A DNA stretch of 53,902 bases from an uncultured Candidatus Saccharibacteria bacterium (lineage in GTDB: Bacteria; Patescibacteriota; Minisyncoccia; UBA6257; 2-01-FULL-56-20), in assembly GCA_964361595.1 (NCBI GenBank), contig CAYIAX010000005.1, positions 1 through 53,902 of the forward strand. Reading direction: 5' to 3'. The notes below the pieces were generated by a model. That model saw nothing but the letters and a program-made list of their open reading frames with translations, did no database searches and was not told where the DNA came from. Of this stretch, positions 1 through 53,902 are shown in pieces. Within the stretch, counting starts at the first letter, position 1; each line of letters starts with the position of its first letter. Made by a program: the position numbers and the translations under genes.

Positions 1-52
1 ACAGAAAATTCAAAACCGTTTCGGATTTCGATATTCGAATTTCGAATTTTTA
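1..52. repeat. Partial copy (right arm) of TTCGAA-rich intergenic inverted-repeat family
   Basis: TTCGGATTTCGATATTCGAATTTCGAATTT also at ~1028-1085, ~1629-1692 and ~24881-24910. Confidence 0.8.
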
Positions 53-55
53 AAA

Positions 56-601
56 ATGTCCCGCTTAGCCAAAAAGCCAATTCAACTTCCGCAGGGCCTC
101 ACCGCGAAATCGGAAAATAATCGCGTGATTTTGGCCGGGGCGAAAGGCACGAAAGAAGTTAAGCTTTTGAGTGAAGTTAAAGTTGAAGTCGGCGAGGGAA
201 AATTGAAGTTATCGCCGCAGAGCCAGAGCAAACGCGCCGCGATGAATACGGGTACAATGTGGTCGCTAATCCAAAATGCTTTAACCGGTCTTGCCGAAGG
301 GTTTACAAAAACCCTGGAGATCGAAGGCGTGGGCTACCGCGCCCAGCTCGAAGGCAAGCTCCTCTCGCTCGCTTTGGGCTATGTGAATCCGGTCCGCTTT
401 CCGATCCCCGAAGGCATTACGATCACTGTGGAAAAAAACGTGATTAAAATCACTGGAACCGACAAAGAATTGGTGGGCTTGACCGCCGCCAAAATCCGAG
501 CGCTCAAGAAACCGGAACCATATAAAGGCAAAGGCATACGCTACCAGGGAGAAGTGATCCGGCGTAAAGTCGGCAAAAAAGCCGTGACCGCTGGCTCCTA
601 A
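56..601 (+). CDS. rplF: 50S ribosomal protein L6
   Basis: GVGYRA and [11 protein letters not shown] motifs; spc operon order. Confidence 0.97.
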
Positions 602-602
602 T

Positions 603-956
603 ATGAACACGCAAAAAGATTTAAACAGAAAAAAGCAGGCCCGCGCCAAGCGCACCAACGCCCGAGTTAGAAGCGTCTCGAGTTTGCCGCGTTTGGCGGT
701 TTTCCGCAGTAACCGTTACACTTATGGACAGCTTATTGATGATAAGAAGGGGCAAACGCTCGTTGCCGCTTCGAGCCGCGAGGTAAAGGCGAAAGGAAAA
801 AAGGGCGAGATCGCAGCTAAAGTCGGCGAACTTTTGGCCGAACGCGCATTGGCGAAGGGGATCAAGCGTGCCGTGCTCGACCGGCGCTCCTACCAATATC
901 ATGGACGCGTGGAAGCCCTGGCCGAAGCCGCCCGCAAAAAAGGTCTCGCAATTTAA
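603..956 (+). CDS. rplR: 50S ribosomal protein L18
   Basis: [26 protein letters not shown]. Confidence 0.97.
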
Positions 957-1085
957 ATCCGAAGCACCAAGCACGAAATTCGAAACAAATTCAAAATGAA
1001 AGAAATAGGTAAAAAATTAAAAACCATTTCGGATTTCCCGGTCTCGACTCGCCGTCGAGGCGAGGCGGGCGATATTCGAATTTTT
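955..1085. repeat. Intergenic inverted-repeat element with nested 33-nt GC-rich insert (1038-1070)
   Basis: AAATCCGAAGCACCAAGCACGAAATTCGAAACAAATTC ... TTCGGATTTC[insert]GATATTCGAA. Confidence 0.8.
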
Positions 1086-1092
1086 AACTAAG

Positions 1093-1557
1093 ATGCAAAG
1101 AACTTATCTTCCAAGAAAAGACGATTTTAAAGAAAAAGTGCTTGACCTGCGCCGCGTTACGCGCGTGGTTGCCGGAGGCAAGCGTTTTCGTTTTCGTGCG
1201 ACAGTGGTGGTGGGCGATGAGAAGGGAAAAGTTGGCGTGGGCGTCGCTAAAGGCATTGATGTTGCAAGCGCCGTTGCCAAAGCTAAGCTCGAAGGCAAAA
1301 AAACCATGCTGCATTTGAACTTGAAAGATCATCGCACAGTGGCGCACGAAAGCGAAGCTAAGTACAGCGCCGCCCGGGTTTTAATTAAGCCGTCCAAAGC
1401 AGGCGCGGGACTCAAGGCCGGCGGTGCGGTGCGCGTGGTCTTGGAGCTTGCAGGCGTGAAGGACGCGAGCGCCAAATGTTTGGGCCGGACGCCGAACAAA
1501 CTCACGAACGCTCTGGCCACGATTGAAGCCTTAAAGAAAATCAAAACCACTAATTAA
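1093..1557 (+). CDS. rpsE: 30S ribosomal protein S5
   Basis: RVTRVVAGGKRFRF, AGGAVRVVLELAG. Confidence 0.97.
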   Translation: MQRTYLPRKDDFKEKVLDLRRVTRVVAGGKRFRFRATVVVGDEKGKVGVGVAKGIDVASAVAKAKLEGKKTMLHLNLKDHRTVAHESEAKYSAARVLIKPSKAGAGLKAGGAVRVVLELAGVKDASAKCLGRTPNKLTNALATIEALKKIKTTN

Positions 1558-1695
1558 ACTCGAAGCACGAAGCACGAAATTCGAAACAAATTCAAAATGA
1601 AAAAAACAAACAGAAAATTCAAAACCGTTTCGGATTTCCCAGCCTCGACTCGCCGTCGAGGCGAGGCGGGCGATATTCGAATTTCGAATTTTTAA
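1555..1695. repeat. Intergenic inverted-repeat element with nested 33-nt insert (1639-1671), at the usual rpmD position
   Basis: Near-identical to 955-1085. Confidence 0.8.
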
Positions 1696-1699
1696 AATT

Positions 1700-2155
1700 A
1701 TGCAGTTACATGAATTAGGCGCTCCGGCGCACAAACGAAAACAGCGGGTCGGCCGCGGCGGCAAACGCGGAACGACCTCCGGCAGGGGAACCAAGGGACA
1801 AAAATCCCGGGCTGGCCACGTTATCCGTCCCGCTGAACGCGATTTAATCATCCGCTTGCCGAAGCGGCGCGGTTTTAGCAATAAACCTTACGTTGGGAAT
1901 TTCTTTTCCTTTAACCTCGAAAAAATCGCCGCCAAGGTGAAACCGCTCGCGGCCGGAAAGAAGATAGTCGAGGTGGATCAAAATTTGTTGAAGGAGGTTG
2001 GTCTTTTACCGGTGGATTTTAGGGGCAAAGTAAAAATCCTTGGCAACGGCAAAGTTGATTTCCCTATGCACATCAAAAATTTGAGCGTTTCCAAGGGAGC
2101 TGCGTTGAAGATTGAACAAGCGGGCGGCACCATTAGTAAAGCAAATAGCAAATAG
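1700..2155 (+). CDS. rplO: 50S ribosomal protein L15
   Basis: RVGRGGKRGTTSGRGTKGQKSR, KILGNG. Confidence 0.96.
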   Translation: MQLHELGAPAHKRKQRVGRGGKRGTTSGRGTKGQKSRAGHVIRPAERDLIIRLPKRRGFSNKPYVGNFFSFNLEKIAAKVKPLAAGKKIVEVDQNLLKEVGLLPVDFRGKVKILGNGKVDFPMHIKNLSVSKGAALKIEQAGGTISKANSK

Positions 2156-2219
2156 CATATGGCATATAGTTTTCCGGTTGCGGGTAAAACCATTAGCTAT
2201 ATGCTATAAGCAATAAGCC

Positions 2220-3491
2220 ATGAATCGGTTTTTGCAAATATTCCGAATTAAGGACCTGCGCAACAAGGTCCTGATCGTCGCCGGGTTGCTGGTGGCTTTC
2301 CGGCTTTTGGCGGCGCTGCCGATCCCGGAAGTAAATCCCGAGCGCCTGCAGGCATTTTTCAATTCGAACCAGCTATTCGGATTCTTGAACCTCCTCTCCG
2401 GCGGCGGCTTGGAAAATCTCTCCGTGGCGATGCTGGGCGTAGGACCCTACATCACGGCTACGATCATCATGCAGCTCCTCACGATCATCTTCCCGAAATT
2501 CAAGGAATTGTATTATGAGCAGGGCGCGCGCGGGCAGGCTAAGTTCAACCAATACTCGCGGCTTTTGACAGTGCCCTTGGCCGTCCTGCAGTCTTACGGC
2601 TTCCTGATGCTTTTGGTTTCGCAAAAAGTTATTGACCGCCCCGACACGCTGGGCTTGATTACGAACGTACTTGCCATCACCACAGGCTCCATGATCGCAC
2701 TGTGGCTGGGCGAACTGATTAGCGAGCAGAAAATCGGGAACGGCATCTCCTTAATCATCTTGGCCGGTATCGTCGTGGGCCTGCCGAGCGGCATCCGCAG
2801 TATCGCCGCCACCTATAGTCCCAGCCTCTGGCCGACCTACCTCGGTTTTTTGGCCGCGATTGTGCTGATCATTGCCGGCATCGTTTATTTGAATGAAGGC
2901 GACCGGAAAATTCCCATTGCCTATGCGCGCCGGGTGCGCGGCACAAAGCTCTACGGCGGCGCCGCCAGTTACTTGCCGCTTAAGGTGAACCAAGCCGGCA
3001 TGATTCCTTTGATTTTCGCGATCTCGGTTTTGCTGTTCCCGCAATTCCTGGCCCAGATTATTTCGATCGTATCCGTGAACGCAGGGTTAAAACTGAACGC
3101 CTTGGTTACTTCTTTTCTGGCAAACCAGCTTATTTATGGCATTGTCTATTTCTTCCTGGTTTTTATTTTCACGTTTTTTTACACGGCGATTACCTTCAAT
3201 CCCGAAGAGCTTTCAAAGAATTTGCAGCGGAGCGGGGGATTTGTGACCGGCGTGCGTCCCGGCGAAGCCACCCAGCATTTCTTTTCGAATATCGTGAATA
3301 AAATCACCTTTTTCGGCGCGCTCTTCTTGGGGCTCATTGCTATCCTGCCTTTGATCATCCAGCGCATTACCGGTCTTGCCGTGCTTCAGGTGAGCGGCAC
3401 GGCGCTTTTAATCGTCGTCTCCGTCGTACTGGAGACGATGCGGCAGCTTAACTCGCAGCTTACGGTTAGGGAGTATGAGGGAATCGAGTAG
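2220..3491 (+). CDS. secY: Preprotein translocase subunit SecY
   Basis: LGVGPYITATII, GNGISLII, GVRPGEAT, GTALLIVV; multiple TM segments. Confidence 0.98.
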   Translation: MNRFLQIFRIKDLRNKVLIVAGLLVAFRLLAALPIPEVNPERLQAFFNSNQLFGFLNLLSGGGLENLSVAMLGVGPYITATIIMQLLTIIFPKFKELYYEQGARGQAKFNQYSRLLTVPLAVLQSYGFLMLLVSQKVIDRPDTLGLITNVLAITTGSMIALWLGELISEQKIGNGISLIILAGIVVGLPSGIRSIAATYSPSLWPTYLGFLAAIVLIIAGIVYLNEGDRKIPIAYARRVRGTKLYGGAASYLPLKVNQAGMIPLIFAISVLLFPQFLAQIISIVSVNAGLKLNALVTSFLANQLIYGIVYFFLVFIFTFFYTAITFNPEELSKNLQRSGGFVTGVRPGEATQHFFSNIVNKITFFGALFLGLIAILPLIIQRITGLAVLQVSGTALLIVVSVVLETMRQLNSQLTVREYEGIE

Positions 3492-3753
3492 CTCCAAGCG
3501 CAGATTGACGCGGACTCGACGCTGATTAACGCGGACCGGTATAAGAATTTATTTTTTTATCATCCTTAAAATCTCAAGTTTTTAAGGATGAGTTTTCTGC
3601 GTAGTTCTTTCAACTTATGCGAGGCTTTTTGTGGCGTAGGAAAATAAGATAATCGTACTATTCGCGGGCACGCCTCGGCAACGAGAAACGGCCTTTTTTA
3701 TTTTTCAAAAATCATTGCGTGAAAGCGAAAATCCTGATATTCTCGACTTAAAT

Positions 3754-4332
3754 ATGAAATACGACGCGATTTTTATGATGGGTCCGCAGGGCACCGGCAA
3801 GGGGACACAGGCGAAGGTTCTGGCGGAGCAGTTAAATTTTTTTCATTGGGACATGGGAGCGGTGCTGCGTGAAAACTTGGACTGGAAGTTTCCCGACGGC
3901 AAAACCGTGGGCGAGATCATTAATGACGGCACACTGCTCTCGGACGATCGCCTGCTTCATATTTTCAAAGCCAAATTGAATTTACTGCCAGCCGATCAAG
4001 GCATTATTTTCGACGGCATTCCGCGCCGCTTGGGGCAAGCGCAATTCCTGCTCGATTTTTTGCGTTCCCAGGGGCGCGGTAAACTGGCGACAATCTTTAT
4101 TGATATTCCCAGGGAGGAATCGTTGAAGCGCCTGCTTTTACGAGCAGAGAAAGAAGGCCGTACGGATGATACCCGCGAAGCCATCGAATTCAGGCTGGAG
4201 CAGTATGCAAAGGAAACCTTGCCAACCGTGGAATTTCTGAAGCAGAACTCGGACTACTACGAAATTGACGGGCGGCCTGCGATTCCGGAAGTTACACGCC
4301 AGATTTTTGTAGCTTTGGGTTTGGCCGAATGA
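3754..4332 (+). CDS. adk: Adenylate kinase (short, LID-less)
   Basis: GPQGTGKGTQA P-loop, DGIPR, GRTDD; ATG 3754 preferred over TTG 3715. Confidence 0.9.
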   Translation: MKYDAIFMMGPQGTGKGTQAKVLAEQLNFFHWDMGAVLRENLDWKFPDGKTVGEIINDGTLLSDDRLLHIFKAKLNLLPADQGIIFDGIPRRLGQAQFLLDFLRSQGRGKLATIFIDIPREESLKRLLLRAEKEGRTDDTREAIEFRLEQYAKETLPTVEFLKQNSDYYEIDGRPAIPEVTRQIFVALGLAE

Positions 4333-4895
4333 AAAAGCACATCATCACAATTGCCGGCTACCCCGGCATCGGCAAATCAAGCACCGCGAAAGGCGTGGCG
4401 CAGGAGTTGGGCTACGAGCATTTCTCCTCCGGCGATTTGATGCGCCAAATGGCCGCCGCGCGCGGGCTCTCGGTTGAGGAAATAAATCAGGCCGCCGAGA
4501 AACAGAAAGAGATCGATTTTATGGTAGATCACAGGCTGCAAAAACTCGGTGAGGAGAGGGATAAGCTTGTAATCGACTCGCGTCTGGCCTTCCATTGGAT
4601 CCCCGATTCCTTCAAGGTGTATTTGGATCTTGATCCGCAAAGCGCGGCCGAACGCACTTTTATGCATATCCAAAAAGAGGGCCGAGCCAGCCAAACTGCA
4701 AGTTCGACGGAAGAGGTGCTTAAAAACACGGCGGAACGGATAGCAAGCGAACGCAAGCGTTACCAAATTTTATACGGCGTGGACATCGGCGATAAAAGCA
4801 ACTTCGATCTCGTCATAGACACTAAAACCAATGATCTGAACCAAGTCATCAAAATTGTATTAGCCGAATATAAAAAGTGGCAGGAAACAAGCTGA
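4329..4895 (+). CDS. cmk: Cytidylate kinase, archaeal-like (Cmk2) family
   Basis: ITIAGYPGIGKSS, SSGDLMR, VIDSRL, ERKRY..YGVD..FDLVIDT. Confidence 0.8.
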   Translation: MKKHIITIAGYPGIGKSSTAKGVAQELGYEHFSSGDLMRQMAAARGLSVEEINQAAEKQKEIDFMVDHRLQKLGEERDKLVIDSRLAFHWIPDSFKVYLDLDPQSAAERTFMHIQKEGRASQTASSTEEVLKNTAERIASERKRYQILYGVDIGDKSNFDLVIDTKTNDLNQVIKIVLAEYKKWQETS

Positions 4896-5656
4896 TGCGC
4901 TTAAAAACTCCTGCGGAAATCGAAATCATGGCGCAAGGAGGCAGGCTTCTAGCCGTCATTTTAGCTAAGCTCGCAAAAATGGTAGAGCCCGGGATGACCG
5001 GGTCGAAGCTCGACGCCGAATGCTACCGGCTGATCGTAGAGGCGCGGGCCGAGCCCGCTTTCCTGGGTTATAAGCCATCGGCTGCGTCTAAACCTTATCC
5101 CGCGACGATCTGCATTTCCGTAAACGACGCAATTGTGCATGGCTTGCCGAACCTTTCTCCGTTTAAGCCGGGGGATGTAGTAAAGCTTGATGCCGGTTTG
5201 CGCTATAAAGGCTTCTATCTCGACGCGGCGGTGACGGTTACGGCCGGCGAAGCTTCAAAAAAAGCAGCCGCGCTAATCGAGGTTACGGAAACCGCCCTGG
5301 CGCTGGGCATTAAAACCGCTCGTCCCGGAAACACGCTGGGCGACATCGGTTGGATTATCCAGACACATGTCGAGAAAAACAATTTTTCCGTTTCGGAGTC
5401 TTTGACCGGCCATGGCATCGGCAGAAAACTGCATGAAGAACCGGCGGTCCTGAACCGAGGCAAAGCTGGCGAGGGAGATGTTTTGTCAGCAGGCATGGTT
5501 TTGGCCATCGAGCCGATGGTAGTGGCGGGGAAGAGCGGAAAGGTGCGTGAAGGAAAGGACAGCAGCTGGCGCGCCGTGGACGGCTCGCTTACGGCGCACT
5601 TCGAGCACACGGTGGCGATTACGGAAAACGGACCGCGAATACTAACGAGAATCTAG
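4877..5656 (+). CDS. map: Methionine aminopeptidase type I
   Basis: SVND.IVHG.P, GHGIG..LHEEP, AIEPM, AHFEHT. Confidence 0.96.
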   Translation: MAGNKLMRLKTPAEIEIMAQGGRLLAVILAKLAKMVEPGMTGSKLDAECYRLIVEARAEPAFLGYKPSAASKPYPATICISVNDAIVHGLPNLSPFKPGDVVKLDAGLRYKGFYLDAAVTVTAGEASKKAAALIEVTETALALGIKTARPGNTLGDIGWIIQTHVEKNNFSVSESLTGHGIGRKLHEEPAVLNRGKAGEGDVLSAGMVLAIEPMVVAGKSGKVREGKDSSWRAVDGSLTAHFEHTVAITENGPRILTRI

Positions 5657-5742
5657 AATCTAGAACCCAGAATCTAAAACTTAGAGTCTAGAAACTAAAA
5701 TGCTAAGATAATACAGTAGTTTATTCTGAATTCTAGCTTCTA
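5648..5742. repeat. TAGAATC/TAGAACC heptamer array with inverted partner
   Basis: Tandem ~7-mers followed by TTCTGAATTCTAG. Confidence 0.7.
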
Positions 5743-5747
5743 AACCG

Positions 5748-6500
5748 ATGAAACCCTATCTTTCAATTATTATTCCAGCTTATAACGAAGCGGAGCGCAT
5801 ACCGCATACCTTGATCGATATGGATAAGCGCCTCGAAGGCAAGCCGTGGAGTTACGAGATTTTAGTCGTGAACGACGGCTCGAAGGACCGGACCGCGGAA
5901 GTTGTGAAGGGGCTTGCGTCGAAGATCAAAAACCTGAAACTCGTCGACAACATCGAGAACAAAGGCAAAGGCGGCGTGGTCCGGCAGGGGATGCTAGTGG
6001 CCCAAGGAGACATCCGTCTTTTCACGGACGCCGACAACTCAACTTCAATCGATCACTTTGATCAAATGATCCCGCTCTTCAAGCAGGGTTACGACGTTGT
6101 TTTTGCTTCCCGCGCAATCAAGGGAAGCAAGCTCGATCCGCCGCAGCCGCTTTACCGGCAAATTCCGGGCAAGCTGGGCAATCTGTTTATTCAAGTTTTG
6201 CTTTTACCCGGCATTTGGGATACGCAATGCGGATTCAAGGCCTTCAGCGTAAAAGCAGCCGAACAAGTATTCAGTTTGTCGCGGATCACGGGTTGGGGTT
6301 TCGATGTAGAAATTTTATCCTTAGCCAAGGCGCTCGGCTATAAATTGAAGCAGGTGCCGGTCCACTGGGTGAACGATCTGGGTTCGCGCGTGGGGGCCTC
6401 GGCCTATTTGCAAGTTCTTTGGGAAACCGTTAAAATCCGCCTATGGCTTTGGCGGGGGGTATATGCCCTCAAGAGCGTACCGCCGAAGACGGGTGTCTAA
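5748..6500 (+). CDS. GT2 glycosyltransferase (polyprenyl/dolichyl-phosphate glycosyltransferase-like)
   Basis: IIPAYNE, VNDGSKD, FTDAD, DTQCGFK, WGFDVE. Confidence 0.9.
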   Translation: MKPYLSIIIPAYNEAERIPHTLIDMDKRLEGKPWSYEILVVNDGSKDRTAEVVKGLASKIKNLKLVDNIENKGKGGVVRQGMLVAQGDIRLFTDADNSTSIDHFDQMIPLFKQGYDVVFASRAIKGSKLDPPQPLYRQIPGKLGNLFIQVLLLPGIWDTQCGFKAFSVKAAEQVFSLSRITGWGFDVEILSLAKALGYKLKQVPVHWVNDLGSRVGASAYLQVLWETVKIRLWLWRGVYALKSVPPKTGV

Positions 6501-6501
6501 A

Positions 6502-6963
6502 ATGGCAGAAAAGCAATACCTCACTCAAGAGAGATTCGACGAGCTTAAGCAGGAACTCGAAATGCTAAAAACGCAAAAACGGCGGGAGATCGCCGATGCG
6601 TTAAAGCTCGCCAAAGAATACGGCGATCTGTCGGAGAATTCCGAGTATGCGGAAGCAAGGCAAGAGCAAGCGCAGGTGGAAGCGCGGATTTTTGAATTGG
6701 ACGATATACTTAAAAAGGCTTCGATCATCAAGGCCGCGGAAGGCGGAGCGGTTGTGGGCGTGGGTTCGCGGCTGACCGTGAAGAAAAGCGGCAAGGAATT
6801 CCAATATTGGATCGTTGGCTCAAACGAATCGAAGCCCGAAGAAGGCAGGATTTCGAATGAGTCGCCGATCGGCCGCGCCTTTTTAGGCCGGCGGGCAGGG
6901 GAGAAGGTGAATGTCGCGACTCCTGTCGGCACCGTGGAATACGAGATAACGAAAATCGATTAA
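6502..6963 (+). CDS. greA: Transcription elongation factor GreA
   Basis: GDLSENSEY, ISNESPIGRA. Confidence 0.96.
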   Translation: MAEKQYLTQERFDELKQELEMLKTQKRREIADALKLAKEYGDLSENSEYAEARQEQAQVEARIFELDDILKKASIIKAAEGGAVVGVGSRLTVKKSGKEFQYWIVGSNESKPEEGRISNESPIGRAFLGRRAGEKVNVATPVGTVEYEITKID

Positions 6964-8159
6964 TTTGCGGGCGCGTAAAGCGTGTTCAACTCGAGGCGGG
7001 TTTGCGGACCCACTTCGCCGGAAACGGGCAGAATCCCGTATTTTTTTTGAAATTCTTTTACGGCTTTTGCGGTGCAGGAACCAAAAACACCGGTGATGAA
7101 ACAATCTTTTGTTTTGGGCGGTGGGAAAATCCCTTCGGATTTAAGCGCAGCCTGGAGGGCAAGCACATCGCGGCCGCGGCTACCGGATCTTAGATCTTTG
7201 GTCCAAAAATGAGGGAGGAGGGTTGTTTTTTCCGTAACTTCAGCTTCGCCGAAAAAATTCTTAAGGCCGCGGTACGTTTGGAATGCCAATTCCTTTAAGT
7301 AAGCATCTCGAATTGAAGGATCAATGAAAAGAGATTCGTAGATATACCCATATTCGATCAAAGCGACCGCCGAATCCAGTGTGTTGTTGGCGCCGACGGC
7401 AATAAGTTCGTAATCGTCAATAATCGTGCCTCTTTCCTTGGGCAGGGTGCTGGAAGAACGGAAGTTCTTTAGTTCGTCGTCTAAAGCTTCGGCCAGCCTG
7501 CGGCTGGCTTTGGCGTTCGAGAACTGGAAATTGGGAACGTAGATTGAGTAGCCGGAATATTTGCCGGGACTGGACTGTTTGCGTCCGGGATAGTCGTTGA
7601 AATGCAGGTGAATTACGATATCCATCTTCATTTCATTCGCCCATTTATTCAAACCGTAAAGCTTGGTTACGGTTTCGCTCGAGGCATAGCCGTGATCAAT
7701 TTGATTTTCGAGAGATAATTTACCCGCTTTCACCGCTGCCTCGAGCACGGATTTATAGGTGAGCTGAAAATTTCTGATATTTTCCTTTTCTTTCAAGAAA
7801 TAATCTGCAAATCCCGATTCATAACCGTTGCGGCTGCGGACCAAGGTAACCGCAAATGCGGGGTCCTTAGCCAAAATTTCGGCCAGGTATTCGCCGGTTT
7901 GAGCGGTTAACCCCGCTTCTTTAAGCCCGCGGAAAGCCGTTCCGAATGCTTCATCGTCGTGGCCGGGGACGATCATGATTTTCACCTTCGTCCGTCCGGC
8001 CTTGGCTTCGCTCCAGCGCTGCTGCAGTTGGGCTTCAGTTATGCTTTCCGTAAATAAGATTCCACCCAAAAAGTCTTCCAACTTAGATTGCGGCAGTACG
8101 GCATTGGAGGCGGTTACGAGGTAACTCAAAAGTGAAAAGATTAAGGCGGCAGTTCCCAT
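6960..8159 (-). CDS. Secreted N-acetylmuramoyl-L-alanine amidase (Amidase_3) with C-terminal peptidoglycan-binding domain
   Basis: Signal peptide, IVPGH, IHLHFN, ALIEYGY, DVLALQ..L..G.FG..T..AVKEFQ. Confidence 0.8.
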   Translation of the reverse strand: MGTAALIFSLLSYLVTASNAVLPQSKLEDFLGGILFTESITEAQLQQRWSEAKAGRTKVKIMIVPGHDDEAFGTAFRGLKEAGLTAQTGEYLAEILAKDPAFAVTLVRSRNGYESGFADYFLKEKENIRNFQLTYKSVLEAAVKAGKLSLENQIDHGYASSETVTKLYGLNKWANEMKMDIVIHLHFNDYPGRKQSSPGKYSGYSIYVPNFQFSNAKASRRLAEALDDELKNFRSSSTLPKERGTIIDDYELIAVGANNTLDSAVALIEYGYIYESLFIDPSIRDAYLKELAFQTYRGLKNFFGEAEVTEKTTLLPHFWTKDLRSGSRGRDVLALQAALKSEGIFPPPKTKDCFITGVFGSCTAKAVKEFQKKYGILPVSGEVGPQTRLELNTLYAPAN

Positions 8160-8223
8160 AAACTAAGTATAGCAAAGGAACACTCTTTATTTTTGAGGCC
8201 GGATTGCCTATGATGGAAGGGCA

Positions 8224-9681
8224 ATGCTTGATGAATTAAGACGGGAACGTTTACGCAAACTTGAAGAGATCCGCAAAGCCAAGCTCGATCCCTACCCGGC
8301 CCGCGTAAAGCGAACGCTTGCGGTTGGCGAGGCGCGCAAAAAATTCGCCGCGCTCGAAAAAGGCAAGAAAGCCGTAGGTTTGGCAGGGCGTGCGATTTCC
8401 ATCCGCGACCAGGGCGGAGTGATTTTTATGGATCTGCGGGATGAAAGCGGTTCGCTGCAAGTGGTTCTGAAAAAGGACACGGTCAAGAATTTCGATTTTC
8501 TTAAAGGAGTTTTGGACCGCGGTGATTTTGTTGCGGTCTTGGGACCATTATTCAAGACCAAATCCGGGCAGGAAAGCATCGAAGCCAAAAATTTGGAAAT
8601 AATCTCGAAGAGCATCCGGCCGTTGCCTTCCGAGTGGTACGGCATCGAAGAAACGGAGACGCGGTTGCGCAAACGGTATTTGGATTTGTTTTTAAATCCG
8701 GAAACACGAGAGCTCTTCGAACGCAAGGCAATTTTTTGGGAAACTGCCAGGAAATACATGAAGCAAAACGGTTTTACCGAAGTTGAACTGCCGGTTTTTG
8801 AAAGCGTACCCGGCGGCGCCGACGCGGAGCCCTTCAAAACCCACCACAACGCGCTGGATACCGATTTTTATCTCCGCATCTCGCTTGAACTGCCGCTTAA
8901 AAAACTTTTAGTCGGCGGTTTTGAAAAGGTGTTCGAGATCGGCAGGATTTTCAGGAACGAGGGCATTGACCGCGAGCATCTGCAGGATTACACGCAGTTG
9001 GAATTTTATTGGGCTTATGCCGATTACCGCGAGCTGATGGTTTTTGTCGAAAAATTCTACAAGGAAATCATCAAAGCAACGACCGGCGGGCTTACGACCA
9101 CTTGGCAGGGAGAGAAGATAAACTGGGGCAAAAAGTGGGAGGTTATTAAATATACAGATGCCTTTAAGAAAGCCAACAAGCTCGATCCGCTTGCGGCCAA
9201 AGAAAACGAACTCATAAAAATGGCTGAAGCATTGGGCTTGGAGCCGGAGCGCGGAATGGGCAAAGGCAGGTTAATTGATTTAATTTACAAAAAGACGGTG
9301 CGCCCGCACATTATCCAGCCGGCGTTTTTGATTGACCCGCCGGTTGAGCTTGTGCCCTTAACCAAGCGGTCGGACGAGAATCCAGCGGTAGGCGAGCGTA
9401 TGCAGCCTGTGGCCGGCGGCACGGAGCTGGGGACCGGATTTTCGGAATTAAATGATCCGATCGATCAGCGCAAGCGGTTCGAAGAGCAAATGAAACTGCG
9501 GGAAGCGGGGGATGCGGAAGCCCAGCGTTTGGACGAAGAATTTTTGGAAGCTTTGGAATACGGTATGCCGCCTGCGGCAGGCTTCGGATTTTCCGAGCGT
9601 TTGTTCGCCGTCTTAATGGACAAACCAGTTCGGGAAACGGTGATTTTCCCGTTGATGCGCCCCAGGAGTAATCTCGAATAA
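8224..9681 (+). CDS. lysS: Lysine--tRNA ligase (class II)
   Basis: GGADAEPFKTHHN, FRNEGID, FSELNDP, LEYGMPP. Confidence 0.97.
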   Translation: MLDELRRERLRKLEEIRKAKLDPYPARVKRTLAVGEARKKFAALEKGKKAVGLAGRAISIRDQGGVIFMDLRDESGSLQVVLKKDTVKNFDFLKGVLDRGDFVAVLGPLFKTKSGQESIEAKNLEIISKSIRPLPSEWYGIEETETRLRKRYLDLFLNPETRELFERKAIFWETARKYMKQNGFTEVELPVFESVPGGADAEPFKTHHNALDTDFYLRISLELPLKKLLVGGFEKVFEIGRIFRNEGIDREHLQDYTQLEFYWAYADYRELMVFVEKFYKEIIKATTGGLTTTWQGEKINWGKKWEVIKYTDAFKKANKLDPLAAKENELIKMAEALGLEPERGMGKGRLIDLIYKKTVRPHIIQPAFLIDPPVELVPLTKRSDENPAVGERMQPVAGGTELGTGFSELNDPIDQRKRFEEQMKLREAGDAEAQRLDEEFLEALEYGMPPAAGFGFSERLFAVLMDKPVRETVIFPLMRPRSNLE

Positions 9682-9738
9682 CGCGAATAAAAAATGAATA
9701 AATTGAAAATAAAATTATAGTTATTTGAGATTACTCCC

Positions 9739-10143
9739 ATGAAGAAAGTAATGGTCTTCGGCGTTTTCGACGGCATGCACGAAGGGCATCGAGCGTTTTT
9801 CCGCGAAGCTAAGATGCAGGGCGACTATTTGATCGCGGTCGTCTCGCCCGATGAGCACGTGGAACGCCTGAAGGGCCATCTGCCGGGGGTGAATCTAGCC
9901 AAGCGTTTTGCGGCCTTAGAGCGCGAAGACGGAGTCAATGAAGTTGTGATCGGCGATGAAGAGTTGGGTTCCTGGGCGGTTGTAAAAAAATACCGGCCGG
10001 AGATAATCGCCTTGGGCTACGATCAAACAATGCTTAAGGTTCATCTTGAATCCGCGCTACCGCAATTTGACTGGCACCCTATTGTCAAAATAATGAATTC
10101 ATTTGAACCAAATAGATATAAAAGTAGTTTGCTTAGTAACTAG
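9739..10143 (+). CDS. Cytidylyltransferase-family protein (RibL/FAD synthetase-like)
   Basis: FGVFDGMHEGH (HxGH) motif, IALGYDQ. Confidence 0.75.
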   Translation: MKKVMVFGVFDGMHEGHRAFFREAKMQGDYLIAVVSPDEHVERLKGHLPGVNLAKRFAALEREDGVNEVVIGDEELGSWAVVKKYRPEIIALGYDQTMLKVHLESALPQFDWHPIVKIMNSFEPNRYKSSLLSN

Positions 10144-10149
10144 ACCGAG

Positions 10150-10192
10150 CACTGTGCTGTGTAGCACAGTGCTATGCTATAGCATAGCACTG
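10150..10192. repeat. Tandem GTGCTA..TAGCAC palindromes between convergent genes (related copy at 29382-29424)
   Basis: CACTGTGCTGTGTAGCACAGTG and CAGTGCTATGCTATAGCATAGCACTG. Confidence 0.6.
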
Positions 10193-10231
10193 ACCATTAA
10201 ACCTAAGTACAAAAAAATATTTCCCGAGGAG

Positions 10232-13200
10232 TTATGCTGCGGATTCCAGCTTCTTCGCTTTTTCGGCGATGAACTTCACTTCGCCGTTGCGGCGGGAGAT
10301 ATGGCCTTCGACCACCACGACGTTATTTTCTTCCCAAACTGGCTGGGTCTTGGCGAGGACGCTGTTAAAGACCACTACTTCCATCGGTTCGGGCGAGAGG
10401 TCTTCAACGGTGGCAAAAAGCATTGCCTGGCCGGTTTTCGTCGTAATTTTCTGCACGCGGGAAATTGAGCCGCAGATGCGGAGCGTTGAAGCTTCGCTTT
10501 TTGTATTCCTCGCCTCGGCAATCGGTTTAGCTTGATAGCGCTTGATGTTATCTGAATGGTTATTCAGGGGATGATCCGAAAGATAAAGTCCCAGCAGTTC
10601 TTTTTCCCAAACTAATTTCTCCTGCGAGGAAGCGGGAGGTGCGGGTTTCAAAGTCAAGACTGGCTGGGTAGCTTCCGCGCCGAAAAGCGAGGCGTGATTA
10701 TTTGGCACAGCGGCTTTCTTTAGCTGGACGTTGAATTTAAGCATTTCTTCCAGGTTCGTGAGGAGCTGATTACGTTCGGCGCCCAATGAATCAAGCGCGC
10801 CGCATTTAACTAAGCTTTCCAATGATTTTTTATTTAGGTCTTTGTGCTGGACGCGGACAAGCAGGTCGTTTATATCGCGGAAAGGACCGCGCAGGGAACG
10901 TTCCTCGATTATATTTTTTGTGATTTCTGCGCCTACATTCTTGATCGCTAACAAACCAAACCTGATCTTAGGGCCCGTCGGCACGAAGTTAATCGAGCTT
11001 TCATTTATATCGGGCGGCAAAACCTCGATTTCCGCCTGCTTGGCTTCGTTGACGAGAAAGGCGATGCGGTCGATATCGGAAAGTTCGGCGTTAAGCAAGC
11101 TCGCCATAAATTCTTCCGTGTAGTGCGCCTTTAGATACGCAGTGCGGTAGCCGATCATAGCGTAGGCGGCGGCATGGCTTTTGTTGAATCCGTAGCGGGC
11201 AAACGGCGGGAAGAGTTCCCAGATCGCCTCCGCGGTTTTCTTCGGGATGTCATTCTTGATCATGCCGTTCGTGAGTTTTTCTTTCTGTTCGTCAAGGAGA
11301 GATTTGATTTTCTTGCCGATCGCCTTGCGCAAGGTGTCGGCCTCGGGGAGGGTATAGCCCGCGAGATCGCGGGCGATCTGCATCATTTGTTCCTGGTAGA
11401 CGCCGATGCCGTAGGTATTCTTTAAGATCGGTTCGAGCCGCGGATGAAGATAGGCGATTTTCTCCTGTCCATGCTTGCGCTTGATAAAAGAAGGGATAAG
11501 TTCCATCGGCCCGGGCCGGTATAAGGAGACGAGTGCGATCAGATCTTCAAGTTCCGTCGGGCGAATTTCTTTCATATACCGGCGCATGCCAGATGACTCA
11601 AATTGGAATACGCCGGTCGTATTCCCCGCGCGTAAAAGCTCAAAAGTTTTCTCGTCGTTCAAGGGCAGTTCGGAAATTTTTATATCTTCGCCGCGAATTT
11701 CTTTGACCAGCCGAACGGTATCTTCGATGATCGTCAGGTTCTTGAGTCCCAGGAGATCGATCTTCAAGAGCCCCAAGTCTTCCACGCTATGCATTTCGAA
11801 TTGCGTGATGATGTTTTGTTTGTCCTGCGGGGCGTACTGTAAAGGCAGATATTCCGTCAAAGGCTCTTCGGTGAAAACCGTGCCGCAGGCGTGCACGGAA
11901 GCATGTCTCGCTACTCCTTCCAAATGCTTGGCGCTGTCAAGCAGGCGTTTCGCGTCGGCATTTTTTTCGTAAAGATCCTGGAGCTCCGGTACGCGCTTTA
12001 AGGAATCGCCGATTTTCAAATTGAAGGGGATAAGCTTGGCAATCTGGTCACAGAAACCATAGGCCAGTCCCATTGCCCGGCCGGCATCGCGCACGGCGGC
12101 GCGCGCAGCCATCGTTCCGAAAGTGATAATTTGGGCTACGTGGTCCTCGCCGTATTTTTCGCGGGCATAGGCCAGAACCTCGTCACGGCGGGTGTCCGCA
12201 AAATCAATGTCGATATCAGGCATTTGGATGCGTTCGGGATTCAAAAACCGCTCGAAGAGTAAGCCGTATGCCAAGGGGTTAATATCCGTAATGCCCAATA
12301 TATAGGAAACAATGCTGCCCGCAGCCGAACCGCGGCCAGGCCCCACGGCAATACCGTGATCTTTAGCCCAGTTCGTCAGGTCCTGCACGATTAAAAAGTA
12401 ATCGGCAAAGCCGGTTTTTGCGATCACATCCAATTCGTATTCCAGGCGGTTTTTAACGTCTTCGGTTTGGGCTTCGGGCGGAAATCTTTGCGGCAATCTT
12501 TCTTCAATAATTTTCCGCAAGTACATATCCGGCGTGAATCCCGGCGGTTTGGCGAAATGGGGGAGATGGGTTTTACCCAGGGCAAGCGTAACGTTGCAGC
12601 GCTCGGCAATTTTTACGGTATTCTCGACCGCGTGGGGTATATCCTTGAACTTTTCCGCCATTTGTTCGGGTGAAGTCATGGAAAAATCGTCGGACTTAAG
12701 CGTGAGCCTGTCGTCATCCGAAAGCCGGCTGCCGGTCTGCACGGCCAGAAGAATATCGTGGTACTCCGAATCCTCCGGCATTACATAGTGGATATCCTGC
12801 GTGGCGACGAGCGGCAAGCCGGTAGCTTTCGCTAATTCGATGATAGCTTGTTTCAGTTCTTCGGCTTTGGGCAGGTTCGGATGATCACCGATTTCAAGAT
12901 AAAAATTATCCGGCCCCAAAATTTCCGAATATTCCGCCGCGATCTTTTTCGCTTCTTCAAACCGGCCGTTTAAAAGCGCCTGGTTCACTTCGCCGCCCAT
13001 GCAGGCGGAGAGTCCGATCAAACCTTCGCGGTACCCGCGCAAAATTTCCTTGTCGATGCGTGGCTTATAATAGAAGCCTTCAAGATGGGCCTTGGTAACA
13101 AGCTTGATCAGATTTTTCCAGCCAGTTTCGTTCCGGGCGAGAAGAACGAGATGGTAATAGCGCTCACTGCCTTCTTTACTGAAGCGATCGCGCGGGGCCA

Positions 13201-13408
13201 CGTACGTTTCCACGCCCAAAATCGGCTTCAATCCGGCTTTTGTGGCTTTCTTATAGAACTCTACTGCGGCATAAAGAGTGCCGTGATCGGTTACAGCTAA
13301 AGCGTCCATGCCTAGCTCCTTGGCGCGGGCGACAAGGTCATCTATTTTGGCGAGCCCGTCCAAGAGGGAGTAATGACTATGCGTATGAAGGTGAACGAAT
13401 TTACCCAT
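10232..13408 (-). CDS. dnaE: DNA polymerase III alpha subunit
   Basis: PHP HLHTHSHYSLLDG, GRGSAAGS, MPDIDIDF, YGFNKSH; start set at ATG 13408 because the longer ORF runs into a tRNA. Confidence 0.97.
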   Translation of the reverse strand: MGKFVHLHTHSHYSLLDGLAKIDDLVARAKELGMDALAVTDHGTLYAAVEFYKKATKAGLKPILGVETYVAPRDRFSKEGSERYYHLVLLARNETGWKNLIKLVTKAHLEGFYYKPRIDKEILRGYREGLIGLSACMGGEVNQALLNGRFEEAKKIAAEYSEILGPDNFYLEIGDHPNLPKAEELKQAIIELAKATGLPLVATQDIHYVMPEDSEYHDILLAVQTGSRLSDDDRLTLKSDDFSMTSPEQMAEKFKDIPHAVENTVKIAERCNVTLALGKTHLPHFAKPPGFTPDMYLRKIIEERLPQRFPPEAQTEDVKNRLEYELDVIAKTGFADYFLIVQDLTNWAKDHGIAVGPGRGSAAGSIVSYILGITDINPLAYGLLFERFLNPERIQMPDIDIDFADTRRDEVLAYAREKYGEDHVAQIITFGTMAARAAVRDAGRAMGLAYGFCDQIAKLIPFNLKIGDSLKRVPELQDLYEKNADAKRLLDSAKHLEGVARHASVHACGTVFTEEPLTEYLPLQYAPQDKQNIITQFEMHSVEDLGLLKIDLLGLKNLTIIEDTVRLVKEIRGEDIKISELPLNDEKTFELLRAGNTTGVFQFESSGMRRYMKEIRPTELEDLIALVSLYRPGPMELIPSFIKRKHGQEKIAYLHPRLEPILKNTYGIGVYQEQMMQIARDLAGYTLPEADTLRKAIGKKIKSLLDEQKEKLTNGMIKNDIPKKTAEAIWELFPPFARYGFNKSHAAAYAMIGYRTAYLKAHYTEEFMASLLNAELSDIDRIAFLVNEAKQAEIEVLPPDINESSINFVPTGPKIRFGLLAIKNVGAEITKNIIEERSLRGPFRDINDLLVRVQHKDLNKKSLESLVKCGALDSLGAERNQLLTNLEEMLKFNVQLKKAAVPNNHASLFGAEATQPVLTLKPAPPASSQEKLVWEKELLGLYLSDHPLNNHSDNIKRYQAKPIAEARNTKSEASTLRICGSISRVQKITTKTGQAMLFATVEDLSPEPMEVVVFNSVLAKTQPVWEENNVVVVEGHISRRNGEVKFIAEKAKKLESAA

Positions 13409-13417
13409 TTTTTTGTG

Positions 13418-13489
13418 AGCCGGAGAGAGGAGTCGAACCCCCAACCTTCGCTTTACAAAAGCGCTGCTCTGCCATTGAGCTACTCCGGC
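13418..13489 (-). tRNA. tRNA-Thr(TGT)
   Basis: GCCGGAG/CTCCGGC acceptor stem, TAGCTCA D-arm, loop TTTGTAA, GGTTCGACTCC T-arm. Confidence 0.92.
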
Positions 13490-13722
13490 AAGTATTACTT
13501 ACGCCCTGTCTCCGCCAGTTGGCGGAGAACCACTCCGGCGACTTACACTTTTACTTAGACTACTGATTTATCCGAAAGCCCCGACACGCAAGTTATTTTA
13601 ATCCAAATCCTCTCTAAATTTCAACTGCCTTGAATGAGCACTTAACTTTAGTGGAAATACACTACCAAACATTGTATAATGCCTGATAGTTCGGGGAGAT
13701 AAAAAGCAAAGCAGAAGAATTT

Positions 13723-14316
13723 ATGGCCAACAGAAAGCAACTTGCCGAAAAAATTTTGCGGGAGCTTTATGTCGATAAATCTATGCAAGAAATGGCTGAT
13801 TTGCTGCATTGCTCTCTGCATAAAATTGCTTATTGGATGGGCAAGTACAATATCCCGATACGCTCCCGTAGCGAAACGATGTATAAAAAGCACAATCCCG
13901 GTGGCGATCCTTTTGTTTTCGTTGCGCCAAAAAATCTTGAAGAAGCCAAGTTGTTCGGTCTTGGCTTGGGGTTATATTGGGGCGAAGGGACAAAAGCGAA
14001 CCTGAATTCCATCCGGCTGGGGAACACCGATCCGAAATTGATTAAAAAATTCAGCGAGTTTCTAGTTAAATTTTTCGGTATCGACAAAAACGATTTGCGG
14101 TTCGGGTTGCAAATCTTCAGCGATCTGGACGCAAATGCAGCTCTGGACTTTTGGCTTGCGGCGCTTAAAATAAGGAAAGCCCAAGTAGGCAAGGTGATCG
14201 TGACCAAGTCGGGTTCTTTAGGAACCTACCGCAAGAAAAGCCCTTATGGCGTTATGACGGTCATGTACCACAATGTAAAATTGCGCAAACTGCTTGGGGC
14301 AATGCTGCCGATGTAG
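13723..14316 (+). CDS. HTH + LAGLIDADG-like putative homing endonuclease; stop codon lies inside the tRNA-Thr(GGT) 5' end
   Basis: N-terminal HTH-like segment (SMQEMADLLHCS..IAYWMGKYNIPIR); LGLGLYWGEG helix followed by IRLGNTDPKLIKKF. Confidence 0.6.
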   Translation: MANRKQLAEKILRELYVDKSMQEMADLLHCSLHKIAYWMGKYNIPIRSRSETMYKKHNPGGDPFVFVAPKNLEEAKLFGLGLGLYWGEGTKANLNSIRLGNTDPKLIKKFSEFLVKFFGIDKNDLRFGLQIFSDLDANAALDFWLAALKIRKAQVGKVIVTKSGSLGTYRKKSPYGVMTVMYHNVKLRKLLGAMLPM

Positions 14317-14342
14317 CTCAGCTGGTAGAGCAACTCCATGGT

Positions 14343-14547
14343 AGAAAAACCTGCCTGTCCGGAAGGAAACTTTCGGATATAACCCGAATGACGGTTAAAC
14401 TCCCGCAGGGGACAAGACCGTTCCGCCCTCGGATAAAACTAAGGCGGACGAACGACTGACAAGGGGAGCTAAGTCTTAAGATATGCTCAAGATACAGTCT
14501 AATCCTCGTATAATTCGCCAGCTGGCGAAGAAATCGAGGTGTAAATG
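14343..14547 (+). ncRNA. Group I intron in tRNA-Thr(GGT) at position 36/37 (205 nt)
   Basis: 5' exon ends in U and intron ends in G; possible P1 GGU|AG:CUGCC with U.G; P7-like GACTG/CAGTC within ACGACTGAC and AAGATACAGTCT. Confidence 0.85.
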
Positions 14548-14569
14548 AAGGAGTAGGTCGCCGGTTCAA

Positions 14570-14706
14570 ATCCGGCCTGAGGCTCACAAAATTTTATGGC
14601 CGGATTTGAACGGGAAAGTGGGTCGGCGAAACGGTGGTTTCGCCGTGATGGAAGCATTGAAACCGAGCGGTTTCAATGCGCAGTCGCTTGCGACGAGCAG
14701 TGAAAT
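14570..14706 (+). other. Second, unclassified 137-nt structured insertion in the tRNA-Thr T-arm
   Basis: Bounded by direct repeat ATCCGGCC (14570, 14707); proximal 3' acceptor strand CTGAGGC mismatches, distal CATCGGC is perfect. Confidence 0.75.
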
Positions 14707-14938
14707 ATCCGGCCATCGGCTCAAAAAAATTTAAATAAGAAAAAGAGTGATAGACCTCACGACAGGTGGATTTCCCGCTACGTTTGGGCGGAGCTGCCCC
14801 GCTGATAGATTAGCGGCGTTTGCGGACGCCGCTTTTATTTTCTCAAAATGAGAAAATATCCTGAGCCTATCGAAGGATTCCCATGCCCTCGGATGCACCC
14901 TTCACAAATTCCGGCTTTTGGGTTAAAGTAGTCCCCGT

Positions 14939-15118
14939 ATGGCCAAGGTTAAATACGCGGACAATTTAATCGGCTTGAAATGCTCCGTTTGCAACCGGCG
15001 GAATTATTACGTTCACAAGAACAAGAAAAAGGTGGAACGGAAGCTGCAGTTCAAAAAGTTCTGCGCCTGGTGTAGGAAACATATAGAGCACAAAGAAGTA
15101 AAAATTACCGGCAAATAG
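14939..15118 (+). CDS. rpmG: 50S ribosomal protein L33 (Zn-binding type; not in ORF track)
   Basis: Manual translation MAKVKYADNLIGLKCSVCNRRNY...KLQFKKFCAWCRKHIEHKE. Confidence 0.93.
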   Translation: MAKVKYADNLIGLKCSVCNRRNYYVHKNKKKVERKLQFKKFCAWCRKHIEHKEVKITGK

Positions 15119-15207
15119 CCAATAGCTAATAGCCAATAGCAAATAGCTTATGGCAAATAGTAAAACATAGCCATATGTTTTAAGCTATAGGCCATAAGCT
15201 AATTTTT

Positions 15208-15278
15208 GGGGGCATCGTTCAGTGGCAGGACTTCGGTCTCCAAAACCGAAAACCTGGGTTCGATTCCTAGTGCCCCCG
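15208..15278 (+). tRNA. tRNA-Trp(CCA)
   Basis: GGGGGCA/TGCCCCC acceptor, TCGGT-CTCCAAA-ACCGA anticodon arm, GGTTCGATTCC. Confidence 0.93.
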
Positions 15279-15302
15279 CTAGCGTGTAAGGATTGTTCCA
15301 TA

Positions 15303-16235
15303 ATGTACAAACCATCCAAGCCTTATAAGCAGAAAATTGTCAACGAAATTAAAAAAACATGGCGGACACCATACGTTTCCGTATCTTTTAATACTTACCC
15401 GATAATTAAGAAAAAGTTTTCTTATCCGGAAGTTGATCATACCGACGGCATTGGGACTAAGGGTTTTTACCACTGGCAACAAGGAACGCTGAAGGCGGCG
15501 GTTATTGACGCGCTCGCCATGAATTTAAATGACCTGGCTTTAGTCCGGGCAATTCCTTATAAATTATCGAACCACATCACAGTGCCGGTTGAAGACGCGA
15601 GGATTCTTAGGATTGTAAAAGTTCTTACAAGCGAGTGCAGAAAGCGCAAAATTGCCATCGTCGGGGGCGAGAACTCCTTTCATGACAATGCAGACGGTTT
15701 AGACATCAGCATGACGGTATCCGGTTTCGTAAAAAAGCCGATGCGTAACAGATTTCGAGTCGGCGATGTTCTCGTGGGACTCAAAAGTTCTGGTCTGCAT
15801 TCGAATGGAATAACAAAAGTGCGAAAAATTTTCAGAAAAGAATACAGAAAAGAGTTTACAGTTCCAACCAGAATTTATTTTGATAATATCATCCCGCTTC
15901 TAAATGAGCATAAAATTCACGGCATGATGCACATAACCGGCGGAGCGTTTACCAAACTTAAGGATGTTTTAAGCAGAGCCGACGCGGTAATTTTTCAGCC
16001 GAAGCAGTTACAGCCACAAAAAATATTTCAGGAAATCTACCAGAAGGGCGTTTCCAGCCAAGAGATGTATTCCACTTTTAACTGCGGTATCGGCTTCGTG
16101 CTTTCTGTTGATAAAAAAGACGCCGCTTCAATTATTTCAAAAGTAAGGAATGCCGCTGTCATCGGAGAAGTGGCGAGCGGAGCCGGATTAGTAAAAATCC
16201 AATCGGCGTTTAATGGCAAAATCGTACAATTTTAG
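15303..16235 (+). CDS. PurM-like (AIR synthase family) protein, copy 1
   Basis: TDGIGTK, AMNLND, GGE, SSGLHSNG, HITGG, TFNCGIG. Confidence 0.85.
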   Translation: MYKPSKPYKQKIVNEIKKTWRTPYVSVSFNTYPIIKKKFSYPEVDHTDGIGTKGFYHWQQGTLKAAVIDALAMNLNDLALVRAIPYKLSNHITVPVEDARILRIVKVLTSECRKRKIAIVGGENSFHDNADGLDISMTVSGFVKKPMRNRFRVGDVLVGLKSSGLHSNGITKVRKIFRKEYRKEFTVPTRIYFDNIIPLLNEHKIHGMMHITGGAFTKLKDVLSRADAVIFQPKQLQPQKIFQEIYQKGVSSQEMYSTFNCGIGFVLSVDKKDAASIISKVRNAAVIGEVASGAGLVKIQSAFNGKIVQF

Positions 16236-16328
16236 AGCAGGCAATAACCCTCGCGGCCGTTCAGCTTACACAAATAGTTTGATTTCCGAAAAATTGAAAA
16301 CGGCTGCAAAATCAGGTAAGTTTTATGC

Positions 16329-17015
16329 ATGGTCTCGGTTCCGGCTTCAACCACTCTCGCAAAGTTCCAGCGGGCAATCAAGGACATCTACGGCTTACCT
16401 GACGACAGGCTTTTTTCGTTGTCGGATTTAGTCTCGAACCAAGAACGGTTCACGATGCGGGCCTTGAAGGGCATTCGCAAAGGGGACGAGGAAAAACTTG
16501 AGTTAAATCTTTTAATCGCCTTTTCATGGTTAATGGCTTTGGCCAACCGTTTGCATATCGAAGTCGAAGATTCGGTTTGGCGCAGATTCCCGCGTTTGTG
16601 CTCGTATTGCGGCGAGCGGCCGTGCGCGTGCAAGAAAACAAAGCCGGCAAGCAGAATTCAGATTGTGCGCAAGCCTTCGGAGCGGCCGAAGTCGCTTCAG
16701 GAGTTCCAGGTGATGTTCGCGGAAATTTATCCGCCTGCTTCCCGCACGCTTCCGGATGTCGGTGTGCATTTGGCCGAAGAAATGGGGGAATTGTCCGAGG
16801 CCGTGCATTATTTTCAGGGGGAGCACAAGTCGAAACAGTTCGAAGCGCTTGAAGATGAACTGGCCGATTATGTCTCCTGCGTGTTCGGCGTGGCGAATTC
16901 CGCCAAAATTCCTATGGCGGAGAAGCTGGCGAAAATGTTTGCCAATAACTGCCACGTCTGCCACGAAGCGCCCTGCGTCTGCAGTTTTTCTTCGGTGGCG
17001 CAGTTTAGTTCATGA
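16329..17015 (+). CDS. Tandem MazG-like NTP pyrophosphohydrolase with Cys clusters
   Basis: HLAEEMGELSEA..EDELAD; two CxxC...PCxC motifs. Confidence 0.75.
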   Translation: MVSVPASTTLAKFQRAIKDIYGLPDDRLFSLSDLVSNQERFTMRALKGIRKGDEEKLELNLLIAFSWLMALANRLHIEVEDSVWRRFPRLCSYCGERPCACKKTKPASRIQIVRKPSERPKSLQEFQVMFAEIYPPASRTLPDVGVHLAEEMGELSEAVHYFQGEHKSKQFEALEDELADYVSCVFGVANSAKIPMAEKLAKMFANNCHVCHEAPCVCSFSSVAQFSS

Positions 17016-17129
17016 ATTTACCCTTAGTCTTATGGTCTTATTCGTACGAATGGTTCCATAAGAAAAATCAGGCTAAAACAGAGCTTATTTTAAAGTTGAC
17101 GAAATCCGAAGCCTAAGTTAATATGTAGG

Positions 17130-17190
17130 CACGTTCCCGAGACGGCCGGGGGCCGAGAAATCGGCTTAATAATCCCGCCCAGGACGGCTT
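17130..17190 (+). promoter_or_regulatory. L10 leader (rplJL autoregulatory RNA)
   Basis: CCGAGACGGCCGGG..TTAATAATCCCGCCCAGG upstream of rplJ resembles the L10-leader consensus. Confidence 0.6.
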
Positions 17191-17368
17191 CGATATGTTT
17201 ATCGAGGCCACTGTCCCGCGGAAACGCGGGAATTTTATTTGGAACGGCACCCGCCTTCGTCTGCGGACTATGGCGAGTAAAAAGGTCGAGTGGTAGAGGT
17301 AGTCCCTCTCCTTAAAATGGATCGGGACATAAGAGTTCCGAAACTCATACCTCGTTACGGCAACTCTA

Positions 17369-17881
17369 ATGAAAACTAAACAGCAAAAAGCAGAGGAGCT
17401 AAAGGAAGGCGAAGCGCTTTTAAACAAAAGCGAAGCCGTTCTCTTTTTCGATTTCTCCAAAGTGAAGACTTCCGATCTTCGGAATCTTCGCCGGGAGCTT
17501 AAGGCTAGCGGTAATCCGCTCTTTATCATTAAGAGGCGGCTCTTAGCCTTGCTTTTGAAGAAACAGAACGAAGAACTTGAAGCTCTGCCTAAGGCTTCCA
17601 TCGCGACGGTGTTTGTTTCAAACATCGAATCGGCTGCGGCCTCGGTCTACAAATTCTTCAGCGCGCTGGAGAAAGAAAAGAAAGTGGAGGCAGGAAAGAT
17701 TCTTGGCGGTTATGACGCGAAAGCGAAAATCATGATCCCTAAAGAGCGGGTAATGATGATCGGCCAATTGCCTCCGCGCGAAATTTTACTTGCCCAGCTT
17801 TTGGGGATGATTGCGGCGCCCATCCGTTCGTTCCTGTATGTGTTGAGTGAAAAGTCAAAGCAAGCAGTAGTACCAAGTTAA
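17369..17881 (+). CDS. rplJ: 50S ribosomal protein L10
   Basis: LRRELK, IIKRRLL, LPPREILLAQLLGMI.API; precedes rplL. Confidence 0.92.
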   Translation: MKTKQQKAEELKEGEALLNKSEAVLFFDFSKVKTSDLRNLRRELKASGNPLFIIKRRLLALLLKKQNEELEALPKASIATVFVSNIESAAASVYKFFSALEKEKKVEAGKILGGYDAKAKIMIPKERVMMIGQLPPREILLAQLLGMIAAPIRSFLYVLSEKSKQAVVPS

Positions 17882-18020
17882 GCACGCTCATCTCCTCGTA
17901 CTCATTCGCTCATTCGCGCGAATGAGCGAATGAGAGCAAATAAGAACAAGGTCGAAGACTTATTCTAATGTTCTCAAGAACATTAGAATAAGAAATTGTG
18001 AAAACAAAACTAAAAACAAA

Positions 18021-18386
18021 ATGTCAGAAAAACACGCAGATTTAATCTCAAAAATCGAATCGCTCACGGCGATTGAGCTCGCCGAGCTAGTCAAAGCGCT
18101 CGAAGAAAAATTCGGCATCTCTGCGGCTGCTCCGGTTGCGGTTGCCGGCGCTGCAGCTGCTCCGGCCGAGGAGAAAACCAGCTTCAATGTGTTTCTCAAA
18201 TCTGGCGGCGAACAAAAGATCAACGTGATCAAAGTCATCCGCGAAGCCACTGGACTTGGACTCAAGGAATCCAAAGATTTAGTGGAAGGCGCTCCGAAGA
18301 TGGTAAAGGAAGGATTGAAGAAAGAAGAAGCGGAAGAATTAAAAAAGAAGTTCGAGGCTGCGGGCGCAACTGTCGAGATACAGTAG
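18021..18386 (+). CDS. rplL: 50S ribosomal protein L7/L12
   Basis: [30 protein letters not shown]. Confidence 0.98.
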
Positions 18387-18618
18387 GCGGCTCCGACCTC
18401 CTTGCGACGATTGAGGTGCAAATACTTTTAGAGGAGGAACGCCGACCCCATAGGTCGGCGTTTGGTTTTGACGGTTTAGATAAGTTTAAGTTATCGAAGA
18501 AGCGCGTGGTAGTTAGCGCGAATATGCGAATAGTTGCGTATTGAATAAGAAGGTAAGAAGTGTATGAACCCTGTGGATAACTTAATTGACAGTTGTTCGG
18601 GGGGGGTAAATTATAAAC

Positions 18619-19905
18619 ATGGTGAATCAGGAACTTACGGATTTTGTTAATCAACGTCGAAAAGCCGGTGCATCTGATGAGCAGATACGGCAAGCCTTGT
18701 CTGCTTCGGGCTGGCCAGAGCAGGGTATCCAGGCCGCAATGAACCCTGGCAGCGCTCCGATTTCTTCAAATTATACATTTAGTCCTGCTTTAGCTTCTTT
18801 AACTTCAGCGGAAGACCAGCAAGCTTTTATTAACAAATGGTCGTGGGGAGGTTTTTTAATGTATGTCGTATATTTTCTCGGGAGCCGAAATTACAAAAGA
18901 GCATTTCTCTATTTTCTTGGCGCAGCTGTTCCTATTTTAGATATATATTTATGGATTAAGGCCGGGCTTCGCGGTCGAAGACTCGTTTGGGAAAGCGGTA
19001 AATGGCAGGATTTTGAATCTTATCGTAAAAGACAAAAATTACTGGATAAGGTCGGCTTGGTCATTCTGTTAGTATCAGTTTTAATTTGGCTAGCCGTGTT
19101 TGCATTCGGGTACTTCAATGGGGTGAAAACAAGCGACCAGGCACAGATTCCATCAGCAAACACAGAGGCGAACTCCAGCCAGGATATTGATAGAGTTAGG
19201 ATAATTTTAGAGGACATACGCCAAGGTTACATTACTGATAATAAAGCTCTTGTGATTAAGCATTCTTCCGTTGAAACCGCCTCTTTGCTTTCAAACGACA
19301 AAAAAAGAGACCATCCCGCCAGCTCGTTTACTGTTAACAGCGTTTTTGAATCAGGTGCAAATGTAGTAGCTAATGTTACGATAGTATCGGATGGAGAAAC
19401 AACCACACAAGAACTGGTTTTCATAAAAGAAAACAATGATTGGAAATTTGACATTAGTGCAACTTTTGAACGCGAGATGAGTCAAGCGGTTAATCAAGCC
19501 GAAGCAAAAAAGGGCACGGGGGATCCAAGTGGTCTCCCAGACTTAGTTGTAGTAAGCACAACTGTCTTTCCGAACCGTCCCATTGTAAACAACAAAGAAG
19601 TGGAAATTACGGTAACTATTAAAAATGCTGGCACTAAAACATCGGATGGCGGCGCGCCGCTTGTTGCTACGCTTTTAGGTTTTACAGACGGAACCCCCGT
19701 GCAAGGAGGAGCGCTATATCCAATTACGCCCGGAGAAACCGTAACTTGGAGCTTCCATCCTTATGGGCAAAACGAATTTTTTAAAATAAGTGATACGCCT
19801 GGCCAGAAGACAATCCAGATCGTTCTCAATAAAGATCGCGAGATTAAGGAAAGTAATTACAACAATAACGTATTTACTCAAACCGTGCAGATGTTTAGTA
19901 ATTAA
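18619..19905 (+). CDS. Membrane-anchored protein with C-terminal CARDB/Ig-like domain
   Basis: TM region with KWSWGGF; PDLVV..ITVTIKNAG..ESNYNNN; lower GC than flanks. Confidence 0.65.
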   Translation: MVNQELTDFVNQRRKAGASDEQIRQALSASGWPEQGIQAAMNPGSAPISSNYTFSPALASLTSAEDQQAFINKWSWGGFLMYVVYFLGSRNYKRAFLYFLGAAVPILDIYLWIKAGLRGRRLVWESGKWQDFESYRKRQKLLDKVGLVILLVSVLIWLAVFAFGYFNGVKTSDQAQIPSANTEANSSQDIDRVRIILEDIRQGYITDNKALVIKHSSVETASLLSNDKKRDHPASSFTVNSVFESGANVVANVTIVSDGETTTQELVFIKENNDWKFDISATFEREMSQAVNQAEAKKGTGDPSGLPDLVVVSTTVFPNRPIVNNKEVEITVTIKNAGTKTSDGGAPLVATLLGFTDGTPVQGGALYPITPGETVTWSFHPYGQNEFFKISDTPGQKTIQIVLNKDREIKESNYNNNVFTQTVQMFSN

Positions 19906-19916
19906 CAAACTTCTAC

Positions 19917-19946
19917 AAAAGAAACGCCCCAGGGGGCGTTTCTTTT
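19917..19946. terminator. Bidirectional intrinsic terminator
   Basis: AAAAGAAACGCCCC-AG-GGGGCGTTTCTTTT between convergent genes. Confidence 0.8.
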
Positions 19947-19953
19947 GTATTTG

Positions 19954-20025
19954 TGCGCGTTGCTGGGATCGAACCAGCGGCCTCTTCGATGTGAACGAAG
20001 CGCTCTACCACTGAGCTAAACGCGC
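19954..20025 (-). tRNA. tRNA-Val(CAC)
   Basis: GCGCGTT/AACGCGC acceptor, CTTCG-TTCACAT-CGAAG anticodon arm. Confidence 0.93.
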
Positions 20026-20100
20026 GGTAAATTACTTGCCTATCTTAGTAAAAAAAGCAGTTTTTGACAATAAAGTGCTATAATTTTTACACAGAAACAA

Positions 20101-20781
20101 ATGTCAAAAATAATTAGCCACATCTTAGGCGCTCTTACTTTTTTTGCCCTGCCGATTACAGTCGCGCTGGCGTTTTTTGCTCCGTCTTACGCTTTCTTCG
20201 GCGCAGCAGGGTTTTTCATTTTTCTGCCGCTCAACCGCTTATTCCATAAAGTAGTCGGTGCTGTCAGTTTTAAACCAGGCGAATACGTACTTTTGCCGGG
20301 ACTGTTTTTACTCGGAATTGTTTGTGTTTTGGCTGGGATAAACCAATATGCGCACCGGCCGGTTTACGCGCTTGTCCTGGAACAGCGGGCAGAAAATTTC
20401 GCTGGGCAGTTTAACCTTCCGCAAGATGTGAAATTAGATTATGCCAAACCTTACAGCTTGGCCGTTGAGATTAAATATGACATTATGTATGGCTTGGGAG
20501 TAAGCAAGTGGCAGTTAAACTCCAAAACTCCTTTTAACGAACATTCTCGGCCGATCGTTCTCGATCCTTCAAAAATCAAAACCACAGATGCCGGAAAAGA
20601 TATAACCCGCTTTTACAACTTTGATCTGGGAGATAGTTTCCGCCCCCAAAGCGGTGATTATCTATTTTCATTAAACAAAAGCGATAATATTCCGAATAAT
20701 TTAGTAAAAATCAGGGCTGTGAAGATTTTTGTAAAAGGCGCAGGTGATACAATCGTAACTAAAATTTTGAGCAAATTTTAG
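20101..20781 (+). CDS. Hypothetical membrane protein
   Basis: Long ORF with N-terminal TM helices; TTGACA..TATAAT-like promoter upstream. Confidence 0.65.
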   Translation: MSKIISHILGALTFFALPITVALAFFAPSYAFFGAAGFFIFLPLNRLFHKVVGAVSFKPGEYVLLPGLFLLGIVCVLAGINQYAHRPVYALVLEQRAENFAGQFNLPQDVKLDYAKPYSLAVEIKYDIMYGLGVSKWQLNSKTPFNEHSRPIVLDPSKIKTTDAGKDITRFYNFDLGDSFRPQSGDYLFSLNKSDNIPNNLVKIRAVKIFVKGAGDTIVTKILSKF

Positions 20782-20807
20782 CCTGTAATCTTGTCTTCAT
20801 AACTTTT

Positions 20808-22538
20808 ATGCTGGCTCGGAGAAGAACAAAACTATTGATTACCTTTGCGCTTATCGCGGCTGGGATTTTTCAAGCTTCGTTTGTGTTTGCCCAATCCGGC
20901 GAGCGGATAATTTCGTTTGACAGCGAGATTAAGGTGAACCTGGACCGAGCCTTAACCGTAACCGAGAAGATCAAGGTTTTCTCCGAAGGCATTGCGATTC
21001 AACACGGCATCTATCGTGATTTCCCGACCAAATATAAGGATCGGTTTGGCAATAATTACAAAGTTGGTTTTAAAGTATTAAATGTAACCCGCGATGGCCA
21101 ATCGGAAAATTATTTTACGGAAAAACTTTCAAACGGTGTCAGGGTTTACATCGGCGAAAAGGACAGAGAACTTGAGGCCGGGGAGTATGTATATATTTTA
21201 ACCTACGAGACGGATCGCCAGCTCGGTTTCTTCGAAGACCACGACGAGCTTTATTGGAATGTAACGGGCAACGGCTGGAATTTTGCGATTGACAAGGCCA
21301 GTGGCAAAGTGATCCTGCCTGCGGAAATTCCGCGCGACAAGCTTAGCCTTGCGGCTTATACCGGGCCCTTCGGTTCGACCGCAGATAATTATGCGTTAAG
21401 CGTTGATGAAGCCGGTAATCCGATCTTTACCACTACCGCGCCGCTTGCGCCCCAGGAGGGACTGACAATCGTAGTCGGCTGGCCTAAAGGCTACATAGCT
21501 CCGCCAACCGCAGAAGAAAATTTCAGATATTTCTTAAAAGATAATCTTTATCTGCTCGTGATGGCCGTGGGTTTGCTTGCGCTTTTAATCTTTTTTTATT
21601 GGGCTTGGCGGAAAGTGGGGGACGATCCCGAAGGGGGCGCGATTATGCCGGAGTACGAACCGGCGCCGGAACTCACGCCCGCCGGTATGCGGTATATCAC
21701 GAAGATGGGTTTCGACAATAAAATTTTTGTCGCTCAGCTTATTGACATGGCGAGCCGCGGACTCGTTACGATCACAGAAAAAAGCGATGAAAAATATGAA
21801 ATTAAAAGAACGGATAGCGAGAAACAGCTTTTGCCCGAGGATGAAGCAGTGGTAAAAAGTTTATTCATAACTGGCGAAGATAGCGTTACGGCTGAAAAAA
21901 AATTTAACCTCAAATTTAGATTGGCCGCTGAAATGCTCAAAGGGGTTTTGAAGCAAAAGTACGGCGACGCTTATTTTAAAACCAACCGCAAGTACAATAT
22001 CTTGGGAGGTTTCTTGACTGGTCTAATCATCGGCTTCACTTTTCTGCTGCGGGGAGGATCGGACGATCTGTCAATGGGCATAATCCTCGGCACAGTACTT
22101 TTGATCATTGTGAATATTATTTTCTATAAACTCATCCCGGCGCGGACGGTTTTTGGTAGAAAAGTTTTGGACCACATCGAAGGCTTTAAGTGGTTCCTAT
22201 CCGCCACCGAAAAAGACAGGTTAAATTTCCGCAATCCGCCCGGGCAGACGCCGCAGCTTTTCGAAAAATTTCTGCCGTTCGCGCTGGCCTTGGGCATCCA
22301 GCAAAAATGGGCGGAGCAATTTGCCGGCGTGTTTGCAAAGATGGGCCAGCCGAACTATGCGCCAGCTTGGTACCACGCCTCAAGCGGCAAGGCCTTTTCG
22401 CCGTCGGCTTTTGCTTCGTCGCTTAGCGATTCCTTCGGCGGTGCCATTTCGTCCTCTTCCACTCCGCCGGGGAGCTCAAGCGGCGGCGGGGGAGGATCAG
22501 GCGGCGGCGGGGGCGGCGGTGGTGGAGGAGGCTGGTAA
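20808..22538 (+). CDS. DUF2207-family membrane protein
   Basis: ERIISFDSEI, HGIYRDFP, DELYWNVTG, FEKFLPFALALG, Gly-rich GGGGW end. Confidence 0.88.
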   Translation: MLARRRTKLLITFALIAAGIFQASFVFAQSGERIISFDSEIKVNLDRALTVTEKIKVFSEGIAIQHGIYRDFPTKYKDRFGNNYKVGFKVLNVTRDGQSENYFTEKLSNGVRVYIGEKDRELEAGEYVYILTYETDRQLGFFEDHDELYWNVTGNGWNFAIDKASGKVILPAEIPRDKLSLAAYTGPFGSTADNYALSVDEAGNPIFTTTAPLAPQEGLTIVVGWPKGYIAPPTAEENFRYFLKDNLYLLVMAVGLLALLIFFYWAWRKVGDDPEGGAIMPEYEPAPELTPAGMRYITKMGFDNKIFVAQLIDMASRGLVTITEKSDEKYEIKRTDSEKQLLPEDEAVVKSLFITGEDSVTAEKKFNLKFRLAAEMLKGVLKQKYGDAYFKTNRKYNILGGFLTGLIIGFTFLLRGGSDDLSMGIILGTVLLIIVNIIFYKLIPARTVFGRKVLDHIEGFKWFLSATEKDRLNFRNPPGQTPQLFEKFLPFALALGIQQKWAEQFAGVFAKMGQPNYAPAWYHASSGKAFSPSAFASSLSDSFGGAISSSSTPPGSSSGGGGGSGGGGGGGGGGGW

Positions 22539-22542
22539 AACT

Positions 22543-23169
22543 ATGAACAAAGAAGTTGAATTAACTGCAAGGCTTACGAAAAAAGAATATGATCGCATTC
22601 TCGCTTATGCGAAGCGGCAGCTTAAGCATGTCGCAAACCAAAAGCGTGTAATGGTCAAATTTTTTAAAAATAAAGTAGATGTACGCGAATCGCTGGACAC
22701 GCGCTATAAGATTACGAACAAAAAACATCATTTCGTGTTTAAGAAAGGCGCCCTGGGCTCGAAAGGTAGAAAAGAATACGATCTTGATTTCGGTGAGCAG
22801 AGCCGCCTGGAGGCCTTTGTCCACCTGTTCGGATTTCTTGGTTATAAAACGATCGATGTTATGTACCGCGAACGGGAAATTTTCGGAAACGATAAGCTTG
22901 AAATCACGCTTGTCGTTTCTTATCCCTACTATGATATAGAAGTCGAATCGTTAGGCACGCGGACAAAAAAGGAGGCCTTGGCTCATGTTATGGCATTTTT
23001 TGAGAAGATGAAGATTAAACCGCTAAATAAATCCGCTTATCAGGCGTACTGCCGCCTGCTTGATCGCGATGTGAATTTGATTTTTCCGATTAAGGAATTT
23101 CCCAAGCCGCTGCTTAAATCTCCGCGCTGGGAAAAAATTTACAAGGAGATGATGCTTGGCGGAAAATAG
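22543..23169 (+). CDS. CYTH-like (triphosphate tunnel) protein
   Basis: N-terminal EVE, RKEY, IEVE motifs; ATG 22543 just after the upstream stop. Confidence 0.55.
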   Translation: MNKEVELTARLTKKEYDRILAYAKRQLKHVANQKRVMVKFFKNKVDVRESLDTRYKITNKKHHFVFKKGALGSKGRKEYDLDFGEQSRLEAFVHLFGFLGYKTIDVMYREREIFGNDKLEITLVVSYPYYDIEVESLGTRTKKEALAHVMAFFEKMKIKPLNKSAYQAYCRLLDRDVNLIFPIKEFPKPLLKSPRWEKIYKEMMLGGK

Positions 23170-23404
23170 GCCGACATCCGATGTCCAAATATTGCCGTAA
23201 TCTTGGGACATCGGATGTCGTAAAGTCATAGCGAGTGCCAAGTGGGGGATTTGATCATTCCCCGAAAATTGTCGTTGTGAATAACTTGCGTACATCTTGA
23301 GGAGTAATCCTAGTTTTTTCCTGTAAAATCAGCATCTTTTGCGGATGGCTGGGCTTTATTTTGTGTTTTGACAATACGGCCAAGTGGCTTAATATGAAAT
23401 AAAA

Positions 23405-23438
23405 GTGGGGAGATGTGGATAATTCTGGGGAGAAGTAC
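23405..23438 (+). promoter_or_regulatory. MraZ-binding direct repeats
   Basis: GTGG/GTGG/CTGG/GTAC at exact 10-bp period upstream of mraZ. Confidence 0.65.
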
Positions 23439-23511
23439 CCATTTCTGTGCAGTACTTTCGGTTTTGACCACCTTACCACCTACTACCTACCAACCAACCA
23501 ACCAACCAACT

Positions 23512-23943
23512 ATGTTACTTGGGGAGTACAAACACAGCGTTGATACCAAAGGTCGAGTGGCGATACCGGCTAAATTCCGCGATAAACTCGTGGCTGGCGC
23601 CATTATCACGAGGGGATTGGATAACTGCCTTTTTATGTTCACGCAGGCCGAGTGGGATTCGCTCGCACAAAAACTTGTTGCGCTGCCATTGGCGCAAGCT
23701 AATTCCCGAGCGTTCGTAAGGCTCATGCTTTCCGGCGCTATGGACCTAACGATCGATGGGCAAGGCAGAGTTCTTATTCCCGATTACTTGCGGAAATATG
23801 CGGATTTGAAAAAAGACGCGGTGATAACGGGGCTTTATAACCGCGTGGAAATTTGGGATGCCGATCGTTGGGCGCGCTACAAGCAGAAGACCGAAAGCGC
23901 TTCCGATGAAATCGCCGAAAAGTTGGGCGAACTCGGCATCTAG
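23512..23943 (+). CDS. mraZ: Transcriptional regulator MraZ
   Basis: GEYKHSVDTKGRVAIP, DGQGRVLIP, RVEIWD. Confidence 0.96.
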   Translation: MLLGEYKHSVDTKGRVAIPAKFRDKLVAGAIITRGLDNCLFMFTQAEWDSLAQKLVALPLAQANSRAFVRLMLSGAMDLTIDGQGRVLIPDYLRKYADLKKDAVITGLYNRVEIWDADRWARYKQKTESASDEIAEKLGELGI

Positions 23944-23947
23944 CCCG

Positions 23948-24823
23948 ATGCACACACCAGTTCTTTTAAAAGAGGTAATCGAAATTCTGGCTTTGGCGCC
24001 TGGACAGTTTGTGATTGACGGGACGCTAGACGGCGGAGGACATGCGCGCGCGATGCTCAAAGAAATTTCGCCCGGCGGAAAATTTTTGGGCGTTGATTGG
24101 GACAAGGAAATGATCGCGAGGCAAACAGTCAGCCTAAAGTCCGCCGCGGTAAAGATTTTTCTCGCGCAGGGAAATTATGCGGACCTGCCGGAAATACTTG
24201 AGACACGCGATCTGCCCAAGGCCGATGCGATACTCTTGGACCTGGGCTTCTCGTCCGAACAGTTAACGTCCGGACGAGGCTTCAGCTTTCAAAGCGACGA
24301 CCTCCTTGCCTTGACCTATGATCGCGAACGCCTGCCGGCCAAAAGCATTTTGCGCCAGCTCACCGAATACGAACTCGCGAACATCATCCAAAAGTACGGC
24401 GGCGAGCGCTATGCGCGGCGGATCGCCAAGGCGATCAAAATGGCGGGCAAGAAGCAGCCGATCAAGCGCGCGAATGAACTGGCGAGCATCATAGCGCAAG
24501 CGGTTCCGAAGAATTATGAACGCGGACGCATCAATCCAGCGACGCGCACGTTCCAAGCTTTGCGCATTTACGCGAATGATGAGCTGGGAAATCTGAAGCG
24601 CTGTTTGGTTCATCTGTCTCGGATACTGCGTCCGGGCGGACGCGCAGCAATCATAAGCTTCCATTCGCTTGAAGACGGCATGGTCAAAAACCACTTCCGT
24701 GAACTCCATGCCGAAGGATTGGCAAAAATTTTGACAAAAAAACCGATCGAAGCGGCGGCCGAGGAAATCGCAAAAAATCCCCGCAGCCGTTCGGCGAAAC
24801 TGCGGGCAATACAACTAGCTTAA
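23948..24823 (+). CDS. rsmH: 16S rRNA m4C1402 methyltransferase
   Basis: HTPVLL, DLGFSS, ATRTFQALRI, ISFHSLED, NPRSRSAKLR. Confidence 0.96.
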   Translation: MHTPVLLKEVIEILALAPGQFVIDGTLDGGGHARAMLKEISPGGKFLGVDWDKEMIARQTVSLKSAAVKIFLAQGNYADLPEILETRDLPKADAILLDLGFSSEQLTSGRGFSFQSDDLLALTYDRERLPAKSILRQLTEYELANIIQKYGGERYARRIAKAIKMAGKKQPIKRANELASIIAQAVPKNYERGRINPATRTFQALRIYANDELGNLKRCLVHLSRILRPGGRAAIISFHSLEDGMVKNHFRELHAEGLAKILTKKPIEAAAEEIAKNPRSRSAKLRAIQLA

Positions 24824-24912
24824 ATCCGAAGCACCAAGCACGAAATTCGAAACAAATTCAAAGCAAAAAACTAAAACAATTTCGGATTTCGATATTCGAA
24901 TTTCGAATTTAA
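24821..24912. repeat. TTCGAA-rich inverted-repeat element, copy without the nested insert
   Basis: Same arms as 955-1085. Confidence 0.8.
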
Positions 24913-24916
24913 AATA

Positions 24917-25234
24917 ATGACCATTATCCAACCAAAAAAATCAAATTTATTTTTAAACGCAGGGATTATTTTTATAATCGGCGGCCTTTTGCTGTCCGCG
25001 ATTTGGCTCGTAGTTCTCTATAACCGCATGGTCAATGTTACGCACGGCATGGAAAATGCGCGGGCCGAGATTAAAACGCTCCAAACGCAGAATTCGGAAC
25101 TGCAGGAGCGGATTTTCACGCTTTTCGATAACCGCAATCTTTTGAAACTGGCCGAAGAAAAAAGCCTTATCAAGGATCGGAATCCGCAATATTTCGAAGT
25201 CGACAGGCAATGGTCGCTCGCCTCACAGTATTAA
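24917..25234 (+). CDS. FtsL-like cell division protein
   Basis: Single TM plus coiled coil, between rsmH and the PBP gene. Confidence 0.65.
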   Translation: MTIIQPKKSNLFLNAGIIFIIGGLLLSAIWLVVLYNRMVNVTHGMENARAEIKTLQTQNSELQERIFTLFDNRNLLKLAEEKSLIKDRNPQYFEVDRQWSLASQY

Positions 25235-26847
25235 CTGCAGTCGTTACCATCGCGTACGGCGCGCTGCTTTTTCATTTGTACACCCTGCAACTCCAAAAAG
25301 GGGAATATTTTCTGGCGCGAGCTGAATCCCAATATATTTCACCGACCGCGCTTAAAGCCGAGCGCGGTGCCATTTATTTCGAGGATAAGAACGGCAATCG
25401 TCTGCCGGCTGCCATCAATAAAAAGTTTTCCGTGATTTATGCCGTGCCGAAGGTGATTGATGACGCCCAAGAAACGGCGAATGCCGTGGCGCCGATCTTA
25501 AAACTTAAAGTCTCTGACCTCGAAAAAAAATTCTCCAAAAAGGATGATGCTTATGAAGCGTTGGTCAAAAAAGCCGATTCCGCGATGGTTGCGTCCGTAA
25601 ATGATTTGAAGCTGAAGGGCATTTACGTGGAAGCAGTGCCCGAACGTTTTTACCCCTTCGGAAAATTCGCCGCGCATGTTTTAGGTTACTTCGGGCCCAA
25701 TAAGAATGATGCGGGCGAGAGCGGGTTTTACGGCTTGGAGCAGTTTTATAACGAGGAATTGACCGGACGCGTGGGCGAAGTGAACGAAGGCGAAATCGTT
25801 GAGCCGGTGGCCGGCGACAACATCATCACAACCATTGATCCCAATATCCAAACCCAGGCCGAGCGGATCATCGAAGATCTGGTTGTGAAATTCAAAGCGA
25901 CGGGCGGGAGCGTGGTCGTCGAGGATCCCAAGACCGGAAAGATTTTGACGATGGCAAGCGTGCCCGAGTTTGATCCAAACACCTACGCCAAATCGCCGCT
26001 CAAGAGTTTTTTAAATCCGGCGGCGCAGGAACTTTACGAGCCGGGTTCGGTCTTCAAGATTATTACGATGGCGGCCGGCATTGATGCTGGCAAGATCACG
26101 CCGGAGACGACTTTTTTCGACAGCGGAGTTTTGATGGTGAGCGGCAAAAAAATCCAAAACTGGGATCACAAGGGCCACGGCACGATCACGATGACGAACG
26201 TGATCGAAAAATCCGTAAATACCGGCGCCGCTTTTGCCGAGCGCGAGACGGGACATACGATCTTTAAAAATTATCTGCATAAATTCGGTTTCGGCGAGAA
26301 AACCGGCATTGATCTGCCGGGTGAAGTGAAGGGCGACCTGCGCAATTTGCATGAAACCGCTCCGGCGGTGGCCTTTGCAACCGCTTCTTTTGGTCAGGGC
26401 GTCGCGGTAACGTCGCTCGAAATGATCAATGCTTTTGCCGCGATTGCGAACGGCGGCAAATTGATGCGTCCATATTTGAATGCGGAATTTTCGTCTAAAG
26501 AAGTTCGGCGCGTGATTTCGCCCGCAACCGCCAAAGCGGTAACTCAAATGATGATTTCAGCGGTGGACAAAGCCGAAGTTGCGAAGATTAACGGCTACAC
26601 GATTGCCGGCAAAACCGGTACGGCCCAGGTGCCGGACCTCACGCGCGGCGGCTATACTGACCGAGTCATTAATACTTATATCGGTTTCGGACCGACCGAA
26701 GATCCGCGTTTCGTCATTCTAATCAAACTCAATGAGGCCGAAGGCGCGCCCCTAGCTGGCATCTCCGTCGTTCCGGCCTTCCGTGAGCTTGCGGAATTCA
26801 TCTTAAATTATTACGCTGTTTCTCCGGATCGTTTGGTAGAACCCTAG
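25210..26847 (+). CDS. ftsI: Class B penicillin-binding protein (FtsI-like)
   Basis: EPGSVFK (SxxK), SVN, KTGTAQ; dcw cluster position. Confidence 0.88.
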   Translation: MVARLTVLTAVVTIAYGALLFHLYTLQLQKGEYFLARAESQYISPTALKAERGAIYFEDKNGNRLPAAINKKFSVIYAVPKVIDDAQETANAVAPILKLKVSDLEKKFSKKDDAYEALVKKADSAMVASVNDLKLKGIYVEAVPERFYPFGKFAAHVLGYFGPNKNDAGESGFYGLEQFYNEELTGRVGEVNEGEIVEPVAGDNIITTIDPNIQTQAERIIEDLVVKFKATGGSVVVEDPKTGKILTMASVPEFDPNTYAKSPLKSFLNPAAQELYEPGSVFKIITMAAGIDAGKITPETTFFDSGVLMVSGKKIQNWDHKGHGTITMTNVIEKSVNTGAAFAERETGHTIFKNYLHKFGFGEKTGIDLPGEVKGDLRNLHETAPAVAFATASFGQGVAVTSLEMINAFAAIANGGKLMRPYLNAEFSSKEVRRVISPATAKAVTQMMISAVDKAEVAKINGYTIAGKTGTAQVPDLTRGGYTDRVINTYIGFGPTEDPRFVILIKLNEAEGAPLAGISVVPAFRELAEFILNYYAVSPDRLVEP

Positions 26848-26858
26848 GAACTAAAATT

Positions 26859-28145
26859 ATGAAATCAGCATTAATCAACGCATTGTCCTGGATCTTAAAA
26901 AAGATCGCCCAACTTACGATTTTAAAATACCGGCCGGGCGTAATCGGCGTAACCGGCAGCGTGGGCAAAACTTCGACGAAGCTCGCCATCGCGGCGGTTT
27001 TGGGCAATGAGCGCCATGTCCGCTTCTCACCGGAGAGCCACAATACGGAAATCGGCTTTCCCTTGGCCATTATCAGCGAATGGTCCTTGCGCGAACTTGA
27101 ATTGGTTAGCAAAACCGCTCCGCCCGGCGTCCGGCGGCCAGAGAAAACATTATTTTGGTTGAAGGTCATTTGCTTCGGCTTATGGCAGCTTATTGTCCGT
27201 AAGAAAGACTATCCGGAAATGCTCATTTTGGAATACGGCGCCGATCGGCCGGGAGATTTGAAAAAACTTATCATGATCGCGCGGCCGAATCTGGGTGTCA
27301 TTACCGCAATCGGCGATATTCCCGTGCACGTGGAATTTTATTCCGGTCCCGATGAAGTGGCGCGGGAAAAATCTCGGCTCGTCGAAAACTTAAGCTCGGC
27401 CAGTTTCGCCATCTTGAATCACGACGATGAAAGCGTGATGAACATCAAAGATCGTACGCGCGCCCACCTTATCACCTTCGGATTTACGAAGGGATCGGAC
27501 GTGCGAATCGTTAATTTTGAAAATCGCGCCGAGGCGAACGGACAGCCGCGGGGAGTTGCCTTTAAGCTTGAATACGGCGGCAGTTCCGTGCCGGTGCGCC
27601 TGGACGGCGTCTTTGGGCGTGCCCAGGCTTATGCGGCGGCGGCTGCGGCGGCGGTCGGCGCAGCCTTTGGCGTGAATCTGATTAAAATCGCCGAAGCCTT
27701 GAAAAACTACAAACCCGCCCAGGGCAGAATGGATCTTGTGGCCGGTATCAAGTCCACCTGGATCATTGATGACTCTTATAACGCAAGCCCCTTATCCATG
27801 CATGTGGCACTCGACACCTTGAGGAGCCTGCCCGCCAAACGCAAAATCGCGGTCTTGGGCGACATGCTGGAGATCGGCCAATATGCCATGCAGGCGCACG
27901 AGACAATCGGCAATTTTCTCGCGCCTTTCGTGGATCTACTCGTGACGGTGGGCCCGCGGGCAAAATTTATCGCCGAGGGCGCGCGCGCGAACGGTTTCAA
28001 CCGCAAGAAGATTTTGAGTTTTGACGAAGCGGAGGATGCCGAGGGCAAACTTGAGCAAATCTTAAAACCGGGCGACCTCGTGCTCTTCAAGGCTTCGCGC
28101 GCGATGCATTTAGAAAAGCTCGTGGAGGAGGTGAGGGTGATTTAG
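26859..28145 (+). CDS. murF: UDP-MurNAc-tripeptide--D-Ala-D-Ala ligase
   Basis: GVTGSVGKTSTK, DDSYNASP, LGDMLEIG, LFKASR. Confidence 0.9.
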   Translation: MKSALINALSWILKKIAQLTILKYRPGVIGVTGSVGKTSTKLAIAAVLGNERHVRFSPESHNTEIGFPLAIISEWSLRELELVSKTAPPGVRRPEKTLFWLKVICFGLWQLIVRKKDYPEMLILEYGADRPGDLKKLIMIARPNLGVITAIGDIPVHVEFYSGPDEVAREKSRLVENLSSASFAILNHDDESVMNIKDRTRAHLITFGFTKGSDVRIVNFENRAEANGQPRGVAFKLEYGGSSVPVRLDGVFGRAQAYAAAAAAAVGAAFGVNLIKIAEALKNYKPAQGRMDLVAGIKSTWIIDDSYNASPLSMHVALDTLRSLPAKRKIAVLGDMLEIGQYAMQAHETIGNFLAPFVDLLVTVGPRAKFIAEGARANGFNRKKILSFDEAEDAEGKLEQILKPGDLVLFKASRAMHLEKLVEEVRVI

Positions 28146-28280
28146 AATCTAGAATCTAGAATCTAGAACCTAGAACCTAGAACCTAGAACCTAAAACCTA
28201 GAACCTAAAACCTAAAAATTGGAAAAAATATTTCAGGTAATATAAACTGTTTACGAATTCTAGATTCTGAATTCTAGATT
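28143..28280. repeat. TAGAATC/TAGAACC heptamer tandem array (~10 units) with inverted arm
   Basis: Direct reading; GAATTCTAGATTCTGAATTCTAGATT downstream. Confidence 0.85.
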
Positions 28281-28288
28281 TTCGCAAG

Positions 28289-28361
28289 GGCCCCATCGTC
28301 TAGTGGCCTAGGACACAGCGTTCTCAACGCTGGAACACGGGTTCGATTCCCGTTGGGGCTA
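28289..28361 (+). tRNA. tRNA-Glu(CTC)
   Basis: GGCCCCA/TGGGGCT acceptor, CAGCG-TTCTCAA-CGCTG anticodon arm. Confidence 0.93.
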
Positions 28362-28369
28362 CGAATTTA

Positions 28370-28882
28370 ATGCTTACAGCTGATCAAGAGAAATATCTGT
28401 TTACGATTCCGGAAGATAAAATTGCCGATATTAAAGCATTCGATGCAAAAGTCAGAATTGTGGCGGAAGATATCATTAAAGAAATCGAGAGAGATGTGCC
28501 TGGCTTAGAAATATTTTTCGGTGGCGCTTCTGCCCTCGGTATTGCGGGACAAAACGACATAGACATCAATCTTTTGGGCAACCCGGATGAGTACGAAAAA
28601 TTTACCCCGTCCTTGATCGGGCTATTCGGCGAACCCGCAAAAACAAGCCCCACACTTGTAAAATGGGAATTAGTGAGAGGCGGTTTCGATGTTGAATTAT
28701 ACCTTACAGATAGGAATTCTCCGGTTCTGCAGGAACAAATTAAAACTTTCGAAATTCTACACAGTAATCCCGAACTTAAAAATGAATATGAAAAAATAAA
28801 AATTTCTGCGAACGGGCTGTCATTCCGGGAATATATGAAAAGAAAGTATGAGTTTTTTAATAAAATCTTGAATATAGAGTAA
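28370..28882 (+). CDS. GrpB-like nucleotidyltransferase-fold protein
   Basis: GASALGIAGQNDIDI, EYEKIK, Y..RKYEF; AT-rich. Confidence 0.7.
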   Translation: MLTADQEKYLFTIPEDKIADIKAFDAKVRIVAEDIIKEIERDVPGLEIFFGGASALGIAGQNDIDINLLGNPDEYEKFTPSLIGLFGEPAKTSPTLVKWELVRGGFDVELYLTDRNSPVLQEQIKTFEILHSNPELKNEYEKIKISANGLSFREYMKRKYEFFNKILNIE

Positions 28883-28971
28883 ATTCAGTATTATTATTCG
28901 CTCACAAAAAATCGCCCGTTGGGTCAGGTGGGCGAAACCTTTTTATGTGGAGCTCGTGTAACTCCGCCGGA

Positions 28972-29283
28972 TTATATTGCGCCGCCCGCGCGTGTTTGGA
29001 ACCGCGGTTCGGCAAGGATCGCCGCGGCGGCGCGTTCGTCAATGTAGACGCAGTACAAATTGGGCGATTCACCGTCGGAATGGATCCAGCGCACGCGCCA
29101 CCGGTTGAAGATGAGCGTGTGGATCACGTCCGTCGTGTAGCGCAGGCCGCCCAGCGGTTTTTGGAGGGAAATCGCCGTGTTCCAGATCTCATCCAGCGGA
29201 ACGTGAAGCGTGCTGGATAGATCGCGAAGACTGATCCAAACCTCGCCCTGCGAGGGGGCGGCTGGGACAGAAGTTGTGCCCAT
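28972..29283 (-). CDS. Hypothetical protein
   Basis: ORF fills an intergenic gap; no motif recognised. Confidence 0.35.
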   Translation of the reverse strand: MGTTSVPAAPSQGEVWISLRDLSSTLHVPLDEIWNTAISLQKPLGGLRYTTDVIHTLIFNRWRVRWIHSDGESPNLYCVYIDERAAAAILAEPRFQTRAGGAI

Positions 29284-29532
29284 AAACAGCTCTGAACCGA
29301 CTATATAGCTAAGCTGGATTTTTTGGAAGTTTCGAAATTTTTCCCTGGTTTTGCTCTCATATGTAAGTTATAAGCCGAATCCAGTGCTATGCTGCATCAT
29401 AGCGCTATGATGCAGCATAGCACTTTGCGTTTTGCGCTTTGTTTTAAATTTTAAAGTAAGCACGGCAAGCAAGGGTTTATGTTTTCTTGAGGGGGTATTG
29501 CGCGTCGGCGGAAGATTGCTTACGATACCCGC

Positions 29533-29844
29533 ATGGTTTTGTTAAAGTACCGTCAAACCGGCCAAAGCCACTTTTTTTATGTCCGGCATCCGCGGCTTTA
29601 TGTGGGATTTATCATTTTTTTGGTTTTACTGGGACTTTTCGTTTCGACCTCGAAGGCCGCAGCCGTTGTGCCGGCGCTCTACTTTTTCATTTTTGCGGCG
29701 GGAATTCGTTCCTTTGATTTCGGGCGCTTGGCGATTATGAAAGTTGCGGCGCGTATGCAGCATCGGCAAGTTCGGGAATCGGGGAGCATGTTTAGCGGCA
29801 CCTGGCAGGTGGAGATCAGCAAAAAATTTCCTTGCTGTACGTAA
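29533..29844 (+). CDS. Hypothetical membrane protein
   Basis: Two hydrophobic segments. Confidence 0.5.
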   Translation: MVLLKYRQTGQSHFFYVRHPRLYVGFIIFLVLLGLFVSTSKAAAVVPALYFFIFAAGIRSFDFGRLAIMKVAARMQHRQVRESGSMFSGTWQVEISKKFPCCT

Positions 29845-29895
29845 GAAAGGCAGCTGGGTATAGGTTTTAAGCTTGGACTATGCGAAAATGGATCC

Positions 29896-30663
29896 ATGCG
29901 GAAACTTATCGTCGCCAATTGGAAAATGAACCCCGCCACGGAAAGCGCGGCGGAAAAGCTGGCGAAAGCCTCGGATGATAAAAACGTGGTCGTCTGCCCG
30001 CCTTTCGTCTATCTCGAAGAAGTTAAGGAAGAACTTAAACGCGCCAAGCTTGGCGCCCAGGATGTGTTTTGGAGCAATCCGCCCCAAGGCGGAGCCTTTA
30101 CGGGTGAAGTTTCGGCAAGGATTTTAAAAAACGCCGGCGCGGAATATGTGATCATTGGACATTCGGAAAGAAGGAAATGGCAGAAGGAAACGGATGAGGT
30201 AGTGAATAAAAAGTTGAAGGCGGTCATTGCGGCCGGACTTACGCCAATCCTTTGCGTCGGCGAACCGAAGAGAGCGACAAGGGATAGGCGACAAGGATTA
30301 AAGGCGGCGAAAAACTTCATTAAGCTGCAGCTCGCAAAAGATCTAAAAGGAATTCCCGTGTCGCATGTCGCTAGTCCCATGTCGCTAATTATCGCCTACG
30401 AGCCGATCTGGGCCATCGGCACCGGCAAGCCCGATAAGCCGGCTGAAGCAGCTGCGATGATTAACAACATTAAGTTGATTCTAGATTCTAGATTCAAGAT
30501 TCAAGATTCTCGCGTTCTATACGGCGGCTCCGTTACCTCGAAAAACATTGCGGAGCTAATGAGGTATAATGAAATAGATGGCGTCCTCGTCGGCGGCGCC
30601 AGCCTCAAGGCCGCGGAATTTAAAAAAATCATAAAAATTGCAAAAAATGTTTCAAGAAATTAA
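29896..30663 (+). CDS. tpiA: Triosephosphate isomerase (with repeat-derived in-frame inserts)
   Basis: ANWKMN, GHSERR, AYEPIWAIGTG, YGGSV, LVGGASL. Confidence 0.97.
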   Translation: MRKLIVANWKMNPATESAAEKLAKASDDKNVVVCPPFVYLEEVKEELKRAKLGAQDVFWSNPPQGGAFTGEVSARILKNAGAEYVIIGHSERRKWQKETDEVVNKKLKAVIAAGLTPILCVGEPKRATRDRRQGLKAAKNFIKLQLAKDLKGIPVSHVASPMSLIIAYEPIWAIGTGKPDKPAEAAAMINNIKLILDSRFKIQDSRVLYGGSVTSKNIAELMRYNEIDGVLVGGASLKAAEFKKIIKIAKNVSRN

Positions 30664-31291
30664 TCGCCGCGATTTTCTGTTTGTTACGGTCATCGGCGGC
30701 TTAGTCGGCTTGCTTATCCAGCCGGTGCTTTCAAATGTCGTAATCAATCTCACTCTGCCACTGCGCGTAGCTATTTTCGCGGGGCTGTTGGTTTTTGCCC
30801 CAATTGCGCTTTTCGTCGCGCACTTGATCGGCAGAAAAATACCGGTGCTTTATCAATTTGCTAAATTTTCAGCCGTAGGCACTTTGAACGCTTTTGTGGA
30901 CTTTGGCATTTTAAACATCGAAATCCTGGCAACCAATATCGTAGCCGGGCCGTGGTACTCGGTCATGAAGGGCGTTTCGTTTTTAGCCGCTACCACAAAC
31001 AGCTTTTTCTGGAATAAGCATTGGACATTCCATGCCGAGAACCGCGCGACGACGGGCGAAGTGGTTAAATTTTATACGATCGCCATTGTGGGCGGAGTTT
31101 TAAATATCGGCATTGCCTCGTTGGTAGTGAACGGCATCGGCGCGCCGGCGGGCATGAATCCGAAACTCTGGGCGAATATCGGGGCGTTGGCGGGAATCTT
31201 CGCCACGCTCCTCTGGAACTTCTTGGGCTATAAATTTCTGGTATTTAAGAAAGCGCCTTCGGTAACTCCTCCTGTTAATCCCACGCCTTGA
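30647..31291 (+). CDS. GtrA-family membrane protein
   Basis: QFAKFSAVG, NSFFWNKHWTF, WNFLGYKFLVF. Confidence 0.85.
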   Translation: MFQEINRRDFLFVTVIGGLVGLLIQPVLSNVVINLTLPLRVAIFAGLLVFAPIALFVAHLIGRKIPVLYQFAKFSAVGTLNAFVDFGILNIEILATNIVAGPWYSVMKGVSFLAATTNSFFWNKHWTFHAENRATTGEVVKFYTIAIVGGVLNIGIASLVVNGIGAPAGMNPKLWANIGALAGIFATLLWNFLGYKFLVFKKAPSVTPPVNPTP

Positions 31292-31408
31292 CCCTGGGCC
31301 AGTTATCTGCTATACTACCCGTGAATGAGTGCAGCGTACGTGGGCGACGACGTCGATCCACGCATGTCTCATCTATCTGTTTTGCTAAAAGCCCCGCAAG
31401 GGGCTTTT
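31288..31408 (+). ncRNA. Candidate small RNA with own promoter and terminator
   Basis: TTGACC-N17-TATACT, ~50-nt hairpin, AAAAGCCCC-GCAA-GGGGCTTTT. Confidence 0.4.
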
Positions 31409-31544
31409 GGTTTACTCTGAGCTTATCGAAGGGTTTTTAAGAACCCCTTTCAGCGAAGAAGGGTCGGGTGTCTGTTTCGGCTCCAGATTTCGTTTGACGT
31501 CATATATCTTTTATGCTATAATATAAATAGGAGGCGTAAAAGCC

Positions 31545-31964
31545 ATGAAGAATCTTGTCGCCAACGTTCTGGCGGGGATTCTAGCTGTTGGGTTTATGGT
31601 CGACATCCGCTGGGTTCAAATGACGGCAGTGGCGGACAATCGGCCGATCGCATCCGAGCCACCAAAACCGCCCGTGATGGTCGCCGTGGGAACGATCCGG
31701 CGGATCCAGCCTATCGACCACTGGACCCTTCTCGGTCACCAGCGGCATATGCAGGCGACCATCAAAGGGGACAACGGAGTGGTTTTTTCGGTTCTCTTCG
31801 ACGACACTTCTGGTCTCGTGTGGGCTGAACAGCACGCTCGGATCCAATATCGCCAGCTCGTCTGGGGTGGCGAGCAAAAGTTTTGCGCCCTGAACGGCGC
31901 GCAGCTATTCGGCCTGCTGAAGGTCGAGGTGCTGCCCCAGGCGGCATGCCCACCCGAACGTTAG
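31545..31964 (+). CDS. Hypothetical (possibly exported) protein
   Basis: TTGACG..TATAAT promoter, AGGAGG RBS, N-terminal hydrophobic stretch. Confidence 0.55.
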   Translation: MKNLVANVLAGILAVGFMVDIRWVQMTAVADNRPIASEPPKPPVMVAVGTIRRIQPIDHWTLLGHQRHMQATIKGDNGVVFSVLFDDTSGLVWAEQHARIQYRQLVWGGEQKFCALNGAQLFGLLKVEVLPQAACPPER

Positions 31965-32171
31965 CCGCCGGAGGCGAGCTCCGGCAAAACAAGCCAGGCA
32001 CAACGCAAGTTGTGACTTTTCTTTTCTAAACTACTAGCTTTCGGTATGATTAAGCCGGAGCGGAGAGGTCAGCTTGAGATAGTCCGTCCCGAGGGCTGCA
32101 AGGAGAGCACTCATTCAACAAAAACAGAAGGAGGTCACCACTTGCAGCCCTCCGGGCGGGTTACATTCATA

Positions 32172-33098
32172 ATGTTCAAAGAAAATATTTATTTGGCGCG
32201 TTTAGGCAGTTTCAGGATCGGCGGCCCCAGCCGCTATTTTTTCGAAGCCAGATCCAAAGCCGAGATTGAAGCCGCGGTTAAAAAAGCAAAAGCCGACAAG
32301 CTCGATATTTTTGTTCTGGGCGGCGGCACAAATCTTTTACCAAGCGACGAGGGTTACGAAGGTTTAGTTTTGAAACCGAACTTATGGCACTTGGAGCGCG
32401 CGGGCAGCGAAATCAAAGTCGGCGCCGGAGTTTTAATGTCCGAGCTTTTGGACTTCGCCGCGCACGCGGGCCTGTCCGGCCTCGAGTGGGCAGGAGGCTT
32501 GCCGGGCACGGTGGGCGGCGCCATTCGCGGCAACGCCGGAGCTTTCGGCGGCGAAATCAAGGATGTAGTGAAGGCAGTAACAAGTTATGACACGGAAATG
32601 TTCCGCGAACTTGAGCGGTTCAACGAAGAATGCAAGTTTGATTATCGTTCAAGTTTGTTCAAAACCGAGCGCAACGGGAGAGAGATCATCCTGGGCGCAA
32701 CTTTAACGCTCAAGTCCGGCGATCCGGAAAAAATTCGCGAGGAGATGAATGCAAAAATCGCTTACCGCCAGGAGCGGCATCCGCTCGAATACCCGAATAT
32801 CGGCAGTATTTTCAAGAATGTGGACTTGGAAAAGATTCCGATCTCAAGCCGCGCCAAGTTCGCTCATGTGGTGAAGCCCGATCCGTTTCCGGTTGTGCCG
32901 GCGGCCTATCTAATTTCCGAAGCTGGCTTAAAAGGCGTAACGCACGGCGGCGCGATGGTTTCGCCCAAGCATCCGAATTTCATCGTGAACGTGCTGTGGG
33001 CTAAGGCGAATGACGTAAAAAATCTGATCGAACTGACAAAAAGCGAAGTTCACAAGCGTTTTGGCATCAAATTAGAAGAAGAAGTGATTCAACTCTGA
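32172..33098 (+). CDS. murB: UDP-N-acetylenolpyruvoylglucosamine reductase
   Basis: FRIGG, LGGGTN, GLPGTVGGA.RGNAGA, GSIFKN, KHPNFIVN. Confidence 0.95.
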   Translation: MFKENIYLARLGSFRIGGPSRYFFEARSKAEIEAAVKKAKADKLDIFVLGGGTNLLPSDEGYEGLVLKPNLWHLERAGSEIKVGAGVLMSELLDFAAHAGLSGLEWAGGLPGTVGGAIRGNAGAFGGEIKDVVKAVTSYDTEMFRELERFNEECKFDYRSSLFKTERNGREIILGATLTLKSGDPEKIREEMNAKIAYRQERHPLEYPNIGSIFKNVDLEKIPISSRAKFAHVVKPDPFPVVPAAYLISEAGLKGVTHGGAMVSPKHPNFIVNVLWAKANDVKNLIELTKSEVHKRFGIKLEEEVIQL

Positions 33099-33221
33099 TT
33101 CGCACCGCTTTCAGCGCGCCGGATTTTTGGAAAATTTTTTTTGCACTGCGAGTTATCCACAGGCTTGGACAAATTTCGCAAATTCATTTGCTATACTAGA
33201 AGCGTGAGTTGATTTTTAAGT

Positions 33222-33333
33222 TTACCCCGTTAGATTCAGAAGATTCAGTTTTGTGAGCAAGCAGAAGTTGAAACGGGTACCCAACTTAAATCAAGCACGT
33301 TACAAATTTTGGGAGAGAATCTAACGGGGTTTA
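33222..33333. repeat. Long inverted repeat ACCCCGTTAGATTC ... GAATCTAACGGGGT
   Basis: 14-bp perfect arms about 80 nt apart. Confidence 0.7.
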
Positions 33334-33406
33334 CTCCAGGTGGGGAGGTTCCGCGCAAGAACGGAACGTAGGTCGCGACCCCATAAAAAATTTTAAAGCT
33401 TTTTAA

Positions 33407-33463
33407 ATGGCTAAGAAAAAAGCGAAAAAGGCGAAGAAAGCAGGAAAGAAGCGCCGCCGCTAA
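33407..33463 (+). CDS. Putative 18-aa highly basic peptide MAKKKAKKAKKAGKKRRR
   Basis: Manual translation; followed by a terminator. Confidence 0.5.
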   Translation: MAKKKAKKAKKAGKKRRR

Positions 33464-33479
33464 TTATTCTGCCTTTTGG

Positions 33480-33511
33480 CCCCGCTCTGGCTCAGAGCGG
33501 GGTTTTGTTTT
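33480..33511 (+). terminator. Intrinsic terminator
   Basis: CCCCGCTCTG-GCT-CAGAGCGGGG followed by TTTTGTTTT. Confidence 0.75.
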
Positions 33512-33642
33512 GCAAAATGCAATCCTAATCTACAAATGCATCCGAATGCTACGAATTTTTTAATGAACCAGCGGCCAATTCGCATCGGACATTCGTAGGA
33601 TTAGTAGTTGAAAAATGGCGCAAAATGCTGTAGACTATTTGA

Positions 33643-33978
33643 GTGAAAATCAGCATTAAAGCTTTACAGCTCAAGCTCACTCCAAGCATTACGACTTTTA
33701 TCGAAGACAAGCTCGGTACGTTGGCCAAGTATTTGAAGAAATTCGAGCCCACCGGCCAGCCGGCGATCTGGCTCGAGATCATGAGAACCACCCGCCATCA
33801 CAAGCGCGGTTTTGTTTATGCCGCGGAGGCCGATTTGCGCTTGCCGGGAAAAATTTTGCGCGCGGAGCACGAGGACGTGGATATCCGCGTGGCGATCCAG
33901 CGTTTGCGCGATAAGCTTAAGCTTGAGATCGAAAAGTATAAGACGAAGACCGGGGAACGTCCGCGCCGAGCCGCTTAA
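33643..33978 (+). CDS. hpf: Ribosome hibernation factor HPF/RaiA
   Basis: [29 protein letters not shown]...AI; upstream of secA. Confidence 0.85.
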
Positions 33979-33995
33979 GCTGGCTTTTCCTTGAG

Positions 33996-36554
33996 ATGCT
34001 TGATTCGCTTAAAAAATTTTTCAGTTCGCGTTCTTTAAGCGGATTTTTTGAGACCGTTAAAACCATAAACGCGCTCGAGCCGGAAATCCAGAAACTTTCT
34101 AATGAGGAATTGAAGCAAGCTGGTTTGGATTTAAAAAAATCCGTAGAAGGCGGGGAGCCGACTGAAGACGAACGGGCAAAAGCATTCGCGCTTGTGCGCG
34201 AAGCCGCGCGGCGCACCTTAAACCAGCGCCCTTATGACGTCCAGCTTGTGGGCGGGCTTGTGCTTGACAAGGGCGCCGTGGCGGAAATGGCCACGGGCGA
34301 AGGAAAAACTTTGGCCGCGGTCGCGCCCGCATACTGGAACGCGCTTAGAGGCAAAGGAGCGCATATCGTAACCGTGAACGAATACCTGGCCCGCCGCGAT
34401 GCGGTTTGGATGGGACAGATCTACCGCAGGCTGGGGCTCTCGGTTGCTTGTCTCGTGCCCAACGCAGCCTTCTTATACGACTCTGAATGGAAGATACCGG
34501 AGGAAGGCGAGAAGTTGATTGACCGCGAGCGGGACGAAACAGGCAGCTTCTTGGTCCAGCAGGAATTTTTGCGCCCGATCTCCAGGCGTGAAGCCTATTT
34601 GGCCGATATCACCTATGGCACGAACCACGAATTCGGTTTTGACTATTTGCGCGATAACCTGGCCTACCACATGGCCGACCAGGTCCAGCGCGAGCATTAT
34701 TTTGCAATTATTGACGAGGTAGATTCGATTTTAATTGATGAAGCGCGCACGCCCTTGATTATCGCCGCGCCCGATACGGAATCGAGCGAATATTATAAAG
34801 TGTTTGCCCGCGTGGCGGAAATGCTCACGCCCGAAGAGGATTACACCGTTGACGAGAAGCACCGTTCGGCGAGCATTACCGAGAGCGGTATCGAAAAAAC
34901 GGAAAAATCATTGGGGCTTGCGAATCTCTACGGGCCGGAAAATCTGCGCCTTGTGCATTATCTTGAAGAAAGCTTGCGGGCCAAAGCGCTTTATCATCGC
35001 GACCGCGATTACGTGGTGAAGGGCGGCGAAGTTTTGATCGTGGACGAGTTCACGGGCCGCTTACTTCACGGCCGCCGCTATCAGGGCGGTCTCCATCAGG
35101 CGATTGAAGCCAAAGAGAGCGTCCAGGTAAAACAGGAATCACGAACTTACGGCAAGATTTCCCTCCAAAATTATTTCCGGCTCTACAAAAAGATTTCCGG
35201 CATGACCGGCACGGCGCAAACTTCCGCGGAGGAATTCCATAAGGTTTACAACCTGGAGGTATTTTCGATCCCGACGAATAAGCCGATGATCCGCGAAGAC
35301 AAGAATGATTTGATCTATAAAAATTCGCAGGCGAAGTGGCGCGCCTTGATCGAAGATATTCGTGTGCGCCATAAGCAGAGCCAGCCGATCCTGATCGGTA
35401 CGGCTTCAATCGAAAAGAATGAATTGGTTTCCGCGCACTTGTCGCGCGAGCACATTCCGCACGAAGTTTTAAATGCTAAGAACAACGAACGCGAAGGCGC
35501 GATCATCGCCCAGGCCGGCAAACCGGGCGCGGTAACTGTGGCGACGAATATGGCCGGCCGCGGCGTGGACATTATTCTCGGAGGCAACCCTCCAAGCGCA
35601 GACTTAGCGCAGACTGTACGCGGACTTGGCGGACTCCACGTGGTTGGCACCGAACGGCACGAAGCCCGCCGGATCGACAACCAGCTGCGCGGCCGTTCCG
35701 GCCGTCAAGGCGATCAGGGCAGTTCGCAATTCTATCTTTCGCTTGAAGACGATCTCTTGCGCATCTTTGGCGGCGACCGCATTAAGTCGCTCATGGATCG
35801 CTTCGATCTGCCTGAAGACGAACCGATCCAGCTCGGCTTTGTCTCCAGCGCGGTGGCGCAGGCGCAGGCGCGCGTCGAGGGCGCGAATTTCGACTTGCGG
35901 AAACATTTGCTCGAATACGATGACGTTTTGAATAAACAGCGCACGGCGGTATATAAGCGGCGGCAGGAATTTTTGACGAGCCTGAACCAGGAAACTTTGG
36001 CTGACAGCATTTACCAAGCTGCCCATGATTTTGTTGGTAGATTCAGGGAACAGCCGGCCATGGAACCGGAAACGGATCTGGACGCCGAATTCAAAAAGCT
36101 GCTCCAGGAAACCGGCATTGCGAACGAGAAGCATCCGGTTCCGGAAAATTTAGACGAGGAAAGCATTAAGAGTTTGCTTTTGAAGCGGAGTCTCGAAGCT
36201 AGTCTTGATCCACTTACGATCCAAAGGATTTTGGGCGTGCTCGATATGCTTTGGATGACGCACTTGGAAAACCTCGAGGCGCTTTCCGAATCCGTCGGCC
36301 TTCGCGCCTATGGGCAAAAGGATCCGCTTGTCGAATATCGCGAAGAAGCGCGAAAATTATTCAAAGACTTTTGGGCTAATTTCAACGCTTGGCTCACGAT
36401 GAATATATTTAAACTAGCAAAGAGCAAAGAGCAAATGGCAAATAGTAAAAAGGCGGGCTTGCCCGCCGGAGGGCAGAGCGGCGCGAAGGTAGGTCGCAAC
36501 GACCCCTGCCCATGCGGTTCAGGGAAGAAATATAAGAGATGTCATGGGGCGTGA
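33996..36554 (+). CDS. secA: Preprotein translocase ATPase SecA
   Basis: [40 protein letters not shown]-terminal [19 protein letters not shown]. Confidence 0.98.
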
Positions 36555-36565
36555 GGAATAAAAAT

Positions 36566-37012
36566 ATGGAAACGAAACAGGTAAAAATTAGAAATGCGGA
36601 AACTAATGACATTGAAGCAATTCGAGGATTGGTTGATTATCTTATGCAAGTTGAAGAGGTAGAGAATGTTGAGGGCAACGTTGAAAAAATAATGAAAGAT
36701 AGGATTCTGCCATCGATAGATTCTGATACAGCGATAACTTTTGTAGCAGAGGTTGGTGGTAAAGTTGTAGGAGTATTACTGGTAGAGATAAAGCGAGGTT
36801 TGGTTCTGTCACTGGCGTACATAGCAGTTTATCCAGAAAATCAGAAACTAGGAGTTGGTAAAAAATTGCTGGAAAAAGCCGAAGAATACGCCAAGAGTAA
36901 AAATATCCATATTTTGGAGGGACTGATTCACAAAGACAATCAAAAATCGCGAGAATTTCACGAAAAAAATGGATTTGAACTGTTTGGCTACAATTTGCGG
37001 AAAGAAATTTAG
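36566..37012 (+). CDS. GNAT-family N-acetyltransferase (cassette 1)
   Basis: IRNAE..DIEAI, IAV.PENQKLGVGKKLL, N..SREFHEKNGF. Confidence 0.88.
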   Translation: METKQVKIRNAETNDIEAIRGLVDYLMQVEEVENVEGNVEKIMKDRILPSIDSDTAITFVAEVGGKVVGVLLVEIKRGLVLSLAYIAVYPENQKLGVGKKLLEKAEEYAKSKNIHILEGLIHKDNQKSREFHEKNGFELFGYNLRKEI

Positions 37013-37125
37013 CCGCATGACATTTTCTATATTCAGACGAATCCGACAGTGTCATAAATCGGAAAACGGCTTAAAATATAGAAAATCCGTGCGGTTGGTT
37101 ATTAAAACAGTAGAAGTGTCACGGG
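37013..37125. repeat. 113-bp hairpin-plus-core site, copy 1
   Basis: CCGCATGACATTTTCTATATT pairs with AATATAGAAAATCCGTGCGG; homologous to 39153-39265. Confidence 0.85.
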
Positions 37126-37207
37126 TCATGAGGATAAGAAAAACCCGAGGGACATAGTAGCTTCCGTCAGTCGGCTACATCACCCTCGGGGGAGTAACAG
37201 AGATGTT

Positions 37208-37630
37208 ATGGGAGAAAAAAAGCAAAAACTAACTGGAATAACATTTATTCTCGTGCGTCCGAATAGTGAGATGCTACTTCAGTTACGAGACGAAAAATCA
37301 AGATATTATCCTAATACGTGGTGTTTCCCCGGAGAGAGTGCCGAGGGGAACGAAGAGCCCATACAGATGGTTATTCGAGGAGTGCAGGAGGAATACAATG
37401 TTCGGGTATCAAAAAATATATGTCAATTTCTGACCGTAAATCATTTGCCACATATTAACCAAGAAATCGCTGTATTTATATGCAAAATCGATGATAATCA
37501 AACTCCAGTTATGAGAGAAGGGAAGAAAATGCGATGGATGGGTATAAATGAGATTAAGAAACTGGAGCTCGGATTTGAGCAGAATAAAATTCTACCATTC
37601 ATCGAAGAGTTCCTGCGTGGTAGTCAATAA
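37208..37630 (+). CDS. NUDIX-family hydrolase (cassette 2)
   Basis: LLQLRD, WCFPGESAEGNEEP..IRGVQEEY (degenerate Nudix box). Confidence 0.8.
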   Translation: MGEKKQKLTGITFILVRPNSEMLLQLRDEKSRYYPNTWCFPGESAEGNEEPIQMVIRGVQEEYNVRVSKNICQFLTVNHLPHINQEIAVFICKIDDNQTPVMREGKKMRWMGINEIKKLELGFEQNKILPFIEEFLRGSQ

Positions 37631-37663
37631 GCAACAAAGATGTCATGGGGCGTAGGGTAAAAT

Positions 37664-38602
37664 ATGATATACAATCCTGAAAAACCATATAAAGAACAAA
37701 TTCTGGGATTAATTAAAAAAACTTGGAATACTCCTTATGTTTCTATTCATGATGGAGCATATTCGGTATTCAGAAGAAAATTCGATTACCCTGAAGTTGA
37801 TCATACAGACGGAATAGGAACAAAGGGAATATACCACTGGAAGAAGCGCAGCTTCAAAGGCGCTGTTTTGGACGCTTTGGCAATGAATTTGAACGATCTG
37901 GCAATGGCAAGAGCCGTTCCATATAAGCTTCAGTGCCATATTATTGTGCCCGAAGATGACCAGAGAGCGATTATGGAGATCATAAAGAGTTTGGTTACGG
38001 AGTGCATGAAACTAAAAATCGCTATTACCGGAGGAGAGACATCGGTTCAAAACAATATGGACGGTCTTGATATCAGTTTGACGGTTAGCGGATTTGTGCG
38101 AAGAGAGAAGCGAAACAAATTTCAGGCGGGTGATATATTAGTTGGTTTCGCAAGTAATGGGTTGCATTCGAATGGGTTTACGATGGTACGAAATGCGTTT
38201 GCTAATAGATTCCGCAAAGAGCTTATAGAGCCAACAGTGATGTATTTGAAGTCAATTCAGGATATTCAGGAAAGGTATGACATTCATGGCATGATGCATA
38301 TAACCGGTGGGGCGTTTACAAGGTTGAAAGGGTTGCTCTCAAAAACTGATGCGGTTATCACGAATGATCATTCTTTGAAACCACAGGGCATATTTCGGGA
38401 ATTATATGCACATAGAATTACAGATCGCGACATGTACAAGACTTTCAACTGCGGAATAGGATTTATATTGGCAGTTTCCAAGAAAGACGCTCTGGGAATT
38501 GTTACCCAAATAAAAGGCGCAGACATAATTGGAGAAGTTACGCAGGGATCGGGAAAGGTCAGGATAGCGTCAATGTTCAGCGGAAAGAGAATAAAAATTT
38601 GA
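37664..38602 (+). CDS. PurM-like (AIR synthase family) protein, copy 2 (cassette 3)
   Basis: YPEVDHTDGIGTKG, DALAMNLNDLA, GGET, SNGLHSNG, HITGG, TFNCGIG. Confidence 0.85.
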   Translation: MIYNPEKPYKEQILGLIKKTWNTPYVSIHDGAYSVFRRKFDYPEVDHTDGIGTKGIYHWKKRSFKGAVLDALAMNLNDLAMARAVPYKLQCHIIVPEDDQRAIMEIIKSLVTECMKLKIAITGGETSVQNNMDGLDISLTVSGFVRREKRNKFQAGDILVGFASNGLHSNGFTMVRNAFANRFRKELIEPTVMYLKSIQDIQERYDIHGMMHITGGAFTRLKGLLSKTDAVITNDHSLKPQGIFRELYAHRITDRDMYKTFNCGIGFILAVSKKDALGIVTQIKGADIIGEVTQGSGKVRIASMFSGKRIKI

Positions 38603-38644
38603 ACCCCGTGGGTTAGCGAATAAGTAGCAAAGGTGTCATGGGCA

Positions 38645-39160
38645 ATGAGGAAAGAATATAACAAAGAGTCGTGGATAAATCCAAAAGTTGAAGTCCGAAA
38701 TTCAGAGTTCGGTGGTAAGGGTTTATTCGCTAAAGAAACGATAGAAAAGGATGAGATTGTGATAGTATGGGGAGGAACATTAATGACGGAAGAAACGATA
38801 AAGAGGGGTAATTACAGAAAAGGTACGAGCGTCGAGATAGGCGAGGGTATGTATTTTGCTGGAAAGCCAAGCGAATCGCCAGGAACTGATGACTTCTTGA
38901 ATCATTCTTGCGATCCCAACTTATGGCTAAAGGATGAAGTTACGCTGATTATGAGAAGGGATATTGAAAAAGATGAGGAGTTGACTGCTGATTATGGAAC
39001 ATGGGTCTCACGACCAGAGTGGAAAATGGAATGCAGATGTGGATCGAGGTTATGTCGAAAAATGATCACAGGCAACGATTGGAAGTCAGCAGGGCTGCAA
39101 AAAGGATACGGAGACCACTTGTCGCCGTATCTAAAAGAACGAATCAAAAAATCCGCATGA
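38645..39160 (+). CDS. SET-domain methyltransferase with post-SET CxCxxxxC (cassette 4)
   Basis: GKGLFA, FLNHSCDPN, ELTADYG, CRCGSRLCR. Confidence 0.92.
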   Translation: MRKEYNKESWINPKVEVRNSEFGGKGLFAKETIEKDEIVIVWGGTLMTEETIKRGNYRKGTSVEIGEGMYFAGKPSESPGTDDFLNHSCDPNLWLKDEVTLIMRRDIEKDEELTADYGTWVSRPEWKMECRCGSRLCRKMITGNDWKSAGLQKGYGDHLSPYLKERIKKSA

Positions 39161-39265
39161 CATTTTCTATATTCAGGCAAATCGGATTGGTAATCGATAC
39201 GAAAAATGGCTTAAAATAAAGAAAGTCCGTGCGGTTGTTTATTAAAAAGGCAGCATTGTCATGGG
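39153..39265. repeat. 113-bp hairpin-plus-core site, copy 2
   Basis: Same length and ends as 37013-37125. Confidence 0.85.
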
Positions 39266-39352
39266 AAAAAGTTCTTATAAAAATAATCATTCTCACATTC
39301 TCAAGAATGTGAGAATGTTGTATGGAAACATTTCTACAGAATCAATAAATCT

Positions 39353-39886
39353 ATGCGCATAAATGTCGGTTCGAAAAATCAAACGAAGGCGCAGGCGGTA
39401 GCGGAAGCCCTATCCGGACACGAATTGTTTAAAGATGCCGAGGTGGTGGGCGTTGATGTGGCGAGCGAACAATTTGGCCATCCGATTAAACTGGCGATCG
39501 TGGTCAAGGGCGCAATGGACAGAGCGAAGCAAGCATTCAAGGATTGCGATTATAGCTTTGGCATTGAAGGCGGTTTGATTGAAGTGCCGGAAACAAAAAG
39601 CGGTTATATGGAAGTTGCTATCTGCGCTATCTATGATGGTTCGCAATTCCATCTCGGCATGTCGCCCGGTTACGAATGGCCCAAAACAGTTACGGATTTA
39701 ATCGTGAATAAAGGCTTGGATGGCAGCCAGGCTTTGCGCGAAGCCGGATTTACAAGCCATGAGAAGATCGGCACGGCCGAAGGCGGAATTTGAATTTTAA
39801 CCAAAGGTAAAATTAATAGAAAAGAATATAACAAACTCGCTGTGCTTATGGCCCTTATCCATTTGGAGAATAAGGAGCATTACTGA
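39353..39886 (+). pseudogene. yjjX: Inosine/xanthosine triphosphatase (YjjX/DUF84) with in-frame TGA at 39791
   Basis: VGSKN..K, GAMDRA, GIEGG; homology appears to continue past the stop (GGI*ILTKGKINR...). Confidence 0.7.
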
Positions 39887-39919
39887 AACAAAAGCTCCGG
39901 TCGTTTGACTGGAGCGTGG

Positions 39920-40156
39920 TTATTTCTGATTCCTGCCCGGCAGGCCCGGCAGGTTGGAAGCGAGAAAGTTTTTGGGACCTGGGACGATTGGTTCCGGCGA
40001 ATCGTTGAGAAAATGCCGCCGCATTTCCGCGCCGGTAACCGCCCCAACTACGCCAGCTACGCTGAAGAGGGCACTTTCGCCAGCGGGGCAGTCGCACGGC
40101 AGATCGTTGTTCCCGGTTTCAATGATGCCGGTATCGTTACATTTTAGACAGGCCAT
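39920..40156 (-). CDS. Small Cys-rich hypothetical protein
   Basis: CxxCxDTG..PCDC motif; AGAAAGGA RBS-like sequence upstream. Confidence 0.55.
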   Translation of the reverse strand: MACLKCNDTGIIETGNNDLPCDCPAGESALFSVAGVVGAVTGAEMRRHFLNDSPEPIVPGPKNFLASNLPGLPGRNQK

Positions 40157-40202
40157 CGCTTTTCCTTTCTTGGGTTTGGCTCTAGAATGTTTAAATCACA
40201 TT

Positions 40203-40418
40203 ATGTTCAACAAAGCAAGCGATAACCCCAATCCGCCGCCGCGATTAGAGATTAAGCCGGGCACGCCGGTTTGGATTATCGAAAAAGAAAATTACGGCAC
40301 GAATAATTACAAGCAAGGGATTGTGCAAGATATTTTGACTTCAGTCGGAAAGCACTCCCGTGGAATCAAGGTGCGGCTTACGGACGGCTCGGTCGGCCGC
40401 GTGCAGTGGCTGATATAA
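40203..40418 (+). CDS. YwbE-family (DUF2196) protein
   Basis: IKPG..V.I..K, GIVQDILT, H.RGIKVRL.DG.VGRV. Confidence 0.8.
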   Translation: MFNKASDNPNPPPRLEIKPGTPVWIIEKENYGTNNYKQGIVQDILTSVGKHSRGIKVRLTDGSVGRVQWLI

Positions 40419-40503
40419 TGGAAAAGCACATTCTAACATTCTGCAGAATGTTAGAATGTTTGTGTTTTCTAATTCGCGCGAATTAGAAAATATAACTAGC
40501 AAT

Positions 40504-40640
40504 AAAAAACAGCCAGTTCGCGGAAGGGTGCGAGCTGGCTTAAATATTGGGGTTCGGATCTCTTCCTCTGTTGCGGAGGATTGTAGGCGTTCCTTACACG
40601 CCTCGTTGTTCGGTCCGATGAGCGGACCTATATCCGACGT
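40504..40640 (-). ncRNA. Candidate four-way-junction ncRNA with terminator
   Basis: Closing stem TCGGAT/ATCCGA around three hairpins, then AGCCAG..CTGGCT-GTTTTTT on the minus strand. Confidence 0.4.
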
Positions 40641-40724
40641 TAATTTAAGATTATGCCTCCTATCGCGCCGGTCAATCGTGGTTGTGGATAACCTAAAATC
40701 CGGATATTATCATCCTGATTCACA

Positions 40725-41306
40725 ATGAATATCTATTTTATCCGGCACGGGCAGACAACGGGAGATGTGGAGGACCGCTACGGCGGCAATTATGATGACC
40801 ATTTGACGGAGCTTGGCAAAGAACAAGCGGAAGCCCTTACGAATAAATTTGAAGGCCGCTGCGTTCAGGCCATTTTTTCGAGCCCCTTAATCCGGGCGCG
40901 CGAGACGGCGGAAATTTTAGCGAAACAGATCGGCGCGCCGGTGGAGATAGATTCCGACTTGCGAGAAGGCAATCATTACGGAATTTTGACCGGCATGCCC
41001 AGGGCCGAAGCTCGCGAGCGCTATCCGGCCGAGGTGAAAAAATTAAAGGATCGCTCGCAAACCGTGGAGGGCGCGGAACCCTACTCGCAATTCAGCGAGC
41101 GGATTATAAAAGCAATCGAACGTAGGGCAGATGATTCTCGTTACACCTGCGTAATCCTAGTAAGCCACGGCGGGCCAATGCACGTGCTTTTTCGGAAGAT
41201 TTTAAAGCGCGGAGAAATCGATCCGGGCGATTGTTCGTTCGCCGTGCTTCAATATAAAATGGGAAAGTTCGAGCTAAAAGAGAGCGACGGCATAAAATTT
41301 TTATGA
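40725..41306 (+). CDS. Histidine phosphatase (phosphoglycerate mutase-like)
   Basis: IRHGQT, SSPL.RA.ETA, LRE, VSHGG. Confidence 0.9.
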   Translation: MNIYFIRHGQTTGDVEDRYGGNYDDHLTELGKEQAEALTNKFEGRCVQAIFSSPLIRARETAEILAKQIGAPVEIDSDLREGNHYGILTGMPRAEARERYPAEVKKLKDRSQTVEGAEPYSQFSERIIKAIERRADDSRYTCVILVSHGGPMHVLFRKILKRGEIDPGDCSFAVLQYKMGKFELKESDGIKFL

Positions 41307-41430
41307 TGAATATGCGCGGTAACTCCCGGCAACCTCAATCCGTGCATTTCTGCAGCTGGGCGGGGCGGCGATAAGTTTAATTCAAGCGCAACAGTTTGGA
41401 GCGGGGCGTTCAATACGACCCGCTTTTTGA

Positions 41431-41646
41431 TTATCCAAATAACCGCAAATTTTTATCCTGTGGCGTAGTCTTAATTTTGCGGTCAATCATCTTTTTTAGA
41501 TCTTCCACGCGCACTTTCCATTCTTTCCCGATTTTAAACGCAGGAAGTTTGCCGGTTTTGCACCATTGCCAAATCGTCTTTTCGCTCACGCCGAAAAACT
41601 TGGCAAGCTTATGGGCGTCGTAGATTTTGACGCCATCTTTGGCCAT
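41431..41646 (-). CDS. Small HTH (excisionase/MerR-like) DNA-binding protein
   Basis: LAKFFGVSEKTI..WCKTGKLPAFKIGKEWKV. Confidence 0.85.
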   Translation of the reverse strand: MAKDGVKIYDAHKLAKFFGVSEKTIWQWCKTGKLPAFKIGKEWKVRVEDLKKMIDRKIKTTPQDKNLRLFG

Positions 41647-41711
41647 ACCCTTATTGTAGCACTCCCCGTGTGGCCGGTTGTAAAGGCTTTTTTAGGCGGT
41701 ATAATTCGCTT

Positions 41712-41876
41712 ATGGCCCACTATATTTGCGTTGGAGATTGCAAGGGAGTTTCTGCTGAACCCGGCGTTTGCCGAGATCAGGAATGCCGAAATCATGAAGA
41801 GTCGCTTGAGCATTGTGAATGCAAAGACGGCTATCATCATGGCCGCCGGGATGGGGTTGAGACAGGCGAAGAATGA
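41712..41876 (+). CDS. Small Cys/His-rich hypothetical protein
   Basis: HYICVGDC..PGVC..C..H..CEC.DG.H; overlaps the rnhB start (ATGA). Confidence 0.6.
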   Translation: MAHYICVGDCKGVSAEPGVCRDQECRNHEESLEHCECKDGYHHGRRDGVETGEE

Positions 41877-42541
41877 AGTATTTAATCGGCATAGACGAAG
41901 TTGGGCGGGGTTCCTTGGCTGGGCCTTTGCTTGTCGCGGCGGTTTCTCTGCCGCGAGGTTTACGCTTGAAGAAAGGTTTGGGCAAACTTAAAGATTCAAA
42001 AAAACTTACCGCCTTAAAGCGCGAACAATGGTTCAAATTTTTGCGTTCGGAGCCCAAGATCAAATTTGCCTTAGCCAGGGTCCAGCCGCGGACAATTGAA
42101 AGAATGAACGTATCGCGCGCGGCAAATTTGGCGGCGCTAAGGGCTTTTCAAGGTCTAATTTCCAATTTCCAATTTCCAATTTCCAACTGCAAAGTTCTTT
42201 TGGACGGAGGATTATATCTCGGCAATAAACGCGGACATTCGCAGATTAAACGCGGACTAACGCGGAAGATTAGTGGTCTGCGTCTGTCTGCTTACAGCGA
42301 GCGTTGGTCTGCGCGCACGGTAGTGCGAGGAGATGAAAAATTTACATCGGTCAAACTCGCCTCCATTCTCGCCAAAGTTTCCCGAGACCGCTTTATGGGC
42401 AAACTGGGTCGCCTTTATCCGCAATACGGGTTCGAAAAGAATAAGGGCTACGCCACGCGGGCGCACATCCGCGCGATTCGTTCGGTTGGTCCCTCGGAAT
42501 TGCATCGCGCCACTTTTATTAAAAACTTTGTTTCTGTATGA
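41873..42541 (+). CDS. rnhB: Ribonuclease HII (with repeat-derived inserts)
   Basis: GIDEVGRG.LAGP, DSKKL, ASILAKVSRD, YGFEKNKGY. Confidence 0.95.
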   Translation: MKYLIGIDEVGRGSLAGPLLVAAVSLPRGLRLKKGLGKLKDSKKLTALKREQWFKFLRSEPKIKFALARVQPRTIERMNVSRAANLAALRAFQGLISNFQFPISNCKVLLDGGLYLGNKRGHSQIKRGLTRKISGLRLSAYSERWSARTVVRGDEKFTSVKLASILAKVSRDRFMGKLGRLYPQYGFEKNKGYATRAHIRAIRSVGPSELHRATFIKNFVSV

Positions 42542-43278
42542 GTAGGCGCTTGGTAAAATTTTTTCTCGTTTTGGGCATTATCCAATTTATATTTGTTTTG
42601 GCTGTCTTTGTCGGCATGACCGTAACCGGCAAGGGGGATTTTAAGGCCCGGGCAGTTTTAGGCATGGGTTTGGGCCTGATGATTTTTTGGGAAATCATCA
42701 TCGGCAGTCTGATGTACCGTTATCGCGACCGGATAAAAGCGTTGATTGACCGGATTTCGCTGGGCTGGAAAACTAAATTTATCATCTTCGGCATCCTGCT
42801 CGCGATGCTCGAAGAAGTGATCACGGTAACAATGACGAACTTAGCCCCGCTTTTTGGTTTGAAAGTAGGCGAGGCATTCATCACCGCCTCGGCGAATTAT
42901 TGGGACGTGGTTTTGAGCCACAGCGTCATTATTTTCGTTCCCTGGTTCTTCGTCTGGGCTTGGCTTTTATCAAAATACGATTTCAAGCCCGCCCAGGTAT
43001 TTTTGATTTTTGGGCTTACGGGTACTTTAGCTGAAGCTGGCTACGGCGGGCCCCAGCAGTTTTTGGGCATCGGCATGTGGATGTTCGTTTATGGCCTGAT
43101 GATTTATCTGCCTGCCTACAGCGTCCCGCTGGCGGAAGTGCGCGGGGCTAAACCGCCGCCGTGGTATATCTACATTTTTATTATTCCGCTTACTTTTGCC
43201 TCAATCGTTCTTGTGGGGCCGATTGCCGCGCTCATAAAATATATCCGTCCGCCGCATTTTTTCCCTGGCGTCAAGTAG
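42538..43278 (+). CDS. Hypothetical polytopic membrane protein
   Basis: About 7 hydrophobic segments; translationally coupled to rnhB. Confidence 0.7.
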   Translation: MSRRLVKFFLVLGIIQFIFVLAVFVGMTVTGKGDFKARAVLGMGLGLMIFWEIIIGSLMYRYRDRIKALIDRISLGWKTKFIIFGILLAMLEEVITVTMTNLAPLFGLKVGEAFITASANYWDVVLSHSVIIFVPWFFVWAWLLSKYDFKPAQVFLIFGLTGTLAEAGYGGPQQFLGIGMWMFVYGLMIYLPAYSVPLAEVRGAKPPPWYIYIFIIPLTFASIVLVGPIAALIKYIRPPHFFPGVK

Positions 43279-43347
43279 GATTTATCTTTGCAGATTTACC
43301 AGCTAAGCTCGATTGACTTTTAAGCTCATTTTTCTTATTCTCATTGC

Positions 43348-43497
43348 ATGGGAGGCGTACCCGTAAAACATCATTCTAAGGGCAAAGTCGGCAGGCGGCG
43401 CTCGCATTTGGCACTGAAGAAGAAGCGCCTTTTTGTTTGTGCTAACTGCGGCGGGCCGAAACTGGCGCACCGAGCCTGCGCGCAGTGCGGGAAATAA
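43348..43497 (+). CDS. rpmF: 50S ribosomal protein L32 (not in ORF track)
   Basis: Manual translation: VPVKHHSK..RRRSH..CANCG...HRACAQCG. Confidence 0.92.
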   Translation: MGGVPVKHHSKGKVGRRRSHLALKKKRLFVCANCGGPKLAHRACAQCGK

Positions 43498-43585
43498 AAG
43501 TCAGAACCTAAAATCTAGAATTTAGAATCCAGAATGAAAATAATGAAAATTTCAGGTTCTAGGTTCTGAATTCTAGATTCTACCT

Positions 43586-44080
43586 ATGGCTACGCGGCAC
43601 CTTGTCAGAACAGTCATTCTCCAATCACTGTACGAGTGGGATTTTTACGAGCAGCAGCATGATTTGGTGCAAATACTCGAGCGCAACCTTAAGGAATTCG
43701 CCGACGGCATTGACGAGCCGGAATTTGCCTGGCGAATTATGAAAGGCGTGATCGAGCATTTGCATGATATCGATGCGATGATCGGCAAAGCTGCGCCGGA
43801 ATGGCCGCTTCAGAAAATCGCCATTATTGATAGGAATATTTTGCGCATCGGGCTTTATGAACTCTTGTATGCCGATCCGGATGAGGTGCCGCCCAAAGTA
43901 GCCATCAATGAGGCGATCGAATTGGCAAAAAATTACGGCGGGCCTAATGCCAGCCGGTTCGTGAACGGCGTTTTGGGGACGGTTTTCAAGAATATCAAAG
44001 GCGAGGCAGAAGCACCGGTTAAAAAAGCCGCCCACGAGGGCGAGCCTCGCTCCGAAGGAACGGTAGGAACGCAAAAATAA
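43586..44080 (+). CDS. nusB: Transcription antitermination factor NusB
   Basis: [24 protein letters not shown]. Confidence 0.95.
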
Positions 44081-44210
44081 TCAAAGGTCGAGAAAAAATT
44101 AAAAGGTAAATATCAAAAATCAAAATAACAAGGTAAGGTTTTAGAAATTTTATATTTTACAGTGTTATTTTGCATTTTGATTTTTAAAATTTGATATTCA
44201 GAGACTGCTT

Positions 44211-44903
44211 ATGCAACTCAAAGTTTTAGAGCAGGGCATTAAAGTTGAATTTAAAAACGAGGATTTGCTTAGAGAGGCGCTTACGCACCGCTCGTATTTG
44301 AACGAGCATCCAGAATGGAAAACTCCGCACAACGAGCGGCTGGAGTTTTTGGGCGATGCGGTTTTGGAGCTCGCCGTAACGGAGGAACTCTACGCGCAGT
44401 TTCCGGATTTGCCGGAAGGCCAGCTGACAATCTTGCGCGCAGCCTTAGTAAATTATCAGACGCTGGCCACGGTTGCCGCCGGTTTGGATCTCGAAGACTT
44501 TATCTTGATGTCTAAGGGCGAGAAGAGCGATCGTTCGAAAGCCCGCGAAGCCATTTTAGCGAATGCGATCGAAGCCGTGATTGGCGCCATCTATCTGGAC
44601 CAGGGTTTCGAGGTGAGTAAAAATTTCATAAAAAAATTCGTTCTTGTGCACCTAGAGGAGATTTTGGAAACACGGAGTTATAAAGACGCAAAAAGCGAAC
44701 TGCAGGAGATTGTGCAGGAAAAGCAAAAGCTAACGCCGGTTTACCAAGTTCTACAGGAAAGCGGGCCGGCGCATAGTAAGACTTTTACCGTCGGCGTTTA
44801 CTTCGGAGATTACTTAGCCGGGCAAGGCAGCGGCTCATCCAAACAGGAAGCGGAAACGGCGGCGGCGCGGCAGGCGCTGGTTAAGTTAATGAAAAAATCT
44901 TAA
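44211..44903 (+). CDS. rnc: Ribonuclease III
   Basis: ALTHRS, NERLEFLGDAVL, C-terminal dsRBD. Confidence 0.97.
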   Translation: MQLKVLEQGIKVEFKNEDLLREALTHRSYLNEHPEWKTPHNERLEFLGDAVLELAVTEELYAQFPDLPEGQLTILRAALVNYQTLATVAAGLDLEDFILMSKGEKSDRSKAREAILANAIEAVIGAIYLDQGFEVSKNFIKKFVLVHLEEILETRSYKDAKSELQEIVQEKQKLTPVYQVLQESGPAHSKTFTVGVYFGDYLAGQGSGSSKQEAETAAARQALVKLMKKS

Positions 44904-45013
44904 TGGCGTCTCTCCTCACGCGAATGGAATTGAATGGTTTTAAATCTTTTCCGCCAGAGGCGGACCCGTCTCCGGCGGGTGCCAAAAAATACTCGAGTCA
45001 TAGTTATGCCTAG
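44903..45013 (+). pseudogene. Duplicated smc 5' stub interrupted by a 30-nt palindromic insert
   Basis: MASLLTRMELNGFKSF[PPEADPSPAG]AKK versus MPRLLNRLEVNGFKSFAQK of the intact gene. Confidence 0.6.
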
Positions 45014-47279
45014 GTTGTTAAATAGATTAGAAGTAAATGGTTTCAAATCTTTTGCCCAGAAGACGGTTTTTGATTTTTCACACGGCATCACTGCAATTGT
45101 GGGACCGAACGGTTCCGGCAAGTCGAACATTATTGATGCAATCCGCTGGCTTTTAGGAGAGCGCGAGGCTAAAAATTTGCGCGGCGGCAAAGGGGAAGAT
45201 TTGATTTTTGCCGGTACGGCCAAGCGGCCGCGCTTGAGCCAAGCCCAAGCGAGTTTGCATTTCGAGAATAAAAATAAATATTTTTCCGTAGACTTTCCGG
45301 AAATCACGGTGACACGCCAGGTTAGTCGTGACGGCGTAAACCAATATTATCTGAACAAAGCCGAGATTCGGCTCAAGGATTTGATCGATTTTTTTGCCCG
45401 CGCCCGCTTAGGCAGCCGCGGTTTGACGGTGATTACGCAGGGAAACAGCGATGTTTTTATCCGCGTCGCGCCGACGGAACGCCGCGAAATGATCGAGGAG
45501 ATGATCGGCCTTCGCGAATACCAGCTCAAAAAATCCGAAGCGGAGCGGCGGCTCAAAAACACGCAGATAAATTTGGATAAGGTAAAAGCCTTGACCGAGG
45601 AAATTTTGCCCCATTTACGGTCATTGAAACGCCAAACGGGACGTTGGGAGCGCCGGTCGGCCTTGGAGGAAGAATTGCGCAACTTGGAGAACGGCGTTTT
45701 CGGCGCAGAATGGAAAGAGATTGAGCGGGAGCTTATGAATGTAGAAAAAGAACTTAAAGCCAAAGAAACGGAAAAGGCTTCCTTGCTCGATCGTCGAAAA
45801 GCGGCAGAGGAGAGAATGAAAAAAGTGGAGGCAAGCGAACCGGAAGAACGCAAGGAGATACAGGTGATCAAAAAACGTACGCAAGCGCTGCTCGAAGAAC
45901 GAAGCAGCCTGCAGAAAGAAATCGGCAGGCTCGAGGTGCAGGTCGAAATGGCGCGAGCAAGGCCTGGAACCGCCGCCGGTCCTTCGACAGCGAGTCTCTT
46001 GTCCTTGCTTAAAACTATTCGCGAGAAGCTGGGCGATCTTCCTGATATGGATCACGAAGATTTGCAGATTACTATCGAGGAGATTCGCAGTGACATTGAA
46101 GCGGTGCTGGAAGAAAAGGCCGGCGAAGAAGAAGGAGAAGCCGCCCCCTTTGGGGTCGAGCCTCGCCCTGAATCTAATTCGGGGCGGGAGCGGGAAATTC
46201 CATCCGGCTTGAGAACGGAACTCACAAAAGTTATGGCGACTTTGCATCGGATGGAGGAAGAAATTTCCGAGCTTAAGGAAAAGGAGAAACAATTCGAAAA
46301 GAACCAGGAAAGTTTTTATTCCGAATTCAAAGCGGCCGTCGCGGCATTCGAGGCCGCTAAAGATGCCGTTGAGCGCTGGGAACGCGAGCATCAGGAAAAG
46401 CGTTTTGAGCGTGAGCGCCTGGAACTGCGGCGTAGCGAATGGGAGCGCCAGATCGAACAGGCCGGGCGCAAGGCGGAAGAATTTATGAAAGCGACGAGCG
46501 ACATGGGTAATGCGACATGGGAAAAACACGGCCGGGCCGAACTTGAACGGCGGATGTTTAAGTTGCGCGGCGATTTGGCTTCGATTGGTGAAGTTGACGC
46601 GGCCTTGATCAAAGAAGCGCACGAGACAGAGGACCGCTATAAATTCTTAAGCAAGGAATCCGAAGATTTGGATAAAGCTAAAAACGACTTGCGTCTCTTG
46701 ATCGGAGATTTACAGGCAAAGATTAAGGTTGAATTTAACGAGGCCATGCACAAAATTAATGAAGAATTTGCGAAGTTCTTTACGCTCATGTTCGGCGGCG
46801 GGACGGCAAAATTGAAATTAGCAAAGGGCAAAGAGCTAATAGCAACCAACGACGACGGAACAAAGGATAAAAAAATGCCGGAGGTCGAAATTAAGGATGC
46901 GGTAAGGATCGAAAACGGCGAAGCGGAAGAACCCGAAGAAGGAATTGAAATAGATTTAAAGCTCCCGCGCAAGCGGATCACGTCTTTAGGCATGCTCTCA
47001 GGCGGCGAACGCAGTCTGGTGGGCATTGCGGCCTTATTCGCGCTTATTTCCGTGAGCCCGCCGCCGTTTCTTGTCTTAGACGAGATTGACGCTGCCCTGG
47101 ACGAAAGCAATGCCCGCAGATTTTCCGAACTGCTTAAAGAATTTTCCAAGCAGACGCAATTCATCATCGTTACGCACAACCGCGCCACGATGGAGGCGGC
47201 GGATGTCCTCTATGGCGTTACCTTGAACGACGACGAAACCTCAAAAATCGTTTCGCTCAAATTAGAACCTAGAAGCTAG
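45006..47279 (+). CDS. smc: Compact SMC-family ATPase
   Basis: GFKSF, GPNGSGKSN, Q-loop, LSGGE, LDEIDAALD, IVTH. Confidence 0.9.
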   Translation: MPRLLNRLEVNGFKSFAQKTVFDFSHGITAIVGPNGSGKSNIIDAIRWLLGEREAKNLRGGKGEDLIFAGTAKRPRLSQAQASLHFENKNKYFSVDFPEITVTRQVSRDGVNQYYLNKAEIRLKDLIDFFARARLGSRGLTVITQGNSDVFIRVAPTERREMIEEMIGLREYQLKKSEAERRLKNTQINLDKVKALTEEILPHLRSLKRQTGRWERRSALEEELRNLENGVFGAEWKEIERELMNVEKELKAKETEKASLLDRRKAAEERMKKVEASEPEERKEIQVIKKRTQALLEERSSLQKEIGRLEVQVEMARARPGTAAGPSTASLLSLLKTIREKLGDLPDMDHEDLQITIEEIRSDIEAVLEEKAGEEEGEAAPFGVEPRPESNSGREREIPSGLRTELTKVMATLHRMEEEISELKEKEKQFEKNQESFYSEFKAAVAAFEAAKDAVERWEREHQEKRFERERLELRRSEWERQIEQAGRKAEEFMKATSDMGNATWEKHGRAELERRMFKLRGDLASIGEVDAALIKEAHETEDRYKFLSKESEDLDKAKNDLRLLIGDLQAKIKVEFNEAMHKINEEFAKFFTLMFGGGTAKLKLAKGKELIATNDDGTKDKKMPEVEIKDAVRIENGEAEEPEEGIEIDLKLPRKRITSLGMLSGGERSLVGIAALFALISVSPPPFLVLDEIDAALDESNARRFSELLKEFSKQTQFIIVTHNRATMEAADVLYGVTLNDDETSKIVSLKLEPRS

Positions 47280-47381
47280 AATTCAGAACCTGGAAAGCTT
47301 GCATTTTTATTGTAAATCCGCTATTCTTTTTCCAATCTAGATTCTAGGTTCTGGGTTCTAAATTCTAGATTCTTATTCAAA

Positions 47382-47735
47382 ATGTTAGCCATTAAATTTC
47401 AGCGCGTAGGCAAAAAGCACCAGCCGAGCTATCGGGTTGTTGTCGCGGAAAAGCGTTCGAAAATGATTGCGCCGCCCGTGGAAGATTTGGGCGCTTATAA
47501 CCCGATGACTAAAAAGGCGACCTTGAAGCGCGAACGCGTGGCTTATTGGGTGAGCAAAGGCGCCCAGCCGACGGTTACGGTTCATAACCTGCTCGTGAAG
47601 GAGGGGATCTTGAACTTGCCTAAAATTAAACTGGTTTTCAAGCAAAATGCTGTGGCTGCGGCAAACGCGCCTGCAGCTCCCGCCGCGCCTGCGTCAGCTC
47701 CCGAAGCCGCGGAAACTCCGGAGGCGGCGGGCTAA
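47382..47735 (+). CDS. rpsP: 30S ribosomal protein S16
   Basis: RVGKKHQPSYRVVV, LGAYNP, WVSKGAQPT.TV. Confidence 0.96.
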   Translation: MLAIKFQRVGKKHQPSYRVVVAEKRSKMIAPPVEDLGAYNPMTKKATLKRERVAYWVSKGAQPTVTVHNLLVKEGILNLPKIKLVFKQNAVAAANAPAAPAAPASAPEAAETPEAAG

Positions 47736-47933
47736 AATTTGCTCCGTTTATACATTACGCTGGCTTTTTTGTGCCCATAAATGCTCGAATTTTTGACTTT
47801 TTGCATTTTTTGCGCTATACTATACCTATAGTTACCGTTTTGAGGGCAGGCTGGTTTCGCCCGCTCATCATGAGTTGGCCGACAAAGCTCATCCTAAAAA
47901 GAAATGAAAAGGTCGAATGCTTAGCGAATCTTA

Positions 47934-48284
47934 ATGGAACAGACAGCTGATAAAGATTTTTTGGAATTTCTCGTCAAGTCGCTGGTTGATCATCCGGACG
48001 ATGTGAAGGTTGATCGCAAGGTTGATGAGATGGGAGTCCTTTTGTCGCTCCGGGTGCATCCGATGGATATGGGCCAGGTGGTGGGACGCCAAGGCGCCAC
48101 CGCCAAAGCCATCCGCTCGCTTTTGAGGATCGTCGGCGTGAAGAATAACGCCCGCGTGAATCTGAAGATCGAAGAGCCGGAAGGTTCAACCCGCGGACCG
48201 CGCTTTCGCGACGGCGAAGCGGGCCCACGGCCGCCCATGGGTGAAAATCCGCCGATGAACGATCGCGCCGGAGACGAATTCTAA
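47934..48284 (+). CDS. khpA: KH-domain RNA-binding protein
   Basis: LVDHPDDV, DMGQVVGRQG.TAKAIR; follows rpsP. Confidence 0.9.
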   Translation: MEQTADKDFLEFLVKSLVDHPDDVKVDRKVDEMGVLLSLRVHPMDMGQVVGRQGATAKAIRSLLRIVGVKNNARVNLKIEEPEGSTRGPRFRDGEAGPRPPMGENPPMNDRAGDEF

Positions 48285-48295
48285 AAAAATAAACG

Positions 48296-48330
48296 AAAAA
48301 CCGCCCCGACAAGGGGCGGTTTTTGTTTTT
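48296..48330 (+). terminator. Intrinsic terminator
   Basis: AAAAACCGCCCC-GACAA-GGGGCGGTTTTT. Confidence 0.8.
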
Positions 48331-48391
48331 TAGCCTTGCCTTTTTTACTGTTTCGGGTAAAATATTCCTGCCTGCCGATAGACAGGCTCCA

Positions 48392-48952
48392 ATGCTTACC
48401 TATACCGATCTCAAAAAAGGAACGCTTTTTATTTATAACGGCGAGCCGTACGAAGTGATGGAATCGCATTTTTTGCGCATGCAGCAGCGGAAGGCCGTCG
48501 TGCAGACGAAGATTCGCAACTTGGTAACGGGCAAAGTGCTTGACCGCAACTGGCAGTCCTCGAACCAATTTGAAGAAGCAGAAGTAGAACGCAAAACCGC
48601 GGTTTTTATCTATGCGAGTAAAGGAGAATACTGGTTTCATGAAGAGAGAAATCCCAAGAACCGGTTTTCTTTGACCGCCGAGGCCCTGGGCGATCAGGTG
48701 CAATTTTTAAAGCCGAATACGAACGTTACTGTGTTCACATTTGATGGACGTGTGATCAAGATCCAGCTGCCCGTCAAAATGGAATTTGAAGTCGTGGAAG
48801 CCCCGCCCTCGATCAAGGGCAATACAGCCCAAGGCGGAACTAAGCTGGCCGTAATTGAAGGCGGCGCGAAAATATCCGTACCGCTTTTTGTAGAAACGGG
48901 GGATTATATTCGCGTAAACACCGAAACCGGCGAATACGTGGAGCGCGTCTAG
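48392..48952 (+). CDS. efp: Elongation factor P
   Basis: KIRNLVTG, KGNTA, VPLFV..GD.IRVNTETGEYVER. Confidence 0.95.
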   Translation: MLTYTDLKKGTLFIYNGEPYEVMESHFLRMQQRKAVVQTKIRNLVTGKVLDRNWQSSNQFEEAEVERKTAVFIYASKGEYWFHEERNPKNRFSLTAEALGDQVQFLKPNTNVTVFTFDGRVIKIQLPVKMEFEVVEAPPSIKGNTAQGGTKLAVIEGGAKISVPLFVETGDYIRVNTETGEYVERV

Positions 48953-48954
48953 AT

Positions 48955-49076
48955 CAGACGCGGATAATCAAATACAGATAAACGCAGATGTATGCAGATT
49001 TTAATTTGGAGGACGCGGATAAACGCGGATCGAACGCAGATAAACGCAGACCTAAGCGGATTAGCGCGGATTAAAC
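48955..49076. repeat. AACGCGGAT/AACGCAGAT ~10-mer repeat tract
   Basis: Related tracts at ~3495-3535, 42225-42310, 50460-50495 and 51583-51620. Confidence 0.75.
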
Positions 49077-49604
49077 TTAAACAGCCCTATTTTCGCGAAT
49101 CAGCGCCTCGTGCCGTTCGGCGATCAGGTTTTTGATCGCGTTTGGATCGTGGATGTTTCGGATGGAGAATTCGGAACTTTCGCCGGCAGTTTGAATAGTG
49201 AGGCTGCCGAAATTCAAAAGCGACGGAATGAAACCGATGATTTCAATTTTAAGGTCCTGGATTTTCTCGAGTCGCAACTCGGAAATGTCGCGGGCGAAGA
49301 GGCCGATCTGGTTGATGTCAATGATGCGCTTGTCGGTAAGAATGAGAATATCGAGATAATAATTAGTCCAAGCGACAAAGAAAAGCATCCAGATTATAAG
49401 GAGCCACGAGGCGATGAGGAGAAACAGGGCAGCGCTCTCTTGGTTTATTAAAGCCTGCATGGAAGCGGGCAGAATTTGCGAAGCAATTAAAAGCAAAAAC
49501 GGCAGAAAAGCGGCGAAAGCCAGGGAAACGGCTTCGCCCGCGATTGGCAGCCAATGGCGGCGGCAAATCAAGAGTATCTTTTCGCCGGCGTGCAGTGTAA
49601 TCAT
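49077..49604 (-). CDS. Membrane protein with bacterial PH-like domain
   Basis: RRHW, two TMs, ILTDKRII, KIQD, FGSLTIQTAG. Confidence 0.78.
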   Translation of the reverse strand: MITLHAGEKILLICRRHWLPIAGEAVSLAFAAFLPFLLLIASQILPASMQALINQESAALFLLIASWLLIIWMLFFVAWTNYYLDILILTDKRIIDINQIGLFARDISELRLEKIQDLKIEIIGFIPSLLNFGSLTIQTAGESSEFSIRNIHDPNAIKNLIAERHEALIRENRAV

Positions 49605-49876
49605 AAAAATAAATTCAAGGAGAGGGCGAGCATGACGACGATTAGCACGGCGCTTACGCCGAAGTAGATCGCCTGGAGGGCGCGGGTCCGCGCGGCGTAG
49701 ATTTCAAAGTTCTTCCAGTGGTAATTCAGAATCAAGCTTAAAATGATAAAAGCGACGAAAGCAAGGAGGGCAAATCCCCCCGCAACCATTTCGACAAGCT
49801 TGCCCGTTGCGGCTCCTTCCATATATGACATTATAGCAAATTTATGGCGCGACGCGCACGGCTCCAAAAATCCCAA
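49601..49876 (-). CDS. Small two-TM hypothetical protein (start uncertain)
   Basis: ILNYHWK between two hydrophobic helices; overlaps the next gene. Confidence 0.55.
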   Translation of the reverse strand: MGFLEPCASRHKFAIMSYMEGAATGKLVEMVAGGFALLAFVAFIILSLILNYHWKNFEIYAARTRALQAIYFGVSAVLIVVMLALSLNLFL

Positions 49877-49940
49877 GTCCTAACAAGCACAAGAACACCC
49901 CTATAAACTGGAGTTTGTAAGGATGTTGTATAATTTAGTC

Positions 49941-50225
49941 ATGGCTAAAGTCAAAACGGGGAAGCAAATGGAGCGCCATCTTAAAGGAATGGCCAACCAT
50001 TACCGCATCGAAATTCTCCTCATGATTGCGGACACCGACGGTATCACTCTAGAGGAAATAATCAAGAATCTTGGTGCCAATGAGAAAACCATCGGGGAAC
50101 ACGTCAGGAAACTTTCGGTTGCAGGATTAGTGAATAAGAAGCATCGCGGCAAATTCGTCGAGCATACCCTCTCGCCTTACGGAAAAATTTTTACAAAGTT
50201 TTTAGACGCCTTTAGTCGTTTGTGA
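49941..50225 (+). CDS. ArsR-family winged-HTH protein
   Basis: KGMANHYRIEIL, TIGEHVRKL..AGLV.K..RG; flanked by 28-bp palindromes. Confidence 0.82.
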   Translation: MAKVKTGKQMERHLKGMANHYRIEILLMIADTDGITLEEIIKNLGANEKTIGEHVRKLSVAGLVNKKHRGKFVEHTLSPYGKIFTKFLDAFSRL

Positions 50226-50324
50226 ACATCCTTACAAACTGGAGTTTGTAAGTGTGTATTCATGTATTGAAGCGGGGGTAGGTTAATGTGGATTTTAATG
50301 TTTTTTGATATATAATAGCGGGCA

Positions 50325-51578
50325 ATGGTAAAAATCAATAAAAACGTTTTTGTTGCGATGTCCGGAGGCGTGGATTCCTCGGTCGCCGCATTGTTCTTGA
50401 AGAATCAGGGCTATAACGTCGTCGGGGTTTTTATGAAATGCTGGACGTGGTCCAGCCCAAGGATTAACGCGGATTTTGACGCGGATGAACGCGGAAGCGG
50501 ATGCGGTTGGGAGCAAGACGCTGCTGATGCGCGCCGCGTGGCTGAAGTTCTAAGCATCCCGTTTTATGTTTGGGATTTCGAAAAAGAATACGAAAAGGCG
50601 GTGGTGAAATATATGCTTGCTGGCTACAAGCAGGGGCTTACGCCGAATCCCGATGTGATGTGCAATCGCGAGATCAAGTTCGGAATTTTCTTGAAGCGCG
50701 CTTTAAGTTTAGGCGCGGATTTTGTGGCGACCGGGCACTATGTACGCTTGCGCTCATCAACCAATAGCGAACTAAATACGAATGAACGAATCAAGCGAAA
50801 ATTCGTAAATTCGAAACAGATTCGTTATTCGCTGATGGCTGCCAAAGACAAGAACAAAGATCAAAGTTATTTTCTGTGGACTCTGGCGCAGGACGAGTTG
50901 AGGCATTCACTGTTCCCGATCGGAGAATACCTGAAACCTGAAGTGCGCCAAATCGCGCGTAAGGCCGGATTGCCAACCGCGGAAAAGAAAGATTCACAGG
51001 GGATTTGCTTTTTAGGCAAGTTCAATGTCGCCGACTTCCTGCGCATGCATTTGGGCGAGCGAAAGGGAGCGGTGGTGACGACCGAAGGAAAAATAATCGG
51101 CGAGCACCGCGGCGTCCATCTTTACACAATCGGCCAGCGGCATGGATTGGATTTAAAGACGAAAAATAGCGTTTTGGGTATCCGCGGAAAAATAGAAACG
51201 CAACCGCATTATGTTGCAAGCAAAGATATCAAGATGAATACACTTATCGTGGCAGAAGGGGAAAATAACTCCGCGCTTTACAACCAGGAAGTAAAACTAT
51301 CTGACGTGAATTTAATTAGCCCAATTCCTTACTCTAATGTTCTCAAGAATATGAGAATAAGGGTGTTGGCCCGAGTGCGGTATCGCCAGCCGCTCGCTCC
51401 GGCGGTATTAGCGACAAGTGGCAAGCGACAAGGCGGCAGGAAAGACGTATCCATGTCGCATGTCACATATCCCGTGTCGCTAATATTCGACAAGCCTCAA
51501 AGGTTCGTGGCGCCGGGCCAATCCGCAGTCTTTTACAATCGGCGTGGCGTGCTTTTAGGCGGCGGCATAATTGCCTAA
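50325..51578 (+). CDS. mnmA: tRNA 2-thiouridylase MnmA (with several repeat-derived inserts)
   Basis: AMSGGVDSS, TPNPDVMCN, ATGHY, KDQSYFL, SQGICF, APGQ. Confidence 0.97.
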   Translation: MVKINKNVFVAMSGGVDSSVAALFLKNQGYNVVGVFMKCWTWSSPRINADFDADERGSGCGWEQDAADARRVAEVLSIPFYVWDFEKEYEKAVVKYMLAGYKQGLTPNPDVMCNREIKFGIFLKRALSLGADFVATGHYVRLRSSTNSELNTNERIKRKFVNSKQIRYSLMAAKDKNKDQSYFLWTLAQDELRHSLFPIGEYLKPEVRQIARKAGLPTAEKKDSQGICFLGKFNVADFLRMHLGERKGAVVTTEGKIIGEHRGVHLYTIGQRHGLDLKTKNSVLGIRGKIETQPHYVASKDIKMNTLIVAEGENNSALYNQEVKLSDVNLISPIPYSNVLKNMRIRVLARVRYRQPLAPAVLATSGKRQGGRKDVSMSHVTYPVSLIFDKPQRFVAPGQSAVFYNRRGVLLGGGIIA

Positions 51579-51675
51579 AGAGGCGCGGATAAACGCGGAT
51601 CAAACGCAGATGTACGCAAATAGGTGAATGGTTGAAGCGAATCAACAATTGGCTCCAGGTGATATACTGAAACAA

Positions 51676-52203
51676 ATGATTATTGTTTTTACCGGAAACG
51701 GGAAAGGGAAAACGACAGCGGCTTTAGGCCAGATGGTGCGGGCGACCGGGCGCGGGAAGAAAGCCTTGATGATCCAATTTATCAAAGGCCCTTGGCGGTC
51801 GGGCGAGGATGAATTCGGCGACCGATTCAAGCTTGATGATTCAAGATTCAAGATCATAAAGATGGGAAAGGGCTTTGTAGGCATCTTGGGCGACAATTTG
51901 CCGCGCGAAGAGCATGTGAAGGCCGCCGAAGCAGCACTCGCGTTTTTTAAGCAGGAGTTAATGACCAAGAAATGGCATTTAATGATTCTTGACGAAGTTA
52001 ATGTGGCGCTTTCCCTGGGTTTGCTCAAAATCGAGGCTGTGCTTGCAGTAATCAAAGATTTTCCCGAAGACAAAATCCTGCTTTTGACCGGCCGGGGCGC
52101 GCCCAAAGAGTTGATTGAGGCCGCGGATCTGGCTACGGAAATGAAGGAGATAAAGCATCCCTATGCTAAAGGAAGGCTTGCCAAACTAACAGTAGAATTC
52201 TAA
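51676..52203 (+). CDS. cobO: Cob(I)alamin adenosyltransferase CobO/BtuR family
   Basis: FTGNGKGKTTAALG, QFIKG, ILDEV, LTGR.AP, KHPY. Confidence 0.88.
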   Translation: MIIVFTGNGKGKTTAALGQMVRATGRGKKALMIQFIKGPWRSGEDEFGDRFKLDDSRFKIIKMGKGFVGILGDNLPREEHVKAAEAALAFFKQELMTKKWHLMILDEVNVALSLGLLKIEAVLAVIKDFPEDKILLLTGRGAPKELIEAADLATEMKEIKHPYAKGRLAKLTVEF

Positions 52204-52225
52204 GGGGTTTACAACCCTCAATAAT

Positions 52226-53020
52226 TTGTCTATACTGTTCCTCGTGCCGCAAGATGATTTAACAATCGGAACTCAAGAGGAAATCGCTTATCCCGATCCC
52301 GCCTATAAGGAAATGGTGGACGCCGGGGTGTTTTATGGCCGCAAGCGCAGCCGCACGCACCCGCGCATGAAGCGGTTTATTTTAAGCAACCGCAACGAGA
52401 TTGAAATAATTGACCTGGCAAAAACGAAGGAATTGCTCGAGACCGCCCAAGAATTCATCCGCGAAACGATGAAAAAGCGGGGGAATATACTTTTCGTCGG
52501 CACGCAGCCGGCCGCCGTCTCCGGCGTTACCGAATTGGCCAAAGCTTTTGATTTGCCATATGTGACCACGCGCTGGCTGGGCGGCATGATGACGAATTTC
52601 CGCGTCATCGGCAAGCGCATTGAGCATTATTTGAAACTTAAAAACGACTGGCAGAACAAGGCTTTCGAAGCCTACACAAAAAAGGAACGGGTTGGCATCG
52701 AGCGCGAATTAAACAAGCTTGAGGAGCTTTTTTTCGGACTTTCTAATTTTAAGGGCTTGCCTGCGGCGCTTATCATCATTGATCCCAATCTGCACATGAC
52801 CGCCGTGCGGGAAGCCAAGCATCTGCGCATTCCGGTCGTGAGCTTTGTAAACACCGACAGCGATCCGGAACTTGTCCAATATCCGGTTGTGGGAAATAAT
52901 AAGGCGAAGATGAGCATTGACTGGTTCTTGCGCCACCTGCGCGAAGCCTTCGAAGAAGGAAAGCGTTTAGCGCAGCCAATAGAAACCGAAATGGCTGCCG
53001 AAGAAAAAGCAAAAGCATGA
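52226..53020 (+). CDS. rpsB: 30S ribosomal protein S2 (start uncertain)
   Basis: MVDAGVFYG, LFVGT, RWLGGMMTNF, AVREA..L.IPV. Confidence 0.96.
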   Translation: MSILFLVPQDDLTIGTQEEIAYPDPAYKEMVDAGVFYGRKRSRTHPRMKRFILSNRNEIEIIDLAKTKELLETAQEFIRETMKKRGNILFVGTQPAAVSGVTELAKAFDLPYVTTRWLGGMMTNFRVIGKRIEHYLKLKNDWQNKAFEAYTKKERVGIERELNKLEELFFGLSNFKGLPAALIIIDPNLHMTAVREAKHLRIPVVSFVNTDSDPELVQYPVVGNNKAKMSIDWFLRHLREAFEEGKRLAQPIETEMAAEEKAKA

Positions 53021-53463
53021 GCGATATAGAAATTTTACAAAAGCTCCGTCTTGAAACCGGGGCTGGCGTAATGGATTGCAAAAAAGCGTTGGCGGATGCC
53101 GGCGGCGATTTTGATCGGGCCGTGGTTTTGATCCATGAGCGCGGCGCGGTCAAGGTGGAAAAGCGCGCGGATCGCGCGACCGGAGCGGGACTTGTTAAAT
53201 CTTACGTGCACAATGAACGGATCGGCGTCATTTTGGATCTGCGGGCGGAAACCGATTTCGTGGTGCGCTCCGACCCTTTCCAAAAACTGGCCCAAGAACT
53301 GGTGATGCAAATCGCGGCAGCCGCACCGGCGAATCCGGACGAACTCATGGCCCAGCCCTATATTCGGGATGAATCGAAAACCGTGGCCGATCTTGTGAAG
53401 GACGTAATTGCGCGCGTCGGTGAAAACATCCGCGTCAATGCCTTTGCGCGGCTTGAAGTTTAG
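53017..53463 (+). CDS. tsf: Elongation factor Ts (short form)
   Basis: LRLETGAGVMDCKKAL, ETDFV, GENI.V..FAR. Confidence 0.95.
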   Translation: MSDIEILQKLRLETGAGVMDCKKALADAGGDFDRAVVLIHERGAVKVEKRADRATGAGLVKSYVHNERIGVILDLRAETDFVVRSDPFQKLAQELVMQIAAAAPANPDELMAQPYIRDESKTVADLVKDVIARVGENIRVNAFARLEV

Positions 53464-53478
53464 GGTTAGACTAAAACC

Positions 53479-53835
53479 ATGCTACAGATGATCGTTAGCA
53501 ATATTTTTATGGTCTCGGTCGGGGTGTTTCTTTATATAGTTGCACGTTCTTTGCCGCGCCTGCAGGAGGAGGCGCAGTCCACGCAGAAAAAATCCGTAAT
53601 TGACCGCTTCGTGACCTCGGATATTCCACGCAAAATTGATGAAATAATCAACAGCTTTCTGGGAAAGTTCCTGCGGAAAACAAAAGTATTCCTGATGCGT
53701 TTCGATAATTCGATCACGAAAAAATTACAAACGATGGGGAATGAAAATAACAACGGCAATAGCAATGGGAAGCCGAAGATTAATTTTGACGAAATCACTT
53801 CGGAAACTCCCAAAAACCGCAGTACACAAGAGTAA
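53479..53835 (+). CDS. Hypothetical single-TM protein
   Basis: N-terminal TM followed by ARSLPR. Confidence 0.6.
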   Translation: MLQMIVSNIFMVSVGVFLYIVARSLPRLQEEAQSTQKKSVIDRFVTSDIPRKIDEIINSFLGKFLRKTKVFLMRFDNSITKKLQTMGNENNNGNSNGKPKINFDEITSETPKNRSTQE

Positions 53836-53847
53836 GAATTTGTCGAA

Positions 53848-53885
53848 GAACACAAAAACGGAGCTTTAGCTCCGTTTTTGTGTTC
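53848..53885. terminator. Intrinsic terminator
   Basis: GAACACAAAAACGGAGC-TTTA-GCTCCGTTTTTGTGTTC. Confidence 0.8.
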
Positions 53886-53902
53886 CTATGTGTGGCTTTA
53901 CA

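What the first reader, a model, noticed from the sequence alone, without database searches (positions are those of the whole stretch)
14564..14721. Unclassified T-arm insertion in tRNA-Thr(GGT) carrying an antisense guide to the joined tRNA
Seen: after the group I intron the tRNA continues GTTCAAATCCGGC-CTGAGGC, which mismatches the 5' acceptor strand GCCGATG at 3 of 7 pairs. The perfect end ATCCGGC-CATCGGC-T lies 137 nt further on (14707-14721). Inside the insert, ATGGCCGGATTTGAAC (14596-14611) is the exact 16-nt reverse complement of the joined sequence GTTCAAATCCGGCCAT, so it can pair with either flank. Three hairpins follow (14624-14645, 14654-14679, 14683-14694). Established: integrative elements normally restore the tRNA with the proximal copy, the opposite of what is seen; no group I core or group II GUGYG start is apparent. 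Inference: a possible new small tRNA intron or ribozyme with an internal guide, or a tRNA-targeting mini element.
Basis: partly seen in the sequence, partly recalled or inferred. Interest (0 to 1): 0.87.

Follow-up and report, generated by a model that had tools for sequence, protein, structure and literature searches.

The report
Tiny mobile element behind tRNA-Thr
The 137-base stretch after this tRNA is probably not an intron but one copy of a widespread, apparently undescribed family of tiny structured elements in ultra-small bacteria that settle at the ends of tRNA and other genes and carry both a mirror-image and a direct copy of that gene end.

Summary
The proximal acceptor strand pairs at 4 of 7 positions, the distal end (14707-14721) at 7 of 7, and the 16-nt antisense stretch (14596-14611) is far beyond chance.

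The intron reading is poorly supported:
- An independent contig (run X2) carries the same locus with only three differences, 14578-14580 TGA>ATC. These restore a perfect proximal acceptor stem.
- The insert belongs to a large family. A covariance model of its core hits 60 of 150 other genomes of the order and 12 of 150 across the phylum (Patescibacteria), with up to 16 copies per genome.
- In 113 copies the layout is constant: gene end X, often a terminator-like hairpin, an inverted copy of X (the "guide"), a conserved core with two covarying hairpins, then a direct copy of X.
- 71 of 113 copies follow an intact tRNA. None needs the distal copy.
- Other copies sit at tmRNA ends and at the ends of ten protein genes, in either orientation relative to the gene.

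No protein is linked in cis, and there is no Rfam or literature match.

Best reading: a new kind of small non-autonomous mobile element that enters gene ends by microhomology and copies host sequence. The mechanism is inferred, not shown.

The parts
14307..14342 (+). tRNA-Thr(GGT) 5' exon (acceptor 5' strand GCCGATG 14307-14313; anticodon 14340-14342)
   Evidence: Read. ARAGORN calls tRNA-Thr(ggt) after in-silico removal of 14343-14547. 97-100% identical to the 5' halves of intron-less tRNA-Thr(GGT) genes of relatives.
14343..14547 (+). 205-nt intervening sequence in the anticodon loop (group-I-like; not part of the element)
   Evidence: Shared at 66-74% identity with 8 of 60 relatives and absent from the intron-less genes of others. 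No Rfam Intron_gpI hit at E<=10. The group I assignment rests on my recalled resemblance of 14489-14500 to the J8/7-P7 consensus.
14548..14584 (+). tRNA 3' exon with the proximal 3' end: T arm 14560-14576, acceptor 3' strand 14577-14583, discriminator 14584. Variant positions 14578-14580 (TGA here, ATC in the X2 contig).
14585..14595 (+). Spacer: the loop of the fold-back hairpin between the tRNA end and the inverted copy. In most relatives this place holds a terminator-like hairpin.
   Evidence: Family comparison (58 of 71 copies have an inner hairpin here; this copy has none).
14596..14611 (+). 'Guide': inverted copy of the host T-loop, T-stem 3' strand and CAT of the acceptor
   Evidence: Exact 16-nt complement, chance expectation 0.03. 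In the family the guide holds the exact complement of the host T-loop in 51 of 70 copies. It pairs with the proximal T arm in 70 of 71 minimum-free-energy folds.
14612..14623 (+). Conserved purine-rich junction GGGAAAG(T)GGGT
   Evidence: Invariant or nearly invariant columns in A1 and A2.
14624..14645 (+). Hairpin 1 (9 bp, 4-nt loop)
   Evidence: 99.6% of cells paired. Compensatory changes occur at 3 pairs, and this copy itself carries the G-C to C-G swap.
14646..14654 (+). Conserved junction TGATGGAAG (family consensus GTGGCGGAAG)
14655..14678 (+). Hairpin 2 (about 10 bp, 4-nt loop)
   Evidence: 98.4% of cells paired, 4 of 8 pairs with changes on both sides.
14683..14694 (+). Hairpin 3 (GTCGC-TT-GCGAC), the variable arm of the family
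   Evidence: In relatives its length and sequence vary, the minimal form being GCGAAGC.
14695..14706 (+). Element 3' end GAGCAGTGAAAT: a T-loop-like stretch that is not the host's T-loop
   Evidence: Among 70 tRNA-linked copies the distal stretch is of the GTGARN type in 29, a GTTCR variant in 23, other in 15, and equal to the host T-loop in only 3. Mismatch to the host is 150 of 483 here against 97 of 1447 in the rest of the repeat.
14707..14733 (+). Distal direct copy of the gene end: ATCCGGCC-ATCGGC-T (14707-14721) plus about 12 nt of flank that still resembles 14585-14596
   Evidence: 27-nt repeat; 7 of 7 acceptor pairs.

Best explanation
The stretch 14585-14706, with its flanking repeat 14707-14733, is one copy of a small (about 110-190 nt), non-coding, structured, non-autonomous mobile element family of Patescibacteria. 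It lies just behind the tRNA, not inside it.

In the ancestral allele, still present in the sampled population, the tRNA ends at the proximal copy. The 'guide' is the inverted copy of the host gene end that every insertion carries. The perfect distal end is the direct copy made at insertion.

The general layout is L - X - (hairpin) - rc(X) - core - T-loop-like end - X' - Y, where X is the last 12-71 nt of a gene.

The TGA at 14578-14580 is a derived three-base change in the proximal copy. The guide still records the ancestral CAT. In cells that carry TGA, the only tRNA-Thr(GGT) gene is probably crippled, unless recombination between the repeats or some RNA step restores it.

How it moves (inferred, about 0.35): a copy-in mechanism without a dedicated cis-encoded enzyme.
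1. The element's 3' terminal stretch (T-loop-like, or whatever it last sat next to) anneals by about 7-12 nt of microhomology to a new site and primes copying of the host sequence to the right. This makes X'.
2. The strand ending behind the gene folds back, often at the terminator hairpin, and copies the gene end backwards up to the entry point. This makes rc(X).
3. Only insertions within about 70 nt of a gene's end survive, because only then does the proximal copy remain a whole gene.

The strongly conserved four-way-junction core is presumably what a host enzyme, or the element's own RNA activity, recognises.

Shown: family membership, layout, covariation, target range, and the allele. Inferred: mobility mechanism, direction of copying, and whether RNA or DNA is the intermediate.
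For: Family and spread:
- BLAST finds the core next to other tRNAs in relatives.
- Model R1 hits 61 of 151 genomes of the order, G000 included, with up to 16 hits per genome. It hits 13 of 151 in a phylum sample and gives 6 hits in the own genome.
- An exact 34-nt pattern occurs in more than 104 records named Parcubacteria, Patescibacteria or Paceibacteria.

Layout in 113 non-redundant copies:
- 71 follow an ARAGORN tRNA whose 3' end lies in the direct repeat.
- The T-loop/T-stem pairs with the guide in 70 of 71 folds. 58 of 71 have an inner hairpin, and 51 of 71 have a run of 4 or more T.
- Repeat length has median 22 nt (range 12-71). It ends within -3 to +9 nt of the tRNA end in 51 of 71 copies.

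The guide is host-templated and the distal T-loop is not:
- 51 of 70 against 3 of 70.
- The guide matches its own proximal copy (score >=10) in 71 of 113 copies, its own distal copy in 23 of 113, and other copies' distal in 22 of 1130.

The core is under structural constraint: 99.1% of cells pair. There are 218 double-change cells against 71.5+-13 in shuffles (0 of 500 shuffles as high), and slid controls give 28-63% paired.

Spread inside genomes: cores are 0.893 identical within a genome at different targets (56 pairs) and 0.801 between genomes (4991 pairs).

Targets other than tRNA:
- tmRNA 3' ends.
- EF-G x2, LepA, L11 x2, RNase H and DnaB at 5' ends on the opposite strand.
- S9, FtsZ and UvrB at 3' ends on the same strand.
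- The gene body is always to the left of the element.
- Microhomology is visible at these sites (read by eye): the shared IAHID-coding stretch in EF-G and LepA, GATTCCCAC in RNase H, GCAGTG in S9.

Not an obligatory intron: 70 copies are callable with either end, 1 with the proximal end only, 0 with the distal end only.

Allele: the X2 contig has ATC at 14578-14580 and is otherwise identical over 311 nt. ARAGORN accepts that proximal end.

No cis protein: the best-shared neighbour family occurs in 7 of 113 loci and is synteny or a target gene.
Against: - No filled-versus-empty pair of otherwise identical sites was found, so the exact inserted unit and any mobility are inferred from layout, copy number and patchy distribution only.
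- No RNA data exist for this organism, so RNA-level removal cannot be excluded.
- The window's own allele is not a functional-looking tRNA with the proximal end. In 70 of 71 relatives the distal copy is also still good enough to complete a tRNA. That could mean selection on the distal copy rather than youth.
- The extreme conservation of unpaired core nucleotides is not explained by a passive template-switch model.
- G.T against A.C counts (9 against 5) do not tell which strand is the structured one.
- The copy-in model needs two or three template switches, and no enzyme is identified.
- Reverse transcriptase is only loosely associated: both present in 37 genomes, element only in 24, RT only in 38, neither in 52.
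- The 113 copies are biased toward high-scoring or pattern-matching ones.
Confidence: 0.7

Rival explanations
1. One reading: the 137 nt are a small self-splicing or otherwise processed intron in the T arm. The 5' antisense stretch would act as an internal guide holding both exon ends, and the mature tRNA would use the distal 3' end.
For: - As assembled, only the distal end gives a tRNA.
- The guide pairs with the joined sequence and sits 5' of a conserved, covarying core, with the topology of a group I internal guide.
- It is the only tRNA-Thr(GGT) gene.
- Distal copies stay intact in 70 of 71 relatives.
Against: - The X2 contig has an intact proximal end.
- 70 of 71 tRNA-linked relatives have an intact proximal end, usually followed by a terminator-like hairpin before the element. 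0 of 113 copies needs the distal end.
- The distal T-loop part is not the host's in 67 of 70 copies.
- Elements sit at 5' ends of protein genes on the opposite strand.
- There is no Rfam intron or ribozyme hit at E<=10.
- The core, about 95 nt, is far below known group I sizes (recalled).
Confidence: 0.08
2. A host-serving structured RNA, not selfish DNA. Behind tRNAs the pairing of guide and distal copy forms a closing stem that would reproduce the tRNA's acceptor and T stems (a minihelix mimic). The RNA would then be cut out by tRNA-processing enzymes and have a function of its own, or the module would shape 3' ends and termination of the host transcript.
For: - Strong conservation of unpaired purine-rich junctions together with covarying stems.
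- The hairpin 1 loop is mostly GGGA or GGAA, which is GNRA-like on the tRNA-sense strand.
- Guides often extend through the whole acceptor strand.
- The module folds as a closed four-way junction.
Against: - Patchy occurrence: 60 of 150 genomes in the order and 12 of 150 in the phylum.
- 1 to 16 copies per genome at changing tRNAs, and tandem arrays at one site.
- Copies at protein-gene ends have no tRNA mimicry and lie antisense to the host gene.
- The guide matches the proximal copy better than the distal one, 71 against 23 of 113. This weakens the closing-stem idea.
Confidence: 0.12
3. Remnant of an integrase-type island or prophage that integrated into the tRNA T-loop (attL/attR) and was later almost wholly deleted.
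For: - There is a direct repeat of the tRNA 3' end, with tRNA and tmRNA as targets and the crossover region in the T-loop. These are the classical signs of such elements (recalled).
Against: - No integrase or other ORF is shared next to the copies.
- The same conserved about-95-nt core occurs in about 290 hits.
- There is an inverted host copy, and the repeat length varies from 12 to 71 nt.
- Protein-gene targets occur.
- No similar DNA is found in IMG/VR or INPHARED.
Confidence: 0.04
4. Assembly artefact: the duplicated tRNA end, the mismatch, or both were created by mis-assembly of similar tRNA genes in the metagenome.
For: - The three mismatching bases differ in an independent contig.
- Many short contigs of other organisms' tRNAs align here.
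Against: - The whole element, with both repeats, is present in contigs of two runs: X1 over 14581-14850 with 0 differences, and X2 over 14540-14850 with 3.
- The same architecture is seen in more than 100 other assemblies.
- A 3-base bubble flanked by identical sequence implies reads with both versions (inference).
Confidence: 0.04

Closest known systems
Integrase-type genomic islands and prophages that integrate into tRNA/tmRNA genes (recalled textbook knowledge; the listing shows such papers)
   Same: Targets are tRNA and tmRNA 3' halves with the junction in the T-loop. The gene end is duplicated, so the proximal copy keeps the gene whole.
   Different: The element is 110-190 nt with no integrase. 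It carries an additional inverted copy of the gene end, has a conserved structured core, and has variable repeat length. It also uses protein-gene ends, and reaches up to 16 copies per 0.5-1.3-Mb genome.
MITEs, REP/REPIN and Rickettsia palindromic elements (small non-autonomous bacterial repeats; recalled. The review listings were seen as titles and abstracts only.)
   Same: Small, non-coding, multi-copy, hairpin-forming, patchy in distribution, and found in reduced genomes.
   Different: MITEs have their own conserved terminal inverted repeats and a short fixed target duplication. Here the inverted arms are host sequence that differs at every site, the duplication is 12-71 nt, and no related transposase was found (Y1 transposase not found in G000 or in the 7 sampled genomes of its family).
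Group I intron internal guide sequence (P1/P10)
   Same: A 5' antisense stretch next to a structured core can pair with the sequences on both sides of the junction.
   Different: There is no Rfam match and the core is too small. The host gene is complete without removal in 70 of 71 tRNA cases. The element also occurs antisense to protein genes.
Neurospora mitochondrial retroplasmids (Mauriceville/Varkud) that integrate at tRNA genes through hybrid cDNAs made by template switching onto tRNAs; R2 elements that carry flanking rRNA sequence on their transcript (both recalled, not read here)
   Same: The mobile unit acquires host tRNA or flank sequence by polymerase template switching and then uses that homology to enter the gene, leaving a duplicated gene part.
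   Different: Those are kilobase elements that encode their own reverse transcriptase. Here none is encoded, distal copies show no added CCA (7 of 61 against 11 of 61 proximal), and association with reverse transcriptase is loose.
Bacterial class C group II introns (recalled)
   Same: They insert just behind intrinsic terminator hairpins. 58 of 71 tRNA-linked copies here also sit right behind a hairpin.
   Different: Group II introns are 600 nt or longer, have six domains and usually encode a reverse transcriptase. They leave no host-derived direct or inverted repeats.

Membership tests
Group I intron (for the 137-nt insert) | Match to the conserved P3-P8 catalytic core (Rfam RF00028 or related) | tested here: not met
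   cmscan of 14200-14900 at E<=10 lists no intron or ribozyme family. The gathering-threshold scan of the window finds only 4 tRNAs.
Group I intron (for the 137-nt insert) | Removal is needed to make the functional exon product | tested here: not met
   0 of 113 family copies needs the distal end and 70 work with either end. The X2 allele of this very locus has an intact proximal end. Only the window's TGA allele would need removal.
Archaeal-type (bulge-helix-bulge) tRNA intron | Bulge-helix-bulge motif at both junctions and a splicing endonuclease in the genome | not tested
   Not searched. The host has bacterial genes around the locus (L33).
Integrase-mediated integrative element at a tRNA gene | Tyrosine or serine recombinase gene inside the element | tested here: not met
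   The element is about 137 nt with no conserved ORF. No shared neighbour protein beyond synteny or targets (7 of 113 at most).
Integrase-mediated integrative element at a tRNA gene | Direct repeat of the tRNA 3' part, with the proximal copy restoring the gene | tested here: met
   71 of 113 copies have the repeat over an intact tRNA 3' end. The same holds for this locus in the X2 allele.
MITE | Element-specific terminal inverted repeats conserved among copies | tested here: not met
   The inverted arms are host sequence. The guide holds the host's own T-loop complement in 51 of 70 copies and differs between targets.
MITE | Short target-site duplication of fixed length | tested here: not met
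   Repeat length 12-71 nt, median 22.
IS200/IS605-derived palindrome-associated element | Y1 (HUH) transposase available in the genome | tested here: not met
   PF01797 not found in G000 or in the 7 sampled genomes of its family, 6 of which carry the element. Found in 4 of the 9 genomes with 10 or more copies.
Diversity-generating retroelement product (TR/VR pair) | Differences between the two repeats concentrated at adenines of the template copy | tested here: not met
   Outside the T-loop the mismatches are A 28 of 330, C 30 of 569, G 21 of 294 and T 18 of 254. The genome's one RT belongs to an ordinary-looking DGR elsewhere.
Retro-copy of a mature tRNA | Untemplated CCA after the discriminator in the copy | tested here: not met
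   CCA follows the discriminator in 7 of 61 distal and 11 of 61 proximal copies.
Any Rfam 15 family | Covariance-model match | tested here: not met

The most novel reading that the evidence does not exclude
The conserved four-way-junction core is an active RNA, catalytic or recruiting a common host enzyme. It builds its own targeting arm by copying the end of whatever gene it lands behind, then uses short homology to seed itself into further gene ends. That would be a protein-gene-free, self-retargeting mobile RNA/DNA element. As a corollary, its direct repeat could serve as a spare gene end that rescues a damaged proximal copy, as in the TGA allele here.
Probability: 0.2. Interest if true: 0.92.

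Novelty: categorically new. Interest (0 to 1): 0.8.

Why it matters
If the reading holds, ultra-small bacteria with 0.5-1.3-Mb genomes carry a mobile element type that fits none of the known classes. It has no transposase, integrase or reverse transcriptase of its own. Its inverted arms are made of host sequence. It has a highly conserved small structured core and survives only at gene ends.

Why that matters:
- It would add a new way for DNA to move. It would explain 'broken' or duplicated tRNA ends in Patescibacteria assemblies and so improve tRNA annotation. It would also give a marker for gene flow among these organisms.
- The core is a compact RNA or ssDNA structure, about 95 nt with strong covariation and no known family, and is worth biochemical study.
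- Because the targeting arm is copied from the host at each site, the system is naturally retargetable. That is of practical interest if the mechanism can be reconstituted.

For this locus specifically, a striking 'T-arm intron' is more simply a neighbour element plus a three-base variant.

Tried and rejected
- Rfam at gathering and at E<=10 found nothing but tRNA fragments.
- ARAGORN does not call this tRNA as it stands.
- RNA evidence: no RNA holder is listed for the stretch, so expression, splicing and RNA ends could not be examined. Only contigs were laid.
- Reverse transcriptase as the mobiliser:
  - The association is loose: both 37, element only 24, RT only 38, neither 52. All 9 genomes with 10 or more hits do have PF00078. 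These genomes are related and no phylogenetic correction was made.
  - The RT of the own genome belongs to a DGR with a 134-nt TR/VR pair, and no core-like RNA lies beside it.
  - No adenine-specific differences between the repeats and no CCA in distal copies.
- Y1 transposase is rejected.
- Cis-linked protein: none is enriched.
- Phage or viral origin: 0 pattern matches in IMG/VR and no blastn match in INPHARED.
- Strand call from wobble pairs is undecided, 9 G.T against 5 A.C.
- RNAduplex energies of guide against distal region discriminated poorly from mismatched partners (-21.6 against -17.4 kcal/mol). I replaced this with alignment scores.
- A position profile of repeat identity was uninformative.
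- A first loose regex screen gave many false candidates (the script also ended with a JSON error). I replaced it with covariance-model hits.
- My guess that ORF 13723-14316 is a LAGLIDADG endonuclease was not confirmed: no Pfam hit, no PDB hit, only weak PHROG 'HNH endonuclease' hits over residues 9-56.
- Literature: six full-text searches and term look-ups in PMC11602168 and PMC11270868 (passages only) turned up no description of such an element. Subscription journals and supplements were not visible.
- Not used: the metagenome-contig scan, structure prediction, complex prediction and the protein searches.
Full report
**1. What is in the window**

- tRNA-Thr(GGT) starts at 14307 (GCCGATG...) and carries a 205-nt intervening sequence after T36 (14343-14547).
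- It resumes at 14548 and runs through a normal T arm (14560-14576) into CTGAGGC-T (14577-14584).
- That strand makes 4 of 7 Watson-Crick pairs with the 5' strand. CATCGGC at 14714-14720 makes 7 of 7.
- ATGGCCGGATTTGAAC (14596-14611) is the exact complement of the joined T-loop, T-stem and CAT. Allowing two mismatches, the window holds only this site and its partner at 14564-14579, against 0.03 expected by chance.
- ARAGORN and Rfam miss the gene.
- After in-silico removal of the intervening sequence, ARAGORN accepts the gene only with the distal end.
- The genome (778 kb, 23 contigs) has tRNA-Thr(TGT) and (CGT) but no second GGT gene.

**2. The mismatch is an allele**

No RNA run holds the stretch, so I laid contigs of four DNA runs.
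- A 401-nt contig of run X2 is colinear with 14540-14850 and differs only at 14578 T>A, 14579 G>T and 14580 A>C. That turns CTGAGGC into CATCGGC.
- With these three letters ARAGORN calls tRNA-Thr(GGT) using the proximal end.
- A 1349-nt contig of run X1 matches 14581-14850 without a difference. It has 8 unaligned letters before 14581, which fits the same variant but does not prove it.
- The guide ends in AT, the complement of the AT in CAT. So the guide itself records that the proximal copy read CAT when the guide was made. TGA is therefore the derived state (inference).

**3. The insert is a member of a large family**

- BLAST of 14300-14760 against 60 relatives matched the part 14599-14676 at many places that are not tRNA-Thr.
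- In 17 loci looked at first, each match lay 1-180 nt behind a tRNA gene of some other specificity, on the same strand. Each was followed by a second copy of that tRNA's 3' end.
- An alignment of 17 cores (A1) gave two hairpins with compensatory changes and a covariance model, R1.
- R1 finds the core in 61 of 151 genomes of the order, G000 included, with 1-16 hits each and about 290 hits in all. It finds it in 13 of 151 genomes sampled over the phylum, and gives 6 hits in the own genome.
- An exact pattern scan of named genomes returned more than 104 records. Nearly all are labelled Parcubacteria, Patescibacteria, Paceibacteria, Minisyncoccia or candidate phyla within them.
- On 94 distinct sequences, 99.1% of cells pair. 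There are 218 cells with changes on both sides against 71.5+-13 in shuffles (0 of 500 as high). Sliding the partners gives 28-63% pairing.

**4. Anatomy**

I collected 113 non-redundant model hits with at least 200 nt of flank, out of 131 hits listed and in A1. The layout is constant:

gene body L - gene end X - spacer, usually a hairpin - inverted copy of X (the guide) - core - a short T-loop-like stretch - direct copy X' - unrelated flank Y.

The core reads GGGAAAGGGGTC / hairpin 1 / GTGGCGGAAG / hairpin 2 / GGAG / variable hairpin 3 / CGAC.

- 71 of 113 copies follow an ARAGORN tRNA whose 3' end lies in the direct repeat. Seventeen amino-acid specificities are represented.
- In 70 of these 71, the minimum-free-energy fold of T-loop-to-guide is one long hairpin in which the T-loop and T-stem pair with the guide. 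58 have an inner hairpin at its tip, and 51 have a run of four or more T.
- The repeat has a median of 22 nt (range 12-71). It ends within -3 to +9 nt of the tRNA end in 51 of 71 copies and runs 10 nt or more further, through the terminator-like hairpin, in 16.

**5. The guide copies the host; the distal T-loop does not**

- The guide holds the exact complement of its host's T-loop 7-mer in 51 of 70 copies. The distal copy holds the host T-loop in only 3 of 70.
- The distal copy instead has GTGARN (29 copies), a GTTCR variant that differs from the host (23), or something else (15).
- Mismatch between the two copies is 150 of 483 in the T-loop and 97 of 1447 in the rest of the repeat.
- Guides match their own proximal copy (score >=10) in 71 of 113 cases, their own distal copy in 23 of 113, and the distal regions of other copies in 22 of 1130.

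The partner it tracks best, however, is the intact gene in front of it. The true host-derived repeat starts at the T-stem 3' strand, and the T-loop-like stretch belongs to the element. In this window it is GTGAAAT, 14700-14706.

**6. Targets other than tRNA**

Of the 42 copies that lack an intact tRNA whose 3' end lies in the direct repeat (39 with no tRNA called nearby and 3 with a tRNA nearby but the repeat elsewhere), I inspected about 20.
- Three follow tmRNA 3' ends.
- Two are tRNA-Thr(GGT) genes with the intervening sequence: this window, and G101, where the proximal end is intact.
- Ten sit at protein-gene ends, confirmed by Pfam.
  - On the strand opposite to the gene, at its 5' end: EF-G (two genomes), LepA, ribosomal protein L11 (two genomes), RNase H and DnaB.
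  - On the same strand, at the 3' end: S9 (own genome, contig C4, two to three tandem modules), FtsZ and UvrB.
- The repeats there are 21-71 nt. The guide pairs with the first nucleotides of X and up to 6 nt to its left (L130). The gene body always lies to the left.
- In UvrB the element interrupts the last about 19 codons.
- By eye the entry points share short similarity with the element's 3' end or with other targets. Examples are the IAHID-coding stretch common to EF-G and LepA, GATTCCCAC in RNase H (like a T-loop/T-stem), and GCAGTG in S9 (like GAGCAGTGA). I did not test these microhomologies statistically.

**7. Is it an intron?**

Across the 113 copies, ARAGORN finds a tRNA spanning the junction as follows:
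- with either end in 70;
- with the proximal end only in 1;
- with the distal end only in 0;
- with neither in 42 (non-tRNA targets, tmRNA, intron-bearing genes).

Most tRNA-linked copies have a terminator-like hairpin between the tRNA and the element. Copies antisense to protein genes cannot be introns of those genes. Rfam finds no ribozyme.

The intron reading therefore rests on the TGA allele alone. I give it 0.08. It cannot be excluded without RNA data.

**8. Who moves it?**

- No ORF family is shared beside the copies. The best is 7 of 113 loci: a CCA-adding enzyme in conserved synteny, and EF-G as a target.
- No similar DNA is found in viral collections.
- Cores at different targets within one genome are more alike (0.893, 56 pairs) than cores of different genomes (0.801, 4991 pairs). 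This points to spread within genomes, and so to frequent retargeting.
- Y1 transposase is excluded. PF01797 was not found in G000 or in the 7 sampled genomes of its family, 6 of which carry the element.
- Reverse transcriptase (PF00078) is in 75 of 151 genomes: 37 of the 61 with the element and 38 of the 90 without.
  - All nine genomes with 10 or more hits have it. That is a lead, not a result, because the genomes are related.
  - The own genome's RT is part of a DGR.
  - The repeats show no adenine-specific differences, and distal copies carry no extra CCA.

**9. Proposed mechanism (inferred)**

The facts to explain are:
- a host-templated inverted copy that ends exactly at the entry point;
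- an element-borne T-loop-like 3' end;
- a host-templated direct copy starting right after it;
- a frequent hairpin at the tip of the inverted repeat;
- survival only near gene ends.

The simplest scheme I can find is copy-in by template switching.
1. The element's 3' end anneals by microhomology to a new site. The T-loop, present about 45 times per genome, is the commonest landing pad. This primes copying of host sequence rightwards.
2. The host strand that ends behind the gene folds back, helped by the terminator hairpin, and is extended along the gene end up to the branch point. There it is joined to the core.
3. Selection then removes every insertion in which the proximal copy is not a whole gene.

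This scheme does not explain why the unpaired core nucleotides are so conserved. I therefore expect a host factor or an RNA activity that recognises the core.

My confidence is 0.7 that this is a mobile element family of this architecture lying behind, not within, the tRNA. It is about 0.35 for the copy-in scheme.

**10. Comparison and novelty**

It works partly like tRNA-targeting islands (gene-end duplication, T-loop junction) and partly like MITEs (small, non-autonomous). The closest mechanistic parallels are retroplasmids or R2 elements that pick up host sequence by template switching (recalled, not read here). It fails the defining tests of each family (see Membership tests).

Nothing matching it is in Rfam 15 or in the papers I could search (passages of two papers).

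I rate it categorically new, with two reservations: subscription literature and supplements were not visible, and mobility is inferred.

**11. Verdict for this locus**

- The interpretation as an intron is not supported. The interpretation as a tRNA-targeting mini element is supported and generalised.
- The three-base mismatch is a derived variant of the proximal copy. It probably disables the only tRNA-Thr(GGT) gene in the cells that carry it, while an intact spare 3' end sits 137 nt downstream.

Noticed in passing
own genome G000:C4:37650-38060 (locus L083 about 1440-1860): Two to three tandem modules of the same element family lie behind ribosomal protein S9. Each carries a copy of the last about 21 nt of the CDS including the stop codon, and the guide is antisense to the S9 end. 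Further weak copies lie behind tRNA-Arg(TCG) (C1:26556-26636), tRNA-Arg(CCT) (C3:42614-42687) and tRNA-Asn (C11:3087-3147).
   Followed up: partly
window 13723-14316 (+): A 197-aa ORF whose stop codon lies inside the first 10 nt of tRNA-Thr(GGT). It has no Pfam or PDB match. There are weak PHROG 'HNH endonuclease' hits over residues 9-56 (E about 4e-4). It may be a free-standing homing-endonuclease-like gene beside the intron-bearing tRNA.
   Followed up: partly
window 14343-14547: The 205-nt intervening sequence in the anticodon loop is shared by 8 of 60 relatives (66-74% identity) and by G101, and is absent from many others. Rfam's group I model does not detect it even at E<=10, so it may be a poorly modelled group I subtype.
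   Followed up: partly
own genome G000:C2:31500-39500 (L198): A diversity-generating retroelement: a 234-aa target gene with a variable repeat (L198 2521-2654), a template repeat at 2986-3119 (85% identical), a small helical-bundle-sized ORF and a 358-aa reverse transcriptase.
   Followed up: partly
order-wide: All nine genomes with 10 or more element hits (G004, G048, G070, G079, G104, G131, G142, G144, G150) carry a PF00078 reverse transcriptase, against 75 of 151 overall. This is uncorrected for relatedness.
   Followed up: partly
L112, L147, L148: Element copies lie on short contigs binned as Syntrophaceae, Omnitrophica and Polynucleobacter (1.7-5.1 kb). These are probably mis-binned Patescibacteria contigs. 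L147 carries a DnaB target.
   Followed up: no
several loci, just after the distal copy (own C3:42450-42780; L051; L058; L042; L072): A recurring CACTTCGA-like stretch follows the distal gene-end copy, and CAC after the discriminator occurs in 11 distal copies against 1 proximal copy. The element may extend a little beyond the repeat.
   Followed up: no
L117 (UvrB): Here the element interrupts the coding region about 19 codons before the natural stop, so the protein would end in element-encoded residues. This is the one case seen where the proximal copy is not a complete gene.
   Followed up: partly

Follow-up and report, generated by a model that had tools for sequence, protein, structure and literature searches.

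Integrons (mobile or sedentary chromosomal) and integrase-less attC clusters (CALINs) carry genes that mostly occur singly, share one orientation and look promoterless, with a recombination-type site behind each; the array is tethered at a single fixed site beside a transcribed gene, its content varies by genome, and the 3′ end of a cassette ORF may run into its site. An array behind secA, located in a window of 53,902 nucleotides (the whole stretch of DNA that we analyzed) from a tiny uncultured groundwater bacterium (Candidatus Saccharibacteria), shares these features. It differs from integrons and CALINs in having no IntI, no RYYYAAC/GTTRRRY cores, no folded attC and no adjoining recombinase. 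Its sites, ~50 nt long and seemingly double-stranded, are homologous to coding DNA at the 3′ terminus of an essential gene, and its attachment site lies inside a coding sequence, which must stay intact.

Integrative islands and prophages insert at the 3′ end of a tRNA gene or protein gene, which they restore, and islands of Prochlorococcus grow by tandem accretion that leaves repeated 3′-end fragments. Here too, incoming DNA would bear a copy of the target's 3′ end and leave the target gene whole, and the 3′-end copies that were displaced form direct repeats that record one insertion after another. Units of the secA array, however, are single genes of 0.3-1 kb without an integrase, whereas islands span several kb and encode their own, and the secA mimics group into separate families that are conserved from genus to genus. 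Xer-dependent elements include IMEX, which insert at dif, and the pdif modules of Acinetobacter plasmids. Like these, the secA array consists of small recombinase-less modules between short sites and would use a housekeeping tyrosine recombinase (matched in 39/41 genomes), but it has no recognizable 11-6-11 Xer-type site, its sites are all direct rather than alternating, and its target is secA rather than dif. The minimal mobile elements of Neisseria place different genes at one chromosomal position between conserved anchors. They resemble our array in that differing genes occupy one place and move without an enzyme of their own; theirs use long conserved flanking genes as homology, whereas the right-hand anchor at secA would be a ~50-nt mimic, and the secA cassettes stack. 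Finally, REP/RAYT systems with IS200-type Y1 transposases share hairpin elements just past stop codons, and one locus that we examined (L217) has a Y1 gene at the array position, but most secA-array sites have no hairpin.

Five sites and four genes behind secA

The secA ORF (33996-36554, + strand) is the only SEC-C motif carrier in the genome, and SecA homologues were detected in 40 of 41 related genomes. An earlier note on this DNA had described five two-part sites, a 16-nt identity between the first and the third, and a CHGKKFL* ending at the last; all are present in the sequence, and all sites are on the + strand. Site 1, CCATGCGGTT-N20-TGTCATGGG at 36510-36548 (whole site 36510-36554), encodes the C-terminal end of SecA and consists of a left box, CCATGCGG, the core TGTCATGG at 36540-36547, and GCG TGA, the stop of which shares bases with the GAGGA ribosome-binding site of cassette 1. 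Two sites are of a short type. Site 3, TCCTGCGTGG-N20-TGTCATGGG at 37611-37649 (whole site 37611-37655), comprises TCCTGCGTGG, AATAAG, the core at 37641-37648 and GCG TAG, and the 16 nt that it has in common with site 1 are AGATGTCATGGGGCGT; site 4, CCGTGGGTT-N19-TGTCATGGG at 38606-38642 (whole site 38606-38648), comprises CCGTGGGTT, AATAAG, the core at 38634-38641 and CAA TGA. Neither short site has a significant predicted fold on either strand (DNA parameters; z -0.65 to +0.61).

The remaining two sites are of a long type and form the ends of a conserved ~113-nt hairpin element (37013-37125 and 39153-39265) that the earlier note had missed. Site 2, CCGTGCGGTT-N20-TGTCACGGG at 37087-37125 (whole site 37013-37131; inverted repeats I2 and I11), contains the hairpin (arms CCGCATGACATTTTCTATATT and AATATAGAAAATCCGTGCGG), the core TGTCACGG at 37117-37124 and TCA TGA. 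Its predicted single-stranded DNA fold has an energy of -19.1 kcal/mol (z = -4.25), and the long element is kept in loci L104, L205 and L178; no compensatory changes were found in the hairpin among five sequences. Site 5, CCGTGCGGTT-N20-TGTCATGGG at 39227-39265 (whole site 39153-39280), is related to site 2 by direct repeats D2 and D5, which are 83-91% identical, and contains the hairpin element, the core at 39257-39264 and then AAA AAG TTC TTA TAA. This CHGKKFL* ending probably represents the original secA terminus, moved downstream. Also missed earlier was that nearly all sites have one extra codon and an in-frame stop after CHG.

Between the sites lie four co-oriented, AT-richer genes, which Pfam and base composition bear out: a GNAT acetyltransferase (36566-37012; PF00583, E = 4.7e-16; GC 0.386 in 36501-37000), a NUDIX hydrolase (37208-37630; PF00293, E = 1.7e-8), an AIR-synthase-related (PurM-like) protein (37664-38602; PF02769, E = 1.3e-16, and PF00586) and a SET-domain protein (38645-39160; PF00856, E = 5.3e-15), all on the + strand and followed by a DUF84 (yjjX-like) NTPase (39353-39793, + strand; PF01931, E = 6.1e-26). 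GC content is 0.386-0.420 across 36501-39500 versus 0.496-0.596 within secA (34001-36500), and the cassettes lie ~10 points below their surroundings. Each gene's stop codon falls in or beside the next repeat element, as the earlier note had it: the GNAT stop, TAG, adjoins the long element of site 2; the NUDIX stop is the TAA of AATAA inside site 3, which supplies that gene's last codons (FLRGSQ*); the PurM-like stop, TGA, is 3 nt ahead of site 4; and the SET stop, TGA, lies within CCGCATGACA of the long element of site 5. Start codons follow 10-25 nt past each site, and the site's stop overlaps a GAGG-type ribosome-binding site.

The motif TGTCAYGGG has five matches in the window, every one on the + strand and within the cassette stretch; 100 shuffles averaged 0.32 matches and never gave more than 2. 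In the whole genome (778 kb) it has eight, and the two-part site is confined to the array behind secA; the sites are thus local. As the earlier note had observed, integron cores are lacking: in 36401-39400 the + strand contains neither GTTRRRY nor RYYYAAC, and paired cores number 0 on either strand (shuffle mean 0.55), which together with the unfolded short sites sets these sites apart from attC. Between site 5 and the DUF84 gene is a perfect palindrome, CATTCTCACATTCT..AGAATGTGAGAATG (39288-39317; inverted repeat I5), that is terminator-like on the - strand and probably represents the original end of the secA transcription unit.

Recurrence of the sites and movement of the cassettes

We ran a site HMM on 80 metagenome loci retrieved by SecA alone, 73 of which had a secA-end match, 64 of these with at least 500 nt of downstream DNA. 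Fifteen of the 64 contained a total of 22 extra sites in 367 kb of downstream DNA, every one of them on the + strand; across the 80 loci the HMM found no site in 355 kb upstream of secA and none on the - strand. Among related genomes, extra sites follow secA in 6/20 downstream regions by eye and in 5/20 at HMM E <= 0.01. All loci together include 47 with at least two co-oriented sites, none of them with sites on both strands, and 17 with at least three, at a median site spacing of 484 nt. Removal of three duplicates left 44 arrays, mostly from candidate-phyla-radiation genomes. Of these arrays 29 begin at the secA end, and since 9 have no secA within the available upstream DNA, secA is the main anchor but not the sole one. 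The 69 site-to-site intervals include 57 that contain an ORF of at least 40 aa, the largest ORF being co-oriented in 53/57. In loci L091 and L068, secA directly precedes a DUF84 (yjjX-like) gene, a layout that the earlier note had proposed looking for; in these and in L141 the DUF84 homologue lies directly behind secA or behind the last site. SET homologues in five further loci (L094, L117, L178, L157 and L203) start right after detected sites.

Sites that are non-coding retain the core, one codon and a stop (CHG-X-stop) in 80/89 cases, a core conservation that arises partly by construction, the core being contained in both the HMM and the scan pattern. Of the 28 sites that were not ascertained by the scan pattern, 26 preserve CHG-X-stop and 25 the exact core, even though 11 have stops within the 15 codons ahead of the core; non-coding sites are thus under constraint. 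A strict left box is present in 7 of the 28 and AATAA in 11, so that both mark no more than a part of the sites. Conservation of non-coding sites falls on positions that never change among secA codons, and wobble positions vary. Several cassette-specific site types are unlike any secA end and are kept across genera, namely the long type, the AATAA short type and the GGACACAGAAATAA type.

Cassette content differs in almost every genome, and the comparison upheld the expectation that sites persist while cassette number, order and content vary. Among 54 cassette ORFs we found NUDIX (6), ASCH (3), NTP_transf_6 (3) and pyrophosphatase (2) families, along with Maf, HD, dCMP deaminase, GNAT, SET and others; no recombinase family appears in the 25 listed of 48 matched families. 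Cassettes are shared between distant hosts: L085 and L192 have ASCH cassettes with 81% identity and SecA proteins with 57%, and L057 and L095 have NUDIX cassettes with 85% identity and SecA proteins with 46%. At the level of sequence comparison, these data establish cassette mobility alongside conservation of the sites. The stop of the upstream ORF is phased to the site, at position -13 (the TAA of AATAA, with tails like FLRGSQ*) in 10/52 cases and at -34 in 8/52, and all three NTP_transf_6 copies end in the same kind of site; because of this phasing and shared site kind we conclude, from sequence, that each site moves together with the gene that lies 5′ of it.

Proposed capture at the secA 3′ end and competing readings

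The evidence points to a gene-capture system, and the earlier note's failure to recognize a described one is matched by our literature search, which found no description. As a whole explanation, we lean, with a little better than even confidence, toward an array built by trans-acting, site-specific gene capture at the secA 3′ end. The 36.5-39.3 kb stretch would then be four promoterless single-gene cassettes added to the secA 3′ end in one event each. Every boundary would be a ~50-nt double-stranded site, homologous to the DNA of SecA's last ~15 codons and composed of a left box (CCNTGCGG) that may be missing, an A-rich central part, the TGYCAYGG core (Cys-His-Gly), and one codon plus a stop. 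A free cassette, probably a circle, would bear one non-coding mimic of the site; recombination between this mimic and the real secA end, with exchange in or next to the core, would insert the cassette. SecA's zinc motif would remain intact, secA would receive a new last codon and a new stop and the new gene a ribosome-binding site, while older cassettes and the original end (CHGKKFL*, 39257-39280) would be pushed downstream, ahead of the old terminator-like palindrome. The enzyme, unlinked to the array, would have to act in trans, and a site-specific recombinase is in our view the most likely agent. Because the cassettes are co-oriented and a terminator-like palindrome lies behind the array, we infer that they may be read from the secA promoter. 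The earlier note's interpretation is supported for a one-gene-per-site, co-oriented array at the DNA of SecA's zinc motif, with site-specific (as opposed to homologous) exchange and transcription from secA as putative features.

The earlier note had seen no recombinase gene in the window, and none lies in the ~190 further loci that we examined; a tblastn search that used the Xer-like protein of this genome gave no match near sites in these loci. That protein, a tyrosine recombinase, is the sole candidate found in this genome, from which integron integrases and enzymes of the serine, HUH and IS110 kinds are absent. A dif pattern of proteobacterial type occurs in 3/41 relatives and is therefore not conserved, so it lends Xer no support. 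Other points against the capture reading are the patchy occurrence of left box and AATAA, the core conservation that is partly built in, and the nine arrays that have no secA in the upstream DNA at hand. No excision or circle junctions were seen among assembled contigs. We found no closely related pairs that differ by exactly one cassette, and two natural differences of other kinds. In the first, between L088 and L098 (~91% identical loci), the junction falls in the left box (CCCATG|CGGA), outside the core, and does not support the earlier proposal of insertion at TGTCATGG. In the second, a Y1_Tnp gene (26 bits) lies directly behind secA in L217 and is absent from L225 (99% identical).

The strongest competing reading, which we regard as possible though rather unlikely, holds that the cassettes are mobile without a dedicated recombinase, through RecA-type exchange after DNA uptake in which the SEC-C stretch and its mimics serve as portable homology, much as in the minimal mobile elements of Neisseria. 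It fits the lack of linked or suitable enzymes described above and the retention of secA-invariant positions at non-coding sites while wobble varies. In addition, the L088/L098 junction lies in the left box while cassette junctions must be near the core; the exchange point is therefore not fixed, which speaks for homologous over site-specific recombination. Against this reading, identity between sites of the same array is just 61-71% over 51 nt, and the longest run common to the secA end and a cassette site of the window is 16 nt. Such a length is below the usual need of RecA-type recombination. The conservation of cassette-specific site types across genera is also easier to understand if they are recognized as such.

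A much less probable reading is that of an immobile old cluster, in which enzymes with SEC-C zinc tails or tandem duplications of the secA end left sites that are decaying tails. A cytidylyltransferase (L032), a NUDIX protein (L076) and an epimerase (L193) do end in an in-frame SEC-C motif (28-33 bits versus Pfam SEC-C), and 5/52 upstream frames read through the site in the SEC-C frame, but most stop earlier or use another frame. Moreover, the cassettes that are 81-85% identical in hosts with 46-57% identical SecA, the content that differs in almost every genome, and the retention of core and CHG-X-stop by sites with internal stops (26/28) are all at odds with an immobile origin.

We give little credence to transposition of the IS200/RAYT type, in which an HUH enzyme would move cassettes as single-stranded cargo between REP-like hairpins. 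The conserved hairpin of long-type sites accords with it, as does the REP-like palindrome behind the array, which has about a dozen good genomic copies among 17 loose matches and reaches ~70x the organism's depth in the community. The Y1 insertion of L217 has flanking hairpin direct repeats; these, however, and not SEC-C-like sites, form its ends. This genome, in turn, has no Y1 transposase, the short sites have no hairpin, and the long-type hairpin shows no compensatory changes in five sequences. Just as improbable is an expression signal (RNA processing, translational coupling or an operator) copied before each gene in place of a recombination site, as the placement of sites 10-25 nt ahead of starts, with stops overlapping ribosome-binding sites, might suggest. 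The sites are homologous to the secA coding end and bound horizontally shared cassettes, an Rfam search returned nothing at the array, the short sites have no predicted fold (DNA parameters only), and promoter-like matches are no more frequent than in shuffles (12 versus 9.8); expression may nevertheless be a second role of the sites beside recombination. An ordinary integron or CALIN that happens to be behind secA, to which one co-oriented, promoterless-looking gene per site, the 484-nt spacing and the imperfect hairpin of long-type sites bear a resemblance, is rejected as scarcely credible given sites homologous to coding DNA, no attC cores or hairpins fitting attC, and an integron-integrase model whose cut-off 0/41 genomes exceed (best 124 versus 265 bits).

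A Logan contig from run X1 spans 35678-39113 with zero differences and may derive from the source sample.

Sites and genes behind secA

The host genome (GCA_964361595.1, 778 kb in 23 contigs, 99.9% complete by marker genes) encodes SecA in an ORF at 33996–36554 on the plus strand, the C-terminal 18 residues of which form the SecA zinc-motif end. The coding end of secA is the first of five two-part sites, each with an A-rich middle and the core TGYCAYGG, which in SecA encodes Cys-His-Gly (CHG). The other four lie downstream, two long (sites 2 and 5, 37013–37131 and 39153–39280) and two short (sites 3 and 4, 37611–37655 and 38606–38648), and the positions that an earlier note had read from the sequence all proved correct. 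Within the window, TGTCAYGGG occurs five times, always on the plus strand and always at these sites, against a mean of 0.32 and a maximum of 2 in 100 shuffles; across the whole genome it occurs eight times, and the two-part site is found nowhere but in the array. The core is followed by one codon and an in-frame stop in four of the five sites (GCG TGA, TCA TGA, GCG TAG and CAA TGA) and by AAA AAG TTC TTA TAA in site 5. Inserted DNA is flanked by direct repeats of the secA 3′ end, and secA is kept intact.

The enclosed ORFs are those that the note had named, encoding GNAT, NUDIX, AIR-synthase-related (PurM-like) and SET proteins with a DUF84 NTPase next, and the array is AT-richer as described (GC 0.39–0.42 over 36501–39500, compared with about 0.50–0.60 in secA). 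Absent from that reading was an element of ~113 nt, present in two copies that are 83–91% alike and end 3′ in sites 2 and 5 (37013–37125 and 39153–39265); its left arm, read in reverse complement, matches the right half of the secA site. Immediately 5′ of secA, at 33643–33978, lies hpf, which encodes a ribosome hibernation factor. An hpf homologue was found by tblastn in about 50 other loci, indicating that the left flank of secA is stable and the right flank variable.

Recurrence and makeup of the cassettes

Across 40 related genomes, SecA identity reaches at most 70%, so the host has no close relatives in this set. Among 20 regions downstream of secA in related genomes, six held further SEC-C-like sites by eye, five of them also at HMM E ≤ 0.01. 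Scanning metagenomes with the C-terminal 300 residues of SecA produced 80 loci with identities of up to 63%, which we searched with a site HMM built from 20 sites, all containing the core, using upstream and opposite-strand DNA as the internal control. The secA end was matched in 73 loci, 64 of them with at least 500 nt downstream. Fifteen of those loci carried extra sites, 22 in total (E ≤ 0.05), all on the secA strand within 367 kb of downstream DNA; in the 80 loci, both the 355 kb of upstream DNA and the opposite strand were free of them.

A one-genome-per-species scan, with a non-coding-site pattern that fixes AATAA and the core, returned 96 stretches. Its single weak matches are scattered across many phyla, as by chance. 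Multi-site arrays come from records labelled as Parcubacteria-type lineages (Kerfeld-, Yanofsky-, Portnoy-, Harrison-, Sungii-, Giovannoni-, Lipton- and Wildermuthbacteria), "Saccharibacteria" or plain "bacterium", together with three short contigs otherwise labelled. Over all loci around secA ends or arrays in other genomes and metagenomes (L-numbers below), 47 have at least two co-oriented sites and 17 at least three, and in no locus do both strands carry sites. Neighbouring sites are a median of 484 nt apart, and laxer thresholds give eight sites each in L076 and L205. With three duplicates dropped, 29 of 44 arrays start at a secA end, six are truncated upstream and nine have no secA in the 0.7–7 kb upstream. 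In L193, one of these nine, an NAD-dependent epimerase ends in a SEC-C tail that forms the first site.

The non-coding sites retain the reading-frame geometry of a SecA end. The stop falls exactly one codon after CHG in 80 of the 89 distinct non-coding sites, whose logos overstate AATAA and the core because the HMM contains the core and the scan pattern both, and in 73 of 86 real secA ends. A separate count of 28 non-coding sites from loci found by SecA alone gave an exact core in 25, CHG-X-stop in 26, stops within 15 codons before the core in 11, AATAA in 11 and a strict left box in 7. The universal part of the site is therefore its right half: A-rich run, core, one codon and stop. Short SEC-C-like pseudo-ORFs behind secA should be kept out of gene annotation. 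Some site types, namely the long, the short AATAA and the GGACACAGAAATAA types, are unlike every secA end yet common to several genera; the long type is present in the window and in L104, L205, L178 and L213.

The stop codon of the ORF upstream is phased to the site. Of 52 cases, 10 have it at −13 (the TAA of AATAA), producing like tails on unrelated enzymes (such as FLRGSQ*, FLRQQK* and APWDSQ*; asterisk, stop), and 8 have it at −34, directly ahead of the left box; 5 read through the site in frame, which gives a genuine SEC-C tail. Three copies of an NTP_transf_6 cassette share their 3′ site type and differ in their upstream sites. Together, these copies and the phased stops assign each site to the gene on its 5′ side and so define the cassette unit: last codon, stop and ribosome-binding site; gene; left site part and core. 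Exchange in or next to the core would produce just such a unit, which would also follow from selection, since exchange further left would carry the stop codons of the mimic (a non-coding cassette site resembling the secA end) into secA.

Cassettes are mostly single and co-oriented behind one attachment site, a trait they share with integron arrays. An ORF of at least 40 aa is missing from 12 of 69 site-to-site intervals, and in 53 of the 57 that have one the largest is co-oriented with secA. Pfam searches of 54 cassette ORFs matched 48 families; among the 25 listed were NUDIX (6), NTP_transf_6 (3), ASCH (3) and inorganic pyrophosphatase (2), with single ORFs for Maf, HD_3, GrpB, His_Phos_1, dCMP deaminase, YfbR-like nucleotidase, 2′-5′ RNA ligase, GNAT, SET, AIRS, glyoxalase and others. 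The cargo points to a theme of nucleotide house-cleaning and salvage (NUDIX, Maf, HD, MazG-like, pyrophosphatase, dCMP deaminase, nucleotidase and DUF84) and to enzymes of these kinds being interchangeable. Scavenging of nucleotides is the presumed lifestyle of candidate-phyla-radiation (CPR) bacteria, and such cargo suits it.

Content varies between genomes while the sites stay, as the earlier note had proposed for a cassette array, and the "empty" layout it predicted, with DUF84 immediately behind secA, exists in L091 and L068. The SET gene of the window has homologues that start just 3′ of sites in five other arrays. DUF84 lies behind the last site in L141; identity is 73% between the window copy (39353–39793) and the L141 copy (7292–7729) and 52% between the SecA proteins, so DUF84 may have entered as a cassette long ago instead of being a fixed neighbour.

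Cassettes are also shared horizontally. The ASCH cassettes of L085 and L192 are 81% identical, compared with 57% for their SecA proteins, and the NUDIX cassettes of L057 and L095 are 85% identical, compared with 46%; further such pairs exist. SecA evolves slowly, and small enzymes far more alike than the SecA of the same genome pair place the origin of these cassettes more recently than the split of their hosts. The flanks of cassettes shared at about 80–85% DNA identity are no longer alignable.

Rebuilt SecA ends and SEC-C tails

Closely related loci differ at the secA end itself. L088 and L098 are about 91% identical, and L098 has a plain SecA end. In L088, 105 extra bases after CCCATG/CGGA encode another, longer tail (CGAKKSDGTPIKYKHCHGK*) and a hairpin (L088:8870–8975 compared with L098:3340–3360), and the old SecA tail sits behind this insert, no longer coding. 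A long-variant SecA tail with a canonical-looking remnant behind it is common to many genomes; in L033, L056, L057, L065 and L203 the remnant follows within 70–140 nt. These loci show that SecA ends have been rebuilt by recombination at the sites, and the L088/L098 pair shows that the junction can fall in the left box.

A SEC-C zinc motif is found in frame at the C terminus of three other proteins, a cytidylyltransferase (L032:1314–1850), a NUDIX hydrolase (L076:3743–4192) and the NAD-dependent epimerase of L193 (2244–3182), with scores spanning 28–33 bits. These tails look as if they arose by read-through of a cassette site, which may be a route by which the SEC-C motif reaches unrelated proteins. 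If SEC-C is indeed grafted by cassette recombination, this would explain why so tiny a motif is found on so many protein families, and the tails on cassette enzymes open the spread of a small protein motif to direct testing.

L217 and L225, which are 99% identical, differ by a 690-nt insertion right behind secA in L217 (3618–4307; missing at L225:170–188). It carries a Y1_Tnp (IS200/RAYT-like) gene (26 bits) between direct repeats of the hairpin ACTTGGAAACTCGGTTTCCAAGTGG and has no SEC-C-like sites at its ends. In our view this REP/RAYT-type event is distinct, though it falls at the same hot spot.

Candidate mechanism and relation to known systems

We propose that cassettes are inserted stepwise, the mimic site of an incoming cassette recombining with the secA end. 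The intermediate would be a circle, exchange would take place near the core, and the enzyme would be a site-specific recombinase acting in trans. Inserted genes would be expressed from the secA promoter up to a terminator-like palindrome at 39288–39317; the cassettes may lack promoters of their own.

This scheme competes chiefly with general recombination between short homologous stretches once DNA has been taken up. Such recombination would account for the left-box junction in L088 and for arrays to which no enzyme is linked. Homology between the sites is low, however, with 61–71% identity over 51 nt and a longest common run of 16 nt, and the conservation of cassette-specific site types also speaks against it.

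Of 41 relatives, 39 matched an Xer-like gene, usually a single one, and did so with or without an array. The sole tyrosine recombinase of the host genome is Xer-like and lies outside the window contig, at C10:23298–23853 and C13:1–414 (C-numbers, contigs of the host genome); the two contig ends overlap by about 55 nt inside the gene and hence join there. Searched by tblastn with both halves of the protein, about 190 loci around secA ends or arrays had no Xer-like gene near the sites, the sole weak match being in L226. The host genome yielded no serine recombinase, Y1 HUH transposase (PF01797) or IS110 enzyme, and its one rve-type transposase (C1:71999–72340) is taken for an ordinary IS gene. 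No recombinase family was present among the 25 listed of the 48 families matched by the 54 cassette ORFs, the sole recombinase exception being the Y1 transposase of L217, which is bounded by hairpin repeats instead of array sites.

A canonical integron is ruled out by missing cores, unfolded short sites and a missing IntI. Integrons have, next to the array, an integrase (IntI) with an extra domain; their attC cores, of the form RYYYAAC...GTTRRRY, pair with each other when the single strand folds, leaving some bases extrahelical; and their cassettes excise as circles and insert at the attachment site. The plus strand of 36401–39400 is without GTTRRRY or RYYYAAC, as the earlier note had stated, and paired cores number zero on either strand (shuffle mean 0.55). 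Folded as single-stranded DNA, on either strand, sites 1, 3 and 4 gain no stability over shuffles (z from −0.65 to +0.61). Folding is confined to the long element (site 2, −19.1 kcal/mol, z = −4.25; site 5, z = −2.0 on the plus strand), and among five sequences compared none of the 25 predicted pairs of its hairpin has compensatory changes. An Rfam search of the array matched no family. The integron integrase model TIGR02249 had no match above its cut-off in 41 related genomes (best 124 bits; cut-off 265), and the matches leave out model positions of about 180–237.

A REP/RAYT or IS200-type element is likewise rejected, PF01797 being missing from a 99.9% complete genome and a hairpin being present in long-type sites alone. 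Carriage by phage or plasmid was dropped because the cassette-site pattern has a single match in a viral contig set, lacking the left box, scoring HMM E = 0.1 and probably due to chance.

Among known systems, the integron is nearest in function and layout, and islands that target the ends of tRNA or protein genes are nearest in the logic of restoring a gene 3′ end; the array departs from both in their defining features. Such islands encode their own integrase, unlike the secA cassettes, among whose listed matched families there is none. Xer-dependent modules (IMEX/pdif) and the minimal mobile elements of Neisseria are nearest in having no enzyme of their own. The former rely on the host Xer, and an Xer-like gene is present here. 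Their sites consist of two ~11-bp Xer arms around a 6–8-bp centre, like the host dif, and this architecture is not recognisable in the array sites. Among the papers listed by full-text literature searches, none concerned secA-anchored cassettes or SEC-C-like recombination sites.

We rate the secA array as belonging among site-bounded gene cassette arrays, and there is a fair chance that it will prove a new kind of system once its enzyme is known. Tentatively, and at somewhat less than an even chance, we read it as a CPR gene-capture platform that works like an integron without any integron part. Its attachment site would be the coding 3′ end of the essential gene secA, the SEC-C zinc motif, and its cassette sites ~50-nt double-stranded mimics rather than folded attC; with no linked integrase, a new kind of recombinase or a hijacked housekeeping Xer would act on them, and SEC-C tails grafted onto unrelated enzymes (NUDIX, cytidylyltransferase, epimerase) would be a by-product. 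CPR genomes are smaller than 1 Mb and have few recognisable mobile elements, and how these bacteria sample accessory genes is poorly understood. If this reading holds, the problem addressed by integrons would have been solved a second time, independently, by a cassette platform fixed at secA, whose site lies inside a coding sequence that has to stay intact. The site and its enzyme, if found, might also serve as a new targeted-insertion tool.

Several minor observations concern neighbouring repeats and assemblies. The dif-like pattern ATAA-N6-TTATGTNAA has a single match in the host genome, at C1:150406–150426 (ATAAAATTAATTATGTCAAAT). The canonical dif pattern, which is of proteobacterial type and may not be the dif of these hosts, occurs in just 3 of 41 related genomes, so the C1 match is not a conserved dif. 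Assembled contigs from the four runs of one study that hold the array, uninformative on this point, list no joint at cassette boundaries. A single contig of low depth (2.28) from run X2 leads from 39224 back to 38629 through 27 other letters, which resemble another site variant; this could reflect a relative with a different cassette order or a repeat artefact.

A perfect palindrome of ~36 nt, ACATTCTNACATTCT..AGAATGTNAGAATGT, lies at 39285–39320 and 40426–40462 in the window and also on C1, C3 and C11, with about a dozen copies in the host genome among 17 loose matches. In contigs of the community its summed depth is 500–560, compared with about 7 for the organism, and its flanks differ widely, which argues for a REP-like or terminator-like element common to many community members. 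Its right arm adjoins array half-sites in L149, L151, L205 and L224.

Follow-up and report, generated by a model that had tools for sequence, protein, structure and literature searches.

Four single-gene cassettes bounded by copies of the last secA codons in a groundwater CPR bacterium

Why does the DNA for the last residues of SecA recur behind each of the genes that follow secA in a tiny groundwater bacterium (778-kb genome assembly, 99.9% complete)? We analysed this locus within a stretch of 53,902 nt, here called the window. Four single-gene cassettes are located 3′ of the essential gene secA, and each of them is bounded by a copy of the last secA codons. On balance, we take them for an array of horizontally acquired cassettes at secA's last codons, belonging to a family with a patchy distribution in one order of the Parcubacteria (CPR).

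The anchor gene of the array is secA (33996..36554, 852 aa), which is intact and encodes the only SEC-C motif of the genome (36495-36548). Five co-oriented sites of about 50 nt, modelled on these zinc-finger codons, bound genes for GNAT, NUDIX, AIRS/PurM-like and SET proteins; secA, all sites and all cassette genes are on the + strand. To score the sites we used R1, a sequence profile of 55 positions derived from 19 of them. Site 1 (36508..36561; R1 47.6 bits, E 1e-12) comprises secA's own SEC-C codons, the stop codon and a purine-rich stretch, and resembles attI in being the anchor. It is followed by the GNAT acetyltransferase gene of cassette 1 (36566..37012; Pfam PF00583, 4.7e-16), for which the ORF list has a further in-frame ATG upstream at 36539, within the site. 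Next comes the first copy of a long element of 113 nt (37013..37125; R2 127.9 bits), in which an inverted arm of the right half and an AT stem make up a hairpin and whose 3′ part is site 2 (37086-37138). From the sequence reading, a GC hairpin (37143-37192) and a partial copy of the right half (37199-37212) lie between this element and cassette 2; the partial copy overlaps the NUDIX start and gives a weak R1 match at 37193-37222 (E 0.7). The NUDIX hydrolase gene (37208..37630; PF00293, 1.7e-8) has its stop codon within site 3 (37610..37662; R1 34.6 bits, E 1.3e-8), a short site of the 'TAGTCAATAAG' subfamily that shares 16 identical nucleotides with the secA end, as previously observed. Cassette 3 codes for an AIR-synthase-related (PurM-like) protein (37664..38602; PF02769 AIRS_C, 1.3e-16; PF00586 AIRS, 5.4e-12) and is followed by the short site 4 (38604..38655; R1 38.0 bits, E 1.1e-9). 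The SET-domain gene of cassette 4 (38645..39160; PF00856, 5.3e-15) has an in-frame GTG at 38633 within site 4 according to the ORF list. The array ends with the second copy of the long element (39153..39265; R2 121.2 bits), whose 3′ part is site 5 (39225-39272; R1 25.6 bits).

Beyond the array, host-type intergenic DNA resumes with a perfect, terminator-like palindrome with 14-nt arms (39288..39317), which belongs to a repeat family with 11 copies in the genome. The right flank is a yjjX-like NTPase gene (NTPase_I-T; 39353..39886, + strand; PF01931, 6.1e-26). This gene has an in-frame TGA at 39791-39793; its read-through product is 52% identical to that of a relative, with the TGA opposite a glycine. 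The GC content drops from about 0.50-0.59 in secA to 0.35-0.43 over 36600-39400, with a mean of about 0.40 in the array and 0.52 in the flanks. A first-pass annotation of the same DNA had described the five sites and, in each interval, one co-oriented and AT-richer gene. The former were confirmed by reading and by pattern counts, the latter by Pfam and the GC profile. The 113-nt repeat, its inverted secA-end arm and the sixth, partial site copy are additional to that description.

The sites are confined to this locus. The motif TGTCAYGGG is present five times in the window, always on the + strand (36540, 37117, 37641, 38634 and 39257), with 0.32 occurrences expected and five reached in none of 100 shuffles. 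The bipartite pattern TGCGGTT-N18-24-TGTCAYGGG occurs three times in the window (0.00 expected), and the same three matches are the only ones in the whole genome of 778,217 bp, where the reversed-pattern control gave none. R1 likewise has five matches in the genome (E 1e-12 to 9e-6), all in the array, the next best having an E of 0.84. R1 and R2 match only the secA locus in this genome, unlike a dispersed repeat (REP/MITE), of which many copies would be scattered in intergenic DNA. The site consensus consists of a left half, CCNTGCGG, about 20 nt of spacer and the right half TGYCAYGG. The other sites of the window share no more than 61-71% identity with the secA copy, which suggests that the array is old and may be inert.

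The C-H-G-X-stop register is kept in 50 of 62 non-secA sites and in 22 of 26 true secA ends. An in-frame stop is located just upstream in 28 of the 62 non-secA sites, which therefore cannot be translated as a protein tail. The 'TAGTCAATAAG' group is a non-coding subfamily common to many genomes; this subfamily and the long element are examples of separate site lineages. A stop codon and a purine-rich 4-mer follow TGYCAYGG in 47 of 62 sites, and this could also be expected if the repeats were conserved intercistronic expression signals, in which a stop codon, a ribosome-binding site and an RNA stem-loop served an operon of housecleaning genes, passed on vertically behind secA, for coupling, processing or stability. 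It would agree with such a role that some cassette ORFs could start at the ATG or GTG within a site, that the long element folds and that the array holds no + strand terminator-like site. The array keeps SecA intact, as stated in the first-pass annotation. We regard expression signals as an improbable explanation, given that the left half and the spacer are conserved with no evident expression role and that the GC content of the array is 10 points below that of the host. Rfam 15 offered no family either: the sole match in 36300-39500 at E up to 1 was a chance snoRNA (E 0.55), and eight related loci gave tRNAs only.

The 113-nt element adds to this picture. Its two copies share a 66-nt block with 83% identity and a 34-nt block with 91%, and its 5′ arm repeats the secA end in inverted form over 22 nt (82% complementarity). 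As DNA, the first copy folds at −19.1 kcal/mol (z −4.0), equalled in none of 200 shuffles; the z-score of the second copy is −2.0. Only one of 14 pairs is changed on both sides, the element being too conserved to yield real covariation. It is found in 10 of the 151 genomes of the order (R2), with one or two copies each, scattered over 10 families, and this patchiness is hard to reconcile with vertically inherited signals. In addition, 11 other Parcubacteria records carry it adjoining unrelated genes. Across Kaiser-, Buchanan-, Harrison-, Liptonbacteria and other records the element is 75-84% identical, while the proteins adjoining it are far less alike (GNAT 25%, SET 42% identical). At five of the 11 loci the cassette gene runs the opposite way, behind a TTGACA-17-TAnnAT promoter of its own, with the site orientation unchanged, which likewise argues against an expression signal. 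Site 5 had been put forward as possibly the displaced original end of this genome's secA. Its membership in a family found in 11 other records contradicts this interpretation for the site itself, a verdict that does not extend to the few bases after it (CHGKKFL*).

Related genomes have comparable arrays. At least two R1 matches were found in 25 of the 151 genomes of the order, and in 21 of these at least two are no more than about 2 kb apart on the same strand of one contig. Extra sites 3′ of secA are present at 6 of 20 loci of the family and at 8 of 22 metagenome loci. Most sites of the relatives are clustered, co-oriented and downstream of secA, and in four separate sets 38/38, 31/31, 32/32 and 32/33 matches have the same strand as the anchor gene or array. 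The check proposed in the first-pass annotation had a positive outcome: from one relative to another the sites are retained, the cassettes change in number, order and content, and some secA ends are "empty". The cargo includes NUDIX, glyoxalase, HAD, HD, HIT, Ham1, GNAT, SET, DUF5674, DUF3850, HicAB and ParE. Most arrays are behind secA, whose codons the annotation had proposed as the attachment site; the system is not limited to that gene, since in other genomes arrays with the same sites follow dnaJ, gltX, ruvB, rplI and other genes. Close relatives differ in gene content from the SEC-C codons onward, again in conflict with a vertically inherited operon: at loci L063 and L065, secA is 87.9% identical up to the CCATGCGG codons and the sequences are unrelated beyond. 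Cassettes are also shared between arrays. Genomes G023 and G086, from two families, have an ASCH-like cassette that is 78.6% identical over 481 nt, while their secA genes are only 71.6% identical; the homology begins just past one site and stops just past the next, and neighbours and array positions differ. We infer that cassettes move as discrete units via recombination at SEC-C-like sites. In four runs of one study, the contigs, which drop rare variants, show this genome's array solely in the arrangement of the window; junctions that skip a cassette or close a circle were absent.

Such an array could also form with no dedicated enzyme. DNA from relatives that carries a secA end or a site would circularise or pair, and RecA would integrate it via 50-140 nt of homology, by a Campbell-type single crossover or by a double crossover between two sites, the sites being portable homology. 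Several loci fit this well. At L092, where the event is recent, a 73-bp direct repeat of the secA end (71/73 identical, 97%) surrounds an insert of 1.15 kb; on its left it goes past the usual site and into the GRNDPC codons, and both differences are at synonymous third positions, as expected of a copy from a related strain's secA. At L073 a methyltransferase gene lies between the copies of an imperfect repeat, about 140 nt long, and at L070 a DUF3850 cassette is duplicated with 84.6% identity. The repeated block has no constant left boundary (about 30, 50, 73 and 140 nt), which favours homology-driven events over a fixed att site; the lack of a dyad in the sites and of a recombinase linked to any array, among the flanking ORFs and the PF00589 matches listed, points the same way. 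Since homology-driven integration fits several cases at least as well, repeated site-specific insertion, as first proposed, stays a hypothesis, and the earlier interpretation as a whole is partly supported, its observation being confirmed. We consider the RecA route almost as probable as the site-specific one that we favour. By itself, it leaves several observations unexplained. Non-coding site variants and the 113-nt hairpin are kept at 75-84% across distant lineages beside unrelated genes, one site orientation prevails throughout, even around reversed genes, and some arrays start behind dnaJ, gltX or ruvB, where secA homology is absent. Furthermore, most neighbouring sites have in common 50-nt stretches at 60-70% identity, on which RecA performs poorly.

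Which enzyme might then move the cassettes? The window contains no recombinase, in agreement with the first-pass annotation, and no recombinase of the tyrosine, serine or HUH kinds that it suggested looking for was linked to an array among the flanking ORFs and the PF00589 matches listed. Integrase, resolvase and transposase families are absent from the 111, 114 and 30 flanking ORFs. In the genome itself no serine recombinase and no HUH Y1 transposase was found, and PF00589 matches one Xer-like gene, whose two parts are at the end of contig C10 and at the start of C13 and which is unlinked to the array. At least one PF00589 match is present in 143 of the 151 genomes of the order; in the 25 multi-site genomes, none of the matches listed is within 100 kb of an array. 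A dif-like 11-6/8-11 dyad reached at best 6-7 of 11 in each of the five sites, which was equalled or beaten by 368-485 of 500 shuffles. The GC skew is positive across the whole window.

We tentatively favour site-specific recombination by a trans-acting enzyme on the folded or duplex site, a route modelled on integron attC × attI or on CTX phage with Xer, for which the single unlinked Xer-like protein would be the sole tyrosine recombinase on hand. The recombination site at the end of each cassette would be a descendant or a mimic of the DNA for the SecA SEC-C zinc finger, and some cassettes would carry it as the 3′ part of the conserved 113-nt element with its predicted long, imperfect hairpin. 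Immediately past each site, the DNA would provide a single codon, a stop and a purine-rich stretch for ribosome binding, and because of this a cassette in first position would complete SecA and couple its own gene to secA expression. Most arrays would form behind secA, others behind further housekeeping genes. Taken further, and with less than even confidence, CPR bacteria might possess a native gene-capture platform distinct from integrons. Here, SEC-C DNA would be the primary attachment site, and cassettes with site mimics would supply the last SecA codon and stop as well as their own ribosome-binding site and be moved by an unlinked recombinase, Xer-like or other; the stem of the 113-nt element would imitate the secA-end duplex. 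Many related genomes have the layout with different genes, a sign that genes are collected here by an undescribed route; in print we found no account of such an array.

The integron-like layout of one gene per site, to which the annotation had drawn attention, is supported. Toxin-antitoxin, GNAT, NUDIX and glyoxalase cargo is typical of chromosomal integrons, each site has one promoterless co-oriented ORF, and two sites are 113-nt imperfect hairpins, where attC hairpins have about 55-140 nt; this would suit an ordinary integron cassette array (CALIN) with its integrase elsewhere or lost. This is very improbable: the canonical GTTRRRY/RYYYAAC cores are absent, as had been reported, from both strands of 36400-39400 (0 matches), there is no IntI-like gene, the sole tyrosine recombinase of the 99.9% complete genome is the unlinked Xer-like gene, and three of the five sites are short with no inverted partner. 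On the first three grounds we do not regard the array as an integron. Sedentary chromosomal integrons and CALIN arrays (Cury et al., 2016, PMC4889954) are like the secA array in having small, mostly promoterless, co-oriented single-gene cassettes with a 3′ site each, a homogeneous family of hairpin-forming sites of about 110-120 nt beside unrelated genes, ORFs flanked by an inverted copy of the right end of the site, toxin-antitoxin cassettes and expression from an upstream promoter. Apart from lacking IntI and the cores, the secA array differs in that it is anchored in coding DNA, at the 3′ end of an essential gene, and not at an attI by an integrase, that most of its sites are short and not palindromic, and that the cassette start must give the anchor gene a codon and a stop.

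SCC elements at rlmH/orfX target the 3′ end of a conserved gene, rebuild this gene and accrete in tandem (for a related paper, see PMC10581047). They and the tycheposons, which integrate at tRNA genes (bioRxiv 10.1101/2020.12.28.424599), share with the secA array an intact target gene, direct repeats of the target 3′ end that bound each unit, tandem stacking and cargo-only units with no recombinase. Such direct repeats beside an intact target are found in the window (the sites) and at L092 (97%, 73 bp). Unlike the secA array, those elements or their helpers encode ccr or tyrosine recombinases, whereas none is present in our genome, the Xer-like gene aside, or by the 60-odd arrays among the PF00589 matches listed; furthermore, the units of the secA array are single genes of 0.5-1 kb.

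In IMEX such as CTX phage, a folded single strand mimics dif. These elements and the Xer-dependent pdif/dif modules of Acinetobacter plasmids (PMC6449649, PMC13141974) have in common with the secA array that small modules with short bounding sites and no recombinase of their own would be moved by a housekeeping recombinase of the host. In contrast to theirs, the sites of the secA array are direct and not alternately inverted as in pdif modules, have no 11-6-11 dyad and are protein-coding DNA, and the locus is not at the GC-skew switch of a chromosomal dif or terminus. The host has a single Xer-like gene, and CTX is a precedent for a folded hairpin that imitates a duplex target.

The secA gene (33996-36554, + strand) is an ORF with an intact SEC-C zinc finger at the C-terminal end of its product, and this motif occurs only once in the 778,217 bp genome (23 contigs, 99.9% complete), namely in SecA. 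The DNA encoding it has four further copies downstream, all on the + strand. Reading the sequence bore out the five site positions proposed in the first-pass annotation (sites 1 to 5: 36510-36548, which is the end of secA itself, 37087-37125, 37611-37649, 38606-38642 and 39227-39265). The motif TGTCAYGGG is present five times in the window compared to 0.32 expected, and none of 100 shuffles reached five; a stricter bipartite pattern occurs three times in the window with zero expected, and nowhere else in the genome. A sequence-only profile built from 19 aligned sites of this and related genomes (R1) retrieved exactly the five array sites from this genome (E 1e-12 to 9e-6), the next match having an E-value of 0.84. 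Between the sites lie four co-oriented ORFs coding for GNAT, NUDIX, AIRS/PurM-like and SET proteins. The GC content is 0.35-0.43 in the array and about 0.50-0.59 in secA; the array has the lowest GC content and the highest GC skew of the window, and no terminator-like site was found on the + strand inside it. Pattern counts, R1 exclusivity and the fall in GC content confirm the proposal that a secA-end site recurs at the gene boundaries. The array appears to be an old four-cassette member of the system described here, its sites having 61-71% identity to the copy in secA.

The interval from site 2 to the NUDIX gene contains a GC hairpin and, after it, a partial right-half site (37143-37212 for the two together), the half-site overlapping the NUDIX start. 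The same module of hairpin and half-site was seen 3′ of the secA stop in L065, L067, L073, L077 (extracted loci), G014, G023 and G028 (genomes of the order). Directly after the array end there is a perfect palindrome with 14-nt arms (39288-39317; CATTCTNACATTCT / AGAATGTNAGAATG), which is also found at 40429-40458 and has 11 copies in the genome. Since it belongs to a repeat family of the host genome, host-type DNA resumes at this palindrome. The summed contig depth of the bin 39225-39361 was 668 compared to about 7 in neighbouring bins (best run), so the palindrome is common to many organisms in the sample. Related palindromes are located directly 5′ of half-sites in L094, G086, G164 and L070. 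Further downstream, the yjjX-like NTPase gene contains an in-frame TGA (39791-39793) with the same letters in a run contig; with TGA read as X, the product is 52% identical over 173 amino acids to a relative that has Gly at this position. Possible explanations are a nonsense mutation, an error and local recoding; TGA serves as stop in secA and other genes of this genome. TGA was also found inside the otherwise intact secA of a member of family f7 (G030, two TGA) and in Xer-like matches of the same family (G090, G133, G152 and G168, one each), and this family may read TGA differently.

The genome is of CPR size, and its order includes records of Candidatus Liptonbacteria and Harrisonbacteria. 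Up to about 8.4 kb 3′ of secA were compared in 20 relatives, 19 from the same family and one (G028) from another family of the order. R1 detected extra sites (E up to 0.01) in six of them (five in G023, two each in G003 and G028, one each in G006, G015 and G014), and all 38 R1 matches in the 20 relatives have the orientation of secA; the other 14 have "empty" secA ends. Behind secA lies a run of small, often co-oriented genes with genome-specific content, including NUDIX (many), glyoxalase, HAD, HD, CYTH, DUF1653, DUF5674, ACT, GDSL, cupin and HicAB genes. Most of the cargo encodes enzymes for nucleotide "housecleaning" or for the modification of small molecules; toxin-antitoxin pairs are also present. 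A metagenome scan with the SecA tail yielded 25 loci (best full-length match 58% protein identity); eight of the 22 searched contained extra sites, with all 31 matches on the secA strand. In an even sample of 151 genomes of the order (R1 at E up to 1e-4), 98 had at least one match, usually the secA end itself. At least two matches were present in 25 genomes; in 21 of these, two or more lie no further than about 2 kb apart on the same strand of a single contig. The comparison with relatives suggested by the first-pass annotation therefore turned out as it had anticipated: extra sites recur, genes differ between genomes and empty secA ends exist. Among roughly 60 collected loci no DNA homologues of the four cassette genes were found; sites and long element were the only parts with homologues. 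A roughly 700-nt indel in L074, L075 and L076 was rejected as unrelated to this system; it lies behind a different SecA tail type and is not site-bounded. Altogether, Parcubacteria have a real and widespread system of cassette arrays, with the SEC-C codons of secA as its anchor.

Several observations indicate that the sites are probably borne by the cassettes rather than derived by decay from the secA end of the genome in question. The same sites are also seen in arrays behind other genes, among others rplI (L093), an inositol monophosphatase gene (L091), dnaK-dnaJ and ruvB (G164) and gltX (G028). Non-coding site variants form shared subfamilies, which independent decay would not yield; one of these, with the spacer "TAGTCAATAAG", includes site 3 of the window and sites from about ten other genomes. 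For a comparison of reading registers, 62 non-secA sites and 26 secA ends were hand-picked and hand-labelled (88 of 94 matches, six being dropped because the extract ended; weaker matches were left out). In this set, the register C-H-G-X-stop is kept in 50 of the 62 non-secA sites and in 22 of the 26 true secA ends. Of the non-secA sites, 28 are preceded by an in-frame stop no more than 13 codons upstream, and 47 are directly followed by a purine-rich 4-mer. Together, register and 4-mer give the stretch after the site the look of a design that completes SecA and initiates the following gene. SecA tails in the family are of a short type and a long type with six extra residues (CPCGAKHEDGRPKKYKHCHG), and long-tail genomes often retain a short-tail remnant just downstream. 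A free-standing open frame of 28 amino acids in G008 (contig C8, 11060-11119), away from the fragmented secA of this genome, is 80% identical to the last 20 SecA residues.

Sites 3 and 4 are short and have no inverted partner. A 113-nt repeat, with copies at 37013-37125 and 39153-39265, has site 2 and site 5, respectively, at its 3′ end. In this long element the 5′ arm repeats the secA end in inverted form (22 nt with 82% complementarity) and is followed by an AT-rich 12-nt stem. Folded as single-stranded DNA, the element is predicted to form a long imperfect hairpin (copy 1: −19.1 kcal/mol, z −4.0, none of 200 shuffles as good; copy 2: z −2.0), in which the 5′ arm could pair with either the left or the right half of the site. 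Variation among copies was too low to use for a covariation analysis of the hairpin. An exact two-block pattern derived from three copies found 11 records in a species-representative genome collection, from Kaiser-, Buchanan-, Harrison- and Liptonbacteria, the Parcubacteria/Patescibacteria group and some labelled Saccharibacteria. The two blocks are invariant by construction in these records; outside them, the element shares 75-84% identity with the copies in the window. The homologous stretch has a sharp left edge at the base immediately past the stop of the upstream gene and extends to TGYCAYGG(G). Between L093 and the window, the GNAT and SET proteins adjoining the element are 25% and 42% identical, respectively, and the elements 75-78%. 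The long element is thus a conserved module of its own beside unrelated or distant genes. With a covariance model (R2), it was found in 10 of the 151 genomes of the order, with one or two copies each across 10 families, and in none of seven other sampled members of the window's own family. The exact pattern had no matches in viral contigs, blastn gave no match in plasmids or phages, and Rfam contained no match.

All 11 long-element loci also hold R1 arrays, with 32 matches that are all on the strand of the element in the respective locus. In five of them, the cassette upstream of the element contains a reversed gene, whose own TTGACA-17-TAnnAT promoter and ribosome-binding site abut the element, and the surrounding sites are still in array orientation. 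It is improbable that the sites are a non-mobile regulatory feature, as sites acting only in translation or regulation would hardly be expected to keep their orientation around reversed genes. The reversed small genes of no recognised family (L089 4555-4994, L092 4698-4994, L095 4668-4994, L097 4638-4994 and L098 4288-4767, oriented coordinates) each have a strong sigma-70-like promoter and AGGAGG abutting the element, and share a terminator-like end near the preceding site. These surroundings form a conserved "expression shell" around variable genes.

That cassettes move as units is well supported by comparison of the arrays. An ASCH-like gene (Pfam E 6e-4, below cut-off) is shared by the secA arrays of two genomes from different families, G023 and G086; its DNA is 78.6% identical over 481 nt, and secA of the two genomes is 71.6% identical over 1645 nt. 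The cassette homology starts a few bases past one site and ends about 14 nt past the next, and neighbours and array position differ. Likewise, a DUF5674 gene and, directly after it, a conserved gene for about 110 amino acids recur in three genomes, 3′ of secA in G023 and G012 and 3′ of ruvB in G164. In L063 and L065, secA is 87.9% identical over 3027 nt; the identity ends inside the SEC-C codons (after CCATGCGG), and the sequences beyond are unrelated. L092 carries a 73-bp direct repeat of the secA end (71 of 73 positions identical) around about 1.15 kb that contain a reversed gene, a long element and a HicA gene; this duplication is a recent event. Both differences in the repeat are synonymous, which, together with the variable left boundaries, fits a RecA-dependent Campbell-type integration of taken-up DNA via the shared 50-140 nt, a route that we regard as only somewhat less likely than a site-specific enzyme.

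In several genomes with longer tails, a GC hairpin and then the second half of the short tail, still intact (…GSGKKYKKCHGK*), come after the SecA stop, and in L073 a hairpin/half-tail module of roughly 140 nt lies on both sides of a methyltransferase-like gene. Some array ORFs are fused in frame to a SEC-C tail: an NAD-dependent epimerase (L098 2244-3185), a 65-aa ORF beside HicA (L092 5605-5802, oriented) and a small ORF with a long-type tail (L070 4426-4566). A DUF3850/ASCH-like gene of 88 amino acids is the first cassette behind secA in L070, L081, G012 (L041 364-663) and G014; L070 holds two copies (851-1130 and 4137-4416, 84.6% identical). A cassette gene apparently shared by G028 and L097 was discarded, having only about 70 nt of cassette-end sequence in common. 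Among the contigs of four runs from one study, one bridges 35800-39113 exactly as in the window, and no cassette-skipping joint of this genome was found. A "go-back" record that jumps from 39224 to 38629 across 27 other letters, at a depth of 2.3, was rejected as a circle of this genome; it looks like a relative with a long element directly 5′ of a SET cassette.

The genome encodes neither a serine recombinase nor an HUH Y1 transposase. Its only tyrosine recombinase, an Xer-like protein of about 300 amino acids, is encoded next to rpsO; the gene is split over two contig ends (C10:23174-23853 and C13:1-414; L035 and L034), and since the two halves overlap by 18 residues, C10 and C13 are adjacent. 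Of 10 array-bearing genomes, seven have exactly one PF00589 match, two none and one three; at least one match was found in 143 of the 151 genomes of the order. Among the matches listed for the 25 multi-site genomes, a list that leaves out 29 weaker ones, none lies within 100 kb of an array, and the nearest on an array contig is about 287 kb away (G052). No recombinase families were found among 111, 114 and 30 ORFs flanking arrays. The sites contain no dif-like dyad as duplex DNA, and the array locus has no GC-skew switch or terminus. A site-specific enzyme acting in trans is the route that we tentatively favour. Such an enzyme would recombine the sites, and the stem of the long element, which in the predicted fold has an unpaired patch at the TGACA/TCCG position, would imitate the secA-end duplex. 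The remaining probability falls to something else.

The genomes of CPR bacteria are tiny (around 0.8 Mb) and contain few recognised mobile elements. To our knowledge there are no cultured genetics for them, and the origin of their accessory genes still calls for an explanation. If our reading is correct, a platform at the end of an essential, well-expressed gene would offer a compact route to acquire and express genes, and the defined DNA site and conserved 113-nt element could be tested as a gene-insertion tool for these organisms. Should the single Xer-like enzyme of the host or plain homologous recombination drive the arrays, integron-like arrays can arise without an integron integrase. A full-text literature search found no paper on cassette arrays, or on recombination, at the end of secA or its SEC-C codons, whether in CPR bacteria or in other organisms; the system is apparently new to the literature.

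Like the secA cassettes, pdif modules/IMEX are modules without a recombinase; they differ in that the sites of the secA array are not dif-like, not inverted and not at the terminus. SCC elements at rlmH and tycheposons at tRNA genes carry their recombinase on the element, unlike the secA array; like it, they target and rebuild the 3′ end of a conserved gene and stack in tandem. The array lacks the tested defining features of integrons, as it contains no GTTRRRY/RYYYAAC cores, in agreement with the first-pass annotation, and the genome contains no IntI. Its architecture is nevertheless integron-like, and the predicted stem of the long element recalls integron attC sites and the CTX phage, in which Xer uses a folded site.

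Follow-up and report, generated by a model that had tools for sequence, protein, structure and literature searches.

Temperate phages and genomic islands integrate at the 3′ ends of conserved genes (tRNA, tmRNA or protein genes), and their attP carries a copy of that end. Integron arrays and integrase-less attC clusters consist of small, mostly co-oriented genes, each followed by an imperfect inverted-repeat site of 40–150 bp. Phages of the CTX type use a different device: in the folded single-stranded genome, two inverted dif-like sites together imitate the site of the host. Acinetobacter plasmids carry dif modules, small gene modules that bring no recombinase along, are bounded by short recombinase sites, some of them inverted, and shuffle between replicons. 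Little is known about gene gain in the bacteria of the candidate phyla radiation, or about their temperate phages.

The locus considered here lies in a window (the whole stretch analysed) of 53,902 nucleotides. A row of small genes follows the essential gene secA and was most likely inserted at its very end by temperate-phage integrases. The sites between these genes are genuine recombination-site relics or modules with a tie to secA. The layout is as follows.

33996..36554, + strand: secA, identified from the ORF, its translation and Pfam SecA domains, with an SEC-C motif at residues 834–851; its last codons carry the attachment core
36530..36560, + strand: putative attachment site in the secA tail, defined from the sequence, a dyad model taken from palindromic relatives and boundary mapping
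36566..37012, + strand: unit 1 gene, a GNAT acetyltransferase (Pfam PF00583)
37013..37125, + strand: 113-bp element A, between the GNAT unit and a gene-less 82-bp unit
37126..37212, + strand: gene-less 82-bp unit with a G+C-rich hairpin, defined from its sequence and ending in a degenerate core, TGTTATGGG (37204–37212)
37208..37630, + strand: NUDIX hydrolase gene (ORF, Pfam), the start codon of which is the ATG within the core
37610..37649, + strand: short site 1, a pseudo-SecA tail reading R-C-H-G-A-stop, without inverted arm
37664..38602, + strand: AIR-synthase-related (PurM-like) gene (Pfam PF02769 and PF00586)
38604..38642, + strand: short site 2, a pseudo-SecA tail reading R-C-H-G-Q-stop
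38645..39160, + strand: SET-domain gene (Pfam PF00856), with its stop codon inside the left arm of element B
39153..39265, + strand: 113-bp element B, with which the sites of the array end
39288..39319, no strand assigned: 32-base palindrome just past the array, with a summed contig depth of 661 versus about 7 alongside and many different flanks

The palindrome in the last line is a very abundant repeat in the source metagenome and probably does not belong to the site.

We hold it to be probable, on balance, that the last roughly 25 bases of secA are the attachment site for tyrosine integrases of Parcubacteria temperate phages, and that the elements downstream are boundary sites. In the secA tail, the left arm runs to 36544 and ends in TGTCA, the 7-base overlap occupies 36545–36551, and a weak right arm is made up of the stop codon TGA and a ribosome-binding-like GAGGA. 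The core, TGTCATGGG, corresponds to the Cys-His-Gly codons of the SecA zinc-finger tail. With both strands counted, the genome has four copies of it, at 36540, 37641, 38634 and 39257, all on the + strand. That is, every genomic copy is confined to the 2.7 kb 3′ of secA, and each marks a gene boundary. Core variants are found at 37117 and 37204. A search for RTGTCAYGGG with one mismatch allowed gives 10 matches in the window against 5.0 expected, a number reached by 3 of 100 shuffles; the core signal is thus one of clustering, not of match number. The downstream tail copies all still read [R/K]-C-H-G-x-stop.

Palindromic versions of the site are informative about its form. The motif TGTCA-N7-TGACA occurs in eight unique sites with complementary 4-base flanks; the flanks are GAGA/TCTC in seven of these and GCGT/ACGC in the eighth, which is compensated on both sides. 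By their sequence, these versions look like a tyrosine-recombinase core, with two 9-base inverted arms around 7 bases.

The two 113-bp elements have common ends and divergent centres, and their coordinates and letters are as the preliminary description gave them. Element A comprises an inverted arm (37013–37033), a hypervariable centre (37034–37062), a near-invariant centre (37063–37088), a pseudo-SecA tail (37089–37116) and a core (37117–37125). Sequence comparison bears out that the left arm is an inverted near-copy of the last secA bases, 36530–36547; the ends of the element are one inverted and one direct copy of the SecA-tail core. The 21-mer CCGCATGACATTTTCTATATT has exactly two matches in the window, on the + strand at 37013 and 39153, where 100 shuffles predict 0 even with up to 3 mismatches allowed. 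Searched with the 113-base query, the whole genome (778,217 bases in 23 contigs) yields two copies only, the second 82% identical, and genomes elsewhere have at most three. The element is not a MITE, because its only two genomic copies both lie in the secA array and it is conserved at unit boundaries in many other genomes; a genome-wide MITE not tied to secA was one of two findings that the preliminary description had named as fatal to its proposal. Among 83 distinct copies, about 19 columns are invariant and 37 nearly so, with free variation in the 30 bases next to them. Comparison of the 113-bp copies shows left and right modules in differing combinations on either side of the invariant centre. 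In units otherwise 86–95% identical, the centre of about 30 bases is replaced, an observation that counts against the integrase explanation. The possibility that the element encodes a small peptide was discarded, since one copy runs into a stop after 6 codons.

The other sites of the array are simpler. The two short sites (before 37649 and 38642) are alike, as had been reported, and the suspicion that there may be two site classes was sound but modest, as at least five can be counted. Most array sites have no inverted arm at all. Many are degenerate, and the short sites resemble truncated versions. Gene-less units similar to the one at 37126 occur in other arrays as hairpin mini-units of 60–70 bp flanked by two cores. 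The cargo includes acetyltransferases, NUDIX hydrolases, methyltransferases and toxin–antitoxin pairs, mostly as co-oriented single genes, and small units of one gene plus one site are common to the arrays of different hosts. At the amino acid level, the GNAT protein is 87% identical to the product of an ORF immediately 5′ of another 113-bp element (L160) and 68% identical to that of an ORF 3′ of secA in a family relative; NUDIX is 57% identical to an ORF product in a further array (L180), and SET is 42% identical to the product of a SET ORF that follows a 113-bp element (L082/L056).

The 113-bp element is widespread in Parcubacteria. At a cut-off of E ≤ 1e-6, 12 of 400 other genomes from the order carry it, and these belong to 10 families including that of the window. 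It also occurs at 28 genome loci, all in Parcubacteria-type MAGs, and at 80 metagenome loci. For 26 of the 83 elements, a secA gene on the same strand is no more than 1.5 kb upstream, and it is never on the opposite strand; 57 of the 83 have at least 700 bases of upstream sequence. The right-end junction preserves the secA reading frame as C-H-G-x-stop in 42 of the 56 elements with a clean core, the other 27 having no clean core by the pattern used and being left out of this count. Extra tail copies occur within 1.5 kb past secA in about 10 of 29 family relatives. The same unit recurs in different contexts, with homology beginning or stopping at the core, and on one metagenome contig the SET unit is joined, at 38629, straight to another 113-bp-like element. 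The stretch is present in four DNA sequencing runs, all from a single study (no RNA run is listed); their contigs confirm the array, and no excision joint is present among them.

The link to phages comes from integrase genes. Two loci, L064 and G214, encode a non-Xer tyrosine integrase (377 aa in G214), and about 330–440 bases 3′ of the integrase gene lie an inverted arm and a SecA-tail mimic. The tail mimics adjoining the integrase read KK[YFW]K[RK]C[HC]G-x-stop. Among the IMG/VR contigs, seven have integrase genes whose products are 65–98% identical, and the tail mimic is present in four of the five viral contigs with more than 400 bases 3′ of the integrase and absent from the fifth. Two of the IMG/VR records are complete genomes with terminal repeats. 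The viral records behind two further loci, L227 and L231, have an authentic secA end as their first sequence, on the side away from the integrase, and L227 also has the integrase-side repeat. Integrated elements thus have the target end at one border and an integrase-proximal repeat at the other, and the element's site carries a copy of the target 3′ end that keeps the gene intact. The inverted arm of L064 matches the left arm in the window at 16 of 23 bases, a score reached by 0 of 2000 random windows; the G214 and L227 arms match at 13 of 23, which 7% of random windows reach. The phage sites have only the inverted arm and the tail in common with the 113-bp element, and a scan of IMG/VR with the 113-bp pattern gave 0 matches.

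The window's genome, estimated to be 99.9% complete, has no integrase of the L064/G214 family, its only candidate being an Xer-type gene of 25–28% identity. The array in the window is therefore at present an orphan. The 24.9–48.9 kb part of the window encodes no recombinase, and among 131 ORFs of about 15 arrays no integrase was found except at the edge of L064 and G214. An integrase of this family may have made the window's array, and the 113-bp element may still be a working site.

We propose the following course of events. An incoming element would bring a copy of the SecA tail, and strand exchange would take place in the few bases after TGTCA. The element would then provide GGN-NNN-stop, such that the SecA zinc-finger end is kept and the old tail is displaced downstream. 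Integration would recur, after which either most of each element would be lost or small integrase-less units would spread, and the result would be a row of single genes with a tail copy bounding each. Of these boundary sites the 113-bp elements are the most elaborate, and they would be the counterpart of the integrase-side arm of the phage site. Their inverted repeat is most simply regarded as an extra recombinase half-site on double-stranded DNA; related phage sites show inverted recombinase-type half-sites, as would be expected for duplex substrates.

A more ambitious version, which we consider possible but doubtful, is an integron-like platform for gene exchange on the last codons of secA. 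Here, phage-borne integrases would act in trans to capture single-gene units, stack them and exchange them between species, each unit having its own conserved attachment module, the full form of which is the 113-bp element. The units would be expressed from the secA transcript, and the ATG of the core could serve as a start codon.

The preliminary description drew both 113-bp sites as an ~82-nt hairpin and suggested recombination on folded single strands. On the + strand of site A, the described hairpin is indeed the minimum-energy DNA fold (−18.3 kcal/mol, z −4.28, with 0 of 200 shuffles as good). On that of site B the minimum-energy fold is another one, in which the left end pairs with the core at the right end (−13.3 kcal/mol, z −1.71, equalled by 9 of 200 shuffles). 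The − strands fold worse, with z −3.34 for A and −0.76 for B. A capture in the manner of integrons, in which the 113-bp elements, as single strands, would adopt an attC-like hairpin and one strand would be exchanged with the secA site by a recombinase, would agree with the fold of site A, with the + strand being the more stable in 48 of 70 aligned copies, with one stem mismatch kept in 56 of the 70, and with about 10 copies that tolerate an extra G+C-rich hairpin inside the 3′ arm of the stem while retaining the flanking arms. The integron-like arrays of mostly co-oriented single genes and toxin–antitoxin pairs also fit. Comparison of the 70 copies speaks against such folding: the stem shows no covariation. 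The named hairpin pairs 75.8% of cells versus 75.4% in shuffles. Of the 19 pairs in the main stem, 2 are invariant, 11 have changes confined to one side, 3 deviate through unpaired cells alone, and 3 are changed on both sides, in one sequence each. RNAalifold returns no consensus structure (0 pairs) for the 70 copies, the mean folding z is −1.3 on either strand with z < −2 in only 26% of copies, and the described base pairing is part of the minimum-energy fold in only 9 of the 70. At its foot, the stem has disrupted base pairs in 25 and 45 of these copies. In the variable centre, complementarity within copies is not above that between copies, 580 of 2000 permutations reaching the observed value. 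The alternative structure, in which the left end pairs with the core at the right end, has no useful covariation either, and an apparent signal in a 5-pair inner helix is gone in an alignment-free test. Whereas integron sites conserve structure rather than sequence, here the sequence is conserved and the pairing lacks covariation. The integron integrase is also absent, and so is the inverted arm in most array sites. Thus, there is no good evidence that the elements need to fold as hairpins, the attC-like single-strand fold is unproven, and we regard folded-strand capture as unlikely. An RNA signal in the secA transcript (a processing site, a stabiliser or an attenuator between genes) would account for the element always being sense to secA and between genes, and several of the one-sided changes do give G–T pairs on the + strand. 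This is nevertheless very unlikely, as the structural results just given apply equally, Rfam 15 has no match in 36.5–39.3 kb up to E = 1 (over 33–42 kb, only weak matches at 33.4–34.1 kb, far under gathering scores), and tail mimicry and frame-keeping junctions would be left unaccounted for.

Movement of the units in trans by the host's single Xer-type recombinase, as in elements that exploit Xer at dif or in plasmid dif modules, has the gene content of the hosts in its favour. One Xer-like gene and no other tyrosine recombinase is what four of the five array genomes tested and the window's genome contain, the latter carrying its gene on other contigs (129–134 bits versus an integron-integrase cut-off of 265) and having no serine recombinase and no Y1 transposase. 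The dyad form (9+7+9) is also the form such enzymes use. Yet a dedicated integrase family adjoins the tail-mimic sites, one array genome gave no Xer match, and near matches to the palindromic site elsewhere in the window's genome are at chance level (14 versus about 23 expected). Nor does secA resemble a terminus: same-strand genes extend for more than 10 kb on either side, and a role of secA as replication terminus (dif) was dropped on gene orientation alone. We rate Xer acting in trans as having little likelihood. It is likewise improbable that the 113-bp elements are inert, decaying scars of past integrations, conserved only through recent transfer. The absence of the integrase from the window's genome and the many degenerate or truncated-looking sites are what scars would leave, but the invariant columns beside 30 freely varying bases and the reassortment of modules around the invariant centre count against them. 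In addition, copies in other families of the order are 72–84% identical to site A, against 64–72% for secA DNA in the same kinds of genomes.

The phage-integrase explanation would, if true, have several uses. An attachment site in the zinc-finger codons of SecA would be a simple marker by which integration events and hot spots of accessory genes could be recognised in thousands of uncultured genomes, it would tie a phage family to its hosts, and the integrase and its site would be a candidate genetic tool for organisms that lack any. If the platform version is true, tiny, streamlined genomes would have a hot spot dedicated to accessory genes. The phage-integrase explanation would also show how such an array, though integron-like, comes about with no integron integrase. 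Searches of open-access papers and bioRxiv turned up no account of integration at secA or of cassette arrays in this group of bacteria, and preprint 10.1101/2024.03.08.584096 has 0 occurrences of ‘secA’.

How does the secA array compare with the known systems? As in CTX-type phages, one hairpin arm is the complement of the host site, and the other arm differs exactly at the core, which would leave a bubble there. In contrast to those phages, there is no sign of single-stranded intermediates, the associated enzyme is a phage-type integrase rather than the host XerCD, and the fold is weak in most copies. The likeness to the Acinetobacter dif modules is in the small, recombinase-less gene modules and their short bounding sites. 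Those are Xer sites on plasmids, whereas the sites here copy the end of a chromosomal gene and are linked to a dedicated integrase family.

Integron arrays share the layout of small, mostly co-oriented genes and imperfect inverted repeats, have similar cargo, and likewise place the same unit in different arrays and hosts. The secA array differs from them in having no integron integrase, an anchor within a coding sequence, mostly sites without an inverted partner, and no structural covariation. The attC core consensus is different from the core of the array sites, which do not have conserved attC core motifs at both ends. The integrative elements of gene 3′ ends resemble it in their targeting: in L064, G214 and four of the viral loci an integrase gene adjoins a site that repeats the 3′ end of the target, the target stays intact, the target end stands as direct repeats at both prophage ends, and tandem occupancy gives several repeats. 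What sets the present case apart from them is that the target is the zinc-finger tail of SecA, that the hosts are Parcubacteria, and that most genomes keep a row of one-gene units with elaborate, conserved boundaries and no integrase.

The array that follows secA is built on repeats of the gene's own 3′ end. The features are as follows.

33996–36554, + strand: secA, with a Pfam SEC-C motif in its last residues
37013–37125, + strand: element A, 113 bp
39153–39265, + strand: element B, 113 bp

The Cys-His-Gly codons of secA read TGTCATGGG. This 9-mer, the core, has four copies in the genome, both strands counted, at 36540, 37641, 38634 and 39257; variants are found at 37117 and 37204. Because every downstream core copy reads [R/K]-C-H-G-x-stop with the register unchanged, the array reads as a row of displaced or mimicked SecA tails. 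Between the tails are a GNAT gene, an 82-bp hairpin unit, a NUDIX gene whose ATG lies within the core, a PurM-like gene and a SET gene.

The preliminary description placed two 113-bp elements here, and the window sequence bears out both their coordinates and their letters. The 21-base start common to A and B occurs twice in the window, with no occurrences expected by chance. Searching all 778 kb of the genome gives no copies but these two, whose mutual identity is 82%. The right 45 bases of each element, like both short sites (37610–37649 and 38604–38642), are diverged copies of the last 45 secA bases, and the distance between the two Cys-coding parts is identical in the secA end, the 113-bp elements and the short sites.

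The gene-less 82-bp unit (37126–37203) contains a nested G+C-rich hairpin followed by a terminator-like T run on the − strand, and is comparable to 60–70-bp hairpin mini-units between two cores in other fetched loci (L055, L060, L064, L074 and L075). Directly after the array is a 32-base palindrome (39278–39319) with a summed contig depth of ~660 versus ~7 around it and many different flanks in four of four sequencing runs. Similar hairpins also lie 3′ of a 113-bp element in L057, L059 and L065. The palindrome may be the terminator that originally belonged to secA, or a terminator-like repeat spread through the community.

A conserved stem with a variable loop had been taken to suggest recombination on folded single-stranded DNA. 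As single-stranded DNA, A does adopt the hairpin described (−18.3 kcal/mol, z −4.28), whereas the best fold of B is a different and unremarkable one (z −1.71); the opposite strands of both fold worse. In an alignment of 70 copies that lack large insertions, the proposed hairpin has 75.8% paired cells versus 75.4% after shuffling. Its 19 main-stem pairs comprise 2 that are invariant, 11 with one-sided change, 3 with departures to unpaired states only, and 3 with two-sided change, in one sequence each. Two pairs at the stem foot are broken in 25 and 45 of the 70 copies, one stem mismatch is conserved in 56, and the proposed foot pairing is present in 9 of the 70 best folds. Over the same 70 copies, an alternative pairing of the left end with the right-end core does no better, and RNAalifold predicts no consensus structure. 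Computed with DNA parameters, z averages −1.3 on each strand and falls below −2 in about one-quarter of copies. Nor are the centres more complementary within copies than between them (longest stems 4.20 versus 4.15 pairs; 580 of 2000 permutations reach the observed value). The proposal of folded-strand recombination is not supported, and A is simply the copy that folds best. An inverted repeat is truly present and is conserved, with no sign of acting as a hairpin.

The element is widespread. BLAST against 400 other genomes of the order (72–84% identity, E ≤ 1e-6) gives full or large matches in 12, from 10 families including the window's own. A pattern scan finds 28 loci in species-representative genomes, all Parcubacteria-type MAGs, and at least 80 in metagenome contigs; many loci are short contigs, and relatives are non-independent. 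The secA DNA identity between genomes bearing the element is merely 64–72%. Pooling the three collections gives 83 distinct copies among the matches listed. In 26 of these 83, a secA C-terminal region of at least 60 residues precedes the element on the same strand, 215–1176 bases away (limit 1.5 kb); a further 7 have a short secA tail match alone, and 57 of the 83 have at least 700 bases of upstream sequence. Among the same matches, secA is on the opposite strand in none of the 83. In about 10 of 29 same-family relatives, additional copies of the tail occur in the 1.5 kb that follow secA, and one relative alone has the 113-bp element; arrays are therefore frequent, with the 113-bp form as one among several classes of site. 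Two classes had been suggested; more than one indeed exists, and five are seen: tails like that of secA, the short sites of 45 bases, the 113-bp elements, sites with a small inverted repeat beside them, and the 60–70-bp hairpin mini-units. About 10 of the 83 copies have an extra G+C-rich hairpin of ~33 bases at one fixed spot in the conserved centre (L034:11004–11150 and 12585–12731; also L047, L064, L070, L094, L124, L130 and L155), which resembles the mini-unit hairpin in sequence.

Unit boundaries fall at the core. One unit, 95% identical in two unrelated MAGs, follows secA in one and another site in the other, with homology beginning at the core; a second pair has the core at both boundaries. 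The window's GNAT unit matches a metagenome copy at 86–90% DNA identity from core through gene and 113-bp element to the next core, past which the two are unrelated. On a contig of one sequencing run, a different 113-bp-like element is joined to the SET unit at 38629. The frame C-H-G-x-stop is kept where the next unit begins at 42 of 56 scorable junctions, against an estimated chance level of ~4%.

Some sites are palindromic, with two 9-base arms flanking 7 bases. In eight unique palindromic sites, the four outer bases of the arms are mutually complementary, and one of the eight has different but mutually complementary outer bases on both arms. Judged by its sequence, this palindrome is organized like the core site of a tyrosine recombinase, and strand exchange is predicted in the 7 bases after TGTCA. 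High-identity matches between 113-bp copies span either positions 2–82 or 50–114; therefore, left and right parts reassort on either side of a centre that hardly varies. Even in units otherwise 86–95% identical, the stretch of ~30 bases that separates this centre from the left arm is replaced.

Cargo was surveyed in 131 ORFs from ~15 arrays. It includes acetyltransferases, NUDIX proteins, methyltransferases, HicAB, ParE, Phd, nucleotidyltransferases, a glyoxalase, a phosphotransferase, SET proteins and many small unknowns, with no recombination-type genes beyond two insertion-sequence transposases. Units with opposite-strand genes share a motif, with a −35-like hexamer on the gene strand, a few bases left of the 113-bp element at many loci (e.g., L051, L063, L065 and L066). 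They seem to carry their own putative outward promoter, much as toxin-antitoxin cassettes of integrons do. At L040 (2244–3182), the ORF of an NAD-dependent epimerase has a SEC-C motif at its end. Here a copy of the SecA tail has been joined in frame to a gene unrelated to secA, at the array head and with no secA in 15 kb. L078 (9031–9225) has a 65-residue ORF with the same motif. In L082 (G401:C12:20000–30722), from a genome already having an array after secA, a second array (9681–10723; pseudo-tail, GNAT, 113-bp element, SET) lies 3′ of the ribosomal protein L9 gene; either a translocation of the array or an assembly join may account for it.

A single tyrosine recombinase is encoded in the window's genome, its gene interrupted by an assembly break with overlapping ends, and neither a serine recombinase nor a Y1 transposase was found there. 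This tyrosine recombinase and its relatives score above the cut-off of the XerA-type model (251 bits against 220) but not above that of the integron-integrase model. The Xer-like gene adjoins rpsO and is cut across the end of contig C10 (L004) and the start of C13 (L003), which are probably adjacent because their ends overlap by ~18 codons.

A local search of all fetched loci found a different integrase fragment, 29–31% identical to Xer, at the edge of L064. About 330 bases past it comes a series of features: first an inverted arm identical to the left arm of the window's element at 16 of 23 positions, then a tail mimic, followed by a hairpin mini-unit, a gene unit, a 113-bp element and more units. 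Its closest relative among the 400 order genomes (G214, 65% identity) has the same layout; its gene comes after those for a large polyvalent protein and an amidase, and on the other side are a NUDIX unit and host genes. Integrases of this type, 65–98% identical, occur on seven IMG/VR contigs; five of these extend more than 400 bases downstream of the integrase, and a tail mimic is present in four of the five. Among these records are two complete genomes with terminal repeats and two others that open with a true end of secA opposite the integrase, as prophages sitting in the secA tail would be expected to do. The family has no representative in the window's genome. In more distant members (37–39% identity) at L197, L198 and L199, from genomes G294, G310 and G285, a conserved motif of another kind, containing TGTCATAG, lies no more than 15 bases past the integrase and may be another target specificity.

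It is proposed that temperate phages of these bacteria integrate into the secA end, supplying a replacement tail, and that the arrays are what builds up there after such integrations. The 113-bp elements would be an expanded form of the integrase-side attachment arm, retained at the ends of small units. All the evidence is comparative. The array units may still be mobilized in trans, or they may be remnants of decayed prophages. Whole units, site included, are common to distant hosts, which favours some mobility, although the 113-bp form is absent from the viral contigs scanned and most arrays have no integrase.

A literature search of open-access papers and bioRxiv found no report of secA-tail integration or of such arrays in these bacteria. 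The attC and dif features used in the comparisons are general background. The mechanism proposed here belongs to a known class, in which an element integrates at the 3′ end of a gene and restores it. What appears new is the target, the group of hosts, the integrase family linked to the sites and the integron-like row of one-gene units that have a conserved 113-bp module.
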